Virus record (IMG/VR): IMGVR_UViG_3300042508_000526
Length of the DNA: 64,000 nucleotides
Strand: one strand, 5' to 3'
Origin: a virus
Lineage: Duplodnaviria; Caudoviricetes
Shown here: piece by piece, positions 1 to 64,000 of the stretch
How the letters are laid out: every line of letters starts with the position of its first letter
How positions within the stretch are numbered: the first letter of the stretch is position 1
Notes under the pieces: model-generated
Databases searched by the model: none
What the model saw: the letters and a program-made list of their open reading frames with translations, nothing else
What the model was told of the DNA's origin: nothing
Translations under genes and position numbers: made by a program

Positions 1-189
1 CAGCATCGGCGCCGACGTCACGTCGTCGATGAGCTGGATGTACACGTCGCCCTGCCGCACGGCATCGCCTGCGCTGGCGGCTTCAGGGAACTGCTGCGGC
101 GCGTCGTTCTTGACGCGCTCCACGGCTTCATTGGCGTCGCGGAGAACGCGGGTAATCTGTTCAGCTCGCTCAAGAGTAGCAGTAGTCAT
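1..189 (-). CDS. RQGDV-motif protein, usual partner of DUF6745 (3' truncated by window edge)
   Basis: Not in the ORF track. Manual translation from ATG at 189 gives MTTATLERAEQ...DAVRQGDVYIQLIDD, with an AAGGA RBS upstream. Confidence 0.7.
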   Translation of the reverse strand, partial: MTTATLERAEQITRVLRDANEAVERVKNDAPQQFPEAASAGDAVRQGDVYIQLIDDVTSAPML

Positions 190-199
190 TTTTGTCCTT

Positions 200-1648
200 T
201 CAGGAGGCGCCGACAAGACGAATGCGCTTGTTGGCGTGAGGTAGTAAGTGAGAAGAAATGTTGCCCGAATTTGCCATCCAATTTTGGGCCTGTTCGCAAT
301 TAGCTATATCACGCGGTACCGCAAGAAAATATCGCCGACCAGTGGACCGACAAAACAGCATCATGTACTGCGTGGTGATTCCATTGGCCGCGTCAGCTTC
401 TGGCGGGCCGACCAGCATTTCAATCGTGTTGTCGACGTCGTTTTGACGCCGATCAAGAATCGGGCAGTTGGCTTCAACAAGAAACCTGTCCCAGCCAAAT
501 CGTTCAATGGCAATACGGCGCGTTTCCTGATTTCTAATTAGCAGGATTTTTGCCGTCGTTAGTCGATCAGGGTGCTCGACAATGTCGCGTCCGCCTTCGC
601 TTAAGAAGTGCCCGTCGTTAAAGTAAACTTTTGCGCCGTCGGTCCATTCAACCGCAGGTCCGGCGCTGTTGTGCAAGTTGCCTTCTTCATTGACGTGGAT
701 CGTAGGCCGCTTAGCCAGCAGAATGCACGACTTTTGGAACGTCGCAAACGCCGTCAGATGATGATAAACCTCGTGCTCCCACGTGACGCTCGGATCGGTG
801 ACGTTGAGCAATTTGCAGAGAATTTCTGCGTCAAGCGCCAGCGGGATTTCACCGATAAACACGCTGTTGTCGGTGCCGAGTACATCCGGCGGACTCATTA
901 AATCGCGTACGTTTACAGCGTCGGCAAGATTGCCGATGATCGATCGCGTGCTGGTGTTGCCGGGCAGCAAATAATGCTCAATTTCTCGGCGACGCTTTTC
1001 TGTTACGCGCTCGTTGATCGTTCTCTCGCGCCAACCGCTCTGCGACGGAATAACGCGAGTTTCGATCACATTGCCCATGGCGTCTACAAGCCACGCGTCT
1101 AAGTGCGCTGAAAAATAGTTCAGACTGTTGATGCCGTGCATCAGCCTGTCATTTGCCGTTTCGCGACTTTGCCACCAACGCCGATGCACGTCTGGTAGCG
1201 TTGCAATAATTTTTTCTTTTGCGGCAAACTCTTCGCGGATGACGCGGAGCCATGTGCGGCCAAACTCAGTGGGCTGACGGCGCCACCAACGCGTTATCTG
1301 CTCGTTCCACTGGCATAGCGTGTCGCGGCGCAGCGGTTTGAGAAAATCAGCCGAGATATTGATTTGCTGACATAGATCGACTGCGACGCGTTTAGGCATT
1401 CGTCCGCGCACAACGCCAAGCGCAATCATAAACGCGGCAATAGAATCAACTTCATAGAACGTGATGTCTTTTACAGTCTTAGCCATGCCGCGCCTAAACG
1501 CGCCGACACCTGAAACGTATGCTGCCGTAAGCTGGCGTTTTGCCGCTTCAATATTTGGCTTACCGTCGCTTATGGTTGCTACCCAGCGCTCGACGGTGTT
1601 TGAGATGATCTGCTTGTTAGCCTTTGACAATCCTTTTGCTTTTGCCAT
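200..1648 (-). CDS. DUF6745 domain-containing protein
   Basis: C-terminal LHNSAGPAVEWTDGAKVYFNDG...IRNQETRRIAIERFGWDRF...CRSTGRRYFLAVP. Confidence 0.75.
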   Translation of the reverse strand: MAKAKGLSKANKQIISNTVERWVATISDGKPNIEAAKRQLTAAYVSGVGAFRRGMAKTVKDITFYEVDSIAAFMIALGVVRGRMPKRVAVDLCQQINISADFLKPLRRDTLCQWNEQITRWWRRQPTEFGRTWLRVIREEFAAKEKIIATLPDVHRRWWQSRETANDRLMHGINSLNYFSAHLDAWLVDAMGNVIETRVIPSQSGWRERTINERVTEKRRREIEHYLLPGNTSTRSIIGNLADAVNVRDLMSPPDVLGTDNSVFIGEIPLALDAEILCKLLNVTDPSVTWEHEVYHHLTAFATFQKSCILLAKRPTIHVNEEGNLHNSAGPAVEWTDGAKVYFNDGHFLSEGGRDIVEHPDRLTTAKILLIRNQETRRIAIERFGWDRFLVEANCPILDRRQNDVDNTIEMLVGPPEADAANGITTQYMMLFCRSTGRRYFLAVPRDIANCEQAQNWMANSGNISSHLLPHANKRIRLVGAS

Positions 1649-2018
1649 GTTTCTTTTTGATTTTGATGGGGTGAGTAAACCGGTCAGAAATTGCGGTGTC
1701 TGTCACGCGCAGATTAAATAGTTTGTGACTGTCGCAGTCGTTGAGCCATGTCGGCTTGATTGGAATTACTTGCGCAAACTCGTTATTGCCAACGAGCAGT
1801 TTGCTATTTATTTCGCAATTTATGTCGCGATGCGGATCGCAATTAAACGCATACGCAGAAAAATCATCGGCGGGATCTCCGTTACTGGTCAGAAAGACGC
1901 CGTCGCTATGCACTAGGTAGAGTGCCGGCAACTGCAGACTAGTTTTGAAGCGCGTCGATTGGCGCGCATGCTGAATGCACCTCTTCACCTCCTGCGTTCG
2001 AAATTTGCAGATTCCCAC
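1617..2018 (-). CDS. DUF3085 family protein
   Basis: LYLVHSDGVFLTSNG...AYAFNCDP motif. Confidence 0.65.
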   Translation of the reverse strand: MGICKFRTQEVKRCIQHARQSTRFKTSLQLPALYLVHSDGVFLTSNGDPADDFSAYAFNCDPHRDINCEINSKLLVGNNEFAQVIPIKPTWLNDCDSHKLFNLRVTDTAISDRFTHPIKIKKKHGKSKRIVKG

Positions 2019-2376
2019 TGGTAAGTTCCTTCTCTAAGTTTTTGCCGCGGCCAAACATCCATCGGTGTTCTTCAGTTTCTGGCTTTATGCAGCGGAACCA
2101 GTCGGCCACTGTGGGAATGCGACCGAGATCTTCGGTTATGTGCTGCTCGCCGATATATCGCACTGGCACGCGGCGGCCGTCTGAATTGATAATTACCGTG
2201 CCAAAGATTTTTTCCGCCATAAAAATACCTTCGGTGTGGTGCCGAAGGGCTCGGTGGCGAAAGTCTGCCATGTGCGCTTTAGACCCATCAAACCAGTCGT
2301 GGATCGGCAAATAATCGTCTACTTCGCCGCCCCATTTTTTCACTGACGACAGCGCGTGGTGATAGGGATGTGCCAT
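1939..2376 (-). CDS. DUF6915 family protein
   Basis: MAHPYHHALSSVKKWGG...IHDWFD...HRALRHH...GEQHITEDLGRIP. Confidence 0.8.
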   Translation of the reverse strand: MAHPYHHALSSVKKWGGEVDDYLPIHDWFDGSKAHMADFRHRALRHHTEGIFMAEKIFGTVIINSDGRRVPVRYIGEQHITEDLGRIPTVADWFRCIKPETEEHRWMFGRGKNLEKELTSGNLQISNAGGEEVHSACAPIDALQN

Positions 2377-2838
2377 TTAATCTCCTGTGTCGTCGGTTTG
2401 TTCTGCGCTCGGTTTTTCAATGCGCTGCAGCTCTGTATTTAGGTCGAATTCGAGCCTAGCAAGTAGTTGCAAAAAAACGCTGGCTTTGCCAAGACTGACC
2501 TTTGGTTTTGAATAACCGTAGCCTGCGCCGACTTGCCAGCGGCAAAAGTGTTCGTACTCTGCCGTGATTGCGTCTTGCGGGCACGAATAAACGAGCCCTT
2601 TTGGCCGGACTTCGTCTCCCCGGTCGTTAACAAGCGTAATAGTTTTTGGCGTCAGGCGTACAATTTTTCTTGACCAAATTTCAGGTCGCAACCCGGGGCG
2701 GTAGTTGTGCCACCCTGTGTACATGCCATCTTTGTCCACCGGACCTTCTGGGTCATACCACATGAGCCAGTAAACAGTTTGGCCGACGTAGCAATTTTTT
2801 GCTTCAAGGTGTTGCGGTCGTGCGCGTTCGCGTGCCAT
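2377..2838 (-). CDS. Hypothetical protein
   Basis: 153-aa ORF abutting both neighbours in the minus-strand operon. Confidence 0.6.
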   Translation of the reverse strand: MARERARPQHLEAKNCYVGQTVYWLMWYDPEGPVDKDGMYTGWHNYRPGLRPEIWSRKIVRLTPKTITLVNDRGDEVRPKGLVYSCPQDAITAEYEHFCRWQVGAGYGYSKPKVSLGKASVFLQLLARLEFDLNTELQRIEKPSAEQTDDTGD

Positions 2839-3192
2839 TTAAGCTTCTACTGGATTTTTGTCTAAATGTTTGTGCAGCGCTTCTTGATACACACGCGCCT
2901 GAAACCCGCGACCAAACTTGTGCTCGCACTGCAGTTTGAAGTCTGTAACCATGTCGAGCAGCACCGGCAGGCCGTACACGCCTTCCATTGCTTTGACTGG
3001 CTCGCCGGTTTTGTTGTCAAAAATTGTCTGCTTTGGATCGTTAAAATTGCTTTCAAAGATCTGCGTGTACCGCTCTACCAGTTCTTGCGGCACGCCAACG
3101 TCTAGCAGCGCTTTCGGTGCAAATATGCTGTGCCCGTCACAGATGTCAGCCGCAGCGAGCACAACTGTTGGCGGCAAGTCTGTCCATTTCAC
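2839..3192 (-). CDS. Hypothetical protein
   Basis: 117-aa ORF, operon-packed, protein-like composition. Confidence 0.65.
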   Translation of the reverse strand: MKWTDLPPTVVLAAADICDGHSIFAPKALLDVGVPQELVERYTQIFESNFNDPKQTIFDNKTGEPVKAMEGVYGLPVLLDMVTDFKLQCEHKFGRGFQARVYQEALHKHLDKNPVEA

Positions 3193-3202
3193 GGTGCGTA
3201 CC

Positions 3203-3643
3203 TCACATTTCGTAGCTAGAAGAATTGACTTCCTGAATACGTTCGTTGTGGTCTACGGTGATTTTTTTGGTCTCCGTATCAATAGTGATTTCGCCGTAAC
3301 TACCGTCGTTGATTTCCCAGCCGCCGGGCAGGATTGAAAACAGATAGTCTTCAAATCTGTCTATCTGCTGCTCGGTGATGATGCGCCTATCGACCGGCAC
3401 GTCGGCGATATAAGTTTTGCGCAGTGTGTGCGACGTAATGTAGTTTGAACCGCCTGCTCCCGCGTGAAAAGCGCTATCGCCAGTGTCCTTGTTGTCGAAG
3501 CGATAATCGATCGAATCAAAATCGCCGGAGTCGCCTTGACCGTCGTAGGCGGCTAGTACGCTTTTTACGCCCAGCGTTTTCAGCACGCCGCAGAAGTCTT
3601 TGATGTTGTCAACTGGCGTTTTTTCTTGTTTGCTTTTAGCCAT
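3203..3643 (-). CDS. DUF6878 family protein
   Basis: YDGQGDSGD...LPGGWEINDGSYGEITID motif. Confidence 0.75.
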   Translation of the reverse strand: MAKSKQEKTPVDNIKDFCGVLKTLGVKSVLAAYDGQGDSGDFDSIDYRFDNKDTGDSAFHAGAGGSNYITSHTLRKTYIADVPVDRRIITEQQIDRFEDYLFSILPGGWEINDGSYGEITIDTETKKITVDHNERIQEVNSSSYEM

Positions 3644-3649
3644 GGTTAT

Positions 3650-4159
3650 TTAGTGGGATGCTATTACTTTGCACGGTTGTCCTGTTTGCTGTTCTTTTGT
3701 TTCCGCCAACGCGACAAAATCGCGAAATGATTTCACTACGCGCTCTGTCATTTCGTGCGCATCTTCTGGGTACAGCCGCATCTGCCGCTCGCGGACAGCC
3801 TCTTCCACTGTCATTGGTCGTGTGGTGTCGCTTTTTATTGTTGCGTTTATCGGAATAGTGCCGGCTTGACGCAGCGTTGCCGCAATCATAGCTGCAGCGT
3901 CATGCCCGCCGCCGACGTTGTAGGCGGGCTCTGTAAGATGCGTCAGTCGTTCGCGCATTACCGCTGCCGGGATTCTGGCCGTGCAGTCTTCTGCTTCAAA
4001 CGCCTCCCGCACAAGAATGCGTGTAGCGTACGGCCCGCCGTGATATGCCTCTCGCAAATAGCCAACGGCGCCATCTGTGATAGAGAAGCCAACGGACGTT
4101 TGCGCTTGCTTTTCTTCTTCATCCATGCCGTCCCATTCGAGATAGATATCAATGCCCAT
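3650..4159 (-). CDS. Hypothetical phage protein (MGIDIYL... start)
   Basis: Start moved to ATG 4159, directly after the upstream stop at 4161; GYLREAYHG motif. Confidence 0.65.
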   Translation of the reverse strand: MGIDIYLEWDGMDEEEKQAQTSVGFSITDGAVGYLREAYHGGPYATRILVREAFEAEDCTARIPAAVMRERLTHLTEPAYNVGGGHDAAAMIAATLRQAGTIPINATIKSDTTRPMTVEEAVRERQMRLYPEDAHEMTERVVKSFRDFVALAETKEQQTGQPCKVIASH

Positions 4160-4160
4160 G

Positions 4161-4385
4161 TTATTTAGCCTTGTTTCGCTTAACCGCGTCAGTCCACGCC
4201 GCGCGATCAGCATCGGTGATGTCGATGTTTGCCGTGCTGTTGGTCATTGTCCGTAGCACGTTTTTGTTGGTCGTTTCGTTGTACGCCACGTCAAGCGCAG
4301 CTGCTTGCGCAGCGTCGCGATCGGCAGCCTGCACAACAAAATCTTCGTTTACTGTGCTTGAAACACGTACGTAAAAATAAGCCAT
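4161..4385 (-). CDS. Hypothetical protein
   Basis: 74 aa with GGAGG RBS upstream. Confidence 0.7.
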   Translation of the reverse strand: MAYFYVRVSSTVNEDFVVQAADRDAAQAAALDVAYNETTNKNVLRTMTNSTANIDITDADRAAWTDAVKRNKAK

Positions 4386-4398
4386 AAAACCTCCTGTG

Positions 4399-4439
4399 AA
4401 AAAAAGAGGGCGCCGGGGGAACTAGCCCTCGGCGCCCTC
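4399..4439 (-). terminator. Intrinsic terminator
   Basis: GAGGGCGCCG/CGGCGCCCTC 10-bp stem followed by a T7 run on the minus strand. Confidence 0.75.
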
Positions 4440-4464
4440 CATGGCGACGAAACTAATTAGCTAC

Positions 4465-4863
4465 TCAGTTGCAGCAGCTGCCGCCTCGGCAACCGGCGCG
4501 GCAAGCGCGCACAGGCAGCGTGATCACATTGTAGGCCGCTGCGCCAACGCCCTGCACGACGGCGCCAGTGCCGCGCACAACACCGCGGGAAACGCTACGC
4601 ACCGAACGCCCTGTGCAGGCGTCACAGCCTTCCGTCACGACGCGATAGCGCGTCCGCGACCGACCGCCCACCACGCGACTGCTGGCGCAATCGCAGCTGT
4701 TGCAGCAATCGCCGGCGGCGACAGCAACGACTGCCGGCGCGGCGACAACCGCCGGCTCAGCGGCAGGCGTCGGCTGCTGCAGAACGCTCTGCGGGCCTTC
4801 GCCGGCCGAAGCGATCGAGAGGAGCGTGACAAACGAGAAAACAGCAACAAGGAGGGACTTCAT
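4465..4863 (-). CDS. Secreted Cys-rich low-complexity protein (planctomycete-like)
   Basis: Signal peptide MKSLLVAVFSFVTLLSIASA; CCNSCDC, CDAC and CRAGCRGGSCC motifs; GGAG RBS. Confidence 0.7.
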   Translation of the reverse strand: MKSLLVAVFSFVTLLSIASAGEGPQSVLQQPTPAAEPAVVAAPAVVAVAAGDCCNSCDCASSRVVGGRSRTRYRVVTEGCDACTGRSVRSVSRGVVRGTGAVVQGVGAAAYNVITLPVRACRAGCRGGSCCN

Positions 4864-4977
4864 AAATAAACTCCATTACTCTCTGAACACACGTATGCAC
4901 GCGCATACGCAAACAACGTTGTAGCGACTTTTTGCTTTTATGCAACCCTTTGCCGTTTGGCGAAATGGGTAAAAGCG

Positions 4978-5343
4978 CTAAAACGAGAAATCATCGCCGT
5001 CATCAACACTATCGTCAAAATCGTCTTCTGTCGGCCAATTTATATCTAGACCGCGTGCGCATAATTCGTCTTCTTCTTCGGGATGCTGCTCCAGCCAGTC
5101 GAAAAACCACGACACGCAATTTTTCTGCTCTGTGGCTGTGGGCCTACGCGGCTCTTCTCCCTCAAGAAGTATTCTGTCGCACGCAGCGTTTTCTACAATG
5201 GCTCGCGCTGGTATGACGAAATAATCGCCAGCCGGCTTTTCTGTTTCTATCAAAAATTCGACGTCAAACTCCAACGTGCCGGCTTTGCCAGTCGGATTGC
5301 AGCCTGTTTCATCCTCAATTAGCCACGTAACTGTTGCGCTCAT
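4978..5343 (-). CDS. Hypothetical acidic protein
   Basis: 121 aa, start coupled to the upstream stop. Confidence 0.65.
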   Translation of the reverse strand: MSATVTWLIEDETGCNPTGKAGTLEFDVEFLIETEKPAGDYFVIPARAIVENAACDRILLEGEEPRRPTATEQKNCVSWFFDWLEQHPEEEDELCARGLDINWPTEDDFDDSVDDGDDFSF

Positions 5344-5606
5344 TATTGCACCACATGAACGTTGTAGTGCTGCATCTTGGAGTGCAACCAGTTTGCTTCA
5401 GCTTCAAGCGCACCAGCGCGAGACTTAAACCCAGAGAGCAGCGGACCACCGACAGGCGATAAGTCTGCTATCCACTCTCCGGGTTTAGTGTCGTTTGGTT
5501 CAACATGACTGGCGCGTTTTATATCAAGACTGCCCAGTTTAGCGAGATTGATTTCTTCGCCGTATAAACACTGCGCGGTCCCGTTTGGGCGGATGAATAG
5601 TTGCAT
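5343..5606 (-). CDS. Small conserved protein of the AAA+/DUF1257 cluster
   Basis: YGEEINLAKLGSLDIKRASHVEP...WIADLSPVGGPLL; translationally coupled. Confidence 0.7.
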   Translation of the reverse strand: MQLFIRPNGTAQCLYGEEINLAKLGSLDIKRASHVEPNDTKPGEWIADLSPVGGPLLSGFKSRAGALEAEANWLHSKMQHYNVHVVQ

Positions 5607-6616
5607 TAGTTTGCACTCCCGCTGGTGGCCATGATACGTCGCCCCGGGGCGAGCACTCGCGTATCTACTGGCCGGTTAAGCGGCCTCGCCGGCTGACTGC
5701 CCATTGCCGGTCGCTCGTGCGGGCTCACATTGTACGACTGAAACGTCGCAACGTTATTAATACGTAGCCCTGCAAACAATGCTTGATCGTGTGTACGTTC
5801 GCGCACGTAATTTCCGGCGTCGTGCACCGGGCTAAAATGCAGCGTGCAGCCTAGCGCCTTGGCATGACCCGCAAACTCAAGAAGACCCGAAATCTCACAG
5901 TCGCACAGCACAACGTGGTCGACAACTCGCAGACGATTTAACTCATCATTCTGTTCGTTTTCGTGGATGTTCGGGTAGAAATGATTCAACTGGCGCAACG
6001 TGGTATTTACAAGCCGCGCAAAACCACCCACGCTAACGCATCCGTGCAGCACGGAGTTAGAAATTTTTGCGTTACCGCCGGCTTTGGCCACGCCTTCAAG
6101 CGTTGTGTCAATGAGCGTTACGTTGTCATACACTTTTGCGTTATCGCGTATGCTGGCGTTTCGAATGTACGGCTGACCGCGGCTGTGATGAAAAATCACT
6201 GCTTTGTGATTTACAACGGTTGAACCACAAAGCAAACCGTTGTAAACCTCGGCGTGACCTAGCACACGCACACTATCTCGCAGCACCGCCACGCCGCCGA
6301 CGACAGCAAAGTTACAAATTTCAATGCAAGTCCTGTCGGCCACAATGTCGGCAAATCCGCACACACGGGCGCGGTTTTGAATTTTTACGTTGCCGCGGAT
6401 AGTGGCGCCGTTCATTACCTGCGCCATGCGACTGACGAACACAGAGTCTTCTACTTTGGCCGAATCCTCTACCCAGCCAAGGCCGTTGACATGCTTATGC
6501 GCAAATACTCTTCCGCGTCCATCTTTAAAATCATGCTTTGACGCCCGTTTCTTTTTTATTTTTACGGGCGCAACGTCGGGCTTAATGTCCGACGGTGCAG
6601 CATCAAGTGTCAGCAT
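5606..6616 (-). CDS. Left-handed beta-helix (hexapeptide-repeat-like) protein
   Basis: Repeated [AV]-x-[VI]-x-[GD]-[NH] hexads (SAKVED, ARVCGF, AEVYNG, AKVYDN). Confidence 0.6.
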   Translation of the reverse strand: MLTLDAAPSDIKPDVAPVKIKKKRASKHDFKDGRGRVFAHKHVNGLGWVEDSAKVEDSVFVSRMAQVMNGATIRGNVKIQNRARVCGFADIVADRTCIEICNFAVVGGVAVLRDSVRVLGHAEVYNGLLCGSTVVNHKAVIFHHSRGQPYIRNASIRDNAKVYDNVTLIDTTLEGVAKAGGNAKISNSVLHGCVSVGGFARLVNTTLRQLNHFYPNIHENEQNDELNRLRVVDHVVLCDCEISGLLEFAGHAKALGCTLHFSPVHDAGNYVRERTHDQALFAGLRINNVATFQSYNVSPHERPAMGSQPARPLNRPVDTRVLAPGRRIMATSGSAN

Positions 6617-7557
6617 TACGACTCCAGCGGCATAACGCGCCGACGCGGCGCATTCGTGATCAAGGTATCGAGTGACGTTTGCAGCTCGGCCATCGAGGTG
6701 CGCAGCTGCGTCTGCAGCGTGTTGTTCTTTCGCAGATCCTTGACGTCAACGCCCGCAACAAGACTGTTTGCCTGCTCGATTAAATTTTCAAGCTGCGCGT
6801 TTGACCGCACATTCATATGCTTGAAGTTCTCGTAAAACTCCTTGAAGTTTTCGATGGCGCTGGCACGAAACGTTTTCTTCGTACCGTCGGGCTCGTCTGT
6901 AAGACGCTCGACAAGATGAGCAACCAGCTCCTGTAGGTTTTCCGCAAACGCATTTTCGGCCATAGCCACAGCTGCCTCAAACCGCCGCTGCACGCGGTCC
7001 TGCTCGGCGCGATAAACGCCCGGGTTTAGCGCAACAAGATATCGCGGCGGCTCGATGGGCGGATACTCCCAAGAGATCTCAAACACGTTATCGAGCGTAG
7101 CCGGATAATCGTTCGGGTTAAACAGGCTGCCAAGCTTCTGCCGCGCAGCATCTTTAATCGCGTCGTACTCAAGCTGCAGGTTTGCAACAGCCGCGGCTAG
7201 CTGATCGCGAAAACCCTGCATTGTTTCTTCGAAGCGGGCGATGTCGTCCTGCTTGATCAGGCGCGTACCTTCTTGCGGATACGGTAGCGTGATTCCACGC
7301 CAGAAAGCCTGTGCTTGGCTCTTGATCGCCGTCACGGCGCGATAGGCCGGATTCTTAGTATCAATCAAACGCTTGGACGCCGTTACAAGCGATGTGTCTG
7401 CTTCAAACGTATCGGCGGCCTGTTTTGTCTGCGCGTCAGACAACTTGCGCTGCGTACCCAACCACGAGAACGATAACTTGACTGCGCCCATTGTCTGGCG
7501 CAGATCGTTAGCGGTCTGCTCTACGGTCGGGGTTTCTGTGGTTTCTGTCGTTGACAT
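6616..7557 (-). CDS. DUF3150-like helical protein
   Basis: SKRLIDTKNPAY...TLPYPQEGTRLI...FNPNDYP; long coiled-coil character. Confidence 0.6.
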   Translation of the reverse strand: MSTTETTETPTVEQTANDLRQTMGAVKLSFSWLGTQRKLSDAQTKQAADTFEADTSLVTASKRLIDTKNPAYRAVTAIKSQAQAFWRGITLPYPQEGTRLIKQDDIARFEETMQGFRDQLAAAVANLQLEYDAIKDAARQKLGSLFNPNDYPATLDNVFEISWEYPPIEPPRYLVALNPGVYRAEQDRVQRRFEAAVAMAENAFAENLQELVAHLVERLTDEPDGTKKTFRASAIENFKEFYENFKHMNVRSNAQLENLIEQANSLVAGVDVKDLRKNNTLQTQLRTSMAELQTSLDTLITNAPRRRVMPLES

Positions 7558-7592
7558 TCAGTGTTTCCCTTGGGGCTACTCATTGTTTATCA

Positions 7593-7637
7593 GCAATCCG
7601 CAGCTGCGGGGCTTGCGCCCCGCAGCCGCAGTATTGC
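7593..7637 (-). other. Long GNRA-capped intergenic hairpin
   Basis: GCAAT..GCGGCTGCGGGGC-GCAA-GCCCCGCAGCTGC..ATTGC; G-U pairs form on the minus strand; no U-tract. Confidence 0.6.
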
Positions 7638-7644
7638 CAATGCC

Positions 7645-9129
7645 TCAGCTCTTCGACGGGGCCGCCACACGGCGGCGCGACGAGCTAGCGGGTGCCTGCT
7701 TTCCCACTCGCGTATAAATTCCGCGATTGTCGGCCGATAGGCACCGGCCCTCAGCCCAGTGCCGCAGGCTTTCAATCTGTTCGGCGGACGTTACCGCAAC
7801 TGGTACGACGTTCTGCGCCGCTTCGGTAAGCGGCACATCAAGCAGCGCTGCCAGCCTGCAGCACGACTTGATCTCGGCGCCGGTCCAGTTGGTGTCGTCC
7901 GGCTTTTCCTGCGACGGATCGACACCGAAATGGTTTAGATAGATATTCCAGATCGCAGCGCGCTGCTCGGGACCCGGTAGATCCACGAAGAACACGCCGT
8001 CGAAGCGCTCGGCACGAGCGAACGGCGCCGGAAGCTGACTGGCGTCGTTGCAGGTACCGATAAAGAAAACATCGCTGGTGTGGTCATTGAGCCATGTAAG
8101 CAGCGTACCAAACAGCCGCGCCGAAACGCCGCTATCCGTCTGCCCAGAACTCTGCACGCCAGACAGGCCCTTCTCGATCTCGTCGACAAAGAGCACGCAT
8201 GGCGCCATGGCGTCGACCTGCTTTAGCGCGCGACGCATGTTACCCTCGGACTCGCCGACAAACTTGCCCATCAGGCTGCCGAAGTCGAGCATGACTGTCG
8301 GCCGACCAACTTCGTTACCCAGCGCCTTGGCAAACTGCGACTTTCCGCAGCCCGGCGGCGACAGCAGCAGCACACCCTTGGGGCGCTTGTCTACGTTCGT
8401 CTCGCCCTGTCGCCGCATTGCGCGGAGACAGAATGACTTCAGGTTTTCGAGGCCGCCAAGATTCTCAAAGTTGGCATCACCCCGATACAGCGTCATAGTC
8501 CCGCTCTTTTCGAGCGTCTGCGATTTGATATTCCAGATCGTGTCTGGAATCAGCTTGTTATTGTGAACAAGCGAGAGTGCGTATGCGTTCTCGGCCTCAA
8601 GCCGCGTAAGACCGCGAGAAGCGTCAACTACAACCGCGATCTCCGCGTCCGTCGGCTTGGCAAACGCAGAATCAGCCGTGAATAAGTTGTTGCAGACCTT
8701 GGTGAGCTGTTCCTGATCGGGCAGCTCGTGATGCACAACCGTAAACAGCTTCTCAACCTCGGGCTGCAGTTGGAGCACCGGCGCCACGATCACGATGTGC
8801 TGACCGTCGCCCTTGCCCTTGACTACCCGATTGGCCAACGCCTGCAGCACCTCGGGGTTGCCGAGAAACCGATGAAAGTTCTTCAAGACCAGAATCGACG
8901 TCGGCTTCGTCTGCGGCTGGTCTAAGAACTGAAGCGCCTGCATCGGACCCGGCGCGGCAAATGAGCCGGAGTAAAGCTTGCGGTCGATATCCCAGATATC
9001 AAAACCCCAATCCTTGTCTTCAGCCGCCTGCCGGATCGTATCGACAGCATCGTCGCATTCGTGCGATTCAACCCAGATGCCGGAGAAGCCGGCGCAAACA
9101 AGTTCCTTGATTTCTTTTTCGAGCGACAC
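7645..9129 (-). CDS. Ycf46-like AAA+ ATPase
   Basis: Walker A SPPGCGKS, Walker B LFVDEIEK, sensor GTCND, Arg finger RAERFD; degenerate N-terminal AAA domain. Confidence 0.9.
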   Translation of the reverse strand: MSLEKEIKELVCAGFSGIWVESHECDDAVDTIRQAAEDKDWGFDIWDIDRKLYSGSFAAPGPMQALQFLDQPQTKPTSILVLKNFHRFLGNPEVLQALANRVVKGKGDGQHIVIVAPVLQLQPEVEKLFTVVHHELPDQEQLTKVCNNLFTADSAFAKPTDAEIAVVVDASRGLTRLEAENAYALSLVHNNKLIPDTIWNIKSQTLEKSGTMTLYRGDANFENLGGLENLKSFCLRAMRRQGETNVDKRPKGVLLLSPPGCGKSQFAKALGNEVGRPTVMLDFGSLMGKFVGESEGNMRRALKQVDAMAPCVLFVDEIEKGLSGVQSSGQTDSGVSARLFGTLLTWLNDHTSDVFFIGTCNDASQLPAPFARAERFDGVFFVDLPGPEQRAAIWNIYLNHFGVDPSQEKPDDTNWTGAEIKSCCRLAALLDVPLTEAAQNVVPVAVTSAEQIESLRHWAEGRCLSADNRGIYTRVGKQAPASSSRRRVAAPSKS

Positions 9130-9162
9130 GGTTTACCTTTGTTGTGTGAGGTCTGGTTAAAG

Positions 9163-9354
9163 TTAGTTCTGCTCGGTGATCTGCTGATCGTTGCTGGCCT
9201 GATAAAACTCGCCGGTCAGCTGCTCATCAATCGTGGCGCCCAGCGCCTTTTCAAGCTCGCGCGTAGCGTCCTGACACGAGCTGCCGGTGAAGCCGCTCGT
9301 AGAGATCTTCGTCTCGCCCTTGGGGGTGATGGTGATTTCAATAGTCTTGGTCAT
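9163..9354 (-). CDS. DUF2997 family protein
   Basis: IEITITPKGETKISTSGFTGSSCQDATRELEKALG. Confidence 0.85.
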   Translation of the reverse strand: MTKTIEITITPKGETKISTSGFTGSSCQDATRELEKALGATIDEQLTGEFYQASNDQQITEQN

Positions 9355-9356
9355 AT

Positions 9357-9719
9357 TCAGAATCCTCCCGTAAGGTTGAGCTTGATCGAACCGTCCGACA
9401 GCATTTCCTCGTACACCGAGTAGCCGCCCTTCTGCGCCTCATAAATCGCCTTCTCTACGGCGTAAGCCTGCAGGAACTTATCAAGCTCCTCCTGCTTACC
9501 CCACGAGCCGTTGTAGTTATCAAAATCAACGGCGCCCGTCTCCAGATTGCACACGACGGGATACTGCCAGCCGGGCAGAGTTACGCCCAGCCCTTCGCGC
9601 TCCACGGCGAATACCCGGAACTTGCCGCTCACCGGGTCCTTGAGTCCTAGCCGGCGGCAGGCGGCCTGCACAGCAGCCGCGTCCTTGACTTCAGTCTTAA
9701 TCTGTACGATGTGAGACAT
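9357..9719 (-). CDS. DUF1257 (Ycf35-like) family protein
   Basis: MSHIVQIKTEVKD...DNYNGSWG...QAYAVEKAIYEAQKGGY; start moved to ATG 9719 (GAGG RBS). Confidence 0.85.
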   Translation of the reverse strand: MSHIVQIKTEVKDAAAVQAACRRLGLKDPVSGKFRVFAVEREGLGVTLPGWQYPVVCNLETGAVDFDNYNGSWGKQEELDKFLQAYAVEKAIYEAQKGGYSVYEEMLSDGSIKLNLTGGF

Positions 9720-9720
9720 C

Positions 9721-10032
9721 TTATCCTCGTTTGGTTTGCTTGTAGTCCTGTAGCGCACACACGATGGTGTTTTCAAATAGTTCGGGCGATATGTAATCTG
9801 TGCCCGCAAAATACTCTAGCACCGCAACTGCGGTTGCTCTGTCATACGCTTTTTGGAATTGCCTCGGCCCTTTGCTCGTATCTAGTCGGTAGTTTGTAAT
9901 GTCATGCAGCGTTACTACTTCTGGTATCGCTATGACATCCTTATACCGCTCACGGATTGCGTTTAACTCGTCAAGGGCGGCCATAATGCGCTCGCGATCG
10001 GCAATCTCATTTTGCACTGTATACGGTGTCAT
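9721..10032 (-). CDS. Hypothetical protein
   Basis: 103 aa, ATGA-type overlap with the upstream gene. Confidence 0.6.
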   Translation of the reverse strand: MTPYTVQNEIADRERIMAALDELNAIRERYKDVIAIPEVVTLHDITNYRLDTSKGPRQFQKAYDRATAVAVLEYFAGTDYISPELFENTIVCALQDYKQTKRG

Positions 10033-10328
10033 CGGTTATCGATTTCGATTGTTGCAGTCGTTTCAACCCAGACGTGCGCGCCGCAACTCAACGGTTTGTC
10101 TGGCGAATAAATAGCTTTTGATTCGCCCAGAATCTTGAGTGTTTTGGCAGTGTAGGATTTGTTTTTCCACTGCACCGTGATGACCGAATCTGTGGCGCCA
10201 TTTTTTTTGTTGGCGCGAATAATGTGTTGATTGACGTGAACTCGTTTGATCGTGCCCGCGGGCATGACGAGTACGCCGTCTATAGACTGCTGCCTTGCCG
10301 GCAGCGGGCATACGCCGCACGCTGTCAC
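10029..10328 (-). CDS. Conserved phage hypothetical protein
   Basis: HVNQHIIRANKK...VITV...KPLSCGAHVWVET motif; AAGGAG RBS before GTG. Confidence 0.7.
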   Translation of the reverse strand: MTACGVCPLPARQQSIDGVLVMPAGTIKRVHVNQHIIRANKKNGATDSVITVQWKNKSYTAKTLKILGESKAIYSPDKPLSCGAHVWVETTATIEIDNR

Positions 10329-10370
10329 GCTGTGGCTCCTTGGAACGCATCCGCCAGAGTAGCGGACGCA

Positions 10371-10431
10371 GAGAAAAGATCTAGCCCGCCGCGAAGACGG
10401 TCGTCCGTGACCGTCGCCGCGCGCGGGTAGA
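10371..10431 (-). terminator. Long hairpin plus U-tract downstream of the nucleoid-like gene
   Basis: TCTA-CCCGC...GCGGG-C-TAGA followed by TCTTTTCTC. Confidence 0.5.
10396..10415 (-). promoter_or_regulatory. Candidate CsrA-binding hairpin
   Basis: GACGGUC-ACGGAC-GACCGUC; exact match to (A/U)CANGGANG(U/A) with an ANGGAN hexaloop. Confidence 0.55.
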
Positions 10432-10442
10432 CTACTTCAGGC

Positions 10443-11282
10443 TCAGCGGCCCCACATCTGGCCCAGCTGCTGGTGCGTCTTGAGGATGCTGGCGGCCGTG
10501 TCGTAGCAGCCGTCGCAAGCCTCCAGAAACGTCGCAGCGGCCTTGAGCTGCGTCATCGGCATTGCGGCCGACCCGGTCGCAGCGGTGACCGGCTTCTTCG
10601 GCGCAGCGCGAGGCGCCGTCACCGGCGCAACCGCGGTCTTGCCGCGAGCAGCAATCCGGCTCTTTTCCTCTTCCGGCGCCTTTACGGCACGACCGGCTTT
10701 CGCCGGCTTCACACCGGACTTCTTCAAAAGCTGGCTTACCTGCGCCGGGCTAACCGTAACACGCTTCTTTGCCAGCGCCGCGACGATATCAACGCCGCGC
10801 AGCGAATCGCCGGCTTCCTGACGACGCTCAATCTCCTCACGGATGTGATCAGCACCACTCTTCTTGGCAGCCATATTCTCTGCTCCCTTACGTTTTGTGC
10901 CGCGGACAGGCGACACGGACTCATCGGTTTCCACATCATCTTCGGCAACAACGGCGTCGCCGACTTCTTCTTCGTCGCCCTCTTCAGGCGCGTACTCAGT
11001 CTCAGACTCTTCTTCATCGTCGGTTAGCTCATCCGCAGTTTCGCGGATATCTTCGCCGCTTTCGTCTTCGTACTCAGCCGCCTCGGCATACGCGTCTTCG
11101 TCGTTCGCCTCAAGCTCGGCCTCGACGTCGACAGTTTCTTCCTCAACGTCTTCGTCTTCGTAACTCTCGCGCATCCCTGTCTCCGGTTTCTTTTCCTTGG
11201 TTGCCGCAGGCTTGGCGGGCTTTCCGGGTAACGGACGCCCCCACAAGTTTGCGGGGCTGATAAATTCATCAGCTTTAGCCAT
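10443..11282 (-). CDS. Bipartite acidic/basic putative DNA-binding (nucleoid-like) protein
   Basis: E/D-rich N-half; KSGADHIREEI...VDIVAALAKKRVTVSPAQVSQLL helical core; K/A/P-rich tail; start moved to ATG 11282 (GGAG RBS). Confidence 0.6.
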   Translation of the reverse strand: MAKADEFISPANLWGRPLPGKPAKPAATKEKKPETGMRESYEDEDVEEETVDVEAELEANDEDAYAEAAEYEDESGEDIRETADELTDDEEESETEYAPEEGDEEEVGDAVVAEDDVETDESVSPVRGTKRKGAENMAAKKSGADHIREEIERRQEAGDSLRGVDIVAALAKKRVTVSPAQVSQLLKKSGVKPAKAGRAVKAPEEEKSRIAARGKTAVAPVTAPRAAPKKPVTAATGSAAMPMTQLKAAATFLEACDGCYDTAASILKTHQQLGQMWGR

Positions 11283-11341
11283 AATTATCTCCCCTGTTGC
11301 GCCGCTGCTGAAACCGTTCAGCATTTTGCGCGGCTAAATGA

Positions 11342-11369
11342 ACAATACAGCTTTGGGCACAAAAGGCAA
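11342..11369 (-). promoter_or_regulatory. Putative sigma70-type promoter
   Basis: TTGCCT-N16-TATTGT upstream of the nucleoid-like gene. Confidence 0.35.
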
Positions 11370-11387
11370 TCCCCGCTAAACCGCGGG

Positions 11388-11750
11388 TTATTTGCCTGTT
11401 TTGTAGGCCGGCGGTACGTCGCAATTTTTTTCGCGCAACGTACCGGCGTTTAGGTGCGGCCATTTCTCAAGCGAGTGGATAGCGCCTATCAGATTCCACG
11501 TCGCATGCCCGAGATGATCTTCCGACCGATCGCCACCCAAGAAATTAAAGATATGCGCTATGGCGTGGTTGAGCAGATCCGCGACTGGCATTCCGTTTTC
11601 CCAGTTGTGCGAACCAAATTTCACGGCGCCTTCGTGATACGTCCTAGCGAGCGCACGCAAGCCGATTGGCGATATCAAATCGTATCGGACTTGATCGCAG
11701 TCATCGCTACGGACAGCGCCGGTGTCATATTCATGTCGTCCCTCTGACAT
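11388..11750 (-). CDS. dATP/dGTP diphosphohydrolase domain protein (DUF5664)
   Basis: GAVR...RYDLISP..L..LA..Y..GA.K.G..NWENG...HAIAH...EDHLGHA.WN. Confidence 0.85.
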   Translation of the reverse strand: MSEGRHEYDTGAVRSDDCDQVRYDLISPIGLRALARTYHEGAVKFGSHNWENGMPVADLLNHAIAHIFNFLGGDRSEDHLGHATWNLIGAIHSLEKWPHLNAGTLREKNCDVPPAYKTGK

Positions 11751-12051
11751 GTTCAACCTTTATCGGTTTGAATGAGAAATAAAAACGCGGATCTTTATTG
11801 AACGCCACAGTTCCCGCAACGCCGTCAGCCTTCCGAATTACGTGCACATACGGCGGATCGAAATGCGAGACCTCAAACTCTTCAAGAAGCTGCTCTGCGT
11901 TCCACAGCTGTTCGCCATAATTCTGTTCAAGAATTTGTCGCAGCTCGTTTATGTCGCGGTTTTTGAACTGGTCGTGAAGGACGTTTATGAGCGTCTGCCG
12001 CGCTGCGTCGAGTTGTATTTGTGTGCCTAGGTCATTCGCTTTGTGCTGCAT
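11731..12051 (-). CDS. Conserved hypothetical protein
   Basis: WNAEQLLEEFEV..F.PPYVHVIRKADGVAGTV.F...PRFYFSF; start uncertain (12051 or 12078). Confidence 0.65.
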   Translation of the reverse strand: MQHKANDLGTQIQLDAARQTLINVLHDQFKNRDINELRQILEQNYGEQLWNAEQLLEEFEVSHFDPPYVHVIRKADGVAGTVAFNKDPRFYFSFKPIKVEHVRGTT

Positions 12052-12436
12052 TTGTGGTTGTTTGATTGGTTTCTGCAAGTCGGTTTAACTCGTCCGTTTG
12101 CAGTTTGATCTGTTCAGCCAAGTTTGCCGCGTACTGGTCAAACATTTTGAGCTGATTGATTAAGTCACGATGTACGTCTACGCCAAAACTAGCAAGTTTT
12201 CCAAGCAGTGTCAGCAGACTGGCGAGATACGGCGGCTGCGAGTTGCGCAGACGCAGCAGACCTGCTGGCATTTTTTCTGGTTGATTTGTCCATAGCGGGA
12301 CGATTGCAACGCCGCTCAATTCCGGCAGCGACGCCAGAATAGACGCGCAAAAATCTTCGCTGCGTTTGAAAAACTCCGCGTCGTACGGTAAGCGTTCTGC
12401 TTCGATTGCCGGCTGCGCTTGCTGAGCGGAATCCAT
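12032..12436 (-). CDS. Hypothetical protein with C-terminal coiled coil
   Basis: GAGGA RBS before ATG 12436. Confidence 0.65.
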   Translation of the reverse strand: MDSAQQAQPAIEAERLPYDAEFFKRSEDFCASILASLPELSGVAIVPLWTNQPEKMPAGLLRLRNSQPPYLASLLTLLGKLASFGVDVHRDLINQLKMFDQYAANLAEQIKLQTDELNRLAETNQTTTNAAQSE

Positions 12437-12451
12437 TTGCTTCCTCAAAAA

Positions 12452-12796
12452 TTACTGATCGTATCTAGAACCGGGCGGTAACACGCCGTTAATTACATTT
12501 CCTAGTCGCGTAGCCGCGAGGCTGTAGACGACTAAGCGTATTGCAGCGCTCACAATACCACCAAACCAGTCTCCTGCCAATAGGCTTAAAAACAGGTAAA
12601 AAGGCACATGGTATGATTTGCAAAACGGGCAATTGATCAGTTCGAGCAACCGACCTTTTGCTGTTTCTTGCGGGGTAATATCTTGCCACGCCTGCGCGTA
12701 AGCGCGGGCGGTTTCAAAGATAGAACCTTTGTGCCACACTTCAATAATGGCGCCGGCTGCAAGTGCTACGGCTACAAAATCAAACGGGGAAATCAT
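12452..12796 (-). CDS. DUF1360-like membrane protein
   Basis: Hydrophobic helices and ELINCPFCKSYH motif; ATGA-coupled start. Confidence 0.55.
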   Translation of the reverse strand: MISPFDFVAVALAAGAIIEVWHKGSIFETARAYAQAWQDITPQETAKGRLLELINCPFCKSYHVPFYLFLSLLAGDWFGGIVSAAIRLVVYSLAATRLGNVINGVLPPGSRYDQ

Positions 12797-12978
12797 GAGC
12801 GTCGTTTTCGTTTTACCGGGGCGGAGGTATAACCGCTCATGAAACATGAGCCGCCATAGATGGCAGCGCCTGCCGCCAACAATCCCGCAAGACCGATTTG
12901 TGGAATGGCAATGATACCGCCAATTAAGAGCAATGCTGCGTAACCGGCGAACGTTGTATCCGGATCAGGCTGGGCCAT
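12793..12978 (-). CDS. Small membrane protein
   Basis: Two hydrophobic segments and a basic C-terminus. Confidence 0.6.
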   Translation of the reverse strand: MAQPDPDTTFAGYAALLLIGGIIAIPQIGLAGLLAAGAAIYGGSCFMSGYTSAPVKRKRRS

Positions 12979-12981
12979 ACG

Positions 12982-13206
12982 TTATGTTATGTACTTGTCG
13001 CCGTGCGGCCACACCTGTGTAAGTGCGCCGTCCGGCGCTTGTGGGTTTATTTGAAATTTGGGTAGCGGCAAAGGCGCCTCAAGTTTAAGATGATTTACGG
13101 CGTTGTCAGGGAGGTAAATCTGCGGCCCCGGGCCGCGACGCGTACCTTCCGTGTAAATCTGTTTGCGTTCTTGGTAAAGCTTTGCAGATCGACCGATAGT
13201 AGCCAT
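12982..13206 (-). CDS. Hypothetical protein
   Basis: TAGGAG RBS before ATG 13206 (MATIGRSAK...). Confidence 0.55.
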   Translation of the reverse strand: MATIGRSAKLYQERKQIYTEGTRRGPGPQIYLPDNAVNHLKLEAPLPLPKFQINPQAPDGALTQVWPHGDKYIT

Positions 13207-13419
13207 AAATACTCCTATGTAAGCAACAGAGTCACCGTTTAGTATACTCTGCCGCCAACAACAGATCTCTACTTGCGAGTGGTTTCTTTTGCGGCGTCCC
13301 GGGCAATATCGTATGCGGTAACGACCGCCTGCGATAATCCCACGAGACCGGCGAGAAAAACGTATCCTGTAAATTTCAGGGCCTCCTCGACCCATTGAAA
13401 CTCAAACTCGCCACCCGAA

Positions 13420-15348
13420 TTGTTGCTGTGGTTCATGGTTAAACCTAATGATGCAAATAGCGCAATTGAAATACCCTCAGCGGGTGTTCAATCGCTTATA
13501 CAAGAATTAATCAGTATTGACCCGACCGACGCGGCATCAGTGCATGCACGCGGGGCGGTGCTGCAGCAGCTGGCAAAGTTAAATGCTTTTCCAACGCTGG
13601 AGCCTATTCTTCCGCTTGTGCTGAACTTAAACGGAAAGCCGTATAGTATTCAGCACCATTTTCCGTTCGCCCCGTTATTTCGTTTACTCACGCCAAAAAG
13701 TCAAGTGTGGTGTACGGGACGACAGGTATCAAAATCGACCAGTCTAGCTGCGCACGGAGTTGTTGTTGCCAACTCTATTCCGTTTTTTAAGACGTTGTTT
13801 ATTACACCGCTGTACGAACAAATACGGCGATTTTCGAACAACTACGTCCGCCCATTTATTGATCAGTCGCCAATCAAAGCGCAGTGGAGCGGCACAACGA
13901 CAGAGAACTCTGTGCTGCAGCGCTCGTTTAAGAACAACTCGATGATGTTGTTCAGTTTTGCGCTCTTAGACGCCGACCGTGTTCGTGGTGTCTCTGCCGA
14001 TCGTGTGTGTATTGACGAAGTGCAAGATATGGACCCTGATCTTATACCGATCATTCAGGAGACCATGTCGTATTCACGATGGGCGACGAGTTACTATACA
14101 GGAACTCCGAAGACCCTCGACAATTTAATTTACGGGCTATACAAACGATCGTCACAGGCCGAATGGTTTATACCGTGTCAGTCGTGCAAGCACTGGAATA
14201 TACCGGCGCTTGAACATGACCTCGATAAGATGATCGGCCCATACAACCCTCATATCAGCGAGAAGTATCCGGGCACCGTTTGCGCGAAGTGTCAAAAGCC
14301 TATAAGCCCTCGACACGGTCGCTGGGTGCACAGATATCCCGAACGCCGCTGGCAGTTTGCCGGGTATCACGTACCGCAGATGATTCTGCCACTTCATTTC
14401 GCCGACGCAGAAAAGTGGTCTACTTTGTTGTTGAAGAGAGAAGGCTTTGGGAACATGACCCAAGCGCAGTTCTACAACGAGGTTATGGGCGAAAGTGTGG
14501 ATACCGGTCAGAAGCTCATCAGTGAAACTGATTTGAAGGCTGCGTGCGTGCTAGACTGGGAAAACAAGAAAGATCCAGACCCCAAATGCTTTGCAAATCT
14601 GTCGCAATACAAACACCGCATACTTGCGATCGACTGGGGCGGCGGCGGAGAAGCAGGTATTAGTTTCACCGTGCTTGCTGTGCTGGGATTCCGGCCCGAC
14701 GGGACAATCGACACGCTTTGGGCAAAGCGCCTGCTTATCGGCGGCGATCATTTGGCCGAAGCGATTGAGTGTATGCGCTGGTCTAACTTGTTTAATTGCG
14801 ATTTTGTCGCGCATGATTACACCGGAGCTGGCACGGTCCGTGAAACGGTCATGGTGCAAGCTGGGTTTAACCTTGATCGCGTTCTTGCAGTGCGGCTTGT
14901 TCGCTCCGCAGCGCAAGACCTGATGATATTTAAACCACCGACGGAAATTAATCATCGAGCGCATTACAGTTTGGACAAGACGCGCTCACTGCTTTACACC
15001 TGCCAAGCGATTAAACTAAAACAGGTCCGGTTTTTCCAGTACGATTGGTCGTCGCAGGATTCTCCCGGGCTTGTGTCTGATTTTTTGGCGCTGGTAGAAA
15101 ACAAAGCTGAGTCGCGGCTTGGTGGTGATATTTACACCATTACTCGCAACACGCTACTTACCGACGACTTTGCGCAGGCTGTGAACATTGGTTGCGCAGC
15201 CGTGTGGCACGTCAACAACGCGTGGCCAAACTTTGCAGAAATCGCCGGTATCGCCAAGTTCAATGCGCAACCAGCTCGCGCTGCATTGCCTCCAGACGAT
15301 GACTGGGCAGACGACGCGATTGGCAGCTCTTACTTTGGCGGCTACTAA
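13420..15348 (+). CDS. terL: Terminase large subunit (GpA-like family)
   Basis: GRQVSKST Walker A-like, VCIDEVQD Walker B, TGTPK motif III, CQSC/CAKC Zn motifs, nuclease LAIDWG and DDFAQA; start may be 13435. Confidence 0.85.
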   Translation: MLLWFMVKPNDANSAIEIPSAGVQSLIQELISIDPTDAASVHARGAVLQQLAKLNAFPTLEPILPLVLNLNGKPYSIQHHFPFAPLFRLLTPKSQVWCTGRQVSKSTSLAAHGVVVANSIPFFKTLFITPLYEQIRRFSNNYVRPFIDQSPIKAQWSGTTTENSVLQRSFKNNSMMLFSFALLDADRVRGVSADRVCIDEVQDMDPDLIPIIQETMSYSRWATSYYTGTPKTLDNLIYGLYKRSSQAEWFIPCQSCKHWNIPALEHDLDKMIGPYNPHISEKYPGTVCAKCQKPISPRHGRWVHRYPERRWQFAGYHVPQMILPLHFADAEKWSTLLLKREGFGNMTQAQFYNEVMGESVDTGQKLISETDLKAACVLDWENKKDPDPKCFANLSQYKHRILAIDWGGGGEAGISFTVLAVLGFRPDGTIDTLWAKRLLIGGDHLAEAIECMRWSNLFNCDFVAHDYTGAGTVRETVMVQAGFNLDRVLAVRLVRSAAQDLMIFKPPTEINHRAHYSLDKTRSLLYTCQAIKLKQVRFFQYDWSSQDSPGLVSDFLALVENKAESRLGGDIYTITRNTLLTDDFAQAVNIGCAAVWHVNNAWPNFAEIAGIAKFNAQPARAALPPDDDWADDAIGSSYFGGY

Positions 15349-15566
15349 TCGTTGGCGGCGAGGCGCTCAACGTAATCGGGCGGGCAGAGGCATGTTATTT
15401 TTTTGCCGCTGTCCAGCTCGATGTGAATTTCTGTTTGGATATCTTGTCCCCAGCGCAAGTCTTGCGCGCTGGTGATAGTGCCGGTCTCGCCGACAAAAAC
15501 GGAGTTTGGTTTGCTGGCGGCAAACACCAGCTGTACGCGGTCTCCGTTTTTACCCTGAAAAGCCAC
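15345..15566 (-). CDS. Hypothetical small beta-rich protein
   Basis: 73 aa, coupled to the upstream gene, convergent overlap with terL. Confidence 0.55.
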   Translation of the reverse strand: MAFQGKNGDRVQLVFAASKPNSVFVGETGTITSAQDLRWGQDIQTEIHIELDSGKKITCLCPPDYVERLAAND

Positions 15567-16030
15567 TAGTTGTTCTCGGCTGTTGGCGGCGTGGTGCCGG
15601 CGATGTAAGCCAAACCCTTTTCGGTCACAGAGAAGTCAAACGAACCCTTTTCAAAGTCGTACTCTGAGTCTAGCAACCCACCCTGTACGCCAAGCTGCAT
15701 AATGTTGGACACAATACGCGTGGCCAGCGCGCGAAACAGGTTGCCCATTTTTTCCTGATACTCGGCCAACGAATTAGCGCCGATGCCGTAGAGTCCGTCT
15801 TCTTTGACGTCGCTAAGTTCCTTGAGGATGCCTTCGACTTCCCAGACTTCAAGAAACTGTTTGTGGTGCTCTACAATTTGCTCGGCATCGGGATCGTCCA
15901 TTACGCGGGATAGAAACGCGCCGAAGAGGCGCAGCACTTCATCACGCAATCCCTCGACAGAATTCATAATGTGGTGCTGGCAATCAGGTCGTTCGTCGTT
16001 TTCTTCTTCGTTGAACTCTTCGTCAAACAT
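15566..16030 (-). CDS. Hypothetical acidic protein
   Basis: AGGAG RBS, 154 aa. Confidence 0.7.
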   Translation of the reverse strand: MFDEEFNEEENDERPDCQHHIMNSVEGLRDEVLRLFGAFLSRVMDDPDAEQIVEHHKQFLEVWEVEGILKELSDVKEDGLYGIGANSLAEYQEKMGNLFRALATRIVSNIMQLGVQGGLLDSEYDFEKGSFDFSVTEKGLAYIAGTTPPTAENN

Positions 16031-16039
16031 CAGTCGCTC

Positions 16040-16351
16040 CTAGATTGACTCCTGTAATCGGGCGCCGGCCAGTGCGGCGTCATACGCACCGCGGGCCATG
16101 ATACGATTGTACGCAGCCTCGCGCAGCTGGCCGAGATAGTCGGCGTACTGCTGGTCGCTGTGGACCATGGCCTCGGCGCTCGAAAAGCTGTGCGGCTTTC
16201 CGGTCAGCGGGTTGTCTCCGGAATTCATGATTCTGGTAATCGCGGCAAGCTTAACGCTGTGCCGATTATCCTCCAGCGTCATCTCCGTCTTGACTGCATC
16301 CGCGAGCTGCTGGGTGGCCGACAGAATCAGCGTTGAGAAATTTTCTGCCAT
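16040..16351 (-). CDS. Hypothetical protein
   Basis: 103 aa helical; NPLTGKPHSFSSAE motif. Confidence 0.7.
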   Translation of the reverse strand: MAENFSTLILSATQQLADAVKTEMTLEDNRHSVKLAAITRIMNSGDNPLTGKPHSFSSAEAMVHSDQQYADYLGQLREAAYNRIMARGAYDAALAGARLQESI

Positions 16352-16379
16352 TGTGTTCTCGGTTTTCTATGGTTGGAAA

Positions 16380-16649
16380 TTAACTGTTTGCGTCATTGTC
16401 GTGTTCCCACGCCTGACGCTCTTGTTTGGTTGGTTGCCTTTTTGGATATTTTTCCGGGTGGCAGACCTGACATCGCGCACGGGTGCATCCGCCGCAGCGT
16501 AACCCTTTTCGGTAGTGGCCATCTTCAATAACGTGAGCGGGTCGTCCGTTTTGCAGGCTTTGCTGCCACGTTTCCATACCGGCGTTGATTTGCTTTCGCT
16601 GTTTGATGCGCCGCGCAATGATGTGTTTTTCTTCGTGGTAACGTTTCAT
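16380..16649 (-). CDS. Basic protein with putative Zn finger
   Basis: CGGC-x4-CQVCH motif. Confidence 0.6.
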   Translation of the reverse strand: MKRYHEEKHIIARRIKQRKQINAGMETWQQSLQNGRPAHVIEDGHYRKGLRCGGCTRARCQVCHPEKYPKRQPTKQERQAWEHDNDANS

Positions 16650-16653
16650 GGTT

Positions 16654-17103
16654 TTACCTGCCGTCTGTTTCGCAGTAAATCACAAAAGTACAGCCGCATT
16701 GTTGCGCGAGCTTTACAACGTTTGGCGCATACACCGAAACAATTTTTGTTTTGTCGATTTTGTTGGCTGCGAGCAGAGCGAGCAGCCCCATTTTTGCAAT
16801 GCCGCGCCGTCTATATTCCGGATCTACAAAGCATTCGACTGTTTGCGCTACGACCGGGCGTCCCTTGAATTTTTCAGTCCAAGGGCGCGTGCCTACCCAT
16901 CCGGCAAGGACGTCGTCGCACCAAATGAGCGCCAGCGCCATTTCTGGGTGCAGACCGGGTTCGACGTGCAGGTAACGTTTGGTCAGCTCTTTTTGTATTG
17001 AGCTGTCGCTACCCGAATCCGGCCACGAAAGCCGCGACATTATTGCCGCGACGTCGATACATCCTAGTTTATTGATGTCTTTGATTTTGATTACAAATTC
17101 CAT
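16654..17103 (-). CDS. GNAT family N-acetyltransferase
   Basis: Acetyl-CoA motif A ECFVDPEYRRRGIAK; start moved to ATG 17103 (GGAGG RBS). Confidence 0.8.
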   Translation of the reverse strand: MEFVIKIKDINKLGCIDVAAIMSRLSWPDSGSDSSIQKELTKRYLHVEPGLHPEMALALIWCDDVLAGWVGTRPWTEKFKGRPVVAQTVECFVDPEYRRRGIAKMGLLALLAANKIDKTKIVSVYAPNVVKLAQQCGCTFVIYCETDGR

Positions 17104-17126
17104 AGTTGTCCTCCGTGACAACCATG
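17101..17126 (-). promoter_or_regulatory. RBS/AUG-occluding hairpin with CsrA-type loop (GNAT)
   Basis: CAUGGUUGUC-ACGGAG-GACAACUAUG: 10-bp stem with one G-U; loop carries the SD, 3' arm carries the AUG. Confidence 0.7.
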
Positions 17127-17140
17127 AAATTATATCAAAG

Positions 17141-17213
17141 AGCCGGCGGCCGGACTCGAACCGGCGACCTGCTGATTACAAATCAGCAGCTCTACCAACT
17201 GAGCTACACCGGC
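17141..17213 (-). tRNA. trnT: tRNA-Thr(UGU)
   Basis: GCCGGTG acceptor, D arm TAGCTCAGTTGGTAGAGC, GCTGA-TTTGTAA-TCAGC, GGTTCGAGTCC; CCA not encoded. Confidence 0.95.
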
Positions 17214-17214
17214 A

Positions 17215-17682
17215 TTAAATCAAAATGACATCACTGTCGACCGGCCAATAATATGGCAGATCGTCGGGTTCTTGCCAACCAAATCGCGAATAGTGATTGT
17301 GATCTTTGCGCAGCAGATTACTGCGATGGCTAGCATGAAACTTTTTATTGCCGAACCATTTTGGGTAAGGCACTATTAATGCTTCGCCGCGCTCGCGGCG
17401 ATACGCGTCCATAAACTGCGTGTGCAAACTGTCGCGGAAACCGCGTTTGCGCCATTCACGGCAAACAATTGCGCTGTATGCAATAAGCGCTATCTCTTCG
17501 CCCACCCACATTCGTACGGCCGGGTGATTGCGCCACCGAGAACTGCCCGGTGTGTGGTCGCCGATTGCAATGCCCAAACACAAAAGTATTTGCTTGCACT
17601 CGACGCGTTGTTTGCCTAAACGCTTGTTATCTAAACACGCAGCCGACGCCCTAAAACTTGGCAGCGGCAGAAACGTTTGCAT
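17215..17682 (-). CDS. Pyrimidine-dimer DNA glycosylase/endonuclease V-like (MSMEG_6728 family)
   Basis: MQTFLP...LDNKRLGKQRVECKQI...HPAVRMW...SHRSNLLRKD...Y.WP. Confidence 0.8.
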   Translation of the reverse strand: MQTFLPLPSFRASAACLDNKRLGKQRVECKQILLCLGIAIGDHTPGSSRWRNHPAVRMWVGEEIALIAYSAIVCREWRKRGFRDSLHTQFMDAYRRERGEALIVPYPKWFGNKKFHASHRSNLLRKDHNHYSRFGWQEPDDLPYYWPVDSDVILI

Positions 17683-17690
17683 GTTAGTAT

Positions 17691-18050
17691 TTAGTCGTCG
17701 TACTCGTCTTCTTCGTACTCTGTGTCGGCCTCAAAATCTTCTTCATAACTGGGTTCTTCTTCGTCTTCGTCTTCTTCGTCATCCCACTCCTCGTCGTCGT
17801 CCTCCCACTCCTCGTCGTCTTCGTCCCAGTCTTCATCGTCATCATCGTCGTCGGGGATGTAGAAATTTGGTTTCGGTAATTCGAAGTCGCTATCGTCGTC
17901 TTCGTCGTCATCGTTGTCGTCGCCGACAAACTGCCACTCCTCTTCGATAAAATCGTCGTTGAGTCCGTCGTCGTATTTTGCGGACAGGGTGCGACGAAAC
18001 GACGCAGGCGCTAGATAACGAATTGGATTATCCGATGTCACGAGCTTCAC
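17691..18050 (-). CDS. Extremely acidic protein
   Basis: About 61 of 119 residues are D/E, with Trp at 7-residue spacing; operon-packed. Confidence 0.65.
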   Translation of the reverse strand: MKLVTSDNPIRYLAPASFRRTLSAKYDDGLNDDFIEEEWQFVGDDNDDDEDDDSDFELPKPNFYIPDDDDDDEDWDEDDEEWEDDDEEWDDEEDEDEEEPSYEEDFEADTEYEEDEYDD

Positions 18051-20655
18051 TGTTGGTTAAAAGGAATTGATCGCCCCAGTCCGTTGTGATCGATATTCCC
18101 GGCATTCCTCGTATTGATTCTTCTGCTATAAGTGCGCCTGATTTTAGCAGCAACTCTTTAATTAGCAACCAGTTAGGTATGACTGTTTTGCTGCTATAAA
18201 AATAACGATCTACCGCCCTCTGATTCAACCACCAATAGTCTTTTTTTCTTACAAGGTAGTTTGCGGCTTGCGACCGATTTCTTGGGTGCGGCACAATTGT
18301 TAGCTGGCGGTTATTAACGGCACGACCTAACTCTAGTAACAAGGCGGTATGCGCGTTTTCGTCGGTAACTAACTGATTTAGCGCACAATCTAGCTGAAAA
18401 CTGCTGCCGTACGTTTCTGTTAACCAGCCGGCTAAATCTGACAAAACTGCCCGCGTCATGTTTACACTGCCCGCCGCTATCGTCATGCGCTGTTTTAATG
18501 CCCGCTGAATGTAGGCTGGCAAAACGTGCCTAAACACACTAAAGTCTGCCGCGCCAACAGACGCGCTGCCGGTAATTACCTGCCACCCGTAGCTCGGGGC
18601 GATGGCTGCTGCGGGCTGTGTTATTTTGACAAATATCGGATACGCGTGACACCGCGGTATTACGGTGCCGTAACTCGCGTCGTCGAAGGTACTCGCGGCA
18701 AATAACGGCCAGTCCGCGTTTTCTGCCAGCTCTGCGAGATTGCGACTAACGTGACTGCGGTGCAACGTTGTCGAGTGCTTATAACTGCAGGCTAGTTCGT
18801 TGCCCAGCATTGCCGCCAACGTAAAGGACGCGCCTGACATACCTGTCGCGGTGGGTTCTTTGCGTACAACCGGCGCGATTAAATCTGTGGCAATTGCGGC
18901 GAACACTGTCCATATAAACGCATTATCCGGGCTGGGCGTTAAAAACTGTTTGATGGCCGGCGGTGCAACTGGCGTGGGCTCAGGAAAGGCTGCAGATTGT
19001 TTTTTTGTTTTCGGCAGCATTGTCGGCGTAACTGCGCCGTCATTAGTCAGCTCAAACTGCGCAAAACGAAATACGCCTGCGCGGTCGTCCCAGCCTAGAC
19101 GACTTGAAATGCTAATGAGTTCTGGCTTATTTAACTCAATAGATATCAAGTGGCTGCGTTTGTTCCACATGTTGTCAAAAACGACAAGCTTCTTTTTTGG
19201 CGCCATGTATGCTTGTGCGTACGCCAGCAAGCCCATACCTTCAATACGCTTAGCGCTGTCTGAGAATTCAAATTGCTCGCCGTCGATGTGGATGACGCCG
19301 CTGTATGTTTTGTGCCCGTTATCTTCTTGCACAATTTTTGTGATTGCGATATTGGCCGAACAGATTCTGTGATTTGCGCTATTCCACCAACCGTCACCGC
19401 GCGCAATGACGACGCGTCGGCGGGCAGTCTGTATAGAGCCCAGCGGCACAGCCAACGTCGCATGCGACAGAACCCGATCTGCGAACCCGGCTGAAAAATT
19501 GTCATTCATTTTTTTCAAAAACGGCGCCAGCTTGTCCGGCGATACTGTCAGCCGTGTGGCGAAAGACTGGGCCGCGATTTCGCTCATTGGTTTCAGCGCG
19601 TTATGCAGGCTGACCTGCCACGTTGTCGCCGCGTATCGAATGTTTGTGAGTTGTTTGAGCGGGTTATCTTGTTCTCGTGTTTTTTTGTGCAACGGTGGCG
19701 TGACGCACACATACCCGCGGGCAGTGGCCGCGCGGCTGATCAGCTCCGGCGAAATCGCCGCGCTTTGGAACAGGCGCGTAATCGGCGCAAATGCCAACCA
19801 GTTCTGCCCGTAACTGTTTGCTTCCGGCCCGGTATAGCTCGCGGCAATTGGCAGCAACTCTACGCCGCGTTTCAACTGCTCGCACTGCATTTGCAGCGCC
19901 CACATAGGCGAGTCAACAACGAATTGCGTATTTTTTAGTATCTCCGGCGCCGGCTTTAACATAGCGTCAAGGAGAAAGTAACCGGCTTCGGGTCTTTTGC
20001 GTTTGTATCCGTTAACGGGAATGTAGTTGTACCGCGCGTCAAAATCTTCGCTGTACTGGACGAGCATTGCTCCGGCGAAACGGCCGGGAAGATCGTAGAA
20101 CGGGAACACGATGCTTGCGCCGCCGCGGCGAAAGTTTTTAGGGCACGGCCGCCCTATCTCTGCGCATACTTTGGCTATCTGTTCTTTGTGCGCTACGCCA
20201 ACAAAACCGCGCGCGTTTATTTCGCTGCTTACGCCGAGTTCGCGCAGGCGGCAGGCAATTACGTCGTCGCCGTGGCTCCAAATTTGCGGTTCCGTATCCG
20301 CCCAAAAATCTTGCAGGTGTGCTTGCTTTTGAACCGCCCGGCTATACTCATTAATAGCCGTTGTTTTATCGGCAGCGCTAATCAGCCGTAAATCAACAAA
20401 TTTGTCGATTGCGTCGGCTATGCTTGTATTCCATATTGACGCCGCAAAGGTTATGATATCTCCATGGGCCCCGCATGTATTACAGTGCAGCCAGACGCCG
20501 TTCGCGGCAATGTCATCAAACAAGTACAGCGTGTTTTGATGACAGCTTGGACACGCAACAATATTTGGGAATGACGGATTTTCCGGCGCGACGCCTAATG
20601 CCGATAGGGCGTGCATATGGTGATGTCGGCCGATTAAACAGGTAGGAAACCCCAT
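18028..20655 (-). CDS. Primase-helicase-like protein, apparently catalytically degenerate
   Basis: N-terminal CPSC/CNTC Zn domain; IVFPFYDLPGRFAG DnaG-like segment; Toprim-like and DUF927-like regions with altered motifs. Confidence 0.55.
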   Translation of the reverse strand: MGFPTCLIGRHHHMHALSALGVAPENPSFPNIVACPSCHQNTLYLFDDIAANGVWLHCNTCGAHGDIITFAASIWNTSIADAIDKFVDLRLISAADKTTAINEYSRAVQKQAHLQDFWADTEPQIWSHGDDVIACRLRELGVSSEINARGFVGVAHKEQIAKVCAEIGRPCPKNFRRGGASIVFPFYDLPGRFAGAMLVQYSEDFDARYNYIPVNGYKRKRPEAGYFLLDAMLKPAPEILKNTQFVVDSPMWALQMQCEQLKRGVELLPIAASYTGPEANSYGQNWLAFAPITRLFQSAAISPELISRAATARGYVCVTPPLHKKTREQDNPLKQLTNIRYAATTWQVSLHNALKPMSEIAAQSFATRLTVSPDKLAPFLKKMNDNFSAGFADRVLSHATLAVPLGSIQTARRRVVIARGDGWWNSANHRICSANIAITKIVQEDNGHKTYSGVIHIDGEQFEFSDSAKRIEGMGLLAYAQAYMAPKKKLVVFDNMWNKRSHLISIELNKPELISISSRLGWDDRAGVFRFAQFELTNDGAVTPTMLPKTKKQSAAFPEPTPVAPPAIKQFLTPSPDNAFIWTVFAAIATDLIAPVVRKEPTATGMSGASFTLAAMLGNELACSYKHSTTLHRSHVSRNLAELAENADWPLFAASTFDDASYGTVIPRCHAYPIFVKITQPAAAIAPSYGWQVITGSASVGAADFSVFRHVLPAYIQRALKQRMTIAAGSVNMTRAVLSDLAGWLTETYGSSFQLDCALNQLVTDENAHTALLLELGRAVNNRQLTIVPHPRNRSQAANYLVRKKDYWWLNQRAVDRYFYSSKTVIPNWLLIKELLLKSGALIAEESIRGMPGISITTDWGDQFLLTNSEARDIG

Positions 20656-21838
20656 GACAAATATTCCACTCGATCAGGCACACGACGTCAGCGGTCGCGA
20701 ACTGCACCGGCTAACTACGCTTTTTACGTGCCCGGATTTTGTTAAATCTGCGTCGCAGGATCGCACGCACGGCACCGACGAGTTGCCGCGGCACGTCTAT
20801 GCCGATCAATACAATAAACTTTACCCGTGTCATTCCGCCGCTGCAACGTGGCTCTCCGCGCTGTACTTCGCCGATAAGAAGGCTGAGTTTGCTGAAAAGC
20901 GCGCAAACGAGATCCAAGCCCGCATCCACGGCGCGGCACGTTTCTTTGGTATTTTGGGCTCGGTGACGGAGCTGGAAGAGAAGGTAGCCGCGGCAAACTC
21001 TACTGACCTCAACAGTCTTCCAGACAGCGAGTTTGCCATTGTCTGGTGCGGCGAGAACGGCGCCGGCAAGGAGCGGCATTGGCCGTTGCGTAATGCCACA
21101 GAAGTAAAATTTGCGGCAGCGCATTTTAAAAACTTTCGCGATCAGTTTGTGTTTGCTGACCGTCACACGATTGCAAACAAAATTCTTGAAAAGGCTGCGC
21201 AGTATGACGCGGATGTGTCCGAAGCGGACGGCTCGTTAGAGCTGGCTGCGGGTCTGGGCGCGTGCGCGGCAAAAGTTGCCAGCGAAATGATTAAAGACCG
21301 CGTACGGCTCACTCAGCGCAGCCATGGTGCGCTGGCCAGTGAGTTGTCCAAATTAGCCGCCGCTATCGACAAGAACCCGGAACGGGCTCGCTCAGTCGAT
21401 ATGCGTCTTAAGTTGGCGAGCGCGGTCGATGACTTTGATCGCAGTACTAACCTGCACCGGCTGTACGACGCTGGTGGTTTGCCCCGACCCGAAGAAGTGT
21501 TGTTTGCCATCACGGAGAAGGTAGCGCGCGACTTCATGGAAGAAAACGTCGAGACAACGACGGGTAACGTGTACGCGCTCACGGACTTGGAAAAGCTAGC
21601 AGTTGAAGACGTTCGCGCGTGGCTCGGCGACGAGTTTGCAGACGCTGTGACCGCGGGCGGCGTTTACATGGACCGCGAAAAACTGGCGGCGATTGTGCCG
21701 ACGCTTGACCGCGGTATGGCGTCTATGCTGGATCGGCTTATGTCCGAAAAAAGCGCAGGCGCTGTTGTGAAGGCCGCCGAGGCTAACGACACGCTGCTGT
21801 CGCTTGCGCGACTGCACGAACTGGCTAGCGAGGGCTGA
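20654..21838 (+). CDS. Hypothetical phage protein with a duplicated (Y/W)P-x7-8-A motif
   Basis: LYPCHSAAATWLSALYF and HWPLRNATEVKFAAAHF; AGGTAGGA RBS. Confidence 0.7.
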   Translation: MTNIPLDQAHDVSGRELHRLTTLFTCPDFVKSASQDRTHGTDELPRHVYADQYNKLYPCHSAAATWLSALYFADKKAEFAEKRANEIQARIHGAARFFGILGSVTELEEKVAAANSTDLNSLPDSEFAIVWCGENGAGKERHWPLRNATEVKFAAAHFKNFRDQFVFADRHTIANKILEKAAQYDADVSEADGSLELAAGLGACAAKVASEMIKDRVRLTQRSHGALASELSKLAAAIDKNPERARSVDMRLKLASAVDDFDRSTNLHRLYDAGGLPRPEEVLFAITEKVARDFMEENVETTTGNVYALTDLEKLAVEDVRAWLGDEFADAVTAGGVYMDREKLAAIVPTLDRGMASMLDRLMSEKSAGAVVKAAEANDTLLSLARLHELASEG

Positions 21839-21847
21839 ACAAATCGA

Positions 21848-21921
21848 CGTGGCGTAGAGCAGTCTGGTAGCTCGCCAGCCTCATAAGCTGGAGGCCGTCG
21901 GTTCGAATCCGACCGCCACTA
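21848..21921 (+). tRNA. tRNA-Met(CAU), initiator-like body
   Basis: C1xU72 mismatch, A11-U24 pair, fMet-type D arm GAGCAGTCTGGTAGCTC, anticodon arm CCAGC-CTCATAA-GCTGG; CCA not encoded. Confidence 0.9.
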
Positions 21922-22176
21922 TTCTTCTTTTGCGTTGCCGTCTTCAACGATGCCAAGAACTTCGTTGAAGAATTCTATGCAACGCCTGCCGGCAATGCCG
22001 CTCTTTTCTGTTGCCGGCGGCTGCGCTGGCTGCGCGGCGGGGTCAATATTTTGCGATGTTAATCCGAGGCGCTGGCACTCTTCTAGATACATTTGCCAGT
22101 TTTCGTAATCTTCTCTATCGCGCGGATTTTCGTACGGTACGTATGGGTTATCAAGCAGATGGTCGTTCCAGCCCAT
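21919..22176 (-). CDS. Hypothetical protein
   Basis: 85 aa; stop codon overlaps the tRNA-Met 3' end. Confidence 0.55.
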   Translation of the reverse strand: MGWNDHLLDNPYVPYENPRDREDYENWQMYLEECQRLGLTSQNIDPAAQPAQPPATEKSGIAGRRCIEFFNEVLGIVEDGNAKEE

Positions 22177-22345
22177 TTTTGCGCTTCTTCTTTTTTAGAG
22201 TGCGCAGCTCGCCGCGAATGACAGTCACGGCAAGCGGCGCGGTAACACCGATCTTTACGCGGTCACCGCATATGTCCAGTATCTTCAGCACAACATTGTC
22301 GCCGATTACAACCTCTTCTTCTTTTTTTCGTGAAATTACGAGCAC
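22151..22345 (-). CDS. csrA: Carbon storage regulator CsrA/RsmA
   Basis: MLVISRK.EE.VVIGD...GDRVKIGVTAP..V.VIRGEL; R6 and R44 equivalents retained. Confidence 0.92.
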   Translation of the reverse strand: MLVISRKKEEEVVIGDNVVLKILDICGDRVKIGVTAPLAVTVIRGELRTLKKKKRKNGLERPSA

Positions 22346-22359
22346 GGGAGTTGTTTACC

Positions 22360-23031
22360 TTACTGGGCAGCATTTCGTAGCAGCTCGACTACCTGTTGCG
22401 TGTTGCCGTTTTCAAGATTTAATGCGGCTAGTTGCGCAACCAGCAATTCTGTTTTCATACGGATCGACTGGTTGATGTCTTCTGTTTTTCCAGCTTCTAG
22501 ATCGTAGACGGCATTAAACATTGCCGGGTCGTCTGAGAAATCCTCGATGCTCGGCGAAACGCGCGCAGCGCGCAACGCTACACGCAAAATATCTGGCGGG
22601 TTGATAATGCCCTCGCTGTCGAGCACGGCGCCTATGTACGAGCGGATCTCTTCGTTGAACGGCTCTTTGTCTTCTTCCTCTGGCGGCGATATCAGCAACG
22701 CCTCTGTGATACCCCACGCCACTTCTTCGGCGTCCGCGGGGTCCCACATGTCGGGCCGATATGTTGCGCCGCCAAGCACGTTACAGAAATCAATGAAATC
22801 TGGCAGCGACTTGAAGAAGCTGTCTGTAGTTAAGATCTGGATGGCGACCAGCAACTTGTCGAGCGCCAGCTGCGGCAGCTCAACGTTAAACTCTTCTTCG
22901 ACCTCTAGCGTGATGGTCGCCGGGTCCCAGTCGAGGGCTTCTGTACCAAATTTGTCAAGGAACAGCGTCAGGAGTACGCTCGCGAACGTCTCCCGGCTCA
23001 TCCAAGCTTCCTGCATCAAATTTTTTGGCAT
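22360..23031 (-). CDS. Hypothetical phage protein
   Basis: 223-aa helical acidic ORF in the operon. Confidence 0.75.
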   Translation of the reverse strand: MPKNLMQEAWMSRETFASVLLTLFLDKFGTEALDWDPATITLEVEEEFNVELPQLALDKLLVAIQILTTDSFFKSLPDFIDFCNVLGGATYRPDMWDPADAEEVAWGITEALLISPPEEEDKEPFNEEIRSYIGAVLDSEGIINPPDILRVALRAARVSPSIEDFSDDPAMFNAVYDLEAGKTEDINQSIRMKTELLVAQLAALNLENGNTQQVVELLRNAAQ

Positions 23032-23506
23032 GAAATCCTGCCCTCTGCTCTATCTGCAGTACGCCCCGGCGGTACAGCTCATTCAGATTATACGCGATGG
23101 ACTCAAGTGGCGCGCAGGCCAAAAGAGCCGTCGTTTCGCCTGATTCTAGGTCTAGCCAACCCGTTTGCCCGGTCCACGTGCAGTGCTGCCCGTCCGCGAA
23201 TGCCAGATGGTCAAGGCAGCACGATTCTTCTCCCGCTGTGTTGGCATTTTTTTGCGCCCAGACACCTTCGAGGATTAGCAGGCGCTGCTCGGCTTTTAGG
23301 AAGTCCAGCCGCTCTAACAGATCTGCCAGTAGGATGTAAAACAGGTTGTCTGGCGAAACAACGTCTTCTCCGCCCGGGACAGGCTGGCGGAGCGTGGTCG
23401 TAAAAAGGTTGCGTATTTGCAACTTGCTAAGTTTTACGACCCGCATTACCATATCCAGCGTCAGGTCCTTTTTTTCTTCGGAGGTCTTTATGTCTATTTC
23501 CGTCAT
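22955..23506 (-). CDS. Hypothetical protein
   Basis: Likely start at ATG 23506 (AAAGG RBS) or 23452; the upstream extension is antisense to a plus-strand gene. Confidence 0.55.
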   Translation of the reverse strand: MTEIDIKTSEEKKDLTLDMVMRVVKLSKLQIRNLFTTTLRQPVPGGEDVVSPDNLFYILLADLLERLDFLKAEQRLLILEGVWAQKNANTAGEESCCLDHLAFADGQHCTWTGQTGWLDLESGETTALLACAPLESIAYNLNELYRRGVLQIEQRAGFHAKKFDAGSLDEPGDVRERTPDAVP

Positions 23507-23768
23507 TGACAACCTTTCTAACATTACCACCGGCCGCGCCGAGATTGTTGTCAGCGCGTCAGGCATTGAAGAACTCATGGCCGCATCGACGGCTGAGATT
23601 GCGTTACAGAAAGCTGCGGCAGCCGGCTTGCATCGCCCGGGCGTTTCTAGCGCGAGCGGTCCGTATCCGGTTGACGCGGATGGCAAGACGGACGACGACT
23701 TGCTGCTCGGCAAGCGCGGGCCGGTAGCCGGCTACCGCCGCGATTTTGTTATCTTGGCCTCGATTTGA
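23490..23768 (+). CDS. Hypothetical protein (92 aa)
   Basis: GGAGG RBS 5 nt before ATG 23490; protein-like composition. Confidence 0.65.
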   Translation: MSISVIDNLSNITTGRAEIVVSASGIEELMAASTAEIALQKAAAAGLHRPGVSSASGPYPVDADGKTDDDLLLGKRGPVAGYRRDFVILASI

Positions 23769-24111
23769 TTTTTGGGCGCTTCTTTTTGATCTGTTCCCAG
23801 TAGATGTCGATGACGTCAACGTTGTCGATCGGCGTCTGCCCCGCGAACTTGATTATTTTGAAGCACACCGGTGTAGACAGCGGCAAGTCTAAATGTTCCG
23901 CCAGAGCCGTCAATGGCTTTGCGCTGCGGGGCGACGAGTGCGCGGCCACGACGGCCCGGGCCTCGCGCTCGGTTTTTACTAGCGCAATAGGTATGTCGTC
24001 CATGGTCTGAGACCACAGCACGAGATACCGTGTTGCGCCCGTTGCGGTTGTTTTCTTGCCACTAAGGGCGCGCGCAGCGCGCCCTTTTTTTTGCGTTTTT
24101 TGTTTTTTCAC
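23749..24111 (-). CDS. Hypothetical basic protein
   Basis: 120 aa with Lys-rich termini. Confidence 0.55.
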   Translation of the reverse strand: MKKQKTQKKGRAARALSGKKTTATGATRYLVLWSQTMDDIPIALVKTEREARAVVAAHSSPRSAKPLTALAEHLDLPLSTPVCFKIIKFAGQTPIDNVDVIDIYWEQIKKKRPKIKSRPR

Positions 24112-24114
24112 GGG

Positions 24115-24591
24115 TCAATCCTCGTTACCGAAAAGCTCGATGTGCGCTAGTCGTGCGCAGTAAAACTCTGCAACCATTCCGGCCGCTTTGTTGAACTGCG
24201 CCGCGATATTTGGCAACACTTGCTCGTTGAATACTTTGACAATCGTCTTACGGAGTTTCGCAATCGCTTCCTGCGTGTAGCCAGCGTCTCTCGCCTTTTC
24301 GGCTGCTGCGCGTACATCAGGGCTGCTGTCGAGTTGGATCTGTAGGAATGCGGGATTCACAAACTCGATTATGTGGCCGTACACTTGGCGCGTCGCGTAA
24401 TCGTATGGAACGTCAAACACGCCGCGGCCCGGCCATTGTTCGCCGTTGATCTTTTCTTCGGACAAGTATCGAAGCTTGCCAAGCGTCCAGCCGAATGCTG
24501 CGGCGTCATCGTTCGGCTCGGCCATCACAAATTTTGGTTTTGGCCCCGCTGGCTTTTTATCCAGTTTTGTTTTGCTGCTTTTACGGGCCAT
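24115..24591 (-). CDS. Hypothetical protein
   Basis: About 158 aa; start at ATG 24591 or TTG 24600. Confidence 0.65.
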   Translation of the reverse strand: MARKSSKTKLDKKPAGPKPKFVMAEPNDDAAAFGWTLGKLRYLSEEKINGEQWPGRGVFDVPYDYATRQVYGHIIEFVNPAFLQIQLDSSPDVRAAAEKARDAGYTQEAIAKLRKTIVKVFNEQVLPNIAAQFNKAAGMVAEFYCARLAHIELFGNED

Positions 24592-24630
24592 AACAGGCAA
24601 TAGCTAAGGAAAATCGGGCATGGTTAGTGT

Positions 24631-24701
24631 TGGCTGCGTAGCCGAGATCACATTCGGTCTGCCATCGACAGAAACCAGAATGTGTCCCGGCTACACAGCC
24701 A
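24631..24701 (-). ncRNA. Candidate structured RNA: ~30-bp imperfect hairpin
   Basis: TGGCTGTGTAGCCGGGACACATTC...GAATGTGATCTCGGCTACGCAGCCA; three mismatches resolve as G-U on the minus strand. Confidence 0.5.
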
Positions 24702-24717
24702 GACAACGATCCGCAGC

Positions 24718-25095
24718 CTAATCTAGGCTGGCGGTACAAGCAAGCCACGCATGATACTGCGCGACTCGCTCAATATTGGGATCAACGTCCCTTATCACGA
24801 CAGCATCATCCATTGATGCCAGTTCACCACGAAGTAACGCCGCTTGCCATTCGTGATACAGTCGTGCCATGTGACCGCGCAGACTCTTTGCTGTGCGGGC
24901 AAGGACTCTTTCTTTCAGATACGCGGCTTTTTCCCAAAAGCCATTAATCCTACTCAACTCGTCTGCATGCTTTTCGGCCGTATTGTCGAAAAGCTTTTGG
25001 ACTTTGTCTGAGACGAGTTGAAACTGAGGCGGCTGCTTGCGGCACCGTTTAGTGACCGCTAAGCGGACGCCGTCAGTTGCGGCGACAAGAGACAT
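24718..25095 (-). CDS. Hypothetical protein
   Basis: 125 aa, GGAG RBS. Confidence 0.65.
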   Translation of the reverse strand: MSLVAATDGVRLAVTKRCRKQPPQFQLVSDKVQKLFDNTAEKHADELSRINGFWEKAAYLKERVLARTAKSLRGHMARLYHEWQAALLRGELASMDDAVVIRDVDPNIERVAQYHAWLACTASLD

Positions 25096-25116
25096 GCGTT
25101 AACTCCGTTGTAACGC
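25096..25116 (-). promoter_or_regulatory. Candidate CsrA-type RBS hairpin
   Basis: GCGUUA-C-A-ACGGAG-U-UAACGC immediately before the AUG. Confidence 0.45.
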
Positions 25117-25203
25117 GTTTCAGAAGAGCCACTGATACGACACAGCAGCGACAATTAATATGCCGCGATTTTGGCGAAAATTTAGCGCCGGCTGTGTCGC
25201 GAC

Positions 25204-25233
25204 TGTCAAGTTTTGTTGCAAAAAAACTTGACA
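25204..25233. repeat. 11-bp inverted repeat with outward-facing TTGACA hexamers
   Basis: TGTCAAGTTTT-N8-AAAACTTGACA. Confidence 0.7.
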
Positions 25234-25241
25234 TAGTGCAA

Positions 25242-25321
25242 CCGCCGCCCCGCGCTGCCTAAGAGCATGGAGCCCGCGGGCCACGTGGTACGTGACCCTT
25301 CAGCAGACCGCAGGGCGGCGG
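25242..25321 (-). ncRNA. Candidate structured RNA hairpin
   Basis: CCGCCGCCC/GGGCGGCGG outer stem extended by GCG and CTGC/GCAG pairs; preceded by the same TAGGCTGCG(G)ATC motif as the 24631 hairpin. Confidence 0.4.
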
Positions 25322-25351
25322 AAGATCGCAGCCTACACGTGGCAGGTGCGG

Positions 25352-25654
25352 CTAGAAGGTTAACTGCACGACGGAGCCGCTATTGCTGGCGTAAACAACG
25401 CGAACCTTCGCCGTGTTGAGCAGCGTCTTTAGTTCTTTCTTTTTCTGATCGCTCATGCCGGCCAGACAAGATTTGATTTGCGCCATAGCGGCACGTTGTT
25501 TGTCTTGCCGCTTTTTAGCACATGCGCCGCAGCCGACATTTCCGGTTTTAAACAGATCTTTTTTGTTTATGAAGCACGGAATTGTTTCTGCGTATGCGGG
25601 GTCAGCCAGCAACGACAGAATTGTGCTGTCTTCTAAAACAACTAAATCACGCAT
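25352..25654 (-). CDS. Small CxxC protein
   Basis: GCGAC motif followed by a basic helix. Confidence 0.7.
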   Translation of the reverse strand: MRDLVVLEDSTILSLLADPAYAETIPCFINKKDLFKTGNVGCGACAKKRQDKQRAAMAQIKSCLAGMSDQKKKELKTLLNTAKVRVVYASNSGSVVQLTF

Positions 25655-25662
25655 ACGGCACG

Positions 25663-26478
25663 CTATGTTACGAGAACGGGAGTGACGTTACCTGTGGTCG
25701 CATAATCGCCGTAGCCGCTCACATTTACGGCAGCCACGCGAAATTTGTAGGCTGTGCCGTTTGTCAAACCTGTGACCGTAAACGCTGTGCTGGTCGATAT
25801 GGGGCGTGACACGGTTGTCCAGCTAGGCGTACCAGCGGCTAGTGTTTTTTGTACCTGATAATCCGTGATAACCGCGCCGCCATTATTTGTCGGGGCAGTC
25901 CAAGACAGCGCGACCTGTTGATTACCCGGCGTGGCAACAAGGTTAGTTGGAGCGGCCGGTGCTACAGGAGGCACGCCAACCCACGACTGCCCACCCGGAA
26001 GTAGATCGTCGGCGAGATCGAGCGTGTCTTTTAGGCGCTGTACGTCTTCCAGCACGTTTTCAATAAATGACTCGACTTCCGCGCGAGACCGGAGTAAAAC
26101 GTCGACATAGTTCAGGCGAAACCATTCTGGCCGGTAATTCGGAATGGGGTCGTCTTCAGGGTACTCTTCGAGATCGGTCGGCGAGCAAACGTGATCAAAC
26201 GCGCCTACACGCTCGTCTTCGCCCGGTTTCATGGGGAGCAGCAGGTACGCAAAGATCTTTTCGGGCATCAGCATTGCGTCGCTGGCCGTGATGCGCACCC
26301 GAATGCCGTCTACGCTGTTGAAGTTATACCGGCTTACCTGCCACGTTAAACGCACGTGCCGCCCGTTCGATGGTTGGGGCGGTGGCGTGGCGATTACGGG
26401 GTCATAGAAATTAAGCCCCAGCGTATCTGGAAGCTCAATGACGCCTTCGATGGGTGTTGGGTCGCAATTAGACGGCAT
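25663..26478 (-). CDS. Fibronectin type III domain virion protein
   Basis: PAAPTNLVATPGNQQVALSWTAP...ITDYQVQ...FTVTGLTNGTAYKFRVAAVN. Confidence 0.85.
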   Translation of the reverse strand: MPSNCDPTPIEGVIELPDTLGLNFYDPVIATPPPQPSNGRHVRLTWQVSRYNFNSVDGIRVRITASDAMLMPEKIFAYLLLPMKPGEDERVGAFDHVCSPTDLEEYPEDDPIPNYRPEWFRLNYVDVLLRSRAEVESFIENVLEDVQRLKDTLDLADDLLPGGQSWVGVPPVAPAAPTNLVATPGNQQVALSWTAPTNNGGAVITDYQVQKTLAAGTPSWTTVSRPISTSTAFTVTGLTNGTAYKFRVAAVNVSGYGDYATTGNVTPVLVT

Positions 26479-26479
26479 G

Positions 26480-26755
26480 TTATTCCTCCGGCAGCACTCG
26501 GCCTGCAATTGTTACTTGTCCGGGCGTTGTTGAGCGTACGTAACCCAGCGCCGCGCCATTGATATCTGTAACGCCGGGCTGGGTGATGGTCGCCGTGCCT
26601 GACGTTACGAGTAGCTCTACCTGTCTTCCGGCGACGGGTAAATCATTGTGGTCGCGCAGCCGGACTCGTATAGCCGCTGACGCAACCCCATCTGCCGCCA
26701 CGTGTGGTTTTGTGGCATACAGGATCTTTGAGTTTTCCGGGCTGACATAACTCAT
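26480..26755 (-). CDS. Bacterial Ig-like (Big_1/invasin-type) protein
   Basis: ADGVASAAIRVRLRD.ND.PVAG..V...TD.NG.A...V.STTPG.VTI. Confidence 0.75.
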   Translation of the reverse strand: MSYVSPENSKILYATKPHVAADGVASAAIRVRLRDHNDLPVAGRQVELLVTSGTATITQPGVTDINGAALGYVRSTTPGQVTIAGRVLPEE

Positions 26756-27120
26756 GGAAATGTATACCGTGTTGGCGCGGACGTATTTGGCGGCGAATAG
26801 TATATTGTAACACCTGTAGATTCGACTTTATCGTCTTTTGCCACGAGTCGAATAAAGCGCTGCACAACGTCTGGGTTTTCTGTTTTGAAACCCTCTAGCG
26901 CTGTTAAAAACGCAGACACGCACGGGTAAAGCACGTTTGTGTCAGCGCGGCAACGGCAGCCATTCTTTTTGGCCGATTCGTTAAACGCGGCACGGCAATC
27001 GTTGAACGTCGGTTTTAAATGCGCGAGTTCAGGAAAACTATCAAAAAAATCTGCTTGTTGGGTAATTTGCATTATGTTATCGCGGCTTAGCGATATCATT
27101 CGCGTAATGCGAGTAGCCAT
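26752..27120 (-). CDS. Small Cys-containing protein, possible paralog of 25352..25654
   Basis: GCRC motif before a helix; similar length and C-terminal beta strand. Confidence 0.65.
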   Translation of the reverse strand: MATRITRMISLSRDNIMQITQQADFFDSFPELAHLKPTFNDCRAAFNESAKKNGCRCRADTNVLYPCVSAFLTALEGFKTENPDVVQRFIRLVAKDDKVESTGVTIYYSPPNTSAPTRYTFP

Positions 27121-27167
27121 TGGTTACCTCGTTGGTGACAGGCGCATTCTAATGACAATGCGCGATC

Positions 27168-28139
27168 TCAGACAGACGCAGATGCAGCTTCGCGGATAGC
27201 GGCGCGAAGAGTTGCGTTGGTCTGTACCGCGATAATCAATTGCGCAAGCGTTAACTCGCCGGCTGGCCCGGACGGACCTGTCGGGCCTGTCGCGCCAGCT
27301 GGACCGGTCGGGCCTTGTGGGCCTGCCGGGCCTATTGCGCCGGGATTACCGCATGGCCCCGTCGGCCCCATCTGGCCGACACCTGACGCCCCCGTTGGAC
27401 CGATTGGGCCCTGTGGCCCAGCTGGTCCTGTCGGGCCAGTGGCGCCTTTTGCGCCGCTCGGGCCTTGGTCGCCGCGGAAACCGCGTAAACCAGTTGGTCC
27501 GGACGCGCCTTGTGGCCCCTGCTGGCCTTGCGGTCCTTGCGCGCCTTGCGGGCCGGCAAGGCCCTGCGGCCCTATTAAGCCCTGTAAGCCCTGCGGGCCT
27601 GCGGGACCTACCGGACCACGTAAACCTGTTGGACCGGTCTGTCCGCGCGTCCCAGACGGCCCAGTGGGGCCTGTAGGGCCTGTGGCACCTTTAGCGCCAC
27701 TTGGCCCAGTGGGACCTGTCGGGCCGCGTGGACCTGTTGGGCCGGTCGGGCCGGTTGGGCCTGTAGGGCCTGTTGGCCCCGTAGGTCCGCGAAGACCTGT
27801 TGGGCCGGTCGGACCAGTCGGGCCGGTTGGGCCTCTATCGCCTGTTAATCCCGTTGGACCGGTAGGCCCCGTAGGTCCGGTAGGACCGCGTGGCCCAGCT
27901 GGTCCTGTCGGGCCTGTAGCGCCTTTGTCGCCTTTAAGGCCCTGCAGTCCGCGCGCACCTTGTGGCCCGCGTGCGCCGGCTGGTCCTGTAGGTCCTTGCG
28001 GCCCGGCTGGGCCTGCTGGCCCCGGCGGACCTTCCGGGCAAATTCCACAGCCGCCGGTAGTCGCGGCGAGTATTGGGCCGTCGTACGGTACGACAACGGG
28101 CTCAAAGTCGGGCGACTGATTTTGTGTTGTGTCATCCAT
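27168..28139 (-). CDS. Collagen-like fibre protein (short)
   Basis: About 86 Gly-X-Y triplets (GPT-rich); N-terminal CGIC; C-terminal [11 protein letters not shown] helix. Confidence 0.85.
27258..28031 (-). repeat. Gly-X-Y collagen repeat
   Basis: 9-nt periodic tract in the coding sequence. Confidence 0.9.
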
Positions 28140-28143
28140 GCTA

Positions 28144-31100
28144 TTAGTCGTTTAGTACGGCGCGCAGTGCTTCGCGCAAATTTGTGTTTGTTTGTAGTTG
28201 TGCGATGAACTCAGTTAAGAACGCGGCGTTTTTTACAAGCTCTGCCGGGTTAATCGTTATCGCGCCGTTTATCGCCGAACTATTGGCGGAGATGGTGCCG
28301 CTGCCGATAGCCGTAGGCGTAAATGTAATTATACCGCCGGCTGGTATCTGACCCGCCGGTCCAGACGGGCCTGTCGGTCCTGTTGCGCCCGGGTTACCGC
28401 ACGGACCCGTAGCACCCGCCGGCCCTGTTAAACCAGCGGGGCCTGTTGGGCCTGTTGCGCCGGTCGGACCGATCGGACCAGTTTGACCGCGCGTCCCAGA
28501 CGGACCGGTAGGACCCGTTACACCCGTCGGGCCGCGAAGACCTGTCGGCCCTGCAGGACCGATAGGCCCTGTAGGTCCAGTAACACCTGTTGGACCGCGA
28601 AGGCCGGACGGACCGCTCGCGCCGGTAAGCCCAGCTGCACCTGTAGGCCCTGTAGGTCCGGTAACACCTGTTGGACCCGTCGGCCCGCGCGCCCCGGAAG
28701 CGCCGTTTGGACCTGTTGGTCCGGTCGGCCCAGTCGGACCTGTCGGGCCGGTTGTTCCTTTTGCGCCAGAGGCGCCGCTGGCACCTGTCGGGCCGCTAGG
28801 TCCAGTCGGCCCGGTTGGACCCGTCGGACCTGTCGGGCCAGTAGCGCCTTTTACGCCAGACGCGCCTGTCGGACCAGTGGGCCCAGTTATGCCCTTGTCG
28901 CCCTTGTCGCCCTTTGCGCCTGTTGGGCCTGTCGGACCTACGGCGCCAGTTAAACCTGTTAAGCCAGTCGGGCCGGTAACGCCTTTATCGCCTTTTAGAC
29001 CTGTTGCGCCTGTTGGACCTGTTGGGCCTGTCGCGCCGGTGGGTCCGGTAGGTCCGGTTACGCCAGTAGCGCCAGTAGCGCCTTTGTCGCCGGTGCAGCC
29101 TGTCGGCCCTTCCGGTCCTTGCGGGCCGATAATGCTGAGGCCCGGAAAACCCTGAAAGCCGCGATCTCCCTGATCGCCTTTGTCGCCTTTGTCGCCTTTT
29201 AAACCCTGTAGGCCCTGCTGCCCGGGCATACCCATCGGACCCATCGGCCCCATCGGACCTATCGGGCCGGCGACACCAGCAACGCCCTGATCGCCCTTGT
29301 CGCCTTTATCTCCTTTGTCGCCCTTGGGGCCAGTATTGCCGGTGTCGCCTTTTTCACCTTTCGGCCCCGGTGTTCCGCCACCGCTTCCGCCACTCGCGCT
29401 ATCGCAGTCGACTGTTTCAATGTATACGTCGACCTTGAGCGAGTTGCCATTTATCTTTGTTTCTGTGTAACCGATAGACGCGCCTGTTCCGCTGCCGTAT
29501 ACAGTGCCGCTTTCTGTCGCAAGACCTGTTTGCGTTAAGGACGCTTCTACTCTGTAAATGCACTCTGCGCCGCCGCCGACATTAATAATCGAAATTGTTC
29601 CGCCGGTGACGGGCGTCCAGTTTGCGACTTCGCCGTACCCGGGCTGGTATGTTGTGCCGCCGCTGACCGATATTGTGCCGCTTTGAAACGTCGGGCAATC
29701 GGTAAGCGCTTTGAGTTTGATGTATGGCCGCAGCAAGAACCGGCACGGGCCGACCTGATTGACGATGATCTCGCCATAGTTATCGAGATTGGGACCGGCG
29801 TAAACCGTACCCTGCTCGCCCTCCAACTCGACGACGCACGGTTTCGGCAGATACAGCATCAAATCGGCTTGGACTTCGCAGTACTCGCCCGGATAGAAAT
29901 TCGGCGTGACGTTGAAGTAGCCGTACGCAGATGCCTGCTCTGGTAATTCTGTAATGTTGACCGTGCCGTTCCATGTTGTGCACGGCGGGCGCGGAAGCTT
30001 GATGTAGATATCTAGAATGAAATCAAAGCAGCATTTCGGCGGTTCGTTCGTGCCGGTGTTTTCGTTGTACGAGCTGCATTTTTGCACCTCGAAGACAAGC
30101 TCTGTTGCCGGCGCGTCATAACCAACTTCTAGCGTACGCTGTTGAATTGTGAATTCTGGGCATAATGGCCGTGGCGTCGGCACGTCGATGTGAATGTCTA
30201 AAAGATAATTGCACGTGCCCGGGCTATTGCACGACGGCGGTGTTTGAACTTTTGTTAGATTGAAAAAGCTTGCCGTGTTATTTAACCGGCCGGACGGCGC
30301 ATCTTCGTAGTGGCTGTTGACGGTTAAGAACTTGAGAATATTGGGGCACGGCGGGATCGGGAGCGGCACGACAATGTCGAGCGTGATGTCAAAGTCGCAG
30401 ATCTCCGGTTGATCGCAACCGGAGGCTGGCGTAACTGTTTTTTCAATCAACAGCTTCGAGCTACCAGCGACACACGACTGACCAGCATAGCCAGAGCGCA
30501 CCGTGAAAGACTTTGCATTAATCGAAATGCAAGGCGGCTGCGGAATAGGTACAACGATTTCAACGTCGATGTCGAACTCGCACTGGTCCGGCGTATCGCA
30601 GTTGCCGGGGATAACCCGCGGCACAATTTCAAACTTGTTTTCTTTTCCGACGACACACTCTGAGTTTTCGTAGCCGGTGTTTACCGTAAACGTATTTACG
30701 TTGAACGTTGGGCATGGAACCGCCGGAATAGGCACATAAATTTCTAGCTCAAAATTAAACTCACACTGGTCTGGCGTGTCGCAGTCGCCGGGCGTGTGGT
30801 TTGTGCTGATGACAAACTTAGATTCTGGCGCCGTAGAGCACGTTTCGTTTTGAATGTACGTGCCAACCGTAAATGTTTTTGTATTGATGGTTGGGCACGG
30901 GACACGCGGAATTGGAACGAGGATTTCCAGTTCAATATCAAACTCGCACTGATCCGGCGTGTCGCAGGTGCCCGGGATAACGCGCGGCGTGATTTCAAAC
31001 TTACTTCCACCCTGTGCGCACGGCTGATCGCTGTAGCCGGTTGTAACGGTAAACGTTTTTGTGTTGATGACCGGGCAGGGCGGTTGCGGAATTGGAATAA

Positions 31101-32484
31101 GAATCTCAAGCGTGACATCGAACTCACACTGGCCCGGGCTGTTGCAGTCGCCGGGCGTGTGTTTAGTTGTGATTTCAAACTTGTTGTCGCCGGTTAGACA
31201 GGTTTCGTTGTTGTAAGCCGTCTTAACCGAAAAGTTCGGCGAGTTGATGATTGGGCACGGCGGACGCGGGATCGGGATAAGAATTTCAAGCGCGACATCA
31301 AATTCGCACTGCCCCGGACTACCGCAATCACCCGGCGTGTGTTTAGTTGTGATTTCAAACTTGTTTTCGCCGACTAAGCAGTTTTGATCGTCGTAACCTG
31401 TCGTGACCTTGAGGGTCGGCGAGTTAATGATCGGACACGGGACGCGCGGAATCGGGATCAGTATTTCAAGCTCGACGTCGAACTCGCACTGATCGGGGCT
31501 ATTGCAATCGCCGGGTGTATGCCGCGTGCTGATTTCAAGGCGGTTGTCGCCCGTTACGCAGCCTTCGTCTGCGTATCCAGAAACTACGGAAAATTTGCTG
31601 ACGTTAATCGCCGGGCACGGGGTGCGCGGAATCGGCACCAATATCTCCAGCGCGACGTCAAATTCGCAGCGCTCTGGTGTGTTGCAGTCGCCGGGCGTTG
31701 TTGTCGACGTGATTGAAAAATAGTTTTGCCCGTCAGCGACACACGTAGAATCCGAAAAGCCGCTAGTGACCACAAAGTCTGTGACGTTGATCAGCGGGCA
31801 CGGCGGACGCGGAATAGGAATTGCGATCTCCAGCTCAACCGCGAAATCGCACTGGTCTGGCGTGTCGCAGTCGCCGGGCGTGATTGTCGACGTAATAGAA
31901 AACTTGTTTTGCTTATCTGCCATACACGGGTCGTCTGCGAAGCCGGAGCTAACGCCAAACGACGTGACAGATATAGACGGGCACGGCGGTTTCGGAATTG
32001 GTATCTTTAAATCAAGATTAACTTCAAACGAACATTGGTCTGCGGCGCCACAATCACCCGGCGTGATATTCGGGATAATCGTGATGGTGTTCGTTGGCGT
32101 AATGCAGCCCTGATAACCAACCTCGACGTCAAACGCGCCGGCCGTGATAGCTGTACACGGGGTCTGCGGCACAGCAATATTTAGATCCAGCGACAAATCG
32201 TATTTGCATGGATCTACGTCTTTGCGCTCAATACGCAATACACTGCTAGACTCGTCGCAGCTTGGCCCGGCAAAACCGACGCTCACGGTCGATACGGTGT
32301 CGATCGTCGGACACTCGACGCCTACGTCGTCCGGCACGTCACGCGGAATTACCGGGACCGTGCATCCGTAGATCGGCGGCGGCGGTGGGACGATATTACA
32401 GACGTCCGTTACGAAGTCGAAATCGACTTTCGGTACCGGCTCTACAGGACAGTTCGAGTCCTTAAATAGGTTTTCATTGACCAT
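28144..32484 (-). CDS. Long tail fibre: Cys-rich repeats plus collagen helix
   Basis: About 15 ~60-aa Cys repeats, then about 110 Gly-X-Y triplets, then [11 protein letters not shown]. Confidence 0.8.
28351..29376 (-). repeat. Gly-X-Y collagen repeat
   Basis: GPT/GAT/GDK triplets with one GLSIIG interruption. Confidence 0.9.
29700..32310 (-). repeat. Tandem ~180-nt (60-aa) Cys-rich repeats
   Basis: CP.IN...F.V..GY....C......KF.I....TPG.C..P.QC.F.V.LEI..PIP..P; a 35-nt identical stretch near 31151 and 31331. Confidence 0.9.
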
Positions 32485-32487
32485 CGT

Positions 32488-33387
32488 TTACGTGCACGTG
32501 ACTTGAGTATTCGGTCTTTTCTGTACGGTGATTTGTCCGTCCTCTACGCGCACGTCTATACCCGCGCCGCCGATGATCGTAACGTTCGGCCCGCCGAGAC
32601 CGTTGATCGTCGAAATGAGTTCGTCGCACGCCGGACCGCCGCTGTAAAACTTGCTGCCGGCAGGAATTGCTTCTCCGTTGTAAAGCGGGATCTCGCTGCC
32701 GGCGGCGCACAGCGCCGAGTCGTACGAGGCACCTGCGCCCTTGGCTGCCGACACAACAATCTCGTTTGCGCGATTAACTTGCGTAATTTGGCAATTGTAA
32801 CCTTCTTTAAGTTTGACGTCGCCCTTCAAACAACGCGCGTTCACTATGATTGCGCGGTCATCGTTGTTGCTGGTTTGGTTGCACCCGGGGACGCGAATGC
32901 GATCGTAGTTGCCTACGCTGATGGAACGTAAATACGCTTTGTGCAGATTTTGAATACGGGCGGGTTCTAATTGGTACTCGTCTTGGGCAAATGATATTGT
33001 GCCATTGCCGGGCAGCATGGCGCGCAAATCTGTTAATGGTCCGGTGACAAGAAAACCCTCCCAAATTGGTTCTTCAGCGCACTCCAGATCCGCGACAACA
33101 CTTTCACTGTGCACAATTGCCCACTCGTTCAGTAACGCCGACTGCTCAAATACAAGCGCGTTTGGGACGGCGCCGGTGCTGAGCGTAAACCGAAAAATGT
33201 TACTAATGCGCTGCACTGACGACAGCCAAACGGTGTCTATCGCGTCGTCAAAATACGCGTCAAGACCCATGATTATGCCGCAGTCTACAATTGCGCTTGC
33301 GGGTAAGGCAGGTGTCGGCCAGCTTGTTCGATAAACAAACGGGCATGCGCGGTATTCGTTGTCGTTGTAAAAACCGGGACGTGGCAT
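32488..33387 (-). CDS. Baseplate/fibre-associated protein, paralog 5
   Basis: FYNDNEYRACPF, LKGDVKLKEG, TINGLGG motifs. Confidence 0.65.
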   Translation of the reverse strand: MPRPGFYNDNEYRACPFVYRTSWPTPALPASAIVDCGIIMGLDAYFDDAIDTVWLSSVQRISNIFRFTLSTGAVPNALVFEQSALLNEWAIVHSESVVADLECAEEPIWEGFLVTGPLTDLRAMLPGNGTISFAQDEYQLEPARIQNLHKAYLRSISVGNYDRIRVPGCNQTSNNDDRAIIVNARCLKGDVKLKEGYNCQITQVNRANEIVVSAAKGAGASYDSALCAAGSEIPLYNGEAIPAGSKFYSGGPACDELISTINGLGGPNVTIIGGAGIDVRVEDGQITVQKRPNTQVTCT

Positions 33388-34163
33388 TACACAAGACTCC
33401 TGCCGGCAGTGTCGATAACAATTGTTCCGTTATCCGGGTAAATGCGCAACACACTGTCGGCGACTTCTTGATTCGTTGCTGTGAACGTGAAATTACCGTA
33501 ATCGTCTGGGCCGCAGCCGTTGATCGTTTTAAGGTAATTTGGCGCTGGAAAATTCGCCGTTTGTGGTTCGCAAAGCGCGCGTTTAAACAGCGGCACACCA
33601 ACTATGTCGACGCGAATTGTGTTTACGTTTTCGCGGCGCAGAACAACGCCCTGATCGCCAATGAGCCAGATGTCGCCCGTCATTAGCTGCGCGGTAGCAG
33701 GTTGTATAGCTCTGACGCCCGGCTCTAGCGCCGGCCCAGCGACGCTAGCGACAAACTCTGTGGCGGCAACTGTAAATGTGTATGTGCCAACGGCCCACGA
33801 AGAAAACAGCGCAAGATTATCTTCTGTTGATAATAAAACACCGGCCGGACGGCCGTAGCTGTCCTCTACTGCGAGTAACCCGTCGGTCGGCGGCTTGAGC
33901 GGGTCGTAGCTCGCAGATGCGCGATTTGTTGCGCCCGCGTCGCCAATCACTATCGTTACGCGCTGCGTTGCAACAACGATTGACGAAATGTACGGTCGTC
34001 GATTGGCGCCTATTGTAAATAGCGCCGCGTCAACAAACATATCAACGGGTATGACGACATTAGCGTCTGTGGCGCTACGGAGCGTAACAGCGTCAGCAAA
34101 CGGGTAGCGTGACGCCGATTGCTCGTCGCGAAACTGCGGATATAAAATACGTTCGCCGGCCAT
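33387..34163 (-). CDS. Baseplate/fibre-associated protein, paralog 4
   Basis: FRDEQSASRYPF, MTGDIWL, TINGCGPDDYGN. Confidence 0.65.
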   Translation of the reverse strand: MAGERILYPQFRDEQSASRYPFADAVTLRSATDANVVIPVDMFVDAALFTIGANRRPYISSIVVATQRVTIVIGDAGATNRASASYDPLKPPTDGLLAVEDSYGRPAGVLLSTEDNLALFSSWAVGTYTFTVAATEFVASVAGPALEPGVRAIQPATAQLMTGDIWLIGDQGVVLRRENVNTIRVDIVGVPLFKRALCEPQTANFPAPNYLKTINGCGPDDYGNFTFTATNQEVADSVLRIYPDNGTIVIDTAGRSLV

Positions 34164-35923
34164 TAGACCACCGTTAGCTTATTGAAAAATGTATACGATT
34201 GATTGGCGAACAAACCAACACCGCCAGTGACTTCGCCCGGATTGGCGATAGATGTAAAACCGTCAGCGAGTTGAATCATTGTGTCATTTCGCATCTCGGC
34301 TAGCGAGAAATTCACTGTGAGCGCGCTACCGCTGAGATTTAAACCTGCTGACAACTGATACCACGCGTTAACGCCGACCGGGATTGGAATGCTTGTTTCT
34401 TCTGTGAACGTATCGTTTGTGTAGTGCAGCACGCGCAGTTTTGCCCGCGTAACGTCGACGACTACAGCGACATATCGAGTCGTGACAATGTTTGTGGCGG
34501 TGTCTAATGTTTGGGTGTAGTTCAGCACGAGCCCGCCATTTCGGGCGACGCCGTTAGTGCCGACTTTTAACTGCGCTGTGACCGTGCGCCCAATTGCCCA
34601 GTCTGTCGCGCAGTTTTTTAGCAGTGCAATATTGAGCCCGCCGATGCCTGTTGATACGTATGTTCCGTGCTCTGTAAATGGGCTTAAAATTGTTTCTGGA
34701 TTAAATGTGCCGTCATTGCAGTTGTTGCACGGCGTGGGCGCTAACGTGTTTTGCCCAGAGAACAGCCCCGTCGCAGTTACGAAATAGTAGCCGGGCGGGC
34801 AGGCCAAAAAATCTACGCAAAGCGGTAGCGTTAAACACGGATAGTTGGCGTCTTCGAGCGTTTGGTCGACAATCTCGTCAATTATCTGTGTCGGGTCAGT
34901 CCAGCAGTATTCATCAATTACAATGTCGGTTTCTTCGTAGTTGTTGTTTTCCCAACGATAAATTTTGTTGTTGTCGTATGCGCGATATAGTTTGCCCGTC
35001 TCGCCGGCTACTGGAAACGCGCTTAAGCTGGCAAACGTTAAAACAGACTCGCCCGTTAAATCGCAGCAAAGATCGTTGTACTCTTGCGGCTTTTTTGGTT
35101 TGTTCGCTTCGCACACGGCGGCGAGACTTACGTCTGTAACAATGTCTGCGCCGCCGCACGTTTCAAATGGGCGATATGAGAAATCTGCAAACGTAATGTC
35201 GATGTTGCCGTTACAGTCGGGCGACACGCCGTTGATTGTTTCAATTGGCGTCTTTGCGCACGTACCGCTTTCTGGCCGCTGCCCGCAAGGACCTAGAAAG
35301 CTTGCGAGCGGGTTATAGTCTGCAGAGATATCTAAGCTTGATAGCCTAAATACTATCGCGGGGCTGTCAGGGTTACCGTCGCCGTCTGCGTCTATGACTT
35401 CGTACGTGGCGCTGACCGGCTCTGCGCCAACTAGCCGTACAATGCCTTCAAGCGCTGACCCGACGCCTAGCTTGCCTATAGTCGGAATTGGCAGCGGGCG
35501 ATATGCGCGCGCTGACCGCGGTTGCAGCAGCGTCTGTTTAGGCGTGGTATACCGGCCGGAAAAGTTGTCGGATACACCGGGCCCGAACACAACCCAACCG
35601 AATACGCCGGGAACAATGTCTTTAACGCTGTAGTGCACGTACGGCGTGACCGGCTTCATCACCGAGATTGCGCATATTGTCGTACCGGTGATGGCGTCAA
35701 TGTCGTTTGCAACGCCGAATACTGCGGTGACTAGTCCGGGCGAAACAGTTAGCCCCTGCACGTATAAATACTTACCCAGCGTGCTTGGGAACCTAATGTG
35801 GCAATCAACAAGAATGTCGTCGCGAATGAACGCGCCCACGTCGTCTACACCGGTACTGATATCGTCCAGCGGGTAGCGCCGCGTCGACTGGAGGTTGTAC
35901 CAATTTTGATTACGAATAGGCAT
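34163..35923 (-). CDS. Baseplate/fibre-associated protein, paralog 3, with C-terminal beta-sandwich
   Basis: WYNLQSTRRYPL, TINGVSPDCNGN. Confidence 0.65.
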   Translation of the reverse strand: MPIRNQNWYNLQSTRRYPLDDISTGVDDVGAFIRDDILVDCHIRFPSTLGKYLYVQGLTVSPGLVTAVFGVANDIDAITGTTICAISVMKPVTPYVHYSVKDIVPGVFGWVVFGPGVSDNFSGRYTTPKQTLLQPRSARAYRPLPIPTIGKLGVGSALEGIVRLVGAEPVSATYEVIDADGDGNPDSPAIVFRLSSLDISADYNPLASFLGPCGQRPESGTCAKTPIETINGVSPDCNGNIDITFADFSYRPFETCGGADIVTDVSLAAVCEANKPKKPQEYNDLCCDLTGESVLTFASLSAFPVAGETGKLYRAYDNNKIYRWENNNYEETDIVIDEYCWTDPTQIIDEIVDQTLEDANYPCLTLPLCVDFLACPPGYYFVTATGLFSGQNTLAPTPCNNCNDGTFNPETILSPFTEHGTYVSTGIGGLNIALLKNCATDWAIGRTVTAQLKVGTNGVARNGGLVLNYTQTLDTATNIVTTRYVAVVVDVTRAKLRVLHYTNDTFTEETSIPIPVGVNAWYQLSAGLNLSGSALTVNFSLAEMRNDTMIQLADGFTSIANPGEVTGGVGLFANQSYTFFNKLTVV

Positions 35924-35926
35924 GAT

Positions 35927-37603
35927 TTAGCACGGCAGTGTTGTGCGGCCCTCGCTGTCGCAGTTGAGCGTGCGCGTAGCTTCGGCGATCGCCGGCGGCG
36001 GCGGAGAACCGTCGGCAAGATTTTGTCCGCAATTCGGCAGTATCGGCAGTCCGCTGCTTAAATACGTTCCGGTTAATACGCCAGAAACTGCGTACGCACC
36101 GCGAGCTTTGATTGGCGTCGGCGGCGAGGTCGCATTGTCCAGTTGCGTAAATTTTACCCGAAAGCGCACATATGCTGAATCGCCAGCTTTTAATTGTGGC
36201 AGCGGCGCTGAATAACGTGTGCCGTTGTTGCTCACGGCAATACCCACAGCGGCGCCGTTTACACCGGGCGCGAAAATTTCGGTGTAGCCGCACTCTAACG
36301 TTGGCGTTACGGCGGTACCACTGGTGCCGCTGATACTCAGATCTACTGTTAGCTGCGTTGGCGGCACGCACGTTTCGCACGGATTGCACAGCATCATTAC
36401 GATGTCCATAAACGGGCACCGTTGCGGCACCATCAAAAGCCGTAACGGCTTTTGGACGCTACAGGACCGCTGATCGAGCCATCGCGCAATATTGTTTTCG
36501 TGCTCTGTGCGGACGCGCTCAGCGCGGCGCCCAATGAGTCGATATTGATTGCTGGTTTCGTTTAGATACTTTGCTGTATCGACATAATCTTCGCACGCGC
36601 AGCACGGCTGACAATCCGCGCCGATTTGTTGTTGCGCCGTAGCTGACGGGTTTGTCGCGTATTCAAGCTCCTCACCGTCGACCTGATTTTCCATTGTTAC
36701 GTAAGAGAAGATCGTGTCGTCTGTGATTACAAACTCTGTCGCCTCTGTGAGCAGTTTCGGGTAGAGCAGCACACTAGACACAGGGCGTCGCGCCCACAGG
36801 CAGTCTGCGCCACCGAGCAAGAAATCGCCGTTGTTGGCCGTGACGCCATTTATTTTTGATATGACGGGTAGCGTGGTGCCGCAGTTGCCGTATTTACCTC
36901 GTCCGCTACCTGCCACAGCGCTAAACGTTGTAGTCGTTACATTACGGAAATTTGTAACTGTTTGCGGGCCGGCGCTGATCTCGGTATTGAATCCGTTGGT
37001 AAAGACTACGTTGTTTCGGTAACGCGAGCTAAGCGCGCCGCCGTTGTTCACCCGCAGCGACAGCAGCCGCCGCGGCATTTTATACACCGCGCGCTCGTCT
37101 AGCCGCGCATTTAACGGGGCAAGATATTTGTTGTAGTTCCGCGGCGTGTCCTCGTCGCTAAGCTCGTTGTCGTCGTCTGGCCATGTTGTATATGCCACCA
37201 ACCGGCACACTGCGCGTGCTGTTTTCCACTCGTAAATCTTGTAATCGTCGCTCCAGTTTTGGACGAAAAAAGTTGCGTCCGCGGTATTCGTATTTAAGAT
37301 GACGCGGTCTGTGGCGTCGACGATTACGATATCGGCAGCGTGTACATTTGCGGGAAACGAGCTGATTGGGGGATTGTCTACGCAGCCTACGCCGTACAGA
37401 TACTTGATGCGCAGCGGATGCACAGCGGCCGGAATAGTCTCCGAATACTCGCCGTCATCGTCGTAGCTGAGATAGAAATCCGCCAGCAGATATTTGATAT
37501 CCGCGGACGGCGCCACAAGCGGAAAATTCAAACCGCTTTGAGGCTGCACGACGCCGATTCCGGCGCGACCGTTTTTTGATAGCGTAAAGTCGGGGCAAGT
37601 CAT
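35927..37603 (-). CDS. Baseplate/fibre-associated protein, paralog 2
   Basis: LNFPL, KINGVTANNGD, CQPCCAC plus coiled coil. Confidence 0.6.
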   Translation of the reverse strand: MTCPDFTLSKNGRAGIGVVQPQSGLNFPLVAPSADIKYLLADFYLSYDDDGEYSETIPAAVHPLRIKYLYGVGCVDNPPISSFPANVHAADIVIVDATDRVILNTNTADATFFVQNWSDDYKIYEWKTARAVCRLVAYTTWPDDDNELSDEDTPRNYNKYLAPLNARLDERAVYKMPRRLLSLRVNNGGALSSRYRNNVVFTNGFNTEISAGPQTVTNFRNVTTTTFSAVAGSGRGKYGNCGTTLPVISKINGVTANNGDFLLGGADCLWARRPVSSVLLYPKLLTEATEFVITDDTIFSYVTMENQVDGEELEYATNPSATAQQQIGADCQPCCACEDYVDTAKYLNETSNQYRLIGRRAERVRTEHENNIARWLDQRSCSVQKPLRLLMVPQRCPFMDIVMMLCNPCETCVPPTQLTVDLSISGTSGTAVTPTLECGYTEIFAPGVNGAAVGIAVSNNGTRYSAPLPQLKAGDSAYVRFRVKFTQLDNATSPPTPIKARGAYAVSGVLTGTYLSSGLPILPNCGQNLADGSPPPPAIAEATRTLNCDSEGRTTLPC

Positions 37604-37606
37604 TGG

Positions 37607-38557
37607 TCACCCCGATGTTGTGCAGCCTGAGTCGCCGAGCCGGCTGCCCAGCACAACGAGACTCATTTGCGTTACTTCTGATCCGAGTCGCGTGACAAAG
37701 TTTTGCAACGTTGTAACGCCGTCGCCGAACCGATTGAGCTGGTCGATAATAGCGTCCAACTCCGTGCAACCGCAGCAGGGCTGTGCGCACGTGTCAGCGA
37801 TCTTGAGCCCGTTCGGTATCGGCGTAATTGTTACGCAATCGTCTTGCGACAGTACAAAATTGCCGTCGCTGGTGCACACGCCGTTAATGCAGCGAATGCA
37901 CTCTCCGGTGTCAGGCACGTCGCAGTAGCAATCTTCGTTCAGGTTTAGCCCGGAGATCGCGTCAAATCGGATATGTGTTTCGCCGGCTACTGTCGCTGCG
38001 GTAATTCTGATGTTATTTCCAGCCACAAGCGTGACGTCGCCGTAAATCGCGTCGCTGTACTCTGTGTTGTTAAAAATACGCAGGCGCGATACGCCGCGGA
38101 TCATTGGTCGGATAGCGTCTGGCTCCAGCGCTGTCCCGGCGTAATCAAACGTGTATAGCCCGGGCGCAATCTGATCGATTTCGTCAAGATTGCCGAGCGC
38201 GACGTGCCCGACGCAATCGTCAAAGTCGCCGATGCCGCCCAGCGCGTACGAGCGGTTAGCTTGATAGTTGCTGCGGACAATATTTGCCGCGGCGACGTCT
38301 ACGCTAGATGTTCCGTTGTAATAGCCAACGGTGATGTTAAAACCAGTCGGGGCTATCAGTACACTACTGATAAAAAAATTGCTGGGAGCGAATGATAACC
38401 CCGAGTGAATTGGTAAATACAAAGCAACAATAAAACTATCCGGCAGCCGTATAGCTCCGGTAGCTTCAGTGCTTTTCTTTGTGGCCCGTTCTGTCAGCGG
38501 ATAGGAGCGCTGCGAATTGTGGTTGAGCCACTGTAGGTTCCAGTTTCCAATAGGCAT
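37607..38557 (-). CDS. Baseplate/fibre-associated protein, paralog 1
   Basis: WLNHNSQRSYPL, IYGDVTLVAG, CINGVCTSDGN, QPCCGC plus coiled coil. Confidence 0.65.
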   Translation of the reverse strand: MPIGNWNLQWLNHNSQRSYPLTERATKKSTEATGAIRLPDSFIVALYLPIHSGLSFAPSNFFISSVLIAPTGFNITVGYYNGTSSVDVAAANIVRSNYQANRSYALGGIGDFDDCVGHVALGNLDEIDQIAPGLYTFDYAGTALEPDAIRPMIRGVSRLRIFNNTEYSDAIYGDVTLVAGNNIRITAATVAGETHIRFDAISGLNLNEDCYCDVPDTGECIRCINGVCTSDGNFVLSQDDCVTITPIPNGLKIADTCAQPCCGCTELDAIIDQLNRFGDGVTTLQNFVTRLGSEVTQMSLVVLGSRLGDSGCTTSG

Positions 38558-38574
38558 GGCGGCTCACACAGTGC

Positions 38575-40473
38575 TTAAGTTGTGCTGTAAACAATTCCAG
38601 TAATCCTCAGTACGCCGACCTCTCCGTATACGTCCGCAGGATTTTCATCGCGGCCTATTGTAAACAGCACCGTATCGCCTTGGCTGACTCCAAACGGCGC
38701 GCTTTCTCGCTGGATGACTTTGTCCATCAGCAGCGAGATTGCCGGCAGCGGCGCGATTGGTGTATCAGCTGAAATTAAACCAATACCCGTGTTATTAGTC
38801 AGCGCTGGCGCGGGCAGTACGCGGTAAGACATGTACAGCGACGGCAATAACGCCGCCTGCTGCGCCGAGCCGCCGCGCCCGAAATACTGAACGCGAACTT
38901 TCATGTTCAAATTGTCGCCGATGTTTTGCCCCGGCACATTGAAACGCACGCGCAACAGAGACGCCTGCCCGTACGGAAAACCGATGTACGGAATATCCAT
39001 GTATAAGCGCTCTACGGTGTCGCTAAGCCTGATAATCTGCGGCGACAACTCGCGCTCGACTAATTGATCTGTATAGTCGATCTGCAACACGCCTTGCTGC
39101 AGCATGATCGTATTAGTCGTGCTCAGCTCTAACGCTTCTTTTTCAGCTGTAGTCAGCGCGCGTTCTTGTACGCCCTTGATGCTGATCTGATTCGATACCG
39201 TGAACGCGCCTTCGGCAACCCAGCCGCGTTTTAATTTCTTACCGGCTACAATTTGTTTGACTGCCTGACCGCCCAGCGCCTCGCCGGCGGCGTATTGCAT
39301 ATTGAGGTCAAGCCGAAGATCGCCTGTTGTGGCCGGCGCGCCTGCGCAGTTTGTGACCACAATCGGGCTTTCGTCGATATCCGGCTCGATGCTGGTTACG
39401 ACATTTCTGTCGTTGCCCAGTAACATCCGTAAAAACACGACAGACAGCCGCATTGTTTCTTCACGCGGGCACTCTTCAACACCCGGCGTAACTGGCGTCT
39501 CTGCGACAGTTGTATCTAACGTCGCCGGCCACGGAACATCGCCGTAGCAGTTGCTCATCCACCAGATGCCATTTGTGTCGCATACGACGAGACCTTGCGC
39601 GCCTAGCGGAACTTCCGTGGCGCCTACATGGTTTTCGCCTTTGTCCCAGAGAACCGCCACCGACTGAATGGGTAGCGGCGGCCATACGTTAGATAGCGCC
39701 GGATGCGCGTTTAAGTTGTAACCGAACAACGCGCCAGCCGGCGCCTTGTTATTAAAAACGCTGTGCGACACCGGCAACCAACCGGGCGTAGTAGCGCTTG
39801 TATCGCTTTCACTTTCTTCGTTGACTGTTATTACGTGCTCATCGCCGGTGTTTGGCGGCTCGTGCGGGCCGGCGGGGCGACAAACCAAATCGAACCGGTA
39901 GTGCGTGTGTTCGTCGATAAAGTCGCGCACGTGCGGCATGACAACAACGCGCGGCACAGTAGAGCACGCATCTTTTGGGCCGAGTACTTGGCAAACAAAT
40001 ACCGACACCGCGGGGCGCTGCTTCACCAGTTTGCCGCATGTTGTGCCGGACAAGTAATAGCGCCCGGGAGCGATCGGGCCTGTGATCGCGTTTTGTAGCT
40101 CCGGCATGTCCACGACGCCGTGCAGCACAACGTCAGCCAGCGTTTCGCCTTTTTTGCGCAAACACATACCGACGCAATCAGACGACGGAAGCACGACGAG
40201 TGTTTGCGACGTCGCGTCTGTTTCTACAGCTGCTTGCGCGCGCTCATAGCGTTTCTCTGTCGAGTTCCAGTAAACCGGATGCCCCGCAAGCACGTCAGGC
40301 GCTACGGTGGCGTCAGTGTCGAAAATAGCTTGTCCGAGCGCAGCGGCGTCAAGCCGGTCGCGAAGGTAGTCGGTACGGTTTTCAAGCGTGCGGTCGGGGC
40401 GCGATACAACGCCAGCCTGCACCGGCTCGCCCGGCGTTACGTGTTTAATATTATGTAGCCAGTTACCGGACAT
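38575..40473 (-). CDS. Tail fibre proximal/anchor protein
   Basis: N-terminal GEPVQAGVVSRPDRTLENRTDYLRDRL resembles myovirus fibre N-termini; position after the wedge genes. Confidence 0.55.
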   Translation of the reverse strand: MSGNWLHNIKHVTPGEPVQAGVVSRPDRTLENRTDYLRDRLDAAALGQAIFDTDATVAPDVLAGHPVYWNSTEKRYERAQAAVETDATSQTLVVLPSSDCVGMCLRKKGETLADVVLHGVVDMPELQNAITGPIAPGRYYLSGTTCGKLVKQRPAVSVFVCQVLGPKDACSTVPRVVVMPHVRDFIDEHTHYRFDLVCRPAGPHEPPNTGDEHVITVNEESESDTSATTPGWLPVSHSVFNNKAPAGALFGYNLNAHPALSNVWPPLPIQSVAVLWDKGENHVGATEVPLGAQGLVVCDTNGIWWMSNCYGDVPWPATLDTTVAETPVTPGVEECPREETMRLSVVFLRMLLGNDRNVVTSIEPDIDESPIVVTNCAGAPATTGDLRLDLNMQYAAGEALGGQAVKQIVAGKKLKRGWVAEGAFTVSNQISIKGVQERALTTAEKEALELSTTNTIMLQQGVLQIDYTDQLVERELSPQIIRLSDTVERLYMDIPYIGFPYGQASLLRVRFNVPGQNIGDNLNMKVRVQYFGRGGSAQQAALLPSLYMSYRVLPAPALTNNTGIGLISADTPIAPLPAISLLMDKVIQRESAPFGVSQGDTVLFTIGRDENPADVYGEVGVLRITGIVYSTT

Positions 40474-40480
40474 CCTGTCC
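40468..40480 (-). promoter_or_regulatory. CsrB-type ACAGGAUGU hairpin over the start codon
   Basis: GGAC-AGGAU-GUCC including the AUG, preceded by GGAGG. Confidence 0.5.
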
Positions 40481-40500
40481 TCCGGCGGTTAAATGCGTGT

Positions 40501-41130
40501 TTACAGAAACGCGATATCCCAAGTGATACCGATTTGCGACGACGGTTCTTTTGTGACCTGATTCGCGCCGCTGAATTGTGTGCGGGCAAAAATAACGTCC
40601 TTTGTGCGGTCACTAAAGTCCGGCGTTGCGACAAGGCACGCGGCGTAAACCTTGCTACTTGTGCCGAACGCCCGAGACGATTCCGGATACACGGCGTTCG
40701 CGCCCGCCGTCTGCGCAAAGAATGTCAACTGGTTACCGGACTGATTGACCGGTAAGTTGCCGTCATACCCGCTCGATACGCTCAACGCCGGCTCAAGGCT
40801 CAGCGGCACGCGCAGATAGTTTTTCGTCGTCGACGACGACAAGCCGTTGTAATAATCGATTCCGATATCGCGATTAAACGCTGGCGTAGAAATAACGCTA
40901 GCAGTATTTGCTAGATTTTCGTACTCGATGTACATCGCTGAGATATGGTAATCGGCACGGTCGGCTTGCCGCCTGTAGCCGATTTGTTTTGCCGCAATGT
41001 AACCCCACGTGTACTGGATCTGATTTGGCTGCGAAAAAACCGGGAGTTTAAGTCCGGTCCGGTCGTCGACGCGCCACACCGCGACATGACCTTTGACGCC
41101 AAATACTGAATTGATAGTGTCTGCAGCCAT
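40501..41130 (-). CDS. Baseplate-associated virion protein
   Basis: Beta-rich; position in the baseplate operon; AAGGA RBS. Confidence 0.55.
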   Translation of the reverse strand: MAADTINSVFGVKGHVAVWRVDDRTGLKLPVFSQPNQIQYTWGYIAAKQIGYRRQADRADYHISAMYIEYENLANTASVISTPAFNRDIGIDYYNGLSSSTTKNYLRVPLSLEPALSVSSGYDGNLPVNQSGNQLTFFAQTAGANAVYPESSRAFGTSSKVYAACLVATPDFSDRTKDVIFARTQFSGANQVTKEPSSQIGITWDIAFL

Positions 41131-41139
41131 AGTAAATCC

Positions 41140-42861
41140 TTATTGGCATGTGCCAGATATTAGTCTGGCCGTAGCGCCCAAATCGACCACATTTTGGGGT
41201 GTTGTAAGGGTATCTGTTACCGGTGTCATACCGCGGAAGTACGTAACTGTTTCGTTAAGTTGGCTTTCGGCGTTTACCACGTCTTTATCGGCATCCAGCT
41301 CGAAAATTACGAGCATAGCCGTTTGCGGCGGTAAAAGTTGGCGCAGATGCCTTATATTGTACAGCCCGAGTCTATTTTGCCCCAACGCCGAAACTAAAAT
41401 TCGCACTGTAAACACGTTGTTACGCAGCACGTTTTCAACGAGAAAACGCAGCGGATTTATTGTTGTCGGTAAATGTTGCGCCGTTGGCTCGCCCTCTGGA
41501 TTTACGCGCCGGTCCAGTAAGTGCGCAAGCGTACCTTTCCGCCGAGTGGGGTGGCACGGATCTGTCGGACTTTGCGCCGCGGCAATGCCCCGCGCGTGAA
41601 TTTCGTCGAAAAAGTATTCGACGTCTGCTGGATGTCCGCCGACGCGAAATTTAATGTATGTGTAATCGCTGGGGTGCGCAGAGTCTATCTCCAGCGGCAC
41701 GATACGATTTTCGAAGACAAGATCAGAGTAGAAGCAGGCTGCGATAAAACTGTTATCCAGCGCTAGCGCCGTAATAGGTCGGCGTGTCGGGCATGTTTCC
41801 GCGTTTGGATCTAGAATAATGTCGTCATTGTTTTCTGTTGTGACTGCCTCCCACGTATGCGTTATCAGCGTGTCATTAGGCGCCGGACAACACACAAGGT
41901 CATTTGCGCTGTTGTTTGGGATGTAGGCGTTGCCGATAAAAAACTCTGTGATTTCGATGGCGGTTACAAGTGGTGTTCCCGCCACAATGTGCTGCTCTGG
42001 CGCCACACTCGCTACAGCGTTTTCTGGAAAGCGGTAGACATTTTTATCGGTCACGATAAGCAGCCCCGCGGCGTCGTGCGTGACGACTTCTACTGTTTCT
42101 TGCGGTTCAAGACTAACTGGCAGTCCGCAAATGGCAGCTAAAGCGGTGTCAATGATAGCGGCTGTTGCGCCACCCTCGACGAGCCCGCTGATGATTGCGT
42201 TGGTAAGATCTTTGTAGCCCTGACTTGTTTGTAGCCGCAGACCAACGGTATACGCGAACTGTTCAAATACAAAGTCATAGTCGAACTGTCCGCGAAACCC
42301 CCACAGCGTTATTTCTTCGTCAGGGGCGGCTGCGTCAGTTACCGGTCGCTTTAAAAACGCGGCGTTATCGAACGGATTTGTTCGAAATATGATGGCGCGT
42401 CTTTCTAGATCGATTGTGAAATCAACATTTTTAACCAGCACGGCAGTCGGGAACGTAATTCGGTTAAACAACTGCTGCACGTTTACCAGCTTGTCGGGCA
42501 GCGGAAACGAAAACAATTCCGTGTTTTCTGGCACATCAAAAAATAGCTTTCCATCAAATGCAGCTGTAGTGCGGTCGAATAACGCAAGCGACGTGCGCGA
42601 CGAATTTTGCGCTGAGCGGCGCAGCACGATCGGCGTGATGTATTCGGTGTGGAAAAGCGGCGTGTCGTATCGGCTGGTAGCGGCGACAACTTCGAGCAGG
42701 TTTAGATATGTTTGATTAGCTACTAAAGCTGTACCAGTTGCATACGATTCAATTTGATCTGACGCTTCGTAGATGCGTGACCAAAAGCTGCCGAGCGCCG
42801 CAATTAAATTGCGGCTACGGTCGAAGTCGGACCCGGGATATGTAAATGTGCGCTTGTGCAT
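41140..42861 (-). CDS. Baseplate wedge subunit (gpI/gp7-like position)
   Basis: Follows baseplate J; LGSFWS N-terminal motif; IRHLRQLLPPQT C-terminal motif. Confidence 0.55.
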   Translation of the reverse strand: MHKRTFTYPGSDFDRSRNLIAALGSFWSRIYEASDQIESYATGTALVANQTYLNLLEVVAATSRYDTPLFHTEYITPIVLRRSAQNSSRTSLALFDRTTAAFDGKLFFDVPENTELFSFPLPDKLVNVQQLFNRITFPTAVLVKNVDFTIDLERRAIIFRTNPFDNAAFLKRPVTDAAAPDEEITLWGFRGQFDYDFVFEQFAYTVGLRLQTSQGYKDLTNAIISGLVEGGATAAIIDTALAAICGLPVSLEPQETVEVVTHDAAGLLIVTDKNVYRFPENAVASVAPEQHIVAGTPLVTAIEITEFFIGNAYIPNNSANDLVCCPAPNDTLITHTWEAVTTENNDDIILDPNAETCPTRRPITALALDNSFIAACFYSDLVFENRIVPLEIDSAHPSDYTYIKFRVGGHPADVEYFFDEIHARGIAAAQSPTDPCHPTRRKGTLAHLLDRRVNPEGEPTAQHLPTTINPLRFLVENVLRNNVFTVRILVSALGQNRLGLYNIRHLRQLLPPQTAMLVIFELDADKDVVNAESQLNETVTYFRGMTPVTDTLTTPQNVVDLGATARLISGTCQ

Positions 42862-42862
42862 G

Positions 42863-44575
42863 TTAGCTCAAAAAGTCAACCGCTACGATGGATACAGACA
42901 CGTCTTCTGGCGCGGTTAAAAACGCCGTCGTGCGTCCGGTGACAAGCTTTTCGTATTCCGCCGGCAGCTGCAAGATTGTGTTGTTGCGCACAAATGTTGT
43001 TGTGCCGTCCGGCCGCCGGATACGCCCAAACATATCAATACTGCCGAGCGCCTGTTTGCCCGACAAGTATTTGTGAACAACATTGCTTATGTTTGACGCG
43101 TGCAATTGACCGGAGAAGCCAGTCGCAGCGACCGCCATGCTCACAGCCTCGCGAATTGCCGCGATATCCGGATCTGCCTCGCTTGCCGACTTGCGGATTT
43201 CAAATGAAATTTTTGTAAAGCACGGCACAGCTGCCCGCACGAGGACGTCTGTGCCACGCGGCCTATGTTCGCGCGCAGATATAAGGTCCTGCATTTCTGC
43301 AATAAGCGGCATTCCTTTTGTTGTGACTGCATAGATCTTTTTGCTTTGTCCGGCAATCAGGCTGGCGGCCGGCTGGGTATCAGTATCCTCGAATTGAATT
43401 ACCGCCGTCTGATATCGCGTGTATGTGCTTTCGTACGTGTATAGAATATCGGGCACGAAATCCAGTTCACTGAAATCGCGACCGCGTGTGTCTAGTACAA
43501 CGCCGTAGCCGCTGTTGTTCGGCGCGTTTGGCGGCGCTACGCGAGACACCTCATAAAAGCCGGGCGCTAACGACCGCGGAATGACAACCTGCCAAATCGT
43601 GCCCGGCTGCGTTGAGATTCCGATGCCAGACGGCCCGCAATTATTGTTAGCGGTGCGCGTGTAGGCTGCGTTGGGTCCGATATACACGGCTTCTAATAAG
43701 TGCTCAATTTCTTGCGCGTAACTATTTGTCTGCGCATAAACATCAACTTTTCCGCCGCCAGAGATCGGAAACAGCCCGTGCTGATCTCGTTGCTGTTCCG
43801 CGTCGCCGCAGCCGAGAATAGACAGGTGCAGCGTGTTTGAGAACTCTGGTTGATTAAGCACAAACGCAGCATAGCTTTGTCGGCTACCGATTGTCTTAGC
43901 CGCCAACGCCGGCGCTAATTTTGCAAGATACTCTTCGTTTGTACTTGGGTCTTTGCCGCGGATAAAGTCTGACGTTGCGTATACACTGGCTACGTTGTTT
44001 AGCACGCTGCTGGGGACAAGCGGTGTGCCGCGGCGAATATTGCCAGAAGCGCCAACCGCGACTGCGCGGACCGTAATGTTTGCCGCGTATGTGCCGTCAC
44101 CCACTGCGATCATCTTGCGTTCATTTGCCGCACTTGTCGTAGCCGTCGGTGGCAGCGCAACAAACGCGGCAGTTGGCACAAAGACTACTTGGCTGTTTTC
44201 TTCAGTAAACCGCGTGGCCAGCGGAATAGCCGTACGCGTAGGACCGTTAAAAATGACCGTCACAACACCGACCGCGGGCGTGCCGTTGTCGCGCGCAATA
44301 TTGAAATTTGACAGAACATTGTCAACGATTTCGGTATCAGCTAGCGTCGGGTCTTCGGTGATTTTCAGCAGACTGTTACTGGCGCGCACACGGTCGATGT
44401 TTTCCTGAATTGCCGCGTTGAGCAAACCATCAAAATACAGCACGAGGTCGTGGAACACGCCTCGGGTCAGTTCAACCTCCGGGTGGCGCTCCGCCATCCA
44501 CTGCGACAACGTCGCAACCATGCTCTGTACTTTTGTGTCGTCTAGCTGCGACAGGCTTGAAATTTCAATCGGCAT
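42863..44575 (-). CDS. Baseplate J-like wedge protein
   Basis: VELTRGVFHDLV...PAVGVVTV...IPLATRF...VRAVAVGASGNI...GGKVDVY. Confidence 0.8.
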   Translation of the reverse strand: MPIEISSLSQLDDTKVQSMVATLSQWMAERHPEVELTRGVFHDLVLYFDGLLNAAIQENIDRVRASNSLLKITEDPTLADTEIVDNVLSNFNIARDNGTPAVGVVTVIFNGPTRTAIPLATRFTEENSQVVFVPTAAFVALPPTATTSAANERKMIAVGDGTYAANITVRAVAVGASGNIRRGTPLVPSSVLNNVASVYATSDFIRGKDPSTNEEYLAKLAPALAAKTIGSRQSYAAFVLNQPEFSNTLHLSILGCGDAEQQRDQHGLFPISGGGKVDVYAQTNSYAQEIEHLLEAVYIGPNAAYTRTANNNCGPSGIGISTQPGTIWQVVIPRSLAPGFYEVSRVAPPNAPNNSGYGVVLDTRGRDFSELDFVPDILYTYESTYTRYQTAVIQFEDTDTQPAASLIAGQSKKIYAVTTKGMPLIAEMQDLISAREHRPRGTDVLVRAAVPCFTKISFEIRKSASEADPDIAAIREAVSMAVAATGFSGQLHASNISNVVHKYLSGKQALGSIDMFGRIRRPDGTTTFVRNNTILQLPAEYEKLVTGRTTAFLTAPEDVSVSIVAVDFLS

Positions 44576-44582
44576 TTTGCAC

Positions 44583-45050
44583 CTATGGCATTGTTTCTAT
44601 TGGCAGAATGATGGCGCGCTCGTCGCCGGCGTTGCTAATAATCATGACGCGCAGGTTTAAGTACCCGGGCAGGATAGCGACGGACACGAGATCAGCGTCT
44701 GAGAACCTTTCGTCGTCTGGCATGCCGTCGTACTCTTCAGCCCGCAGGGTAGCGCGTACCCGAATAGCCGCGGCGTAAAAGCTTTGCGCGACGTCGAGTT
44801 GTGTGCGTAATTTGCCCTGTCGAACGAGGGTCATAAAGTCAGAGCCGCGGTTTGGCAGTCCCGGCATAGAGCCTTTTTCTGTTAAAAACTCCAGCGCCCA
44901 TCGTTGCGCCAGTTTCTGTATACCGACGCAAAGTTTTCCAGCGGTGTCCTCGTTGTATAATTCGAGCCCCAACTTGCTTTCGCGCGCCGTATTGACGTTT
45001 TGAAAAGCAAGAAAATCGTATTTTCGGTTGGCGTAGTCCGCTATGCTCAT
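44583..45050 (-). CDS. GPW/gp25-like baseplate protein (sheath initiator)
   Basis: GIQKLAQR...FLTEKGS.P..PNRGSD motif, directly upstream of baseplate J. Confidence 0.7.
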   Translation of the reverse strand: MSIADYANRKYDFLAFQNVNTARESKLGLELYNEDTAGKLCVGIQKLAQRWALEFLTEKGSMPGLPNRGSDFMTLVRQGKLRTQLDVAQSFYAAAIRVRATLRAEEYDGMPDDERFSDADLVSVAILPGYLNLRVMIISNAGDERAIILPIETMP

Positions 45051-45061
45051 TTAAACACCAG

Positions 45062-45523
45062 TTAAGATTGCCCTGCTTTGATAAATGAGTTTACACCATC
45101 CTTGAGGAACGAGAACACACTTACACCTGATTTACCGTGACCGTCTAGGCGGCCGTGCATAAAACAGGCACAACGCACATAACTTGCATGCCGTGTACGC
45201 CACGCTCGCTCTTCGGCCGCCATAAAATCTGCCTGCCACTTCATAGCAACCAGATCCCCCGTCGTGCCGCCTTGTTTTCCCGGTCCGGCTAAAATTGACT
45301 CCGAGTACAGCTGGTTAATTGCGTCGCGATTCCACGACGGCTCGTGCAGGCCGGGAACATCTAGCAGGTCATAACTTTTCATTTCTTCTGGCGTGTGCCA
45401 CGGGCGCTTGGCAGTGTTCCGAAACGATTCGGACATTTTTTGCGCTTTTTGTTCAAGCTCGTTAATTCGAGCGACGAACTTGCCGTCTAACTGCCCTTTA
45501 GATGTGCCAGTGCCGGGTGCCAT
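45062..45523 (-). CDS. Hypothetical protein
   Basis: 153 aa, AAGGAG RBS. Confidence 0.7.
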   Translation of the reverse strand: MAPGTGTSKGQLDGKFVARINELEQKAQKMSESFRNTAKRPWHTPEEMKSYDLLDVPGLHEPSWNRDAINQLYSESILAGPGKQGGTTGDLVAMKWQADFMAAEERAWRTRHASYVRCACFMHGRLDGHGKSGVSVFSFLKDGVNSFIKAGQS

Positions 45524-45533
45524 TGGTTACTCC

Positions 45534-46355
45534 TTAAAATCCGCCATACGTGTACTTTTTATCGAGCAATGCCTGTATCTTTGCGGCGCGCTGACTGACT
45601 GCGCCGGGCGTTATGTTTAACCGGCGCGCAATGTCTTGCGTGCTGGCTTTTCTACGCCCATTACGCCCAAGAGTCATATCGGCAATCAGCTTGTCGACAG
45701 GGCTGAGGTCGTCGTACACGAAGTTAAACCACGCGTCGTCCGCGCGTGTACTGCCCGGAATCATACTCGCGGTGTCGCCGCCGTAATTTTCTTCTGGGCC
45801 CACGTCGCGGGTAGTCATACCCTCCGCTACTGGCTGATTGAACGCGCGAACTTTTCTGATGCGCCGAACAGACAAACCTGTTGCATCTGCTAGCTCGTCG
45901 TCAGAAGGATCTCTGCCGAGCTGGTCTCGCAGTTCATTTTCGCTTTCGTTCAATCGTGAGAAATCTAAACTAACCTGCTCAGGAATTGATATGATGTTTT
46001 GCGTTTGCGCCGACACACGACGCAGACTCTGCAACTGCGACAACAAATGAGTGCGTACGTTACCCTTTGCCGGGTCATACGTGTCTAGCGCTTTTAATGC
46101 CATTATTTTTGCCCGCGACTTTATAGTCGGGCTGGCGGCTTGCCCGGCGTAGCTCATAACAGCGGTGTCTATAACCGGCTGTAAGCTTTTGATGACTGCG
46201 CTATTGTTTTGCGGCGTCTTAGCCGTTTGCCACTGCGAATAAACAGTGTCAAAGTCGTCGGCAACGCCCGTAGGCTTTTTGCTGGAAAACGGTGCGGGTA
46301 CGTCACCCAGAATGGACGGCATACCGGTCGGTTGTGGTGATAACTTGTCTGCCAT
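45534..46355 (-). CDS. Sigma-70 family RNA polymerase sigma factor (divergent, group 3-like)
   Basis: Region 2 KALDTYDPAKG, region 3 LGRDPSDDELADATGLS, region 4 LSPVDK...STQDIARRLNITPGAVSQ. Confidence 0.78.
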   Translation of the reverse strand: MADKLSPQPTGMPSILGDVPAPFSSKKPTGVADDFDTVYSQWQTAKTPQNNSAVIKSLQPVIDTAVMSYAGQAASPTIKSRAKIMALKALDTYDPAKGNVRTHLLSQLQSLRRVSAQTQNIISIPEQVSLDFSRLNESENELRDQLGRDPSDDELADATGLSVRRIRKVRAFNQPVAEGMTTRDVGPEENYGGDTASMIPGSTRADDAWFNFVYDDLSPVDKLIADMTLGRNGRRKASTQDIARRLNITPGAVSQRAAKIQALLDKKYTYGGF

Positions 46356-46356
46356 G

Positions 46357-47991
46357 TTATGCCTGCTTCTTTAACGGGCCGCCATGCCACTTTGTGCCTT
46401 CTTTGTATAGCGGCGCAAAATCGTGGCTAATTAATTCGTCTTGGTCTTCCTCTAAGGTCCGAATGTAGCCGAGCGTAAATGACGTGCCGGCAGCAGCGCG
46501 TTCAGCGTTAATCATGTATGTCACTGACGTTACTGCTGCCACCATGTGCCCGTCGGATTCAATCTCTGTTTTCGGTAACTCAATCCGCACGATGCTCCCG
46601 GGCGCGATGTCAAAACGCAACTTGCCGGACATTTCTCCGTAGCGTTGCCCAAGTAGTTCCATCTTGTACCAGTGATGTGCAAACCGTTCCGCGACTTTGT
46701 CGGTCATTTCGTCCGCGGCTTGCGGCGGTGGCAGCCAGTTAGGTGGCGGTTCTTCTTCGCCAGTTTGCGGCGCCAAGCAGTCGCCCGGCTGCTTGCCTTT
46801 AATGCCGGTCGTCGGTCCGGTATAAACGGGCCACGGCGAAATGTTGGCGAGCCACGGCGGAAGGTCTTTAAATATCTTCAACCCCGGCTTGTCGACGCCT
46901 TTTTGCCCCTTGGGATATTCGCCGACCGGGAAAGTAAACGCGTCGATAGTCTGTGTTTCGCCGCCAGTGCCAAGCATTGGATCTGTTTGTGACGGCCAAA
47001 ACACCATAATGCTTTCCATCAACTGGTGCATTGCCGAGTTAAAATTTGCGTAGCTGTATTCATCTGCATATATGGTCTTTGCGCCCGGCGCGCCCTCTTG
47101 CCAACGCAGCCCGCCGAAAAACGGGATCACGCACGCATGCTCGATCGCTGGCGACACTGCAAAGAAAAAAGACGATGCGTATTCGCCGACGAGCTTGCCC
47201 CAGAAAGATGTGTACGCGAACGAATCGAGCGAGTCCTTTGTCAGCGCTGTGCGAATCGACAGCTCGATGTCGTTTGCGTTTAAACCCTCTAGGTCAAGGC
47301 GCAACGGCGTATTAAACGGCGCGCCGTCTGGTATTCGCTTTAACGCTGCCTGTGCAGCTGTATTCGGCCCGTCATTTGGCAGCGGATAATTGGCGATTTT
47401 TTCAAAGATGGGTTTGATTACGTTCCCCCACATATCCTGTTCAATCTTGCCTTTGTTTATGTAATCGCCGTTGATGTCGATAGCCGGAACAGATGACCAT
47501 TGGTCGCCGCCAGCGCCGCCACCCTCGCCGAGTTCGAGGGCGTAGAACGCCGCGTTTGTCGCCATGCTGTACGGCGCGTTTGGAAACCAGTTGCCGTTAA
47601 GCGCTGACGAGTTGTTAAGGTCGTCCAGCCAGTGGATAAGCTGCAGCGTAAAATTGGCATTGTTGCTAGACCGCTGATAACCAATGCCGGCCAGCATGCC
47701 CTCAAATATGATAAACTCGCCGCTCTCCATTTTTTCTGTATTACCGGCAGTCGGCGAAATCGTAAGCGTAACTACGGCTTTGTCGCGCGGCTTCAGCGTT
47801 TTGCGCGCTTTGTGGATTGTGGCTTGTTCTGTTTTGCCGGTATTGGCTTTATGTCCTACGGCAACAAGCAGTGTCGCGGTCGGAATATCGTTTAACGGAA
47901 AAGTAGCCGACATAGACACGACGTCGTTAAACGTGTGCCCGCCAATCACCGCTTTGAGCTTAAAACGTGTATAAACGTAGGGATCAGGCAT
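46357..47991 (-). CDS. Baseplate hub (gp27/gp44-like)
   Basis: Position after tape measure; GKLRFDIAPGSIVRI...VTSVTY...TSFTLGYIR C-terminal barrel. Confidence 0.6.
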   Translation of the reverse strand: MPDPYVYTRFKLKAVIGGHTFNDVVSMSATFPLNDIPTATLLVAVGHKANTGKTEQATIHKARKTLKPRDKAVVTLTISPTAGNTEKMESGEFIIFEGMLAGIGYQRSSNNANFTLQLIHWLDDLNNSSALNGNWFPNAPYSMATNAAFYALELGEGGGAGGDQWSSVPAIDINGDYINKGKIEQDMWGNVIKPIFEKIANYPLPNDGPNTAAQAALKRIPDGAPFNTPLRLDLEGLNANDIELSIRTALTKDSLDSFAYTSFWGKLVGEYASSFFFAVSPAIEHACVIPFFGGLRWQEGAPGAKTIYADEYSYANFNSAMHQLMESIMVFWPSQTDPMLGTGGETQTIDAFTFPVGEYPKGQKGVDKPGLKIFKDLPPWLANISPWPVYTGPTTGIKGKQPGDCLAPQTGEEEPPPNWLPPPQAADEMTDKVAERFAHHWYKMELLGQRYGEMSGKLRFDIAPGSIVRIELPKTEIESDGHMVAAVTSVTYMINAERAAAGTSFTLGYIRTLEEDQDELISHDFAPLYKEGTKWHGGPLKKQA

Positions 47992-48853
47992 TTAAGTTCT
48001 TCCTGACTTCTTCGGCGCGGTAGATATAGGCCATTACAAGCCCGGCTATACGATACGCCGGTAGCGGGTGGTCAAACCATACGTTTTTAAACGTAGCATA
48101 AGGCTCGACGCTGTCTACACCGAACAGCTCTAGAAACACTGGTTCGCCAAGTAACTCTAACGTCGGTAATAGCGTCGTGATCGCGGCCGGCGGATTGGCC
48201 GCAAGCTTTACGTGCCACTTGGCTAGTTTTTCATCGTCGGTAAGTATTGCCGGCGCTTGTCCGTTATTTACGCGTAGCCGTATTTGTGTTTCCGGCAATT
48301 CGATCACCGGAAGATCTTTGAAATAGACCGTGGCGGTAGGCGGATCTCCTGTAAAGTCGTATACAAAGCCGTCTGCGCGAAACACGGGTACGCTGTCTTT
48401 TGTGTCTGTTACTGTCAGCACTAAACTATTTACCGTACTAAGCGATAATATTACGTCATATTCACGTAGTGCTTTTCCACCAGAGTTGCTAACTACAAAC
48501 TCGCCGCTAAAAGATAGGGTGCACGGCGTACCGTAGACTTGCTGAACCGTAACGCTAGGCTGATATTTGAACTCAGTCGATGTTTCTTCTGGCCAGTACG
48601 TCACGCGCGGATCTAATGCGTGCACATAACTAACTAGCTCTGTTTGATGCACATAGCTCAGCAGTTCTCGCACACGCAGATTTAAAAACCGCTGATCGGG
48701 ACGAGAGCCGAACAACACGCCACGAATAACGCGCAGAGTATTCGGCAGCGTTAGCGGTCGAAACGAGTCTGGTATGTACTCGTAGCCAGCGTCCTGTTTG
48801 TTGGCGCTCTGGGCAAAGATATTCAGTAGTAGTGTGCGCGCGTGATTAATCAT
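47984..48853 (-). CDS. Hypothetical tail-tip protein
   Basis: 289 aa coupled between tube initiator and hub. Confidence 0.6.
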   Translation of the reverse strand: MINHARTLLLNIFAQSANKQDAGYEYIPDSFRPLTLPNTLRVIRGVLFGSRPDQRFLNLRVRELLSYVHQTELVSYVHALDPRVTYWPEETSTEFKYQPSVTVQQVYGTPCTLSFSGEFVVSNSGGKALREYDVILSLSTVNSLVLTVTDTKDSVPVFRADGFVYDFTGDPPTATVYFKDLPVIELPETQIRLRVNNGQAPAILTDDEKLAKWHVKLAANPPAAITTLLPTLELLGEPVFLELFGVDSVEPYATFKNVWFDHPLPAYRIAGLVMAYIYRAEEVRKNLNA

Positions 48854-48854
48854 G

Positions 48855-49307
48855 TTAATTTTTTGGCACTATGCTGAAGCGCAACGACCATTGACCAACT
48901 AATGTTGTGGGGTCTTGCATTTCAAGTCGCATGCCGGTTAAAAACGCAAAAAACGTGGCGTCTTGGCAGTCGCCGATCGTAACTGTGAGGTCGCCTCGTT
49001 TTGATATCTTGTTTTCTTGATAGAACGAAAATACTGTGCACAGCTTTGCGGAATCTGCGCCGGGACAGGCTTTCACGAAACCAAGCCCAGAGATCAGCAG
49101 TTCTCCGACGCGATCGCCGAAGGCGTATACGTAAATGAAATCATTTACCGTGTGCAGAAACTGATAGTTGCCGTTTTGCTCCAACACAAAACCGGTCATC
49201 GGGGCTGTGAGCGTGGCTCCGCCGAAACTGATTGAAAACGCAGCTTCGCCCTCGCAGCCGGGGACTTTGGCGATTGCGCCCAAGCACGGACTAAATATTG
49301 TTGGCAT
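48855..49307 (-). CDS. Tail tube initiator-like protein
   Basis: YVYAFGDRVGELLISG resembles the tube fold; follows tape measure; start moved to ATG 49307. Confidence 0.5.
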   Translation of the reverse strand: MPTIFSPCLGAIAKVPGCEGEAAFSISFGGATLTAPMTGFVLEQNGNYQFLHTVNDFIYVYAFGDRVGELLISGLGFVKACPGADSAKLCTVFSFYQENKISKRGDLTVTIGDCQDATFFAFLTGMRLEMQDPTTLVGQWSLRFSIVPKN

Positions 49308-49311
49308 GTGA

Positions 49312-52300
49312 TCACCTACCGTGATATGCGGTGTTACCGGGCGCCATGTCGATCGGCGCGCCACCGTCTGGCGATTCTTCCATTCGCCGGCCAGCCGCCG
49401 CCAGCACAGCTTCAGACAAGCCGCTCAGCGTTAACGTACCGTTAATTGTCATTTCTTTCCCGCCGCTTTGCCCGCCGCCCATTTGCGGATCGCCGCGGTC
49501 GCGGTGATAGTCAAGCTGACGTACGACCTGATCGCTACGCATCAACGTAGATCTTTGCCCGTCTGTAATAGACTCCCGACTTGCCTGTACCGCGTCCATG
49601 CCCTCACGCCGATCTTTGCCTAAAATGTCGTCGCGACGCTTGGTGAGAAAATCTAGTTGTTCTTTGTCTTCGCTGGATAACGTTTTCTCGCTGGTGAACC
49701 AGCCTGACTTTCCGCGCGACTGCACATCCGCAATTTGGCTATCTACTAGGCCCAGCGGGTTGCCAGACTCCAACTCCATTCTGCGCTGGCTTAGATCGCG
49801 ATAGCGAATCTTGTCGGATTCTTCTGAAAATGTCCGTTCGTTAGTAAACCAGCCAGACTTTGCTTTTGTATCGTAAAGCTTGGTCATTTCCTGCGTGATA
49901 GCGTCTAGCTCTCCCGCAGCGGCTGGCATAGACGGCCGCCCGCCGACGTTCTGCGACGAAACACCGCCCGGCGTCTTAGTGCCGACGGCGTCGCGGAGAC
50001 GCGACAGGTTTTGTACGTCCTTTTTGTCCATGCCGAGATACGACTGCGTAATACCGCTCGCGAGCACGCCGTCGATAGCTTCGATTCCCTGCTGTTGCGC
50101 TTCTGGCGTAAATTTGCCGAACAGGTCAACCGCAGCGCTGTCTGGAATTGTAAGTAATACTTTGCGTTGCTTTTCGTCCTGCATCGCGCGCTTCATAGCG
50201 GCGCCGCTTTGATCCTTGCCGATCTCATCAACCAGTTTTTTCTGTTCTGCCGTCAGCGACTTTGTTACGCCAAGTTTTTCGTAGTCGTAGGCGGCTTTTC
50301 CTGACGCAGCATCTACGGCCACAGCGTTGAACGCCGCACCTTCTGTATCTGCACCACGAGCCTCAGCCGCTTGCTTTGTCGCGTCGTACACCGCGTTCAT
50401 GCGGCGTGTAACAGTTTCTTTATCGGTACCGAACGCGGCGCCAAAGTGCGACTCAGCCATTTCTTTGGCGCGGGCCGGTACCATTCCTTTGCGCTCAAAG
50501 TGTTTTGTAAATTCTTCGGTTGTGCGGCGCTTCATGTAGTCCGCGCGCTCTTCAGGCGACATATTTGTCGTGCCGCCCATTTCGTTAACGGTGATGCCGG
50601 CAACAGTCTCACTGGCGCGGCGCACAAACTCTTTGCGCTGCACTTCTTTTTGTTGCGGATCTAAACCAGACGGCTGCAGCCGATCAAACGCTTTACTGTC
50701 TAGTCCTTTTTCAATTTGCGGCGCGAGACGATCACGTATCTCGCGTGTAAGTTCGTTTGCTTTGGCGGTAGACCGGTCTTGCGCCGACTCTACTGCCGCC
50801 GGTGACTGGCCTAACCCCGCGGCGTCTAAACCGCCCATGGCACTAGATGCGCGTAACGCACGCGCAATGCCGCGGGCGCGATCCTGATCTTCATCGCTCA
50901 GGCCGCTGCCAAATAAACCACGCTGCATACTTTTTTCAAATGTCGTGGTGTCATCGTTGATCGCGGATTTTGCAAACGCCTCCACCTGCTTTGGGTCTGC
51001 ATCAGCGCCAAGTATTTCTTGCGCCATAGCGCGCGCACCCGCCATAACGTCTTCTTTTTTGCCGGTGTTAAACGCTTTGAACATGATCGCAGCGCGCTTC
51101 TTTGTCGCTTCGCTTTTGGCTTTTTCGGCTTCTGTGTTGCCCTTAGCTGTTTCGCCCGACCGCATCATGGCGCGCTGACCTAGGCTGGCTGTTTCTTCTT
51201 CAGTTAGCTGCTGATCAGGTTTGAAGCCCGCCAGTTGCTTCAATGTCTTAGCCGCGGCGCCGTTAGGATCTTGCGCGGCTTGTTCTGTTAATTTATTAAT
51301 TTCTTCGGGCGTGGTTGTAGCGCCGCGGTCCATCTTGGCGACAGCAACTAAACCTTCTTGCATGTCCGGCGCATACTTCTGCAGAATGCTGTCTTCGGAT
51401 ACCACATTAAATACGCGCTTTAACGCGTCACTAGTCTGCCCCGCGTTACCAGAGCCGAGATTTTCTAGCTCATCGCCCACGCGCTGCAAAATAGTCGACT
51501 CGTGCCCCATGGTTGAGTCTTTTAGGCGTTCTGCCCGGCGCTCGTTTACTGTGCGTTGCGTATCGGCGTTGTCGATCGCGCGCTGATTGTACATCTGCTT
51601 ATTCGCCTCAATGCTGACGTTTGTACGATCAGCAGAGACTGCGCTTACTTCGGCGTATGTGGCAGCAAGGTTGGACTTCCGTTCTTTGGCGTCGCCGCCG
51701 TACATGGCCTCGAAATACTTCTCGGCTTCGGCCGATGCGGCTTTCGCGCTCATGCCGCCGCCACGGGCACTGCGGAAGTATTTTGTTAACTCTTCTTTGC
51801 CGCGCTTTTCCATGTGGGCTAGCCGCTGCTCAGACGTCATGTCCGCGGTTTCGTCCATGATGATGCCGGTCATCGCATAGCTGAAGCCCTTAGATAGATC
51901 GTCTTTTCGCTGCTGGAAGTCTTTGTCCGACATGCCAGACGGGCGCAGCTTCTCAAATTCTGCCGACGACATCTTGTCTCGGATTGCGCCTTCGTTTGCG
52001 CGCGAGAAATTACGCTGCAGCTCGTAACGTTGCGATTTGTACGCGTAACCTTCGTTTAAATATTCTTCTGTTCCGATTTTGTCGCGGGTGTACGCATACA
52101 GCGTACGATTATCCGCGCCAGACTCGCGCGCAAGGCTGTAGACGCCAGCTACACCTTGTCGGCCTGCTAGCTCCGCCAAGTTGGTCGTCTGACCATCGTG
52201 CGAAAACGTCGTCTGCCCTGCCCGGTAAGCTTTTACAGCGGCCTCAAGCTTTGTGCCTTTATACTTTTCCGGATCTTCCGAAACGAGGCGGTTCAACACG

Positions 52301-53760
52301 GCGAGCGATCGACCGACCGACGACGCGTCACCGCGCAAGCTCATTTGACGTTGCCGCTGCTCAGCTTCTCCGCGCTGCAGCTTGCCGAAACCAGACTTTT
52401 CAAAAACGCCGGCGTCGGACATTGCCTGCCCATGGATAAGCCGACCGGCCATGCCTTGTTCGACAGTGGCTTCTTGTAAGCCCAGTTGCCTACCAGTGGC
52501 TTTGTCCTCGTACATCATCGTCGTCAGAGCACTGAGATCAGTGTTTGTGTCCCGGGCTGCTAGGCGCATCTGCCGCACCATGCCCTCGACCTTGCCCTGC
52601 GAAAAGCTGCCCTGCGAGCCGTTAGTTAACTGCTGCAGGCTGCCCATTAACGCTTGAATTGGCGCGTTTGACTGTCCGTTGTCGCCGAAGATTTCACGAA
52701 TAGCCGCAATGGCGCCGTTGTACTCTTTGATAGCTTTAGACGTACGCTGCGCGTCTACCGCGCCGGCGGCACCGCCGAAACCAGTAAGTTGCTCAATCTC
52801 TTCCGCTGACTTTGCGCCAGCAGCTCCGGTCGAGAACTTGTCAATTTCAGAGAACGTCGCGTCAAGCTTGCCGCGGTATTCTTTGTGCTTGTCCGACCGC
52901 ATTATTTTTTGTTCTTCAGCGGTGGCGTTCGCGTAGTCGTAGTCGCGCTCCATAAGATCAGAATGCGCGAACTGCTCCGTCAACCGGTCCATCGACTTGT
53001 CGTCTCGTTGCGCTTTGCTAATAGTGCGCACCCGATCTGCCGCCGACATGGCGCCAAGGCTTTGCGGTAACTTGCCTTTCTGGAACAGATCCTCCATCAT
53101 CTCGCCCGCAGCCACGGCGCCGAAACCGTGCATCTCGTTTATGTTGGCGTCCGGGCCGTACAGGTTCTGATAGACGTTTTGCGAAAAACTCTCCAGAGAC
53201 CGCTCCGACATCTGTCGCCCGCCGCCAGCCGAGTCCGGGCGGAAAAAGCCGATACGGTTAGATGCGGCGGCAATAGCCGTCGGATCACCACGGCGGCCGA
53301 ACATTATCCCCTCTAAGTTTTCTGCGCCGATTTGACTGGCGGCAAAAGACTTAAAGATCGGATTGTTAAGTACCTGCGCTCCGATTTGTGCCTGCTCTCG
53401 GTCAAGCTGTGTCGGGGGTTTTCCGCCTGTTGCGATAGCCTGCGCGCCCAGCAGCTTCGTGGCTACCTGTTCGTTGCCGGCCATGTTCGCGGCCTGTATG
53501 GCTCGCGCGCCCTGCTGCTGGTAGCGAGAAGCAGCGTACTGGTCTGCCAGCGCCTGTCCGGGCATCTGGTGCGCTAAAAACGCGTCTGGGCCGGCTGCGC
53601 CCTTTACAAGCATCGGGCCGTACATATTGGCCAGATAGCCAAACGCGTCGTCTACGTTATTGGCGTTTTGGAACGGCGAGTAAACCGGCGGCGCGTATCG
53701 GTATGCCCGATCGGTTTGGTTTTGCGCATATCCGGTATTGTTAAAATCTATGCCGTTCAT
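49312..53760 (-). CDS. Tape measure protein
   Basis: About 1480 aa, Ala/Gln/Glu-rich helical, after the chaperone pair. Confidence 0.8.
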   Translation of the reverse strand: MNGIDFNNTGYAQNQTDRAYRYAPPVYSPFQNANNVDDAFGYLANMYGPMLVKGAAGPDAFLAHQMPGQALADQYAASRYQQQGARAIQAANMAGNEQVATKLLGAQAIATGGKPPTQLDREQAQIGAQVLNNPIFKSFAASQIGAENLEGIMFGRRGDPTAIAAASNRIGFFRPDSAGGGRQMSERSLESFSQNVYQNLYGPDANINEMHGFGAVAAGEMMEDLFQKGKLPQSLGAMSAADRVRTISKAQRDDKSMDRLTEQFAHSDLMERDYDYANATAEEQKIMRSDKHKEYRGKLDATFSEIDKFSTGAAGAKSAEEIEQLTGFGGAAGAVDAQRTSKAIKEYNGAIAAIREIFGDNGQSNAPIQALMGSLQQLTNGSQGSFSQGKVEGMVRQMRLAARDTNTDLSALTTMMYEDKATGRQLGLQEATVEQGMAGRLIHGQAMSDAGVFEKSGFGKLQRGEAEQRQRQMSLRGDASSVGRSLAVLNRLVSEDPEKYKGTKLEAAVKAYRAGQTTFSHDGQTTNLAELAGRQGVAGVYSLARESGADNRTLYAYTRDKIGTEEYLNEGYAYKSQRYELQRNFSRANEGAIRDKMSSAEFEKLRPSGMSDKDFQQRKDDLSKGFSYAMTGIIMDETADMTSEQRLAHMEKRGKEELTKYFRSARGGGMSAKAASAEAEKYFEAMYGGDAKERKSNLAATYAEVSAVSADRTNVSIEANKQMYNQRAIDNADTQRTVNERRAERLKDSTMGHESTILQRVGDELENLGSGNAGQTSDALKRVFNVVSEDSILQKYAPDMQEGLVAVAKMDRGATTTPEEINKLTEQAAQDPNGAAAKTLKQLAGFKPDQQLTEEETASLGQRAMMRSGETAKGNTEAEKAKSEATKKRAAIMFKAFNTGKKEDVMAGARAMAQEILGADADPKQVEAFAKSAINDDTTTFEKSMQRGLFGSGLSDEDQDRARGIARALRASSAMGGLDAAGLGQSPAAVESAQDRSTAKANELTREIRDRLAPQIEKGLDSKAFDRLQPSGLDPQQKEVQRKEFVRRASETVAGITVNEMGGTTNMSPEERADYMKRRTTEEFTKHFERKGMVPARAKEMAESHFGAAFGTDKETVTRRMNAVYDATKQAAEARGADTEGAAFNAVAVDAASGKAAYDYEKLGVTKSLTAEQKKLVDEIGKDQSGAAMKRAMQDEKQRKVLLTIPDSAAVDLFGKFTPEAQQQGIEAIDGVLASGITQSYLGMDKKDVQNLSRLRDAVGTKTPGGVSSQNVGGRPSMPAAAGELDAITQEMTKLYDTKAKSGWFTNERTFSEESDKIRYRDLSQRRMELESGNPLGLVDSQIADVQSRGKSGWFTSEKTLSSEDKEQLDFLTKRRDDILGKDRREGMDAVQASRESITDGQRSTLMRSDQVVRQLDYHRDRGDPQMGGGQSGGKEMTINGTLTLSGLSEAVLAAAGRRMEESPDGGAPIDMAPGNTAYHGR

Positions 53761-53768
53761 GCGCCGCC

Positions 53769-54158
53769 TCAACCGGTTTTATTCTGCATCGTTTGTTTAT
53801 AGCGCTCAATTAATGATTGTGTTTCGCTATCAACTATTGTATCTTTTTGCGGGCCTTCTTCGGCCTTTTTCGCCTCAAGCCATGGAAATGTTGTTTTTTG
53901 GATTACGCCCATGACCTCGTTGGCGTGCTTTTTAACTGCTTTGAAGCTCTCTTCCGTTAAATTGCCGTGCGACAACAGCGCGAGCCAGTGCCGGTGAGCA
54001 ATTGTCAGGAGTTCGTAATCTTCGCGTCGTTCTACCTCGTCTAGAAGTAACCGGTGCTTTAATCGCCAGTGTCTGTCTCGGGGATCGGCTCCGGCGTAGT
54101 TAATTGCGCCGGACACAGCAGCCCGCACCATTAAGGCCGCTATTCGATCCCTTCCCAA
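53769..54158 (-). CDS. Tail assembly chaperone C-terminal part (T-like ORF)
   Basis: In the -1 frame overlapping the end of the upstream chaperone, just before tape measure. Confidence 0.55.
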   Translation of the reverse strand: MGRDRIAALMVRAAVSGAINYAGADPRDRHWRLKHRLLLDEVERREDYELLTIAHRHWLALLSHGNLTEESFKAVKKHANEVMGVIQKTTFPWLEAKKAEEGPQKDTIVDSETQSLIERYKQTMQNKTG

Positions 54159-55132
54159 AAACTTGGTTCAAGCGCCATGGCCTCCAGCGCCTCTACAAGA
54201 CGCTGAAACTTTCTGAGGTGCATCGACACCAGTCGCCGCGTTACTTCGGCCGACAGGGGCTTTGTGTTGATTGTGTGACGCACGGCGGCCAGCACCGTCT
54301 GCGTCGGCTTGTCTTCCGGCGGCGTAAACGGCACATCTTGGATTTCTGGGTTGGCAAAAATAACTTTTCCGCTGGCGTCAAAGATGGCCTCTAGCGAGCA
54401 CGCCATACGATATTCCGCCATGCGCAAAAACCACTCTGCCTCCGATAAAATCTCCCCCGCGTTCTGGTCAAGTAAAAGCTGCCGCTGCACGAGAAAGTTT
54501 TCGTCGGCAAGCATGCTGCGTAACCGAATGCGCATTCGTCCGCCTGCGATTTCGTAATCTCGCCGGAAACGCTCGCCGCCGAGCAGCGTGGCCAAAAAAT
54601 CTTCTTTGTCGCGATCCGTAGTTTCGACGTCGTATTGCTGCCGCATGTCCCAGCCACATCGCGGGCAAAACGGCAGTACCGGCATAGCCGAGCTGACGCC
54701 AGTGTCCATTCTGTTTTCAATTGTCGGGTCTAGCGGCACGTCTTCTTTCGGCTCTTCTTTTACTTCCTCTTTTGCGGCCTGCTCACGGTCGTCGACGATT
54801 TGCGGCGCGTCTTCGGCCATCATTTTTTCGTAAGCTTCTCGCACACTTGGCGACATGTTTTCCGTCGCTTTGTCGATCTCCGCGGCCTTCTCTTTCTTGT
54901 TTAAAACATCCTTGGCTTTTTTAAGTAACTGCGCGACGGCCTCAACGTCCGCTTCTGTCATCGATTCCTTGTCGATAAGCACGTCTGTCCGCACCGTCGC
55001 CGGCATACGATCTTTGATCTTTATCATTAGATCGCCAAGGTCTGCTGGAATCGGATCGTTCGCCTTCCAGCCAAACTGCTCAAGCGTTTTCTTTGTAAAG
55101 TCAGAGACGTACGGGTTCTCAACCAGATCCAT
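54140..55132 (-). CDS. Tail assembly chaperone (G-like), with CPRC motif
   Basis: Position before tape measure; acidic; AAGGAG RBS. Confidence 0.55.
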   Translation of the reverse strand: MDLVENPYVSDFTKKTLEQFGWKANDPIPADLGDLMIKIKDRMPATVRTDVLIDKESMTEADVEAVAQLLKKAKDVLNKKEKAAEIDKATENMSPSVREAYEKMMAEDAPQIVDDREQAAKEEVKEEPKEDVPLDPTIENRMDTGVSSAMPVLPFCPRCGWDMRQQYDVETTDRDKEDFLATLLGGERFRRDYEIAGGRMRIRLRSMLADENFLVQRQLLLDQNAGEILSEAEWFLRMAEYRMACSLEAIFDASGKVIFANPEIQDVPFTPPEDKPTQTVLAAVRHTINTKPLSAEVTRRLVSMHLRKFQRLVEALEAMALEPSFWEGIE

Positions 55133-55147
55133 AAATAGCTCCTTCGG

Positions 55148-58036
55148 TTATCGACCAACAATCGGGTAGTAGCCGTTGATAATTTTCTTGTCGTTACTTT
55201 TGAACTCTGGTTCAGCGTATTCGCCGGCAAGGCCGGGTGCGTCGCCGCGGTCTTTATCGCGCAAACCGCCACCAGACAGCTGCACGATATTGAAATCTTG
55301 CTCCACGTACGCGGGTTCGTCGTTAAGCCACTTTTTGCCCGGGAACGGCCATGTCTCGTCGCATACCTTGGATTTAACAGGCTTTTCTGTCCATCGCTCT
55401 GGCACGTCGTTCATGAGCCGCGCCATTTGTTGCCACCGGTCTTCGTACAGCAAGAAGTCGGGTATTTGATATTGCGGATCTGTGCGAAATGTAAACTCCA
55501 TGATGTCCATGAGGCGCGGATGCCCCGGGCGCTTATCGGCGTACCACAGCTGCTCCAGCATTTCGTCGTCGATCTGGTCGCCGATTCTTGGCAGCTCTTC
55601 TTCAATTAGCTGGCGCACAGTTTCCAGCGCAGGCAATGCTTGGTCGGCGCAGTCGGCATCGCACGGCGCCACGAAGATGTTGCCCTTGGCGGCTTGGCCT
55701 GTAAATATGTGCGCATTTTCTTTTGCGCACAGGACGCTGCCGTGAAATATCGCGTTGCCGTCAGCGATGATGTCCGCGTCAGTCATTATTGGCCCGATTA
55801 GCAGCGTATTTTGGCTGCTAAACATATTGGCTTTTTTCGTTTCGTCGTCGGCACCGGCGCGGAAGAAGTGCAGAATTTTGCCCTCTTTGCCGACGTAGTT
55901 GTAGATGTTGTTGGACTTTGTAACTAGTTCGGCTTCGCCCTTACCGGCGTCGATAGTGATGTTGCCCGGCTTAATAGAGCTACCGCCGCCGCCAGTGCGC
56001 ATGTAAATGCGATGGCCAATGCTAACGACTTCAGATTTAGGCGCGCGCAATACGATGCCGCCAAAGATTACATCGTCGCCGCATTGCTCAAACTCGTAGA
56101 TCGGGTTGTTTGCACGGCTTTCAATAAGTACGCCGCCCTCGCGCTTCGAGCTGTCGTTGCCGGCGAGGATTAGAACGTTTTGTTCGCTCTTTAGGCGGAT
56201 GTTCTTGTCAGTCGTTGAAATATCGACGCCTTCTTTGGCGCGGATGATGCAGTCGCCGCCGCTCCAAGCCTGCGTGTGCCGCCCCGACTTCATCCACACG
56301 TCGCCCGGCGCCGAGAGAATAAGACAGCCGCCAGACATGCGAATTTCAGCGCCATACCCGTCGCCGATTACCACGCCGCCGTCTTCCAACAGCGAGATCG
56401 AGCATTCCGTCTCATAAAACTTTTGCGTGTTATACCGGTGGTCAATTTTGAGCATTCGCGGCGATTGCTCTTTGATATACATGGAGCCTTTAAGCTGGCT
56501 GAAGTTCGGTATGCGGTGATTGAATTGCGCGTACTGCAGTTCAGACTGCTCCCATGTTTTGAAATCTTTTTCGTGCCAGTAGAACGGGTGAATACCGGCG
56601 TAGTTAAACAGGTAGCCGTGCAGGTCGAGTACAGCGGCCGCGCGCTGCATATTCGGAAACTGCGTATCGGTTGTTTTGATATCGCCAGTGATTTTGTGGT
56701 CCGGCCCCGAGCCGTATTTACTGGCGGCTTTATAGTTGATATCCGCGTCGTCGCCGTCGCCAGCTTCTGGGCGCTTAGTGCGCTGGGGCATTGGCAGCAG
56801 CATGCGCTTTGACAGCACGATGCCTTTAGCCGACGCGATAAACCGCCGCCCGTCCATTGCGACGTTATCTTCGTGTAGGCCCTTGACTGGCTTTTCTTGA
56901 TAGTCGCGGTCTTTGCTTGGACCGCCGCCGCAATCAGGCGACAAGCCGTCCTTACCCTTTACAGACGACTCGAACGGCGGCGAAGGCGAACCGCTGCTGC
57001 CCGGCTTATACGTGAACCGCTGCAGCCCGTCAGGTGGCGCGTGTAACACCGATCGCTGACCTTGGCCGAGATAGCCAAAGAACTTTTGTGTGCGATGGTA
57101 GGGCTGCTGAAACTCGTGCTTGTTTTCCCAATGCGAGTAGTACGGTTTAGCGCGCGCGCACTGATAGTCTTTCGGCTCGTATTCGTTAATCATCGGCAGG
57201 CCCGGCTCGATTAACCCGACGGCTTCCCACGGATACGGCGAGTAGCCTTGGAGATCGTTGCATTCCGCTTGATCCATGTAGGCGTCGCGTTCGCTGCCGG
57301 CGGTCCAGACCTGCATGTTGTAGCCGGCAACACGCAGTAACGAATCGTGATAGAACCCGTAAATACCGCAGAACTCGTTTACCGACATGCGCATCATGAA
57401 GTCGTCGATGCTGATGCCAATGCCGGTAGTCGAGACGGCGCCCCATTCGCTGGCTAGTGTCGCATCCCACGGCCGCCAGCTGCTCCAGTCCACCATTTGG
57501 CCGTTCATCGGCTCTTTGATGTACTTCTTATGGCAGTCGTCTACGCGCTTTCTGGACGCCTGAGAGATGTAGTCGTGATAGGCGCGCTTGCCAACGTCGA
57601 GAACGTTAGGTACGGCGCCGAGAATATACGCCTGCCCAACTTTGTCGTGGATCATCAGAATAACTGATGTTCCGGGCGCGTACGTGTTAACAGTACTGGC
57701 GCCAAAGCAGACGTGGCTCGACTGCGATAGCGTCGCCGCGATAATAGGAGCGCGCGATTTTTCTACGAATACTTTATAGCAGTTGGCAATCGCCGTACCG
57801 TCGACGATCCACCCGGTGCAAAGTCGCCCGGTGTCTTGAAAACCCTGCTTGAAGCCGGCTAACTTTGTGTTAGGGTCGGCTACGGCCTGCAACTGGGCGC
57901 CATACGCAGCCGTGCCTGTCCGGCTAGAAAACTGCGTATTATTTTGAAGTCGCCTTGTTGCCTGAGTCGGGTCGTATGCGTGCTGATGGCCGGAAGACGG
58001 AGTAATGCCCACCGGCTTCGGGGGCTGTTGCGACAT
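55148..58036 (-). CDS. Vgr/gp5-like baseplate central spike
   Basis: OB-fold-like N-region (YAPGTSVILMI); beta-helix repeats GAEIRMSGGCLILSAPGDVWMKSG...IIRAKEGVDISTT. Confidence 0.55.
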   Translation of the reverse strand: MSQQPPKPVGITPSSGHQHAYDPTQATRRLQNNTQFSSRTGTAAYGAQLQAVADPNTKLAGFKQGFQDTGRLCTGWIVDGTAIANCYKVFVEKSRAPIIAATLSQSSHVCFGASTVNTYAPGTSVILMIHDKVGQAYILGAVPNVLDVGKRAYHDYISQASRKRVDDCHKKYIKEPMNGQMVDWSSWRPWDATLASEWGAVSTTGIGISIDDFMMRMSVNEFCGIYGFYHDSLLRVAGYNMQVWTAGSERDAYMDQAECNDLQGYSPYPWEAVGLIEPGLPMINEYEPKDYQCARAKPYYSHWENKHEFQQPYHRTQKFFGYLGQGQRSVLHAPPDGLQRFTYKPGSSGSPSPPFESSVKGKDGLSPDCGGGPSKDRDYQEKPVKGLHEDNVAMDGRRFIASAKGIVLSKRMLLPMPQRTKRPEAGDGDDADINYKAASKYGSGPDHKITGDIKTTDTQFPNMQRAAAVLDLHGYLFNYAGIHPFYWHEKDFKTWEQSELQYAQFNHRIPNFSQLKGSMYIKEQSPRMLKIDHRYNTQKFYETECSISLLEDGGVVIGDGYGAEIRMSGGCLILSAPGDVWMKSGRHTQAWSGGDCIIRAKEGVDISTTDKNIRLKSEQNVLILAGNDSSKREGGVLIESRANNPIYEFEQCGDDVIFGGIVLRAPKSEVVSIGHRIYMRTGGGGSSIKPGNITIDAGKGEAELVTKSNNIYNYVGKEGKILHFFRAGADDETKKANMFSSQNTLLIGPIMTDADIIADGNAIFHGSVLCAKENAHIFTGQAAKGNIFVAPCDADCADQALPALETVRQLIEEELPRIGDQIDDEMLEQLWYADKRPGHPRLMDIMEFTFRTDPQYQIPDFLLYEDRWQQMARLMNDVPERWTEKPVKSKVCDETWPFPGKKWLNDEPAYVEQDFNIVQLSGGGLRDKDRGDAPGLAGEYAEPEFKSNDKKIINGYYPIVGR

Positions 58037-58094
58037 TTATCCACCAAACGGTGAGGTTACGGGCGAAAAGCCCAAGGCGTATAGCCTAATACCA

Positions 58095-58129
58095 TAAGCG
58101 GCGGTTGCGTTTTCAGCAACCGCCGCTTA
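58095..58129. terminator. 14-bp perfect hairpin after the tube gene (terminator or stabiliser)
   Basis: TAAGCGGCGGTTGC/GCAACCGCCGCTTA; U-tract weak. Confidence 0.5.
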
Positions 58130-58154
58130 CTTAAATACCAATAACGCGTGAAAA

Positions 58155-58598
58155 TCAGGCGTAATCGATATCCGAGCAGATAAAGCCCAGATTCTCGTTA
58201 ATCACGATTTCCTGCGCGGTCACGCTCGCCCCAATCGAGGTTAGCGTGGCCTTCTTGAGCGTGTAGGTCACGTTTACAGTCACGCCACCGCAACCACCGC
58301 TACCCTCAAGCGTGAGGTCAGCGGGGTTACACATGTCGCCGTACTTCGTCACCATCGTCTTAAACGTCGCCGAGCCGCCCACAACGCGGACAAGCTGCGC
58401 CTGACCTTGCCGACGATTACCGACATAGTAAATGTTATTGGAGCCGATCTCATACAGGAAGTTCACAGTCCGGTTGACCGTGAAATTCGCCTGCTGCACT
58501 AGCGCCCCGTCACCGGACCCGCCGGCAAAGGTCATTTTCAGATCCTCTGCCCGGAACGTGCCCTTGTGCTGCTGTTCTTTGCCGAAAGGACTTGCCAT
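58155..58598 (-). CDS. Tail tube protein
   Basis: 147 aa directly after sheath; NRTVNFLYEIGS..IYYV motif. Confidence 0.8.
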   Translation of the reverse strand: MASPFGKEQQHKGTFRAEDLKMTFAGGSGDGALVQQANFTVNRTVNFLYEIGSNNIYYVGNRRQGQAQLVRVVGGSATFKTMVTKYGDMCNPADLTLEGSGGCGGVTVNVTYTLKKATLTSIGASVTAQEIVINENLGFICSDIDYA

Positions 58599-58644
58599 AG
58601 TTCACCCTATGATTGTTAAGTTGACCCAGTTACAGTTTGAGCAA

Positions 58645-61600
58645 TTAGACCACTAAGTGCAGCTCAATGTTATTGAGCGGCGCCGGGACAACGAGATCGA
58701 GAACAATTTCGATTCGGTCCTTTAACAGCGGGTGGATTTGCAGTCTGCGAATCGTGCCGTCAACCAGCTGCGAACCCAGCTCTTCGGTGAAGCCGTTGGC
58801 CTTGAGGAAGTCGATGATCGCCGTGACTTCGAACCGCAGACGTCGCACCATACCTTCTTGCGCGTTGGTGCGGCCGATGAACGGACGCAGGCGGCGCAGG
58901 AACAGGTAGGACATCGAGTCCACGTTGCGGCGGATCATCTCTTCCCGACGATTCAGGTCGAGGTTGTCCGTCGTCAGCGCGTGCCGCGTGTGCGGCGTGC
59001 CGTCCTTGTCTTCTGTCACGATCCACACTCCGGCCTCAGCCATACGGTTGAGCTGAGTTTCGTTGAAGTACTTATACGACCGCGTGTAATCATCAAAACC
59101 GGCAACCTCGACGTTGGTCAGCGGCTGGTGGGGGACAACGCCGCTCACCAGACCAGCCAGCGCTGAAGCCAGATAGAAACCGGGCTGCAGTGTGCCAGCT
59201 TCGCCAACCTGATCCGGCCACACGGCGCAAACCCGGCGATTCGACAGCGAGCCACCCTGCTGCGCAATGTCTTCCGCGACCTCGTTGCGGTTACGGTTGT
59301 GATAGATCTCTACGCGTTGCGGCTGCGTTACCGCGGCATCAGCGCCGGAGTACAGCAGCAGCGTCGACTCAGACAGTACCTGATCGACAACGTACTCTTC
59401 ATACTGCTCGTCGCCGAAACCGTCGACCGAGAAGTTGTAACGGACGATGTCGCCGGGGCGAACGTCGTTCGTGATGAAGTAACCGTTGCCCGATGTGACC
59501 GTCAGCTTTGTGTACTGCGTGTTGGTCGCATTCGGATCGTCGGCCAGTGTCGCGAGAACGGGCGAGTCGATTTCTGTACCGAGCACGCCGTTAACCGGCA
59601 CGCCTTCGCCAGCCACCTTGACGACCGGGTGCGCCTTGAGGCTGAAGAAACCGGCCTTCCAGTTATTGGCGTACTCATTCGATTCGGCGCCGATGTGCGC
59701 AGCCCACAGATTTTGAATCTGCCGCTCGAACGTCAGCGGAACGAGGTTGTACATGTCGTCACGACCCTTGATGCGCTCAAGCACCTGCACCCAGCTGTCG
59801 AGGTTCGGGCCGATGTAGCGATTTTCCGAATCAAAACGATCCGGCTCGCCGACGGCCGTGTACTTCACAACTGTACCGTTGCTGTTAGAGAGCGCCTTAT
59901 AGACGCCCCACTTCAGCGGGTTATCCGGGTGCAGCTGGCCCTTGATCACGTCGAGATCAGCAACGTCGCTGATCGAGTTGACCTGATCGGCCAGCTCGCT
60001 GAGCCACTCGCGGTACTCGACGTAAACCTTGCCGCCCATGACGGGCAGCGGCTGTTCAGCACCAGCGCTTGTCCACTCAGGGTGGTAAGCGATGATGCCT
60101 TCCTGCACGCAGACTTGCGTATCTTCAAGCCAGTAGTTGGTCTCCGGCGCGTAACCGATACGATTACGCGAGACCTGAATGTCGTCCTTGATGTACAGCA
60201 TGAGGTCCATGTCCTCGCCGCTGATCAGGCTGACAGTCGCGCCGGTGGCTGTTGTACCGCCCACAGGTGCGGCAGCAAACGTTACCGTCGGCGCTGTGAC
60301 GTAACCCGAGCCGCGGTTCGTCACCGTTACGGCTACAACCTTGCCGGCTGTCGAACCCGTGCCGAGCACCGCGGTACCGGTCGCCGTTGTGGCGCCAATA
60401 TTACCGCTTGTCGGGGCCGAGAACGTGACGGTCGGGGCTGTGACGTAACCGGAGCCGATACCGCCGGCCGGAATGTTCACGAAGCCAACCTTATCAACGG
60501 GCAGGCCGTCTTCAGACAGCAGGCTGGTCGGCAGGTCATCGCGAAGGATGAGCTTGCGCACCGGGCCAGCTTGGCTGGAGTTAACCGTGATGTACCACTT
60601 GTCGCCCTTGCGGAGGCCAGCAACAGCGTCCGAGCTGCCGCCAGTCGCGCCGAGAAACTTAACCTTTACGCCGTTCGTGCCAATCGCCACCGAGATGGCG
60701 TTGGAACCTTCACCGTCGCCGACAACCTCGGTCGGACCAGAGAAGTCGAGGCCCTTGGCCGTCTTCACGGTGATTTCCGGAAGCTGCGCGAAGGTGCCGC
60801 CCTTTGTGCACTCGATGATGTAAACGTCGTTCTTAGCGCCGGCATACTTGCCGAGAATGTCAAGCTGACCAGCGACGCCGTTGACAGAGTCTTCAGTCGC
60901 GTAAACGCCGTCGGCATCCGAAACGGCGATCGCCGGCTCGAACGTCTGCTTTACAATGAACTGCCATTTCTGACCAACAACAAAGTTGTCGCTCGTCGAG
61001 CCGTTCGAGAAGCGGACCGACAGGCCGCGGGTGCCGATGAACGTAACGCCCGAAGCGGCATCAATTTCATTCGGCGTGATTTCCGCTTGATCGTCCGTTC
61101 CGCTGGCCGACGTTACGCGCAGCCGCGCAGCGTTGCAGCCAGAGATTGTGCTTTTGATAACTTCAACGGTATAGGTTTCGTTGACGTAGCCGTCAACAAG
61201 ACCGCTGTAGGTGTTGGCGCCGGCGTCTCCGCCGTCCAGAACAGTAACGGCAACAGCGTTGTCCGTACCGGCAATCTGAAAATTCGACGCGCCTGCCGCT
61301 GCAGTGACGTCTACGCCGCTAAGATCTGTTGCGGTGTAAGCGTCTTCATTATTAACGTCGGCTACGGCCGGAAGAATGCGCGACGGGACGAGGTCGCTGG
61401 CAAAGCCAGTAACGTATGTCTCAAGCACAGTCTCTTCGCAGTCGTTGTCGGCGCTCACAACGCGCAGCTTGACAACGTCACCGAGCTGAACGTCGCGGTC
61501 ATAAAACACGCCGCTACGCGGGTACGAACCGCCGTTCGCTTTGAACGACAGGTTCGACGATTGAATCCAATTCGATTTGCCGGGCACAGCCGTAACAGTT

Positions 61601-61896
61601 GTCGCGTTGTCGCCGACCGTGTGCGAGTAGTACTGCAGCATGGCGTCGTCGATGTAGACCTTTACATACGACGGATCGACGCGCGAGCCAGCAAGACGCT
61701 GCGGCCACGGATAGCATGTGTCGTTTAAACGATCGTAGACGCCGAGTAAGCAATCGGGCTTCTCATTCGCGTCGCCATAACGATGAAGAACAGCGTGCGG
61801 GCCAGCAATGTGGGCGCGCAGCGGTTCCGTGATCTCCGTCGGGACGATCCGGAACTCTTGAAAAACAAGAACTTGGGGTTTTACGTAGCTCGACAT
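58645..61896 (-). CDS. Tail sheath protein
   Basis: 1083 aa; C-terminal sheath domain (LAGLVSG...PLTN...LNRMAEAGVWIV...RHALTT...IRRNVD...PLNNIELHL). Confidence 0.85.
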   Translation of the reverse strand: MSSYVKPQVLVFQEFRIVPTEITEPLRAHIAGPHAVLHRYGDANEKPDCLLGVYDRLNDTCYPWPQRLAGSRVDPSYVKVYIDDAMLQYYSHTVGDNATTVTAVPGKSNWIQSSNLSFKANGGSYPRSGVFYDRDVQLGDVVKLRVVSADNDCEETVLETYVTGFASDLVPSRILPAVADVNNEDAYTATDLSGVDVTAAAGASNFQIAGTDNAVAVTVLDGGDAGANTYSGLVDGYVNETYTVEVIKSTISGCNAARLRVTSASGTDDQAEITPNEIDAASGVTFIGTRGLSVRFSNGSTSDNFVVGQKWQFIVKQTFEPAIAVSDADGVYATEDSVNGVAGQLDILGKYAGAKNDVYIIECTKGGTFAQLPEITVKTAKGLDFSGPTEVVGDGEGSNAISVAIGTNGVKVKFLGATGGSSDAVAGLRKGDKWYITVNSSQAGPVRKLILRDDLPTSLLSEDGLPVDKVGFVNIPAGGIGSGYVTAPTVTFSAPTSGNIGATTATGTAVLGTGSTAGKVVAVTVTNRGSGYVTAPTVTFAAAPVGGTTATGATVSLISGEDMDLMLYIKDDIQVSRNRIGYAPETNYWLEDTQVCVQEGIIAYHPEWTSAGAEQPLPVMGGKVYVEYREWLSELADQVNSISDVADLDVIKGQLHPDNPLKWGVYKALSNSNGTVVKYTAVGEPDRFDSENRYIGPNLDSWVQVLERIKGRDDMYNLVPLTFERQIQNLWAAHIGAESNEYANNWKAGFFSLKAHPVVKVAGEGVPVNGVLGTEIDSPVLATLADDPNATNTQYTKLTVTSGNGYFITNDVRPGDIVRYNFSVDGFGDEQYEEYVVDQVLSESTLLLYSGADAAVTQPQRVEIYHNRNRNEVAEDIAQQGGSLSNRRVCAVWPDQVGEAGTLQPGFYLASALAGLVSGVVPHQPLTNVEVAGFDDYTRSYKYFNETQLNRMAEAGVWIVTEDKDGTPHTRHALTTDNLDLNRREEMIRRNVDSMSYLFLRRLRPFIGRTNAQEGMVRRLRFEVTAIIDFLKANGFTEELGSQLVDGTIRRLQIHPLLKDRIEIVLDLVVPAPLNNIELHLVV

Positions 61897-61900
61897 GCGT

Positions 61901-61916
61901 CAGGCCTCCGTGCCTA
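61901..61916 (-). promoter_or_regulatory. CsrA-type hairpin over the sheath SD
   Basis: UAGGC-ACGGAG-GCCUG, 4 nt before the AUG. Confidence 0.6.
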
Positions 61917-61942
61917 AAATTTGTGTGCGGTATGGCGTTCAG

Positions 61943-61970
61943 AGCGTAGTATACACAACTCCGCAGTCAA
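61943..61970 (-). promoter_or_regulatory. Putative promoter of the sheath-tube operon
   Basis: T-tract, then TTGACT-N16-TACGCT. Confidence 0.4.
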
Positions 61971-61995
61971 CAAAAAAACACCTACCGTAAATTTG

Positions 61996-62706
61996 TTAAC
62001 AAGACAGTAAATCCGATGCCTTGAAGACAATCCGCTTTAGGCGCGGCGCATACGGCTGGAGCGACCAAGCTTCCTCGGCAACGTATGCAACAGTCACAGG
62101 GACGGCATATCCCTGAACGACCTCTTGAATTTCTCCTATGCCGCCTACTTCGGCGACGTAAAATCGAAACAAATCCATCTGTTCCCGAATTAGGGGCGAG
62201 AACTGCATCAAAAACTTGATGACTTCCGTCGCCATGAATTCGGTTTCGGCGCCGTTTTGTGCGAGACAGAACAGTGTGTGGCTGCCCTCCCACATTCCGG
62301 CATAAGTTACAGCTCCAGTATAGTCATTCTGACTTATCTTGTCACCAATACCCTGCCGTTGCCATTTCCACCCGTTTCTTTTTATTAACACTGATGGGCG
62401 CTTATCGGCTGTGTTTGGTGACCAGCGGGTAATGCTTTCGATAAGAATTCCGCCGCGATTATCGCCTGTGTCAGTGGGTTTCCATGCGCCAAGCGTCTCT
62501 ACATGGCGGCGGATGCGCGGCTCTTCAATATTGTTTGGGTCTGAAAAGTGGCCGATTAAAAGTTGCCGTAACAACCCGGTCATTACGTGCGGCCGCATAC
62601 CGTACGAGCACAGTGCGCTAACTTTATCGACACGATTTTCTGGTGCACTCCCAGCGGGAAATTGCGCTTCAACTTCCGGCGGGTTTGGCTCTTCGCAGGT
62701 ACTCAC
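61996..62706 (-). CDS. Tail completion/terminator protein
   Basis: Position between neck and sheath; RPSVLIKR and GSHTLFCLA motifs. Confidence 0.55.
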   Translation of the reverse strand: MSTCEEPNPPEVEAQFPAGSAPENRVDKVSALCSYGMRPHVMTGLLRQLLIGHFSDPNNIEEPRIRRHVETLGAWKPTDTGDNRGGILIESITRWSPNTADKRPSVLIKRNGWKWQRQGIGDKISQNDYTGAVTYAGMWEGSHTLFCLAQNGAETEFMATEVIKFLMQFSPLIREQMDLFRFYVAEVGGIGEIQEVVQGYAVPVTVAYVAEEAWSLQPYAPRLKRIVFKASDLLSC

Positions 62707-62825
62707 GTAAATGATCCTTTTTGTTATCTGGGAACAGTTTATGCACTGTCCGCAGCCGTATCTTATCGAGCGTAACCTTTACTTTATCTAATACGGGCTC
62801 AGCTGCATTCTTTTTTTTAGCCACC

Positions 62826-64000
62826 TCAAATCTCCCAGAAATCATCGGGGCTGTCGTTATTGCAGACTTTAAACTCGTCTACCGTATTTAATACTTTGCC
62901 GTCTTCCGTTGTAAGTACGAGCGGATCGCCGGTTTCGTCGGTGTCACCAAGCGGGAGTGACGGCGCCCACACACAGTCTAACGGCGCGCCCGGAGCGACG
63001 ACATTTACAAAATCGTAGTCCGGGCCGTAATCGCCAAGCTTTTCGTAAACAATAGCGTAATCGCCCGGATCTAAGTTAATAGACGTTGTCCACCGCCCGT
63101 TAGCCGTCGTAGTCGTTTTACCGAGCGCTAAGCTTTTAGACGTAGTTGTGCCGGTCTGATCGAAAACGGCTTTTGAAAATATGTAGACGCTCGCGCCGGT
63201 TATTGGGCAACCGCTTTCGTCTTTGTACGCGTAACGATCTAGCCCGCCGTAATTCTGATCAACGGGTACGGCGCCGCAACCCTCTATCGGCAACGTCGGC
63301 CCTACGCGCTCCGCAGGCTCGCCGCCAACTTCTAGCGCGTACGCCGTATTGCTGAACGGTATTAAACCCATCTTAATCTGGTAAACGATTGGGACATTTC
63401 GGATTGCGGCTGCAACCTGAATTGTTTCTACAAGCCAGCGCTCGTCGCTAGACCCGTTCACCCATATATCGTCTTTATTAATCGCGGGAAAACCAATTAC
63501 GCGCGCGGTGATATACGGGTTTTCACGCGTTACACCTTTGACCTGCGTATCTACGTCTTCCTGTATCGTTTGCGGCGAAATATCCCAGCACTGCAGCGCT
63601 AACGGCGGATGATAGCCAATTTCAAACCCGGTGCCGCTGCAGATAGGGCAGTCGGCGTCGAGTACTTCTTGCGTTAACTCGTCGCGGCAGCGGCGGCATG
63701 GCTTTCCAAACCTAAAAGGCTTTATTAGATAGCCCGGCACGGCAACATATTTAAACCGCAGCTGCTCCTTGCGAATGATTTCTCGCGCTATCACCCAGTC
63801 CCGTTCTGGGAGGTCGCCGTAGCAGTTGGCGGCCTGCGAAACATATACGTCTGTCGGCGTGGTCAGCACGACGCGGTAATGATCTAGCAGGTCGTAGCCC
63901 GCTTCTCGCCACGCCGGGTCATACGCTGCGTAACCGTTTACAACAGGCGGGCCGATATTCACCCAATCAGCAGCGTCGCGTAACCCGGTTTTGCCGAGCT
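62826..64000 (-). CDS. Neck/head-closure-like protein with Zn knuckle and C-terminal Ig-like domain (5' truncated)
   Basis: Frame open to the window edge; CRRC...CPICSGTG; INKDDIWV...RWLVETI; PITGASVYIF...TTANGRW...LDPGDY. Confidence 0.55.
   Translation of the reverse strand, partial: LGKTGLRDAADWVNIGPPVVNGYAAYDPAWREAGYDLLDHYRVVLTTPTDVYVSQAANCYGDLPERDWVIAREIIRKEQLRFKYVAVPGYLIKPFRFGKPCRRCRDELTQEVLDADCPICSGTGFEIGYHPPLALQCWDISPQTIQEDVDTQVKGVTRENPYITARVIGFPAINKDDIWVNGSSDERWLVETIQVAAAIRNVPIVYQIKMGLIPFSNTAYALEVGGEPAERVGPTLPIEGCGAVPVDQNYGGLDRYAYKDESGCPITGASVYIFSKAVFDQTGTTTSKSLALGKTTTTANGRWTTSINLDPGDYAIVYEKLGDYGPDYDFVNVVAPGAPLDCVWAPSLPLGDTDETGDPLVLTTEDGKVLNTVDEFKVCNNDSPDDFWEI

What the first reader, a model, noticed from the sequence alone, without database searches (positions are those of the whole stretch)
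5343..9719. Phage-borne Ycf46-like AAA+ / DUF1257 / DUF2997 / DUF3150 machine
An operon of DUF1257, DUF2997, an intact AAA+ ATPase (degenerate N-terminal ring plus active ring), a coiled-coil DUF3150-like protein, a beta-helix protein and an 87-aa protein. Ycf46 and Ycf35/DUF1257 are known neighbours in cyanobacteria and plastids with unresolved function. A complete copy with extra subunits on a phage implies a discrete ATP-driven remodelling complex with adaptors and a helical substrate, perhaps acting on membranes or against host defence (inference).
Basis: partly seen in the sequence, partly recalled or inferred. Interest (0 to 1): 0.72.

Follow-up and report, generated by a model that had tools for sequence, protein, structure and literature searches.

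The report
Phage five-gene AAA+ remodelling module
A 203-kb lake phage carries an intact, widely conserved but unstudied set of five genes: a Cdc48-like protein-unfolding ATPase and four dedicated partners. The ATPase and several neighbouring proteins end in the same short arginine-rich tail, which gives a concrete way to test how the machine picks its partners.

Summary
Six co-oriented, mostly overlapping minus-strand genes at 5343-9719 encode DUF1257, DUF2997, a 494-aa AAA+ ATPase, a DUF3150-family protein, a beta-helix protein and an 87-aa protein. The ATPase has a dead D1-like tier and an active D2 tier.

The conserved unit has five genes: DUF1257, DUF2997, AAA, DUF3150 and the 87-aa protein. 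It recurs in that order on a Nitrospirota plasmid. In five Planctomycetota genomes, 11 of 11 ATPase copies have all four partners beside them. It also occurs with shuffled gene order in unrelated phages. DUF3150 is the most constant partner, and some phage records hold only AAA plus DUF3150. The beta-helix gene is confined to this phage lineage, where it sits between DUF3150 and the 87-aa gene.

The ATPase, DUF3150, the beta-helix protein and one more protein are the only 4 of 250 ORFs in this genome ending in an RRR[VI]-type tail. ATPase and DUF3150 tails co-vary across lineages. I read the tail as a shared docking tag of a Cdc48-like unfoldase.

The target is unknown, and I found no support for a membrane or anti-defence role. 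No paper describes the module. This scan has already noted it on other DNA (36 notes, at least 26 genomes).

The parts
9357..9719 (-). DUF1257 (Ycf35-like) protein, 120 aa. The N-terminal Met-Ser-His, D67 and Y86 are invariant.
   Evidence: PF06868 at 23.2 bits against a cut-off of 22.2. phrog_20456. Family alignment A3. MSH is present in 108 of 114 distinct family members.
9163..9354 (-). DUF2997 protein, 63 aa. It always sits directly after DUF1257.
   Evidence: PF11211 E 5e-17. It is adjacent to DUF1257 in phage, plasmid and Planctomycetota loci.
7645..9129 (-). AAA+ ATPase, 494 aa, with a degenerate D1-like tier (about residues 1-212) and an active classical AAA tier. Motifs: Walker A GCGKS (K263), Walker B DE316-317, pore loop KFVG, sensor N361, Arg fingers R372 and R375. 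The C-terminal tail is disordered.
   Evidence: PF00004 E 3e-28. phrog_8638 E 4e-80. The model aligns to p97/Cdc48/Rix7 D1-D2. Invariant catalytic residues in alignment A2. Internal duplication found by hhalign.
7666..7677 (-). Codons for RRRV (residues 485-488), the shared C-terminal tail on the ATPase.
   Evidence: The tail is kept in phage, plasmid and Planctomycetota homologues. R486 is nearly invariant.
7589..7641 (-). 24-bp GC-rich stem-loop between the AAA stop codon and the DUF3150 start codon. It has no U tract.
   Evidence: Free energy -48.6 kcal/mol, z -6.6 against shuffles. Most close relatives have a hairpin of different sequence at the same place.
6616..7557 (-). DUF3150-family protein, 313 aa: an N-terminal alpha/beta domain, a C-terminal four-helix bundle and a C-terminal tail PRRRVMPLES.
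   Evidence: The window protein itself is weak against PF11348 (E 0.004), but 10 of 15 relatives match, best 1.3e-20. AF2 model pLDDT 85. Structural neighbours are viral DUF3150 clusters. It lies next to the ATPase in nearly all distant loci.
6634..6645 (-). Codons for RRRV (residues 305-308), the shared tail on DUF3150. R306 is invariant in the family.
   Evidence: Alignment A1. All 44 complete bacterial DUF3150 copies carry the tail. It co-varies with the ATPase tail.
5606..6616 (-). Left-handed beta-helix (hexapeptide-repeat) protein, 336 aa, basic (pI 9.3). It is a lineage-specific insertion between DUF3150 and the 87-aa gene and ends in ...GRRIMATSGSAN.
   Evidence: Weak Hexapep hit and phrog_7964. 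YdcK-like weak hits. Found in 37 loci: 34-35 closely related phage loci plus weak hits. Absent from 80 bacterial loci. The tail is conserved in those relatives.
5630..5641 (-). Codons for RRIM (residues 326-329), the shared tail on the beta-helix protein.
5343..5606 (-). 87-aa 'RASHVEP' protein with no Pfam family. It is the fifth conserved member and lies directly after DUF3150 everywhere else.
   Evidence: The homologue on plasmid CP114559.1 scores E 1.4e-29. 12 of 12 DUF3150 genes in five Planctomycetota genomes are followed by it. The family has 2646 cluster representatives. Nineteen columns are invariant.
3203..3643 (-). DUF6878 protein, a possible lineage-restricted accessory gene.
   Evidence: PF21798 E 5e-17. 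The same family lies between DUF2997 and the ATPase gene in 25 of 80 Planctomycetota loci.
1939..2376 (-). DUF6915 protein, a possible lineage-restricted accessory gene.
   Evidence: PF21866 E 1.6e-47. It is 69% identical to a Planctomycetota protein that lies between DUF2997 and the ATPase gene. The family is present in 27 of 80 bacterial loci.

Best explanation
The locus encodes a five-protein AAA+ remodelling machine that travels on mobile DNA (phages, plasmids and multi-copy elements of Planctomycetota).

The motor is a Cdc48/p97-like ATPase. An inactive D1-like tier serves as a platform and an active D2 tier carries a threading pore loop, so it probably forms a hexamer that unfolds or pulls apart a protein target (inferred from the fold and motifs).

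DUF3150, together with its ever-present 87-aa neighbour, is the ATPase's dedicated adaptor or first client. DUF1257 and DUF2997 form a second, accessory pair.

The ATPase, DUF3150 and, in this phage, the beta-helix protein and a 174-aa protein each end in a short basic-hydrophobic tail ([KR][KR]x[IVL]). I read this as a common docking tag that brings these proteins to one site of the complex, so a lineage can add new clients simply by giving them the tail (inference).

Shown here: gene content, conservation, catalytic motifs, fold, tail distribution and tail co-variation. Inferred: the hexamer, physical contacts, the role of the tail, and the target. The target is probably a protein handled during establishment or replication of the element.
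For: 1. Domain identities and intact catalytic residues. The whole ATPase model aligns to p97/Cdc48/Rix7 D1-D2. The N-terminal tier is a degenerate AAA copy.

2. Conservation beyond synteny.
- The same five genes occur in the same order on plasmid CP114559.1 of Ca. Manganitrophus.
- Of 39 bacterial loci with enough flank, 27 hold all five.
- In five Planctomycetota genomes, all 11 high-scoring ATPase genes have DUF1257 upstream and DUF3150 plus the 87-aa gene downstream, and 12 of 12 DUF3150 genes are followed by the 87-aa gene.
- In phages whose ATPase is only 29-48% identical, the partners stay nearby while the order changes. Examples are AAA-DUF3150-DUF1257-DUF2997, AAA-DUF1257-DUF2997-DUF3150 and DUF3150-AAA-DUF1257-DUF2997.

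3. The tail.
- Only 4 of 250 ORFs in the phage genome end with it. Three are adjacent module genes, against a background of 0.5% per 14-aa window.
- The fourth protein keeps the tail in 5 relatives.
- All 44 complete bacterial DUF3150 copies and 65 of 80 ATPase copies carry it.
- ATPase and DUF3150 tails from the same genome are more alike than shuffled pairs: p 0.0015 over 14 genomes, and 9 of 40,320 permutations reach the observed score for 8 hand-picked lineage representatives.
- In other phages, unrelated small proteins next to the ATPase carry that phage's version of the tail.

4. One database protein fuses a DUF3150 body to the 87-aa domain. This is weak evidence because it is a single case.
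Against: - No physical interaction has been shown.
- The receptor for the tail is not identified. Only the ATPase and DUF3150 are universal, so the site must lie on one of them or on a host protein.
- The tail co-variation tests treat related genomes as independent, and the eight representatives were hand-picked, so the p values are optimistic. Roughly five lineage-level concordant changes carry the signal.
- Inserted cargo genes in Planctomycetota loci mostly lack the tail, so adjacency alone does not predict it.
- In many distant relatives the pore-loop aromatic residue is Leu, which is less typical of strong unfoldases.
- Nothing in the window points to a target.
Confidence: 0.5

Rival explanations
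1. The module is an ATP-dependent protease of a new kind. DUF1257, perhaps with DUF2997, is the peptidase core. The ATPase docks on it through its C-terminal tail, as HslU does on HslV or proteasomal ATPases do on the 20S core. Other tail-bearing proteins compete for, or are delivered to, the same pockets.
For: DUF1257 has an invariant extreme N-terminus Met-Ser-His (108 of 114 distinct sequences) plus invariant Asp67 and Tyr86. That is the kind of conservation expected of an N-terminal nucleophile or a catalytic set. Docking of the ATPase through its tail would explain why the motor itself carries the tail. That ATPase C-terminal tails dock on and activate peptidase cores in HslUV and the proteasome is established knowledge, not tested here.
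Against: DUF1257 has no detectable relation to any peptidase or to any solved structure. AAA+DUF3150 pairs keep their tails in phage records where DUF1257 and DUF2997 were not found, although those records are only 30-86% complete. Adjacent Ser-His is not a usual catalytic geometry and could equally be a metal-binding or recognition N-terminus.
Confidence: 0.1
2. The tail is a binding motif for a hub protein outside the module, for example a sliding clamp or another host factor. In that case the module works in replication or repair of the element's DNA rather than as a self-contained unfoldase complex.
For: Several unrelated proteins sharing one short terminal motif is the pattern of hub-binding peptides (general knowledge of clamp-binding motifs). 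The tail version changes with lineage, as expected if it tracks a host partner. Recurrent neighbours in bacterial copies include a PD-(D/E)XK nuclease and JAB proteins, and the plasmid copy sits beside JAB and HNH genes. I did not test that note.
Against: In this 203-kb genome no replication protein carries the tail. Only the three module genes and one 174-aa protein of unknown function do. The tail does not fit the bacterial QL[SD]LF clamp motif (my comparison, from memory of that motif). The motor has a threading pore loop like protein unfoldases, not the features of a clamp loader.
Confidence: 0.12
3. One reading: the machine remodels membranes (like Vps4 with ESCRT-III) or counteracts host defence.
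For: The ATPase belongs to the classical clade that includes Vps4/CdvC (CdvC model E 1e-18 on the AAA domain). The module is confined to mobile elements and sits near JAB and Fic genes on a plasmid, a setting where anti-defence genes are common (general knowledge).
Against: None of the module proteins has a hydrophobic segment (maximum Kyte-Doolittle 19-residue mean 1.4). PADLOC gives only AAA-domain-level hits to IetA. The ATPase has a D1-like tier where Vps4 has a MIT domain.
Confidence: 0.08
4. The genes are neighbours that are inherited together but do not form one machine, and the basic tail is a generic feature such as nucleic-acid binding or a localisation signal.
For: No interaction has been demonstrated. 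Within the close phage family the whole region, including genes of no known link, is syntenic.
Against: Linkage survives gene-order shuffling and transfer between phages, a Nitrospirota plasmid and Planctomycetota chromosomes. The tail is on 4 of 250 ORFs and co-varies between ATPase and DUF3150.
Confidence: 0.08

Closest known systems
Cdc48/p97/VAT-type double-tier AAA+ unfoldases with dedicated cofactors (e.g. Ufd1-Npl4, Shp1)
   Same: The full-length model aligns with the D1-D2 tandem (Foldseek E about 1e-20, TM up to 0.61). It has classical-clade Walker A/B, a pore loop, sensor 1 and two Arg fingers. It is accompanied by small dedicated partner proteins.
   Different: It has no N-terminal double-psi-barrel cofactor domain. 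The first tier has lost its P-loop. The partners (DUF3150, DUF1257, DUF2997 and the 87-aa protein) are unrelated to any known Cdc48 cofactor. It scores far below the CDC48 family cut-off (82 against 803 bits). The C-terminal tail is shared with partners.
Cyanobacterial and plastid Ycf46 (AAA ATPase), Ycf35 (DUF1257) and DUF2997
   Same: The same three Pfam-level families are involved. DUF1257 and DUF2997 both ring in Synechococcus elongatus in the control searches. DUF2997 and ycf35 are adjacent in cyanobacteria (PMC4284462). The function of Ycf46 is still unresolved: it is stress-induced and KaiC-interacting (PMC13683863).
   Different: The cyanobacterial set is chromosomal and, in the two papers I read, ycf46 and ycf35 are not in one operon. 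Neither paper mentions DUF3150 or the 87-aa protein. I did not test direct orthology of the phage ATPase to Ycf46.
Docking tails of proteasomal and HslU-type ATPases (HbYX, HslU C-terminus; GQYL shared by mycobacterial Mpa and Bpa). This comparison comes from general knowledge.
   Same: A short C-terminal peptide on an AAA+ ring is also found on non-ATPase partners and is used for docking at a common site.
   Different: The sequence here is basic-hydrophobic ([KR][KR]x[IVL]) and often not at the extreme end. No peptidase core is recognisable. The receptor is unknown.
AAA_5 (CobS/MoxR-like) / DUF3150 / VWA gene sets of IncC- and IncHI2-type plasmids, as reported in earlier notes of this scan and not re-tested here
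   Same: A DUF3150 protein with a C-terminal tail is paired with an AAA+ ATPase on mobile DNA.
   Different: The ATPase belongs to a different clade (MoxR/CobS, no threading pore loop). The adaptor is a VWA protein instead of DUF1257, DUF2997 and the 87-aa protein.

Membership tests
Classical AAA+ ATPase (PF00004), Cdc48/p97-like double-tier architecture | Walker A GxxGxGK[ST] and Walker B hhhhDE | tested here: met
   GCGKS with K263 and VLFVDE316-317. They are invariant or nearly invariant in 20 diverse homologues. PF00004 E 3e-28.
Classical AAA+ ATPase (PF00004), Cdc48/p97-like double-tier architecture | Second region of homology: sensor-1 Asn and two Arg fingers. Pore loop 1 of the form aromatic-hydrophobic-Gly. 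| tested here: met
   N361, R372 and R375 are invariant. The pore loop is KFVG in the window, but LVG in many distant relatives.
Classical AAA+ ATPase (PF00004), Cdc48/p97-like double-tier architecture | Two stacked AAA-fold tiers in one chain | tested here: met
   The model aligns over about 530-560 columns to D1-D2 of p97, Cdc48 and Rix7. hhalign pairs the N-terminal half with the AAA core at E 3.7e-5, probability 71%. The first tier lacks a P-loop.
Classical AAA+ ATPase (PF00004), Cdc48/p97-like double-tier architecture | Hexameric ring, ATP hydrolysis and substrate threading | not testable with these tools
CDC48 family proper (TIGR01243) | Score over the curated family cut-off, with the N-terminal cofactor-binding domain present | tested here: not met
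   82 bits against a cut-off of 803. Only the AAA tier matches.
Ycf46 (cyanobacterial/plastid orthologue group) | Orthology to ycf46 (reciprocal best match or tree position) | not tested
   No Ycf46 reference sequence was available through the tools. The nearest bacterial homologues found are from Planctomycetota, at 51-60% identity.
DUF1257 (PF06868) | Score over Pfam's gathering cut-off | tested here: met
   23.2 bits against 22.2. Relatives score better: 34.6 bits in phage HJ05. An iterated profile joins them.
DUF2997 (PF11211) | Score over Pfam's gathering cut-off | tested here: met
   61.9 bits against 24.1, covering the full model length.
DUF3150 (PF11348) | Score over Pfam's gathering cut-off for the window protein itself | tested here: not met
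   16.9 bits against 24.9. The Pfam model also misses the Planctomycetota copies.
DUF3150 (PF11348) | Homology through intermediate sequences and a shared fold | tested here: met
   Ten of 15 aligned relatives match PF11348, best 1.3e-20. The nearest predicted structures are viral DUF3150 clusters, TM 0.75-0.88.
Vps4 / ESCRT-III-type membrane remodelling pair | MIT domain on the ATPase, an ESCRT-III/PspA-fold helical hairpin partner, and membrane association | tested here: inconclusive
   The N-terminal half is an AAA-like tier, not a MIT domain. Fold searches with DUF3150 listed only generic helical bundles. There are no hydrophobic segments.
Known anti-phage defence systems (PADLOC) | Match of the partner proteins to a catalogued system | tested here: not met
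   The only matches are AAA-domain hits to IetA (E 6e-16) and weak noise for DUF3150. Nothing matches DUF1257, DUF2997, the beta-helix protein or the 87-aa protein.
ATP-dependent proteases (HslUV, ClpXP, proteasome type) | A recognisable peptidase subunit or domain in the operon | tested here: inconclusive
   No peptidase family matched any module protein. DUF1257 does have an invariant N-terminal Ser-His plus Asp, and its role is unknown.

The most novel reading that the evidence does not exclude
The short arginine-rich C-terminal tail is a portable address tag of a mobile-element unfoldase. Any protein that acquires it is handed to the same Cdc48-like motor. Here those proteins are a beta-helix protein and a 174-aa protein; in other phages they are sets of unrelated small proteins. 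DUF1257, with its invariant N-terminal Ser-His, may be the catalytic end-point, which would make this a new family of ATP-dependent processing or degradation machines.
Probability: 0.2. Interest if true: 0.85.

Novelty: new variant of a known kind. Interest (0 to 1): 0.62.

Why it matters
The module is common. The 87-aa family alone has 2646 cluster representatives, and Planctomycetota genomes carry up to five copies. It crosses phages, plasmids and chromosomal elements. It contains four families with no known function and no solved structure.

Working out what it does would assign a role to DUF1257, DUF2997, DUF3150 and an unnamed family at once. It could also shed light on the long-unresolved cyanobacterial and plastid Ycf46 and Ycf35.

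The shared, co-evolving tail turns 'function unknown' into a direct experiment: find what binds the tail, and what a trap mutant of the ATPase holds.

Cultured phages carry related versions. Aeromonas phage HJ05 and Rhizobium phage L338C have the ATPase, DUF1257, DUF2997 and a weak 87-aa-like gene; Mycobacterium phage Corndog has the ATPase only. So genetics is feasible.

Tried and rejected
- **Complex prediction.** ATPase (A2) with DUF3150 (A1) scored 0.01 and gave no verdict. I do not use it either way.
- **RNA evidence.** No RNA holder was listed among 24 lake-water runs that hold the stretch, so nothing can be said about expression.
- **DNA similarity.** blastn of the locus against GenBank phages found no match.
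- **Fold searches with the DUF3150 model.** Foldseek against the PDB gave nothing at E <= 0.001. VIA-align against 48,161 chains gave only generic four-helix-bundle matches to residues 179-309 (Z up to 9.8, within the range the tool calls unspecific for helical bundles). The N-terminal alpha/beta domain was barely tested.
- **Profile searches of the PDB.** Searches with DUF3150 and DUF1257 found only noise.
- **Bacterial genome searches.** A DUF3150 alignment could not be used to scan bacterial genomes because no stretch was conserved enough, so I used the ATPase alignment instead. Pfam's DUF3150 model found nothing in five Planctomycetota genomes that do hold the subfamily, so Pfam-based counts undercount it.
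- **Promoter and terminator scans.** They gave no more sites than shuffled sequence.
- **PADLOC.** No system matched.
- **Clamp-motif reading of the tail.** Considered and ranked low, because no replication gene of this genome bears the tail.
- **Literature.** Searches for DUF3150, DUF1257, DUF2997, DUF6915, DUF6878 and their Pfam accessions found no functional study.
- **First wide protein search.** A search with DUF3150 returned only close relatives from the same abundant phage group.

Full report
**Setting.** The window is part of a 203,206-bp IMG/VR virus record with direct terminal repeats. It encodes a large terminase and collagen-like tail fibres and two tRNAs. Near-identical sequence occurs in lake-water metagenomes from more than 20 studies. 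The finding lies in a long run of minus-strand genes.

**Observation.**
- Pfam gives DUF1257 (23.2 bits, just over the cut-off), DUF2997 (E 5e-17), AAA (E 3e-28), a sub-threshold DUF3150 hit (E 0.004), weak hexapeptide repeats, and nothing for the 87-aa protein. PHROGs agrees and places the ATPase in phrog_8638 (E 4e-80).
- The genes abut or overlap by one base: 6616 is shared by DUF3150 and the beta-helix gene, 5606 by the beta-helix and 87-aa genes, and 5343 by the 87-aa gene and the next gene.
- The one 87-nt gap, between the ATPase and DUF3150 genes, holds a 24-bp stem-loop (-48.6 kcal/mol, z -6.6). Most close relatives have a hairpin of different sequence at the same position.
- Consensus promoter and terminator scans gave no more than chance.

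**The ATPase.**
- Walker A (K263), Walker B (D316, E317), the KFVG pore loop, sensor N361 and Arg fingers R372 and R375 are intact and conserved across 20 homologues down to 29% identity.
- The AlphaFold model (pLDDT 83) matches the D1-D2 tandem of p97, Cdc48 and Rix7 over its whole length.
- A profile comparison of the two halves aligns residues 35-186 with the AAA core (E 3.7e-5). The 'ILVLKNFHRF' strand lies on the Walker B strand and 'ELPDQEQL' on 'DLPGPEQR'.
- The last 25 residues are predicted to be disordered.

**DUF3150.**
- The window protein is a true but divergent member. In an alignment of 15 homologues from the fetched loci, ten match PF11348, the best at 1.3e-20.
- The model (pLDDT 85) has an N-terminal alpha/beta domain (residues 12-175) and a C-terminal four-helix bundle. 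It is not a coiled coil.
- The nearest predicted structures are virus-dominated DUF3150 clusters.
- Nothing convincing turned up in the PDB.

**How far the set is conserved.** I fetched 68 viral loci that encode relatives of the ATPase and labelled their ORFs with iterated profiles.
- In the close family (ATPase at least 68% identical) the whole region is syntenic, which says little on its own.
- In phages with 29-48% identity the picture is informative. A DUF3150 gene lies next to or near the ATPase gene in almost all of them, with DUF1257 and DUF2997 in a subset and the gene order shuffled.
- The L049/50/52/55/56 group has ATPase, DUF1257, DUF2997 and the 87-aa gene but no detectable DUF3150.
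- Five records with ATPase plus DUF3150 have no DUF1257 or DUF2997 anywhere in the record. These records are 30-86% complete.
- Among cultured phages, Aeromonas phage HJ05 and Rhizobium phage L338C have ATPase, a roughly 210-aa protein, DUF1257, DUF2997 and a weak 87-aa-like gene.

**Outside viruses.**
- A 199-kb plasmid of Ca. Manganitrophus (CP114559.1) carries AAA, DUF1257, DUF2997, DUF3150 and an 84-aa gene in a row. The 84-aa protein is a clear homologue of the 87-aa protein (E 1.4e-29).
- A scan of one genome per species found 364 matching stretches. The best 80 (51-60% identical to the phage ATPase) are almost all from Planctomycetota.
- The commonest architecture there is DUF1257-DUF2997-AAA-DUF3150-87aa, the same order as in the window. 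All five genes are present in 27 of 39 loci with enough flank.
- In five large Planctomycetota genomes the correspondence is one to one. All 11 high-scoring ATPase genes have DUF1257 within about 2.3 kb upstream and DUF3150 plus the 87-aa gene downstream. All 12 full-length DUF3150 genes are followed within about 30 nt by the 87-aa gene. Copy number is 1-5 per genome, with decayed remnants as well.
- The beta-helix profile found 37 loci, 34-35 of them among the roughly 46 closely related phage loci, and none among the 80 bacterial loci. In this lineage the beta-helix gene has been inserted between an otherwise inseparable gene pair.
- The 87-aa family has no Pfam model but is large: 2646 representatives at E <= 0.001 and 1303 at <= 1e-10. 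Nineteen columns are invariant, including the RASHVEP motif, W45, D48 and R63.
- One representative fuses a DUF3150 body to the 87-aa domain. A single case could be a sequencing artefact.

**The shared tail.**
- The ATPase ends ...SRRRVAAPSKS, DUF3150 ends ...PRRRVMPLES and the beta-helix protein ends ...GRRIMATSGSAN.
- Among 250 ORFs called across the whole phage genome, only four have such a motif in their last 14 residues. They are these three adjacent genes and a 174-aa protein about 7 kb away, just outside the window. The motif occurs in 0.5% of internal 14-residue windows.
- The 174-aa protein keeps the tail in five relatives while the residues before it vary.
- The tail is general. All 44 complete bacterial DUF3150 copies and 65 of 80 ATPase copies have it, and so does the plasmid copy.
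- Its exact form changes with lineage, and it changes in step on the two proteins. Examples are RRRVAAP/RRRVMPL, KRRVVRA/RRRVVRR, KKRNINV/RRKINFK, GRKLDI/KRAIDF and TRGVEL/KRAFEL.
- Same-genome pairs score higher than shuffled pairs: p 0.0015 over 14 genomes, and 9 of 40,320 permutations reach the observed score with eight hand-picked lineage representatives. Relatedness inflates these numbers. About five independent concordant changes are the real basis.
- In phages without a detectable DUF3150, several small proteins next to the ATPase carry that phage's tail although their bodies are unrelated.

This is the pattern of a portable docking tag that recognises one co-evolving site. Because only the ATPase and DUF3150 are universal, the site is most likely on one of them. 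A host hub cannot be excluded.

**Other features.**
- DUF1257 starts with an invariant Met-Ser-His (108 of 114 distinct sequences; the exceptions are truncated or very divergent) and has invariant D67 and Y86. It has no relative in the PDB.
- None of the module proteins has a hydrophobic segment.
- Two further window genes, DUF6878 (3203-3643) and DUF6915 (1939-2376), belong to families that lie between DUF2997 and the ATPase gene in 25-27 of the 80 bacterial loci, but in none of the distant phages. They are either lineage-restricted accessories or co-transferred neighbours. They also point to gene exchange between this phage group and Planctomycetota elements, which makes Planctomycetota the likely hosts (inference).

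**Interpretation.**
- The best-supported reading is a Cdc48-like unfoldase with dedicated cofactors, in which the C-terminal tail acts as the docking tag.
- DUF3150 with the 87-aa protein is the constant adaptor or first client. DUF1257 with DUF2997 is an accessory pair.
- The beta-helix and 174-aa proteins are clients that this phage lineage has added.
- The rivals are a new ATP-dependent protease with DUF1257 as the core, a tail that binds an external hub such as a clamp, a membrane or anti-defence role, and mere co-inheritance. They are set out separately with their tests.
- The target is unknown. The company the module keeps (nucleases, JAB and Fic on the plasmid and in bacterial copies) suggests a role in establishment or replication of the element, but that is inference.

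**Comparison with what is known.**
- I found no paper on the module or on DUF3150.
- Cyanobacterial Ycf46 remains a stress-induced, KaiC-interacting ATPase of unclear mechanism (PMC13683863). DUF2997 and ycf35 lie beside fed7 in Synechocystis (PMC4284462).
- The scan itself has met this module many times (36 notes in at least 26 genomes). My conclusions on the five-gene core, the Planctomycetota copies and the tail agree with those notes.
- New here are:
  - the genome-wide one-to-one counts;
  - the permutation test of tail co-variation;
  - the fourth tail-bearing protein;
  - the link to DUF6878 and DUF6915;
  - the invariant N-terminus of DUF1257.

**Verdict.** This is an undescribed variant of a known kind of machine, an AAA+ unfoldase with cofactors. 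It is of moderate to high interest because it is widespread, wholly uncharacterised and now directly testable.

Noticed in passing
L040:6939-7721 (also L041, L043, L044, L053, L054): In six related phage contigs the ATPase gene is split exactly between the Walker B Asp and Glu codons (...VLFVD | EIEKGL...) by a group I intron (Rfam RF00028, 68.6 bits, E 5.6e-17) that carries an HNH endonuclease ORF. The window's copy has no intron.
   Followed up: partly
L063:2795-4279, L065:2087-3622 (also L066, L069): In these ATPase homologues the Walker B segment (GFIDEIEKGLAG...) lies before the Walker A motif and is missing from its usual place. This looks like a permutation of the AAA core, and it is seen in several separate contigs.
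   Followed up: no
window 7589-7641 (-): A very stable 24-bp stem-loop with a GCAA loop and no U tract lies between the ATPase and DUF3150 genes. Relatives have a hairpin of different sequence at the same place, and some have an extra DUF1281_C-like gene inserted there (L075:7537-8151). It may be a processing or stoichiometry-setting element.
   Followed up: partly
G000:C1:14476-15000 (-), about 1.3 kb before the window start (L074:4477-5001): A 174-aa protein of no known family is the only ORF outside the module that ends with the module's tail (...KKTKRRLVAMAT). The tail is conserved in five related phages.
   Followed up: partly
window 1939-2376 (-) and 3203-3643 (-): DUF6915 (E 1.6e-47, 69% identical to a Planctomycetota protein) and DUF6878 (E 5e-17) lie downstream of the module. 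In Planctomycetota copies the same two families sit inside it, between DUF2997 and the ATPase gene.
   Followed up: partly
window 11388-11756 (-): A 122-aa protein matches the N-terminal domain of dATP/dGTP diphosphohydrolase (PF18909, E 9e-15). This may hint at nucleotide-pool manipulation by the phage.
   Followed up: no
L139 and L151 (same contig JBGTBF010000201.1); G009 (five copies): Planctomycetota genomes hold several complete copies of the module, two of them about 15 kb apart on one contig, plus decayed remnants. This suggests a multi-copy mobile element whose borders I did not map.
   Followed up: no
L050:8967-10567: A phage with a 37%-identical ATPase has four consecutive small genes that all end in ...[KR]RR[KR]I[IF]S[IV]KTL[KQE]EL. 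Three are paralogues and one is unrelated in its body. This looks like an expanded set of tail-tagged clients.
   Followed up: partly

Follow-up and report, generated by a model that had tools for sequence, protein, structure and literature searches.

A phage carries, within the 64,000-nucleotide stretch of DNA analyzed here (the window), a tRNA gene with a CAU anticodon that probably encodes a functional initiator tRNA of the tRNAfMet type, which would add to or replace the initiator pool of its host. Its anticodon stem is formed by A29:U41, G30:C40 and C31:G39, referred to below as the AGC stem after bases 29 to 31. This stem is a recurrent form of initiator in many unrelated phages and prophages, not a defect. 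The window belongs to a complete virus record of 203,206 bp that has direct terminal repeats and a G+C content of 54.7%; this lake phage record contains nine tRNAs according to ARAGORN.

ARAGORN called the gene as tRNA-Met(cat) with boundaries exactly at those listed in Table 1, and the Rfam model RF00005 matched it with a score of 65.2 bits, as opposed to a gathering score of 29 (E value of 2e-14). The 1:72 position was the sole non-standard pair in the Rfam alignment. Read from the sequence, the cloverleaf is CGTGGCG-TA-GAGC-AGTCTGGTA-GCTC-G-CCAGC-CTCATAA-GCTGG-AGGCC-GTCGG-TTCGAAT-CCGAC-CGCCACT-A.

Table 1. Positions of the tRNA(CAU) gene, its structural elements and neighboring features in the window
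Feature	Position	Strand	Description	Basis
Upstream ORF	20654..21838	+	394 aa, no assigned function; stop codon 9 nt ahead of the tRNA	
tRNA(CAU), initiator type	21848..21921	+	74 nt, no encoded CCA	ARAGORN, Rfam RF00005, sequence identity
Acceptor stem, 5' strand	21848..21854	+	CGTGGCG; C1 unpaired vs U72 (21920), then G2:C71, U3:A70, G4:C69	Sequence; Rfam alignment
D arm	21857..21873	+	GAGC-AGTCTGGTA-GCTC; A11 (21858):U24 (21872); D loop is that of E. coli metY	Sequence; comparison with metY (L438)
Anticodon arm	21875..21891	+	CCAGC-CTCATAA-GCTGG; anticodon CAT at 21882-21884	Sequence
Anticodon stem pairs	21877/21889, 21878/21888, 21879/21887	+	A29:U41, G30:C40, C31:G39, respectively	Sequence
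A38/G39	21886/21887	+		Sequence
Acceptor stem, 3' strand, and discriminator	21914..21921	+	CGCCACT and A73 (21921), then TTC, no CCA	Sequence
Region of convergent ORF and csrA	21919-22345	-	ORF of 85 aa; its end overlaps the tRNA 3' end by 3 nt	
csrA	22151-22345	-	Phage csrA, followed by the 85-aa ORF	
Second tRNA	17140-17213	-		
DUF3800-VIII RNA (RF03075)	25244-25319	-	Between tail-related genes	Rfam match

We compared these bases with the known determinants of initiator identity. Formylation is directed chiefly by an unpaired 1:72 and, as minor transformylase determinants, by A73, G2:C71, C3:G70 and G4:C69, and a purine 11:pyrimidine 24 pair is a further mark of initiators (PMC9976931). The phage tRNA has the unpaired 1:72 and three of the four minor determinants (A73, G2:C71 and G4:C69), with U:A at 3:70 in place of C3:G70. 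The purine 11:pyrimidine 24 mark is present as A11:U24, and the CAU anticodon lies within a CUCAUAA loop. At the level of the whole molecule, the phage tRNA was 73-81% identical to initiators as opposed to 50-58% identical to the Ile2-like and elongator-like CAU tRNAs of the same bacterial genomes. E. coli genomes contained a median of four matches per genome at about 81% identity, and the best E. coli match, flanked by argG and rimP, is metY. These marks, the identities and the match to metY give good support to the initiator-type reading. An earlier note on this DNA had proposed it from C1xU72 and a purine 11:pyrimidine 24 pair, both of which can be read directly from the sequence.

The likeness to E. 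coli tRNAfMet (metY/metZWV) amounts to 73-75% identity and includes an identical D loop (AGTCTGGTA), A11:U24, the unpaired 1:72, A73, G2:C71, G4:C69, the CUCAUAA loop and G30:C40, as well as a 5-nt variable loop of the form AGGNC and the type of T arm. The phage tRNA differs in having C1xU72 and U3:A70 rather than C1xA72 and C3:G70, in having A29:U41 and C31:G39 rather than G29:C41 and G31:C39, and in the lack of an encoded CCA.

Two other kinds of CAU tRNA were considered. An elongator tRNA-Met has a paired 1:72 and a pyrimidine 11:purine 24 pair within a GCTC...GAGC D stem; it was ruled out by C1xU72 and the GAGC...GCTC D stem. A tRNA-Ile2, whose C34 would be converted to lysidine by the host TilS so that it reads AUA, has a motive here. 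Seven of the nine phage tRNAs, and thus seven of the eight others, decode A-ending codons (anticodons UUG, UGU, UAG, UUC, UAC, UAA and UUU), and AUA is used 5.8 times per 1,000 codons, near the 7.6 of CUA, a codon with its own phage tRNA; a role in codon supply would therefore fit, and some phages do carry Ile2-type CAU tRNAs. The motive is, however, without structural support. Identity to Ile2-type tRNAs is only 50-58%, C1xU72 stands in place of G1:C72, and the tRNA has a purine 11:pyrimidine 24 pair, G4:C69, G12:C23 and A29:U41. None of the Ile2 features G1:C72, pyrimidine 11:purine 24, C4:G69 and C29:G41 is found; in E. coli, the determinants of tRNAIle are C4:G69, position 12:23 and C29:G41 (PMC9976931). 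Moreover, in other phages tRNAs of the AGC type adjoin a true Ile2-like or Ile(UAU) tRNA. We therefore regard an Ile2 identity as very unlikely. The preponderance of tRNAs for A-ending codons also suggests that the G+C content of the host is above the 54.7% of the phage.

Across all domains of life, initiator tRNAs are marked by three consecutive G-C pairs in the anticodon stem. In the phage tRNA, pairs 29:41, 30:40 and 31:39 are A:U, G:C and C:G, just as the earlier note had read them from the sequence. The title of that note, according to which the three G-C pairs are lacking, overstates the difference. Only 29:41 has become A-U; 31:39 is inverted yet still made of G and C, and G30:C40 is intact, the single pair that proved essential in E. 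coli. Growth of E. coli is sustained by the tRNAfMet mutants 1st-AU, 1st-UA, 3rd-CG and cg/GC/cg but not by mid-AU or mid-CG (PMC5389676), which makes G30:C40 the essential pair and G30 the crucial base (Shetty et al. 2016, PMC5389676). Given that the 1st-AU and 3rd-CG changes are each tolerated singly, there is no need to suppose that the phage tRNA has lost P-site function. The double combination au/GC/cg was absent from the mutants tested; the 1st-AU single mutant initiates more weakly in E. coli but is fully used by rhizobial ribosomes (PMC5389676).

To see which stems occur in phage-borne initiators, 118 viral stretches that match the pattern AGCTC-N6-CTCATAA-N5-AGG were sampled without selection. 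Bases 29 to 31 were AGG in 39 of these stretches, GGG in 26 or 27, UGG in 26 and AGC in 9 (about 8%), and every other combination was found at most twice. G30:C40 was kept in about 96% of the sample. Thus, in phage-borne initiator-like tRNAs the first pair varies between G:C, A:U and U:A, the third is G:C, with C:G in about 8%, and the middle pair alone is fixed. The constancy of G30:C40 is in line with the mutants, in which G30 proved essential, and extends this E. coli result to nature. The UGG stem, U29:A41/G30:C40/G31:C39 or '1st UA', made up a second frequent non-canonical class (e.g., L290, L296, L301, L312 and L315); in this class 1:72 is likewise unpaired or weak, and pair 11:24 is A11:U24.

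To define the extent of the AGC form, IMG/VR and species-representative genomes were scanned with the pattern GCTC-NNN-AGC-CTCATAA-GCT. Initiator-like tRNAs with the AGC/GCU stem were found in at least 119 viral contigs of IMG/VR and at least 120 bacterial genomes of the species-representative set, and the stem therefore forms a class. This takes the observation beyond the earlier note: the AGC stem is a recurrent phage type and not peculiar to one phage. Eighty-eight of the viral copies were well folded. All 88 had A11:U24 and 74 had A73, and their 1:72 was nearly always a mismatch, U:A or A:U. At 48 of these 88 loci the AGC tRNA was the sole tRNA.

The pattern of substitutions argues that the AGC copies are working tRNAs held under initiator-type constraints. 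In an alignment of 60 AGC tRNAs, 96.4% of the cells were paired, and compensatory double changes were found in 13 of the 21 pairs. Position 1:72 was unpaired in 30 of the tRNAs and U:A in 21, as opposed to G:C or C:G in only 2, and A11:U24 was invariant (60/60). Where a phage has more than one CAU or UAU tRNA, the partners of the AGC copy were mostly of the elongator, Ile2 or Ile(UAU) type, which suggests that the AGC tRNA fills the initiator slot.

We also asked whether the class could be a clade. Outside the anticodon arm, identity was 0.764 within the AGC class as opposed to 0.757-0.769 between classes, and a difference as large as that observed arose in 109 out of 300 permutations. With no higher similarity within than between classes, common descent as a clade was rejected. 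Thus, the stem has either been maintained over long divergence or re-evolved. A flip of the pair needs two substitutions by way of a mismatch, which hints at some advantage of the flipped pair and hence at selection.

An exact scan of metagenome contigs with the anticodon-to-T-arm half of the phage tRNA gave no match, and its 38-nt core was found in one other viral contig only (L031). The nearest relatives of the tRNA, at 85-92% identity, are held by phages and prophages of Rhizobiaceae, which may be taken as a weak hint of the host. The cultured carriers of the AGC stem are Rhizobium phage RHph_TM3_3_3, Streptomyces phage Wakanda and Pseudomonas phage LESphi2. All three have the same CCAGC-CUCAUAA-GCUGG arm and A11:U24 as the phage tRNA, and Wakanda has C1xU72 and A73 as well; the tRNA of RHph_TM3_3_3 is 91.7% identical over 60 nt. 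They differ from the phage tRNA in the acceptor and T stems. Their genomes are much smaller and partly temperate, and the tRNAs, annotated as tRNA-Met only, lie ahead of terminase or holin genes: between a NusG-like gene and the terminase in RHph_TM3_3_3, and directly ahead of the holin in LESphi2.

We next considered whether the AGC stem follows that of the host. The comparison with native stems was done on five surrogate hosts, the Agrobacterium, Rhizobium, Phaeobacter, Comamonas and Shewanella genomes matched by the AGC-stem scan. These bacteria have three to five copies of their own initiators, with the AGG stem in the alpha-proteobacteria and the GGG stem in the others. In four of the five, a follow-up pattern revealed one additional gene with the AGC stem. 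The AGC site of Shewanella escaped this pattern, and the parser obtained no tRNA fold for the locus. Prophage structural genes of the terminase, portal, baseplate or tape-measure kind were located within a few kb at all four of the AGC loci tested. Further genomes from two proteobacterial classes were without the AGC pattern: 0 of 400 had it in the class to which the Agrobacterium genome belongs, and 0 of 400 in that of the Comamonas genome. A comparison with host tRNAfMet had been suggested in the earlier note; in none of the five surrogate bacteria did the native initiators share the phage stem, a match that would have spoken against the note. Among these hosts, the AGC stem is independent of the host's own stem.

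Other bacteria with an AGC tRNA were Chthoniobacterales and one CPR genome, in which an AGG-type initiator is also present. In three Chthoniobacterales species the AGC tRNA (U1:A72, unusual D loop ACCGGTC) is near-identical and is grouped with other CAU-loop tRNAs in a small cluster (G010:C10:350920-354251 and G012:C7:4074-5446), the AGG-type initiator being located elsewhere. A 0.7-Mb Patescibacteria genome (L418, G014:C1:171668-174695) has, as judged by the loop and T-loop pattern, an AGC-stem tRNA with A1:U72 as its sole initiator-like tRNA, and this tRNA adjoins an elongator-type tRNA(CAU). In some CPR bacteria the AGC stem may be that of the native initiator.

Why phages would carry this stem can be approached from what acts on the anticodon arm. 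The most concrete candidate advantage, raised in the earlier note and plausible, is escape from nucleases of the VapC type. The C31:G39 flip, together with A29:U41, would have been selected for removing the sequence needed by tRNAfMet-cleaving PIN/VapC-type toxins or similar anticodon nucleases, which would let phage translation begin once the host initiator is cleaved. Enteric VapCs cleave tRNAfMet between A38 and C39 (PMC4105405), and VapCs recognize both sequence and structure (PMC7180214); the phage tRNA has G39 at this cut site. A G39 is found again in Klebsiella phage Sugarland, a T5-like phage whose tRNA-Met has the stem A29:U41/G30:C40/U31.G39 (L445:98-174). That the AGC stem is unlike the host initiators in five out of five surrogates, and that its class was maintained or re-evolved without being a clade outside the anticodon arm, also fits escape, and evasion of anticodon nucleases by phage tRNAs has already been proposed in general (PMC10264068). 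However, about 90% of phage-borne initiator-like tRNAs, those with the AGG, GGG or UGG stem, retain C39, and other substitutions at 31:39 are rare, contrary to simple escape. On balance, we hold selection for nuclease escape to be possible but rather doubtful. The same tentative standing is given to a broader proposal, in which phages of many bacterial phyla would keep an au/GC/cg initiator with G39 that is blind to weapons or controls directed at the anticodon arm of tRNAfMet while passing the G30:C40 check. If true, it would represent a general counter-defense at the first step of translation.

The phage tRNAs described by van den Berg et al. (2023, PMC10264068) likewise differ from the host tRNA beside a known cut site. 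In that system, the changes lie in the anticodon loop of elongator tRNAs, whereas the tRNA described here is an initiator that is altered in its stem; the same authors reported that phages mostly avoid encoding tRNA-fMet (PMC10264068).

A second explanation for the stem is altered proofreading. A weakened set of three G-C pairs would change the check that IF3 and 16S G1338/A1339 make on the P-site tRNA, and would thereby favor non-AUG or unusual phage starts or initiation under limiting host factors. The three pairs license the 30S-to-70S transition and the release of IF3, and the 1st-AU mutant is slightly defective in E. coli (PMC5389676). The phage also invests in translational control, with csrA located 230 nt away. 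However, the decisive pair G30:C40 is intact, which makes altered IF3 proofreading a weaker explanation than nuclease escape. The phage is also without an IF3, transformylase or deformylase that would form a matched system, and ATG dominates the starts of its ORFs (88 of 137 in a crude count). We thus consider altered proofreading improbable.

In its genomic setting, the gene behaves as an accessory element of this phage lineage. Terminase and tail-fiber genes lie near tRNA(CAU). The upstream 394-aa gene has 73-79% amino acid identity at seven loci of relatives, yet no tRNA was found behind it at any of these seven loci, where the DNA past the stop codon is non-homologous. Scanning metagenomes by protein led to the relatives already known from IMG/VR, and in none of them was the 394-aa gene followed by a tRNA. 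Two related lake phages, G002 and G004, have a tRNA-Met beside a tRNA-Gln at another locus. This tRNA-Met has C1xU72, A73, A11:U24 and a CTAGC/GCTAG stem, and, relative to the window copy, its acceptor, D and T stems show paired changes. The near-complete relatives G001 and G003 contain no tRNA(CAU). The gene is thus mobile and dispensable in this lineage while its special features are conserved, and for this lake phage it is an ordinary accessory tRNA.

These data also bear on whether the gene works at all. It could be a decaying or hitch-hiking copy, or else a tRNA-shaped element that serves in processing or stabilizing the 3' end of the upstream mRNA. Such readings could draw on its being missing at the matching spot in all relatives and altogether in two of them, and on its start just past the upstream stop codon, where a scan for promoters and terminators around tRNA(CAU) revealed no promoter-like site ahead of the gene. 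They are at odds with its perfect cloverleaf, which has all the bases of the tertiary interactions and scores 65 bits, with the paralogous copies of G002 and G004, which keep the identity elements via compensatory changes, and with the strong covariation across the AGC class. We find a non-working tRNA extremely improbable.

A working initiator, most likely a formylatable supplementary one served by host enzymes, would be made and used as follows. The tRNA would probably be transcribed jointly with the upstream 394-aa gene and excised by the host RNase P and 3' nucleases; since no CCA is encoded, CCA would be added by the host enzyme. The host MetRS would charge it through the CAU anticodon and A73. 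Formylation by the host transformylase would be expected from the unpaired C1xU72 together with A73, G2:C71, G4:C69 and A11:U24. The absence of a Watson-Crick pair at 1:72 blocks EF-Tu, and the 1:72 mismatch would thus keep the tRNA from this factor. It would then be placed with IF2 in the P site of the 30S subunit, where the retained G30:C40 would provide the contact found essential in E. coli. During infection, the tRNA would supplement the initiators of the host or take their place. No phage-encoded IF3_C, Formyl_trans_N, Pep_deformylase or CCA-adding PolyA_pol domain was found, and the tRNA would therefore have to rely on host enzymes.

Natural initiators that depart from the three G-C pairs have been described in alpha-proteobacteria and mycoplasmas, with the forms au/GC/GC, GC/GC/gu and au/GC/gu (Samhita 2012; Shetty 2016, PMC5389676). 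The au/GC/GC form was seen here in the Agrobacterium, Rhizobium, Phaeobacter and Chthoniobacterales genomes. The alpha-proteobacterial and mycoplasma variants and the phage tRNA have in common an A-U first pair and an intact middle G-C pair. These known natural exceptions are few, and all keep the purine:pyrimidine order at the three pairs, whereas the third pair of the phage tRNA is inverted to C:G. An inverted third pair has been reported only as the engineered mutant '3rd CG' (PMC5389676); here it is carried by phages and not in the initiator genes of the cell. A literature search found no paper on a natural au/GC/cg initiator. The analysis brings out a natural, widespread, phage-carried form of initiator with an inverted third pair. 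It offers a cheap test of whether phages protect initiation from tRNAfMet-cleaving toxins, for which LESphi2, Wakanda and RHph_TM3_3_3 are cultured carriers.

Several minor observations were made. The 3' end of tRNA(CAU) overlaps a convergent ORF that follows the phage csrA, which places an initiator tRNA beside a regulator of ribosome-binding sites; this adjacency is probably a coincidence, because the relatives carry the tRNA elsewhere. The Rfam match to DUF3800-VIII RNA scored 43.1 bits, with a gathering score of 40.2. In another viral contig (L071:1472-1624), initiator-like tRNAs(CAU) with the AGC and the UGG stem form a head-to-tail pair, and the locus also has an Ile2-like and an elongator-like CAU tRNA. 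Phages GodonK and Lak-A1 have the AGG stem. A BLAST search (77 records) suggests that the Sugarland-type tRNA is common to many T5-like Klebsiella phages, and the D stem of the Sugarland tRNA, GAGG/CCTC, is like that of the tRNA of the relatives G002 and G004.

Follow-up and report, generated by a model that had tools for sequence, protein, structure and literature searches.

The presence of a csrA gene in a phage genome raises the question of which mRNAs its product reads, those of the host or those of the phage itself. Such alleles were counted in 30 of 2517 phages, ~1% of phage genomes (PMC7366521), and a paper of 2025 still described their role as untested (PMC11879866). They are usually supposed to manipulate the host, and the locus described here provides a concrete alternative with named targets. 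The gene was located at 22151-22345 on the minus strand of a 64,000-nt stretch of DNA (the window), which corresponds to bases 16270-80269 of a 203,206-bp virus record with a terminal overlap of 127 bp. A total of 228 genes were called from open reading frames in the record, and 222 of these were on the minus strand. The regulator and conserved, covarying hairpins of the binding type were found together in one viral genome, with the hairpins on the genes of the most abundant virion proteins. From the sequences, the phage probably controls its own particle production through CsrA and these start hairpins.

The residues of CsrA that contact RNA are situated in beta1 and beta5, namely L2, L4, R6, R44, and I47 in E. 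coli numbering. The predicted CsrA/RsmA-family RNA-binding protein of the phage (64 aa, GTG start) matched the Pfam CsrA profile PF02599 at 2.9e-17 and 62.8 bits (cut-off 27) over profile positions 1-48 of 53, and its residues 1-49 were aligned with the solved CsrA, RsmA, and RsmE chains at E ~3e-7. L2, I4, R6, K7, V40, V42, R44, and L47 occupied the E. coli RNA-contact positions, and L2, V3, R6, V30, G33, R44, and E46 were invariant across ten CsrAs of the clade. The claim of an earlier note on this DNA, that the RNA-contacting residues were kept, was borne out by the Pfam match and the alignment to the solved chains. Judged by these matches, the ORF is a true member of the CsrA family, and its full-length alignment to solved dimers suggests an interlocked homodimer with two RNA-binding surfaces. 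Some clade members appeared to carry multiple csrA copies; in G012 and G014 the gene was found in two separate places, and in G007 two matches fell within one 184-aa frame. The CsrA of the most divergent close relative (G005) had a 22-aa insertion after beta1. The gene followed the tail-fibre genes directly and in their orientation, a position that gave no sign of early expression. A sigma-70 scan for a csrA promoter gave nothing above chance, and no CsrA-type hairpin was found in the csrA start region. The last 26 nt of csrA (..NGLERPSA) overlapped the start of an 85-aa ORF (21919-22176, minus strand, beginning MGWNDHLL..) in another frame at 22151-22176. Because GLERP and MGWND, the two overlapping ends, were both kept in at least two relatives (G002, G004), their sequences suggest that csrA is translationally coupled with the product of the 85-aa ORF.

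The enrichment of candidate sites was evaluated in those called genes in which an ANGGAN hexamer began 20 to 9 nt ahead of the start codon (n = 55), and a stem was accepted when the hexamer was closed by at least 4 pairs, either Watson-Crick or G-U. In the flank-swap null, each left flank was paired in turn with the right flanks of all other sites, which kept the SD and the position-specific composition. ANGGAN SD hexaloops with a stem of at least 4 bp were observed at 10 of the 55 sites vs. 0.70 expected under this null (P = 2e-9), and 8 remained vs. 0.20 expected when only Watson-Crick pairs were allowed. Start calling cannot create such stems because it used SD strength and not structure. 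Enrichment over SD-preserving shuffles, a check proposed in the earlier note, was clear for the exact hexaloop in the MFE fold (8 vs. 0.17±0.38, with hexamer and start codon fixed), but the loose test, which counted GGA in any MFE loop of 4-8 nt, was only weakly positive (14 vs. 9.9±3.5). Loops of 4, 5, 7, and 8 nt and the other GGA registers in the hexaloop were near the 2% background. Hexaloops with GGA at positions 3-5 amounted to 10/55 if position 1 was A and to 0/83 otherwise, and the non-coding strand gave 4/237. The site rate was 18% at the SD, 14% at the start codon, 8% for 60 nt upstream, and 2% elsewhere. The upstream gaps of the hairpin genes were not longer than those of other genes.

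The composition of the loop was similarly restricted. In six genomes, 81 of the 84 GGA-centred hexaloops at translation starts (96%) began with A, vs. 39% for unstemmed GGA. The closing pair was C-G in 56 of the 84 start-region hexaloops, and the second loop base was often C or U. Compared as sequences, the loop and its closing pair are CANGGANG, the core of the RsmE/CsrA consensus. Ribosome binding hardly accounts for an A two bases before GGA whose neighbour is a C or U unable to pair with the anti-SD. A second class of sites, with d=-4 (ANGGAU-G) and d=0 (AUGGAN), placed GGA on the start codon and comprised 25/178 sites in csrA-positive genomes vs. 0/160 in csrA-negative genomes. The GGA of this class cannot serve as an SD because of its place on the AUG. 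Moreover, several stems contained G-U pairs and the arm sequences varied freely between genes, which points to a structure in the sense-strand RNA and away from a DNA operator.

These results bear on the explanation that the hairpins act without any protein, with short stems that display or partly hide a strong SD to tune initiation or stabilise the mRNA, and with a likeness to CsrA sites that is coincidental. Several observations would fit: many sites coincide with the strong GGAGG SD of a highly expressed virion gene, the G of GGAGG partly accounts for the C-G closing pair, ACGGAGG serves as a plain SD in the sister group, and the looser loop test was only weakly enriched. However, only the hexaloop with GGA at 3-5 and A at 1 was enriched, the ANGGAU-G class has its GGA where anti-SD pairing is useless, and the enrichment was absent in T4, Arash, RSL1, and the csrA-less sister phages. 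Coincidental likeness is hence regarded as unlikely.

Five sites were named in the earlier note. All five were present in the sequence, although the site of the 125-aa gene proved weak and the site at 10396 resembled a terminator. The ACGGAG hexaloop, which was said to cover three SDs, was found as described at the sheath and GNAT genes, but at the 125-aa gene it needed a bulge and was weakly conserved. The SD hairpin of the sheath gene, UUAGGC-ACGGAG-GCCUGA (61900-61917, minus strand), belonged to the MFE fold; its 4 Watson-Crick pairs were extended by outer pairs, and its loop began 15 nt upstream of the AUG at 61896. GGC-A[C/U]GGAG-GCC was kept in 33 relatives, and one divergent relative had the compensatory UCAGC/GCUGA. 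The sheath gene itself (58645-61896, minus strand) encodes an unusually long protein of 1083 aa, in which only residues ~870-976 matched a tail-sheath family. An inserted domain is likely in this protein because residues ~470-555 matched domains known from fibre and head-closure proteins. The start hairpin of the GNAT acetyltransferase gene (17096-17131, minus strand; Pfam 7e-7 for the assignment) presented the ACGGAG hexaloop on 15 contiguous pairs. Its MFE fold was a ~23-bp helix (-21.8 kcal/mol, z -6.6) in which the AUG (17103-17101) was buried in the 3' arm of the stem, and the hairpin in the nearest relative had 14 bp with changed pairs. A tRNA-Thr(UGU) gene (17140-17213, minus strand) was situated directly upstream of this hairpin and a TATAAT box.

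At the fibre-like 632-aa gene, the earlier description of a hairpin over the start was correct; its loop is AGGAU in this genome and a hexaloop in the relatives. The hairpin here was GGAC-AGGAU-GUCC (40468-40480, minus strand) over the start codon, with a GGA triloop as the MFE structure and the SD GGAGG directly 5' of it. In the relatives, the fibre start was GGAC-AAGGAU-GUCC, and its hexaloop AAGGAU matched the SELEX core ACARGGAUGU. Distant csrA-positive relatives had UGCC-AAGGAU-GGCA, GCUC-AAGGAU-GAGC, and a 7-bp ACGGAU version, and the csrA-less relatives had no hairpin over the fibre AUG. The candidate at the 125-aa gene, GCGUUA(C)A-ACGGAG-UUAACGC (25096-25116, minus strand), was the weakest of the five. 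The ACGGAG hexaloop required a bulged C, the MFE fold instead had the loop AACGGA with a bulged U, and the site was identical in the nearest relative only and was not kept in two others. The intergenic hairpin GACGGUC-ACGGAC-GACCGUC (10396-10415, minus strand), 80 nt upstream of the next start, had been described as a perfect site away from any RBS. Its 7-bp stem and loop ACGGAC were confirmed, but it formed the tip of a 19-bp helix (10380-10431, -35.5 kcal/mol, z -4.8) and is probably terminator-like or a stabiliser rather than an ordinary site. The nearest relative had GGUC-AUGGAC-GACC at this position.

According to their sequences, about 13-15 genes probably carry a single CsrA-type hairpin at the start as a candidate CsrA site. 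Those in the window were the sheath, GNAT, and fibre-like 632-aa genes and, weakly, the 125-aa gene. Beyond the window (in window numbering), hairpins were found at the gene starts 66961 (308 aa, HK97-fold major capsid protein), 67589 (195 aa, the upstream neighbour and a head-module gene), 66000 (128 aa, site on the AUG), 85975 (118 aa, site on the AUG), and 130834 (glycosyltransferase), and further at 97255, 123708, 128616, 156045, 157710, and -8147. The Atlas neighbours of the 308-aa protein were named capsid proteins at 0.98, and all 50 of its best structural matches were capsid or encapsulin chains (Z 6-8.2), obtained with a low-confidence model (pLDDT 52). On the basis of this all-capsid match list and the Atlas neighbours, and with a poor model, the 308-aa gene is assigned as that of the HK97-fold major capsid protein. 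Most target genes were unnamed by PHROGs and Pfam. The earlier expectation that mainly tail assembly and a toxic enzyme are controlled did not hold; the best conserved targets were the major capsid protein, the neighbouring head-module gene, the sheath, and the fibre gene, and the ten or so others were mostly unnamed.

The conservation of the hairpins was explored in relatives from IMG/VR, which numbered 34 for the sheath gene and 65 for the capsid gene. In five relatives covered by whole genomes, the SD sites numbered 9-14 each (P from 1e-6 to 1e-10). Orthologous starts retained the hairpin while the sequence of the stem changed. The stems of the capsid gene among these starts were GGAAC/GUUCC, AGAAC/GUUCU, GAAGAC/GUCUUU, GCAC/GUGC, UAAC/GUUA, and CGAUC/GAUCG, and those of the upstream head gene were AGAC/GUCU, UUAGAC/GUCUAA, UAAGAC/GUCUUA, and GUGAAC/GUUCAC. 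AGGC/GCCU and UCAGC/GCUGA were found at the sheath gene, GGCAU/AUGCC, GCGC/GCGC, and GGUGC/GCACC at a 251-aa gene, and GGAC/GUCC, UGCC/GGCA, and GCUC/GAGC at the fibre start. For the capsid-gene hairpin, evaluated in 34 distinct sequences, 85% of the cells were paired vs. 65% in shuffles, and 26 cells were doubly changed vs. 6.8±2.2. Its covariation score was 0.43 vs. 0.12, a value that was reached by 0 of 500 shuffles, and all slid controls were lower. Stem covariation in relatives, also raised in the earlier note, was thus confirmed by the capsid-gene score and by compensatory stems at four further genes. In one subclade, the capsid and sheath stems were only 2-3 bp.

The distribution of the hairpins was then compared with that of csrA. 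All five close relatives carried the gene, as did six other members of the clade. It was absent from three clade members; these were 90-100% complete, and their capsid proteins were 55-60% identical to that of this phage. Three further csrA-positive genomes had 19/114 SD and 6/32 start sites (P = 1e-11), 9/60 and 3/13, and 4/40 (P = 0.005), respectively. The three csrA-negative relatives had SD sites at 2/74, 1/79, and 0/95 and no start sites, and the unrelated csrA-less controls were at the null (T4 1/60, Salmonella phage Arash 1/56, Ralstonia phage RSL1 2/82). With the SD and start bins summed, the values were 122/758 for the csrA-positive genomes (nine), 3/330 for the related csrA-negative genomes (three), and 4/276 for the unrelated controls (three). 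Enrichment was present in 9/9 csrA-positive genomes and absent in 3/3 related csrA-negative genomes and 3/3 unrelated controls. At the orthologous capsid, sheath, and head-gene starts of the csrA-negative genomes, the ACGGAGG SD was kept and the closing stem was absent. The sister phages with neither csrA nor hairpins therefore represent a natural control. In the capsid tree, the three csrA-negative genomes formed one side of a single well-supported branch (100/99). Because the csrA-less relatives fall on one branch, the co-occurrence of csrA and hairpins counts as a single evolutionary event. That a freshwater jumbo phage clade acquired csrA and evolved the hairpins on the same branch, as a self-contained viral regulon, is a reading to which we give even weight for and against.

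Of the 59 genes that could be detected in every one of the six complete csrA-positive genomes, eleven in addition to csrA were undetectable in the csrA-negative trio, and most of these core genes were unnamed. Another clade-specific factor, either the product of one of these genes or a nuclease acting on GGAG, might therefore recognise the hairpins. No recognised RNA-binding family was found among the eleven genes sharing the presence/absence pattern of csrA, and only the known specificity of CsrA predicts this exact loop, which makes such a factor very improbable.

A different explanation retains CsrA as the reader and assigns the role to the CsrA/Rsm protein of the host, with the phage copy acting mainly on host mRNAs or sequestering the sponge RNAs of the host and thereby making free CsrA activity independent of host physiology. 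The sites match the generic CsrA consensus and could be bound by any family member, and for CsrA homologues from other phages and from plasmids, the host is the presumed site of action (PMC7366521, PMC9928087, PMC11879866). Furthermore, in 668 kb of sequence surrounding csrA on 44 unrelated viral contigs, the sites were at the null, with 7/269 at the SD and 0/67 at the start. The absence of own-genome sites in these contigs would be in line with a host reader; it also indicates that such sites are a speciality of this clade rather than of phage csrA generally. However, the csrA-less relatives had no hairpins on the same genes with the SD kept, which is unexpected for a host reader unless their hosts lack CsrA. 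A host reader is accordingly considered improbable. The phage rather than the host CsrA is the reader that we infer, together with repression as the effect and a titration threshold; activation or mRNA protection may be the effect instead.

For the phage CsrA as the reader, the following mechanism would apply. The phage would make a working CsrA-family RNA-binding dimer, and ~13-15 phage mRNAs would each offer at the start a single hairpin of 4-6 bp with the hexaloop A-N-G-G-A-N. In some hairpins the loop, ANGGAG with a C-G closing pair, would contain the SD; in the others, ANGGAU-G, it would contain nucleotides immediately before and within the AUG. Once on the loop, CsrA would keep the hairpin clamped in competition with the 30S subunit, and the amount or timing of translation would be set in this way for the capsid, head gene, sheath, fibre, GNAT, glycosyltransferase, and several unnamed proteins. 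Rising late mRNA would titrate CsrA and produce a threshold-like onset. Judged from loop and protein sequences, it is somewhat probable that the phage CsrA dimer binds the start-hairpin loops and competes with the 30S subunit, as CsrA/RsmE does on bacterial targets. Control of dosage or a threshold is favoured over the timer holding back tail assembly that was proposed before, because the control would fall on the most abundant virion proteins and csrA is without an early sign. If the regulon is indeed self-contained, the virus would use CsrA to gate its own morphogenesis, possibly through a titration threshold, and would do so independently of the host Csr system, perhaps in hosts without one.

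Close parallels come from bacteria and from other phages. RsmE/CsrA binds the hcnA SD hairpin (PDB 2JPP family), with the SELEX consensus RUACARGGAUGU. The phage hairpins similarly have an A-N-G-G-A-N hexaloop closed by C-G on a short stem over the SD or AUG, and the phage protein keeps L2, the L4 equivalent, R6, and R44. Unlike in RsmE-hcnA, a virus supplies the regulator as well as the candidate targets, most of these mRNAs have a single site, and a sponge RNA was not found. In the CsrA-FliW-flagellin (hag) switch of Bacillus subtilis, CsrA on an SD hairpin ties the translation of an abundant structural protein to its assembly. The phage likewise has SD hairpins on the gene of a very abundant structural protein, to which binding is putative; by contrast, its genome is without FliW, and the assembly checkpoint is a feature of hag. 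T4 RegA is a phage protein that binds several mRNAs of its phage where translation is initiated, and the MS2 coat protein binds the replicase operator hairpin that holds the start codon. The proposed phage protein on own-mRNA starts would resemble RegA in its several mRNAs and MS2 in the start-codon hairpin, whereas the protein families and recognition motifs are unrelated and T4 had no ANGGAN-hairpin enrichment.

Regulated CsrA targets usually carry at least two GGA sites, which are bridged by the dimer. Second GGA sites within -70..+40 showed no general excess beyond the hairpin site, and the fibre start had GGAGG plus AAGGAUG, i.e., two GGA. No GGA-rich sponge RNA was found (the highest intergenic GGA density was 2.8 per 100 nt), no Csr/Rsm sRNA family was detected in the window, and no FliW was detected in the genome; an antagonist may be encoded by the host. 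Other mobile elements also carry their own CsrA. Escherichia coli phage PTXU04 encodes the CsrA homologue gp28, the knock-down of which led to small plaques (PMC11879866), the plasmid homologue RsmQ acts on the host (PMC9928087), and a Legionella ICE carries CsrT, as cited in PMC7366521. This phage resembles them and the other phage csrA alleles in having a CsrA of its own; in contrast, the papers on gp28, RsmQ, and other phage csrA propose host manipulation and describe no own-genome site set. A CsrA site set within the own genome of a phage was not found described in a full-text literature search. If confirmed, translational gating by a captured bacterial global regulator would join the known ways of timing late phage genes.

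No isolated close phage was found, and the nearest were Vibrio and Salmonella phages with ~28% identity across half of the sheath. A 58%-identical CsrA (P0006) at NCBI was labelled 'carbon storage regulator [Sphingorhabdus sp.]', which is probably that of a related phage binned into a MAG. The MAG bins with capsid relatives were spread across six phyla, so the Sphingorhabdus label is a weak host hint. A further candidate CsrA-type site, cgcc-AUGGAG-ggcg at 4433-4446, was rejected as an alternative fold within a strong intrinsic terminator (4380-4446, minus strand; stem GGAGGGCGCCG..CGGCGCCCUC then U7), and this terminator was just upstream of a 74-aa gene (4161-4385). A DUF3800-VIII RNA motif (25244-25319, minus strand; Rfam 43.1 bits, gathering score 40.2) was located upstream of the 125-aa gene, within a gap of 256 nt. 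A tRNA-Met(CAU) gene (21848-21921, plus strand) adjoined the plus-strand gene 20654-21838, one of only six on that strand. DNA of the 203-kb phage was contained in many lake-water metagenomes.
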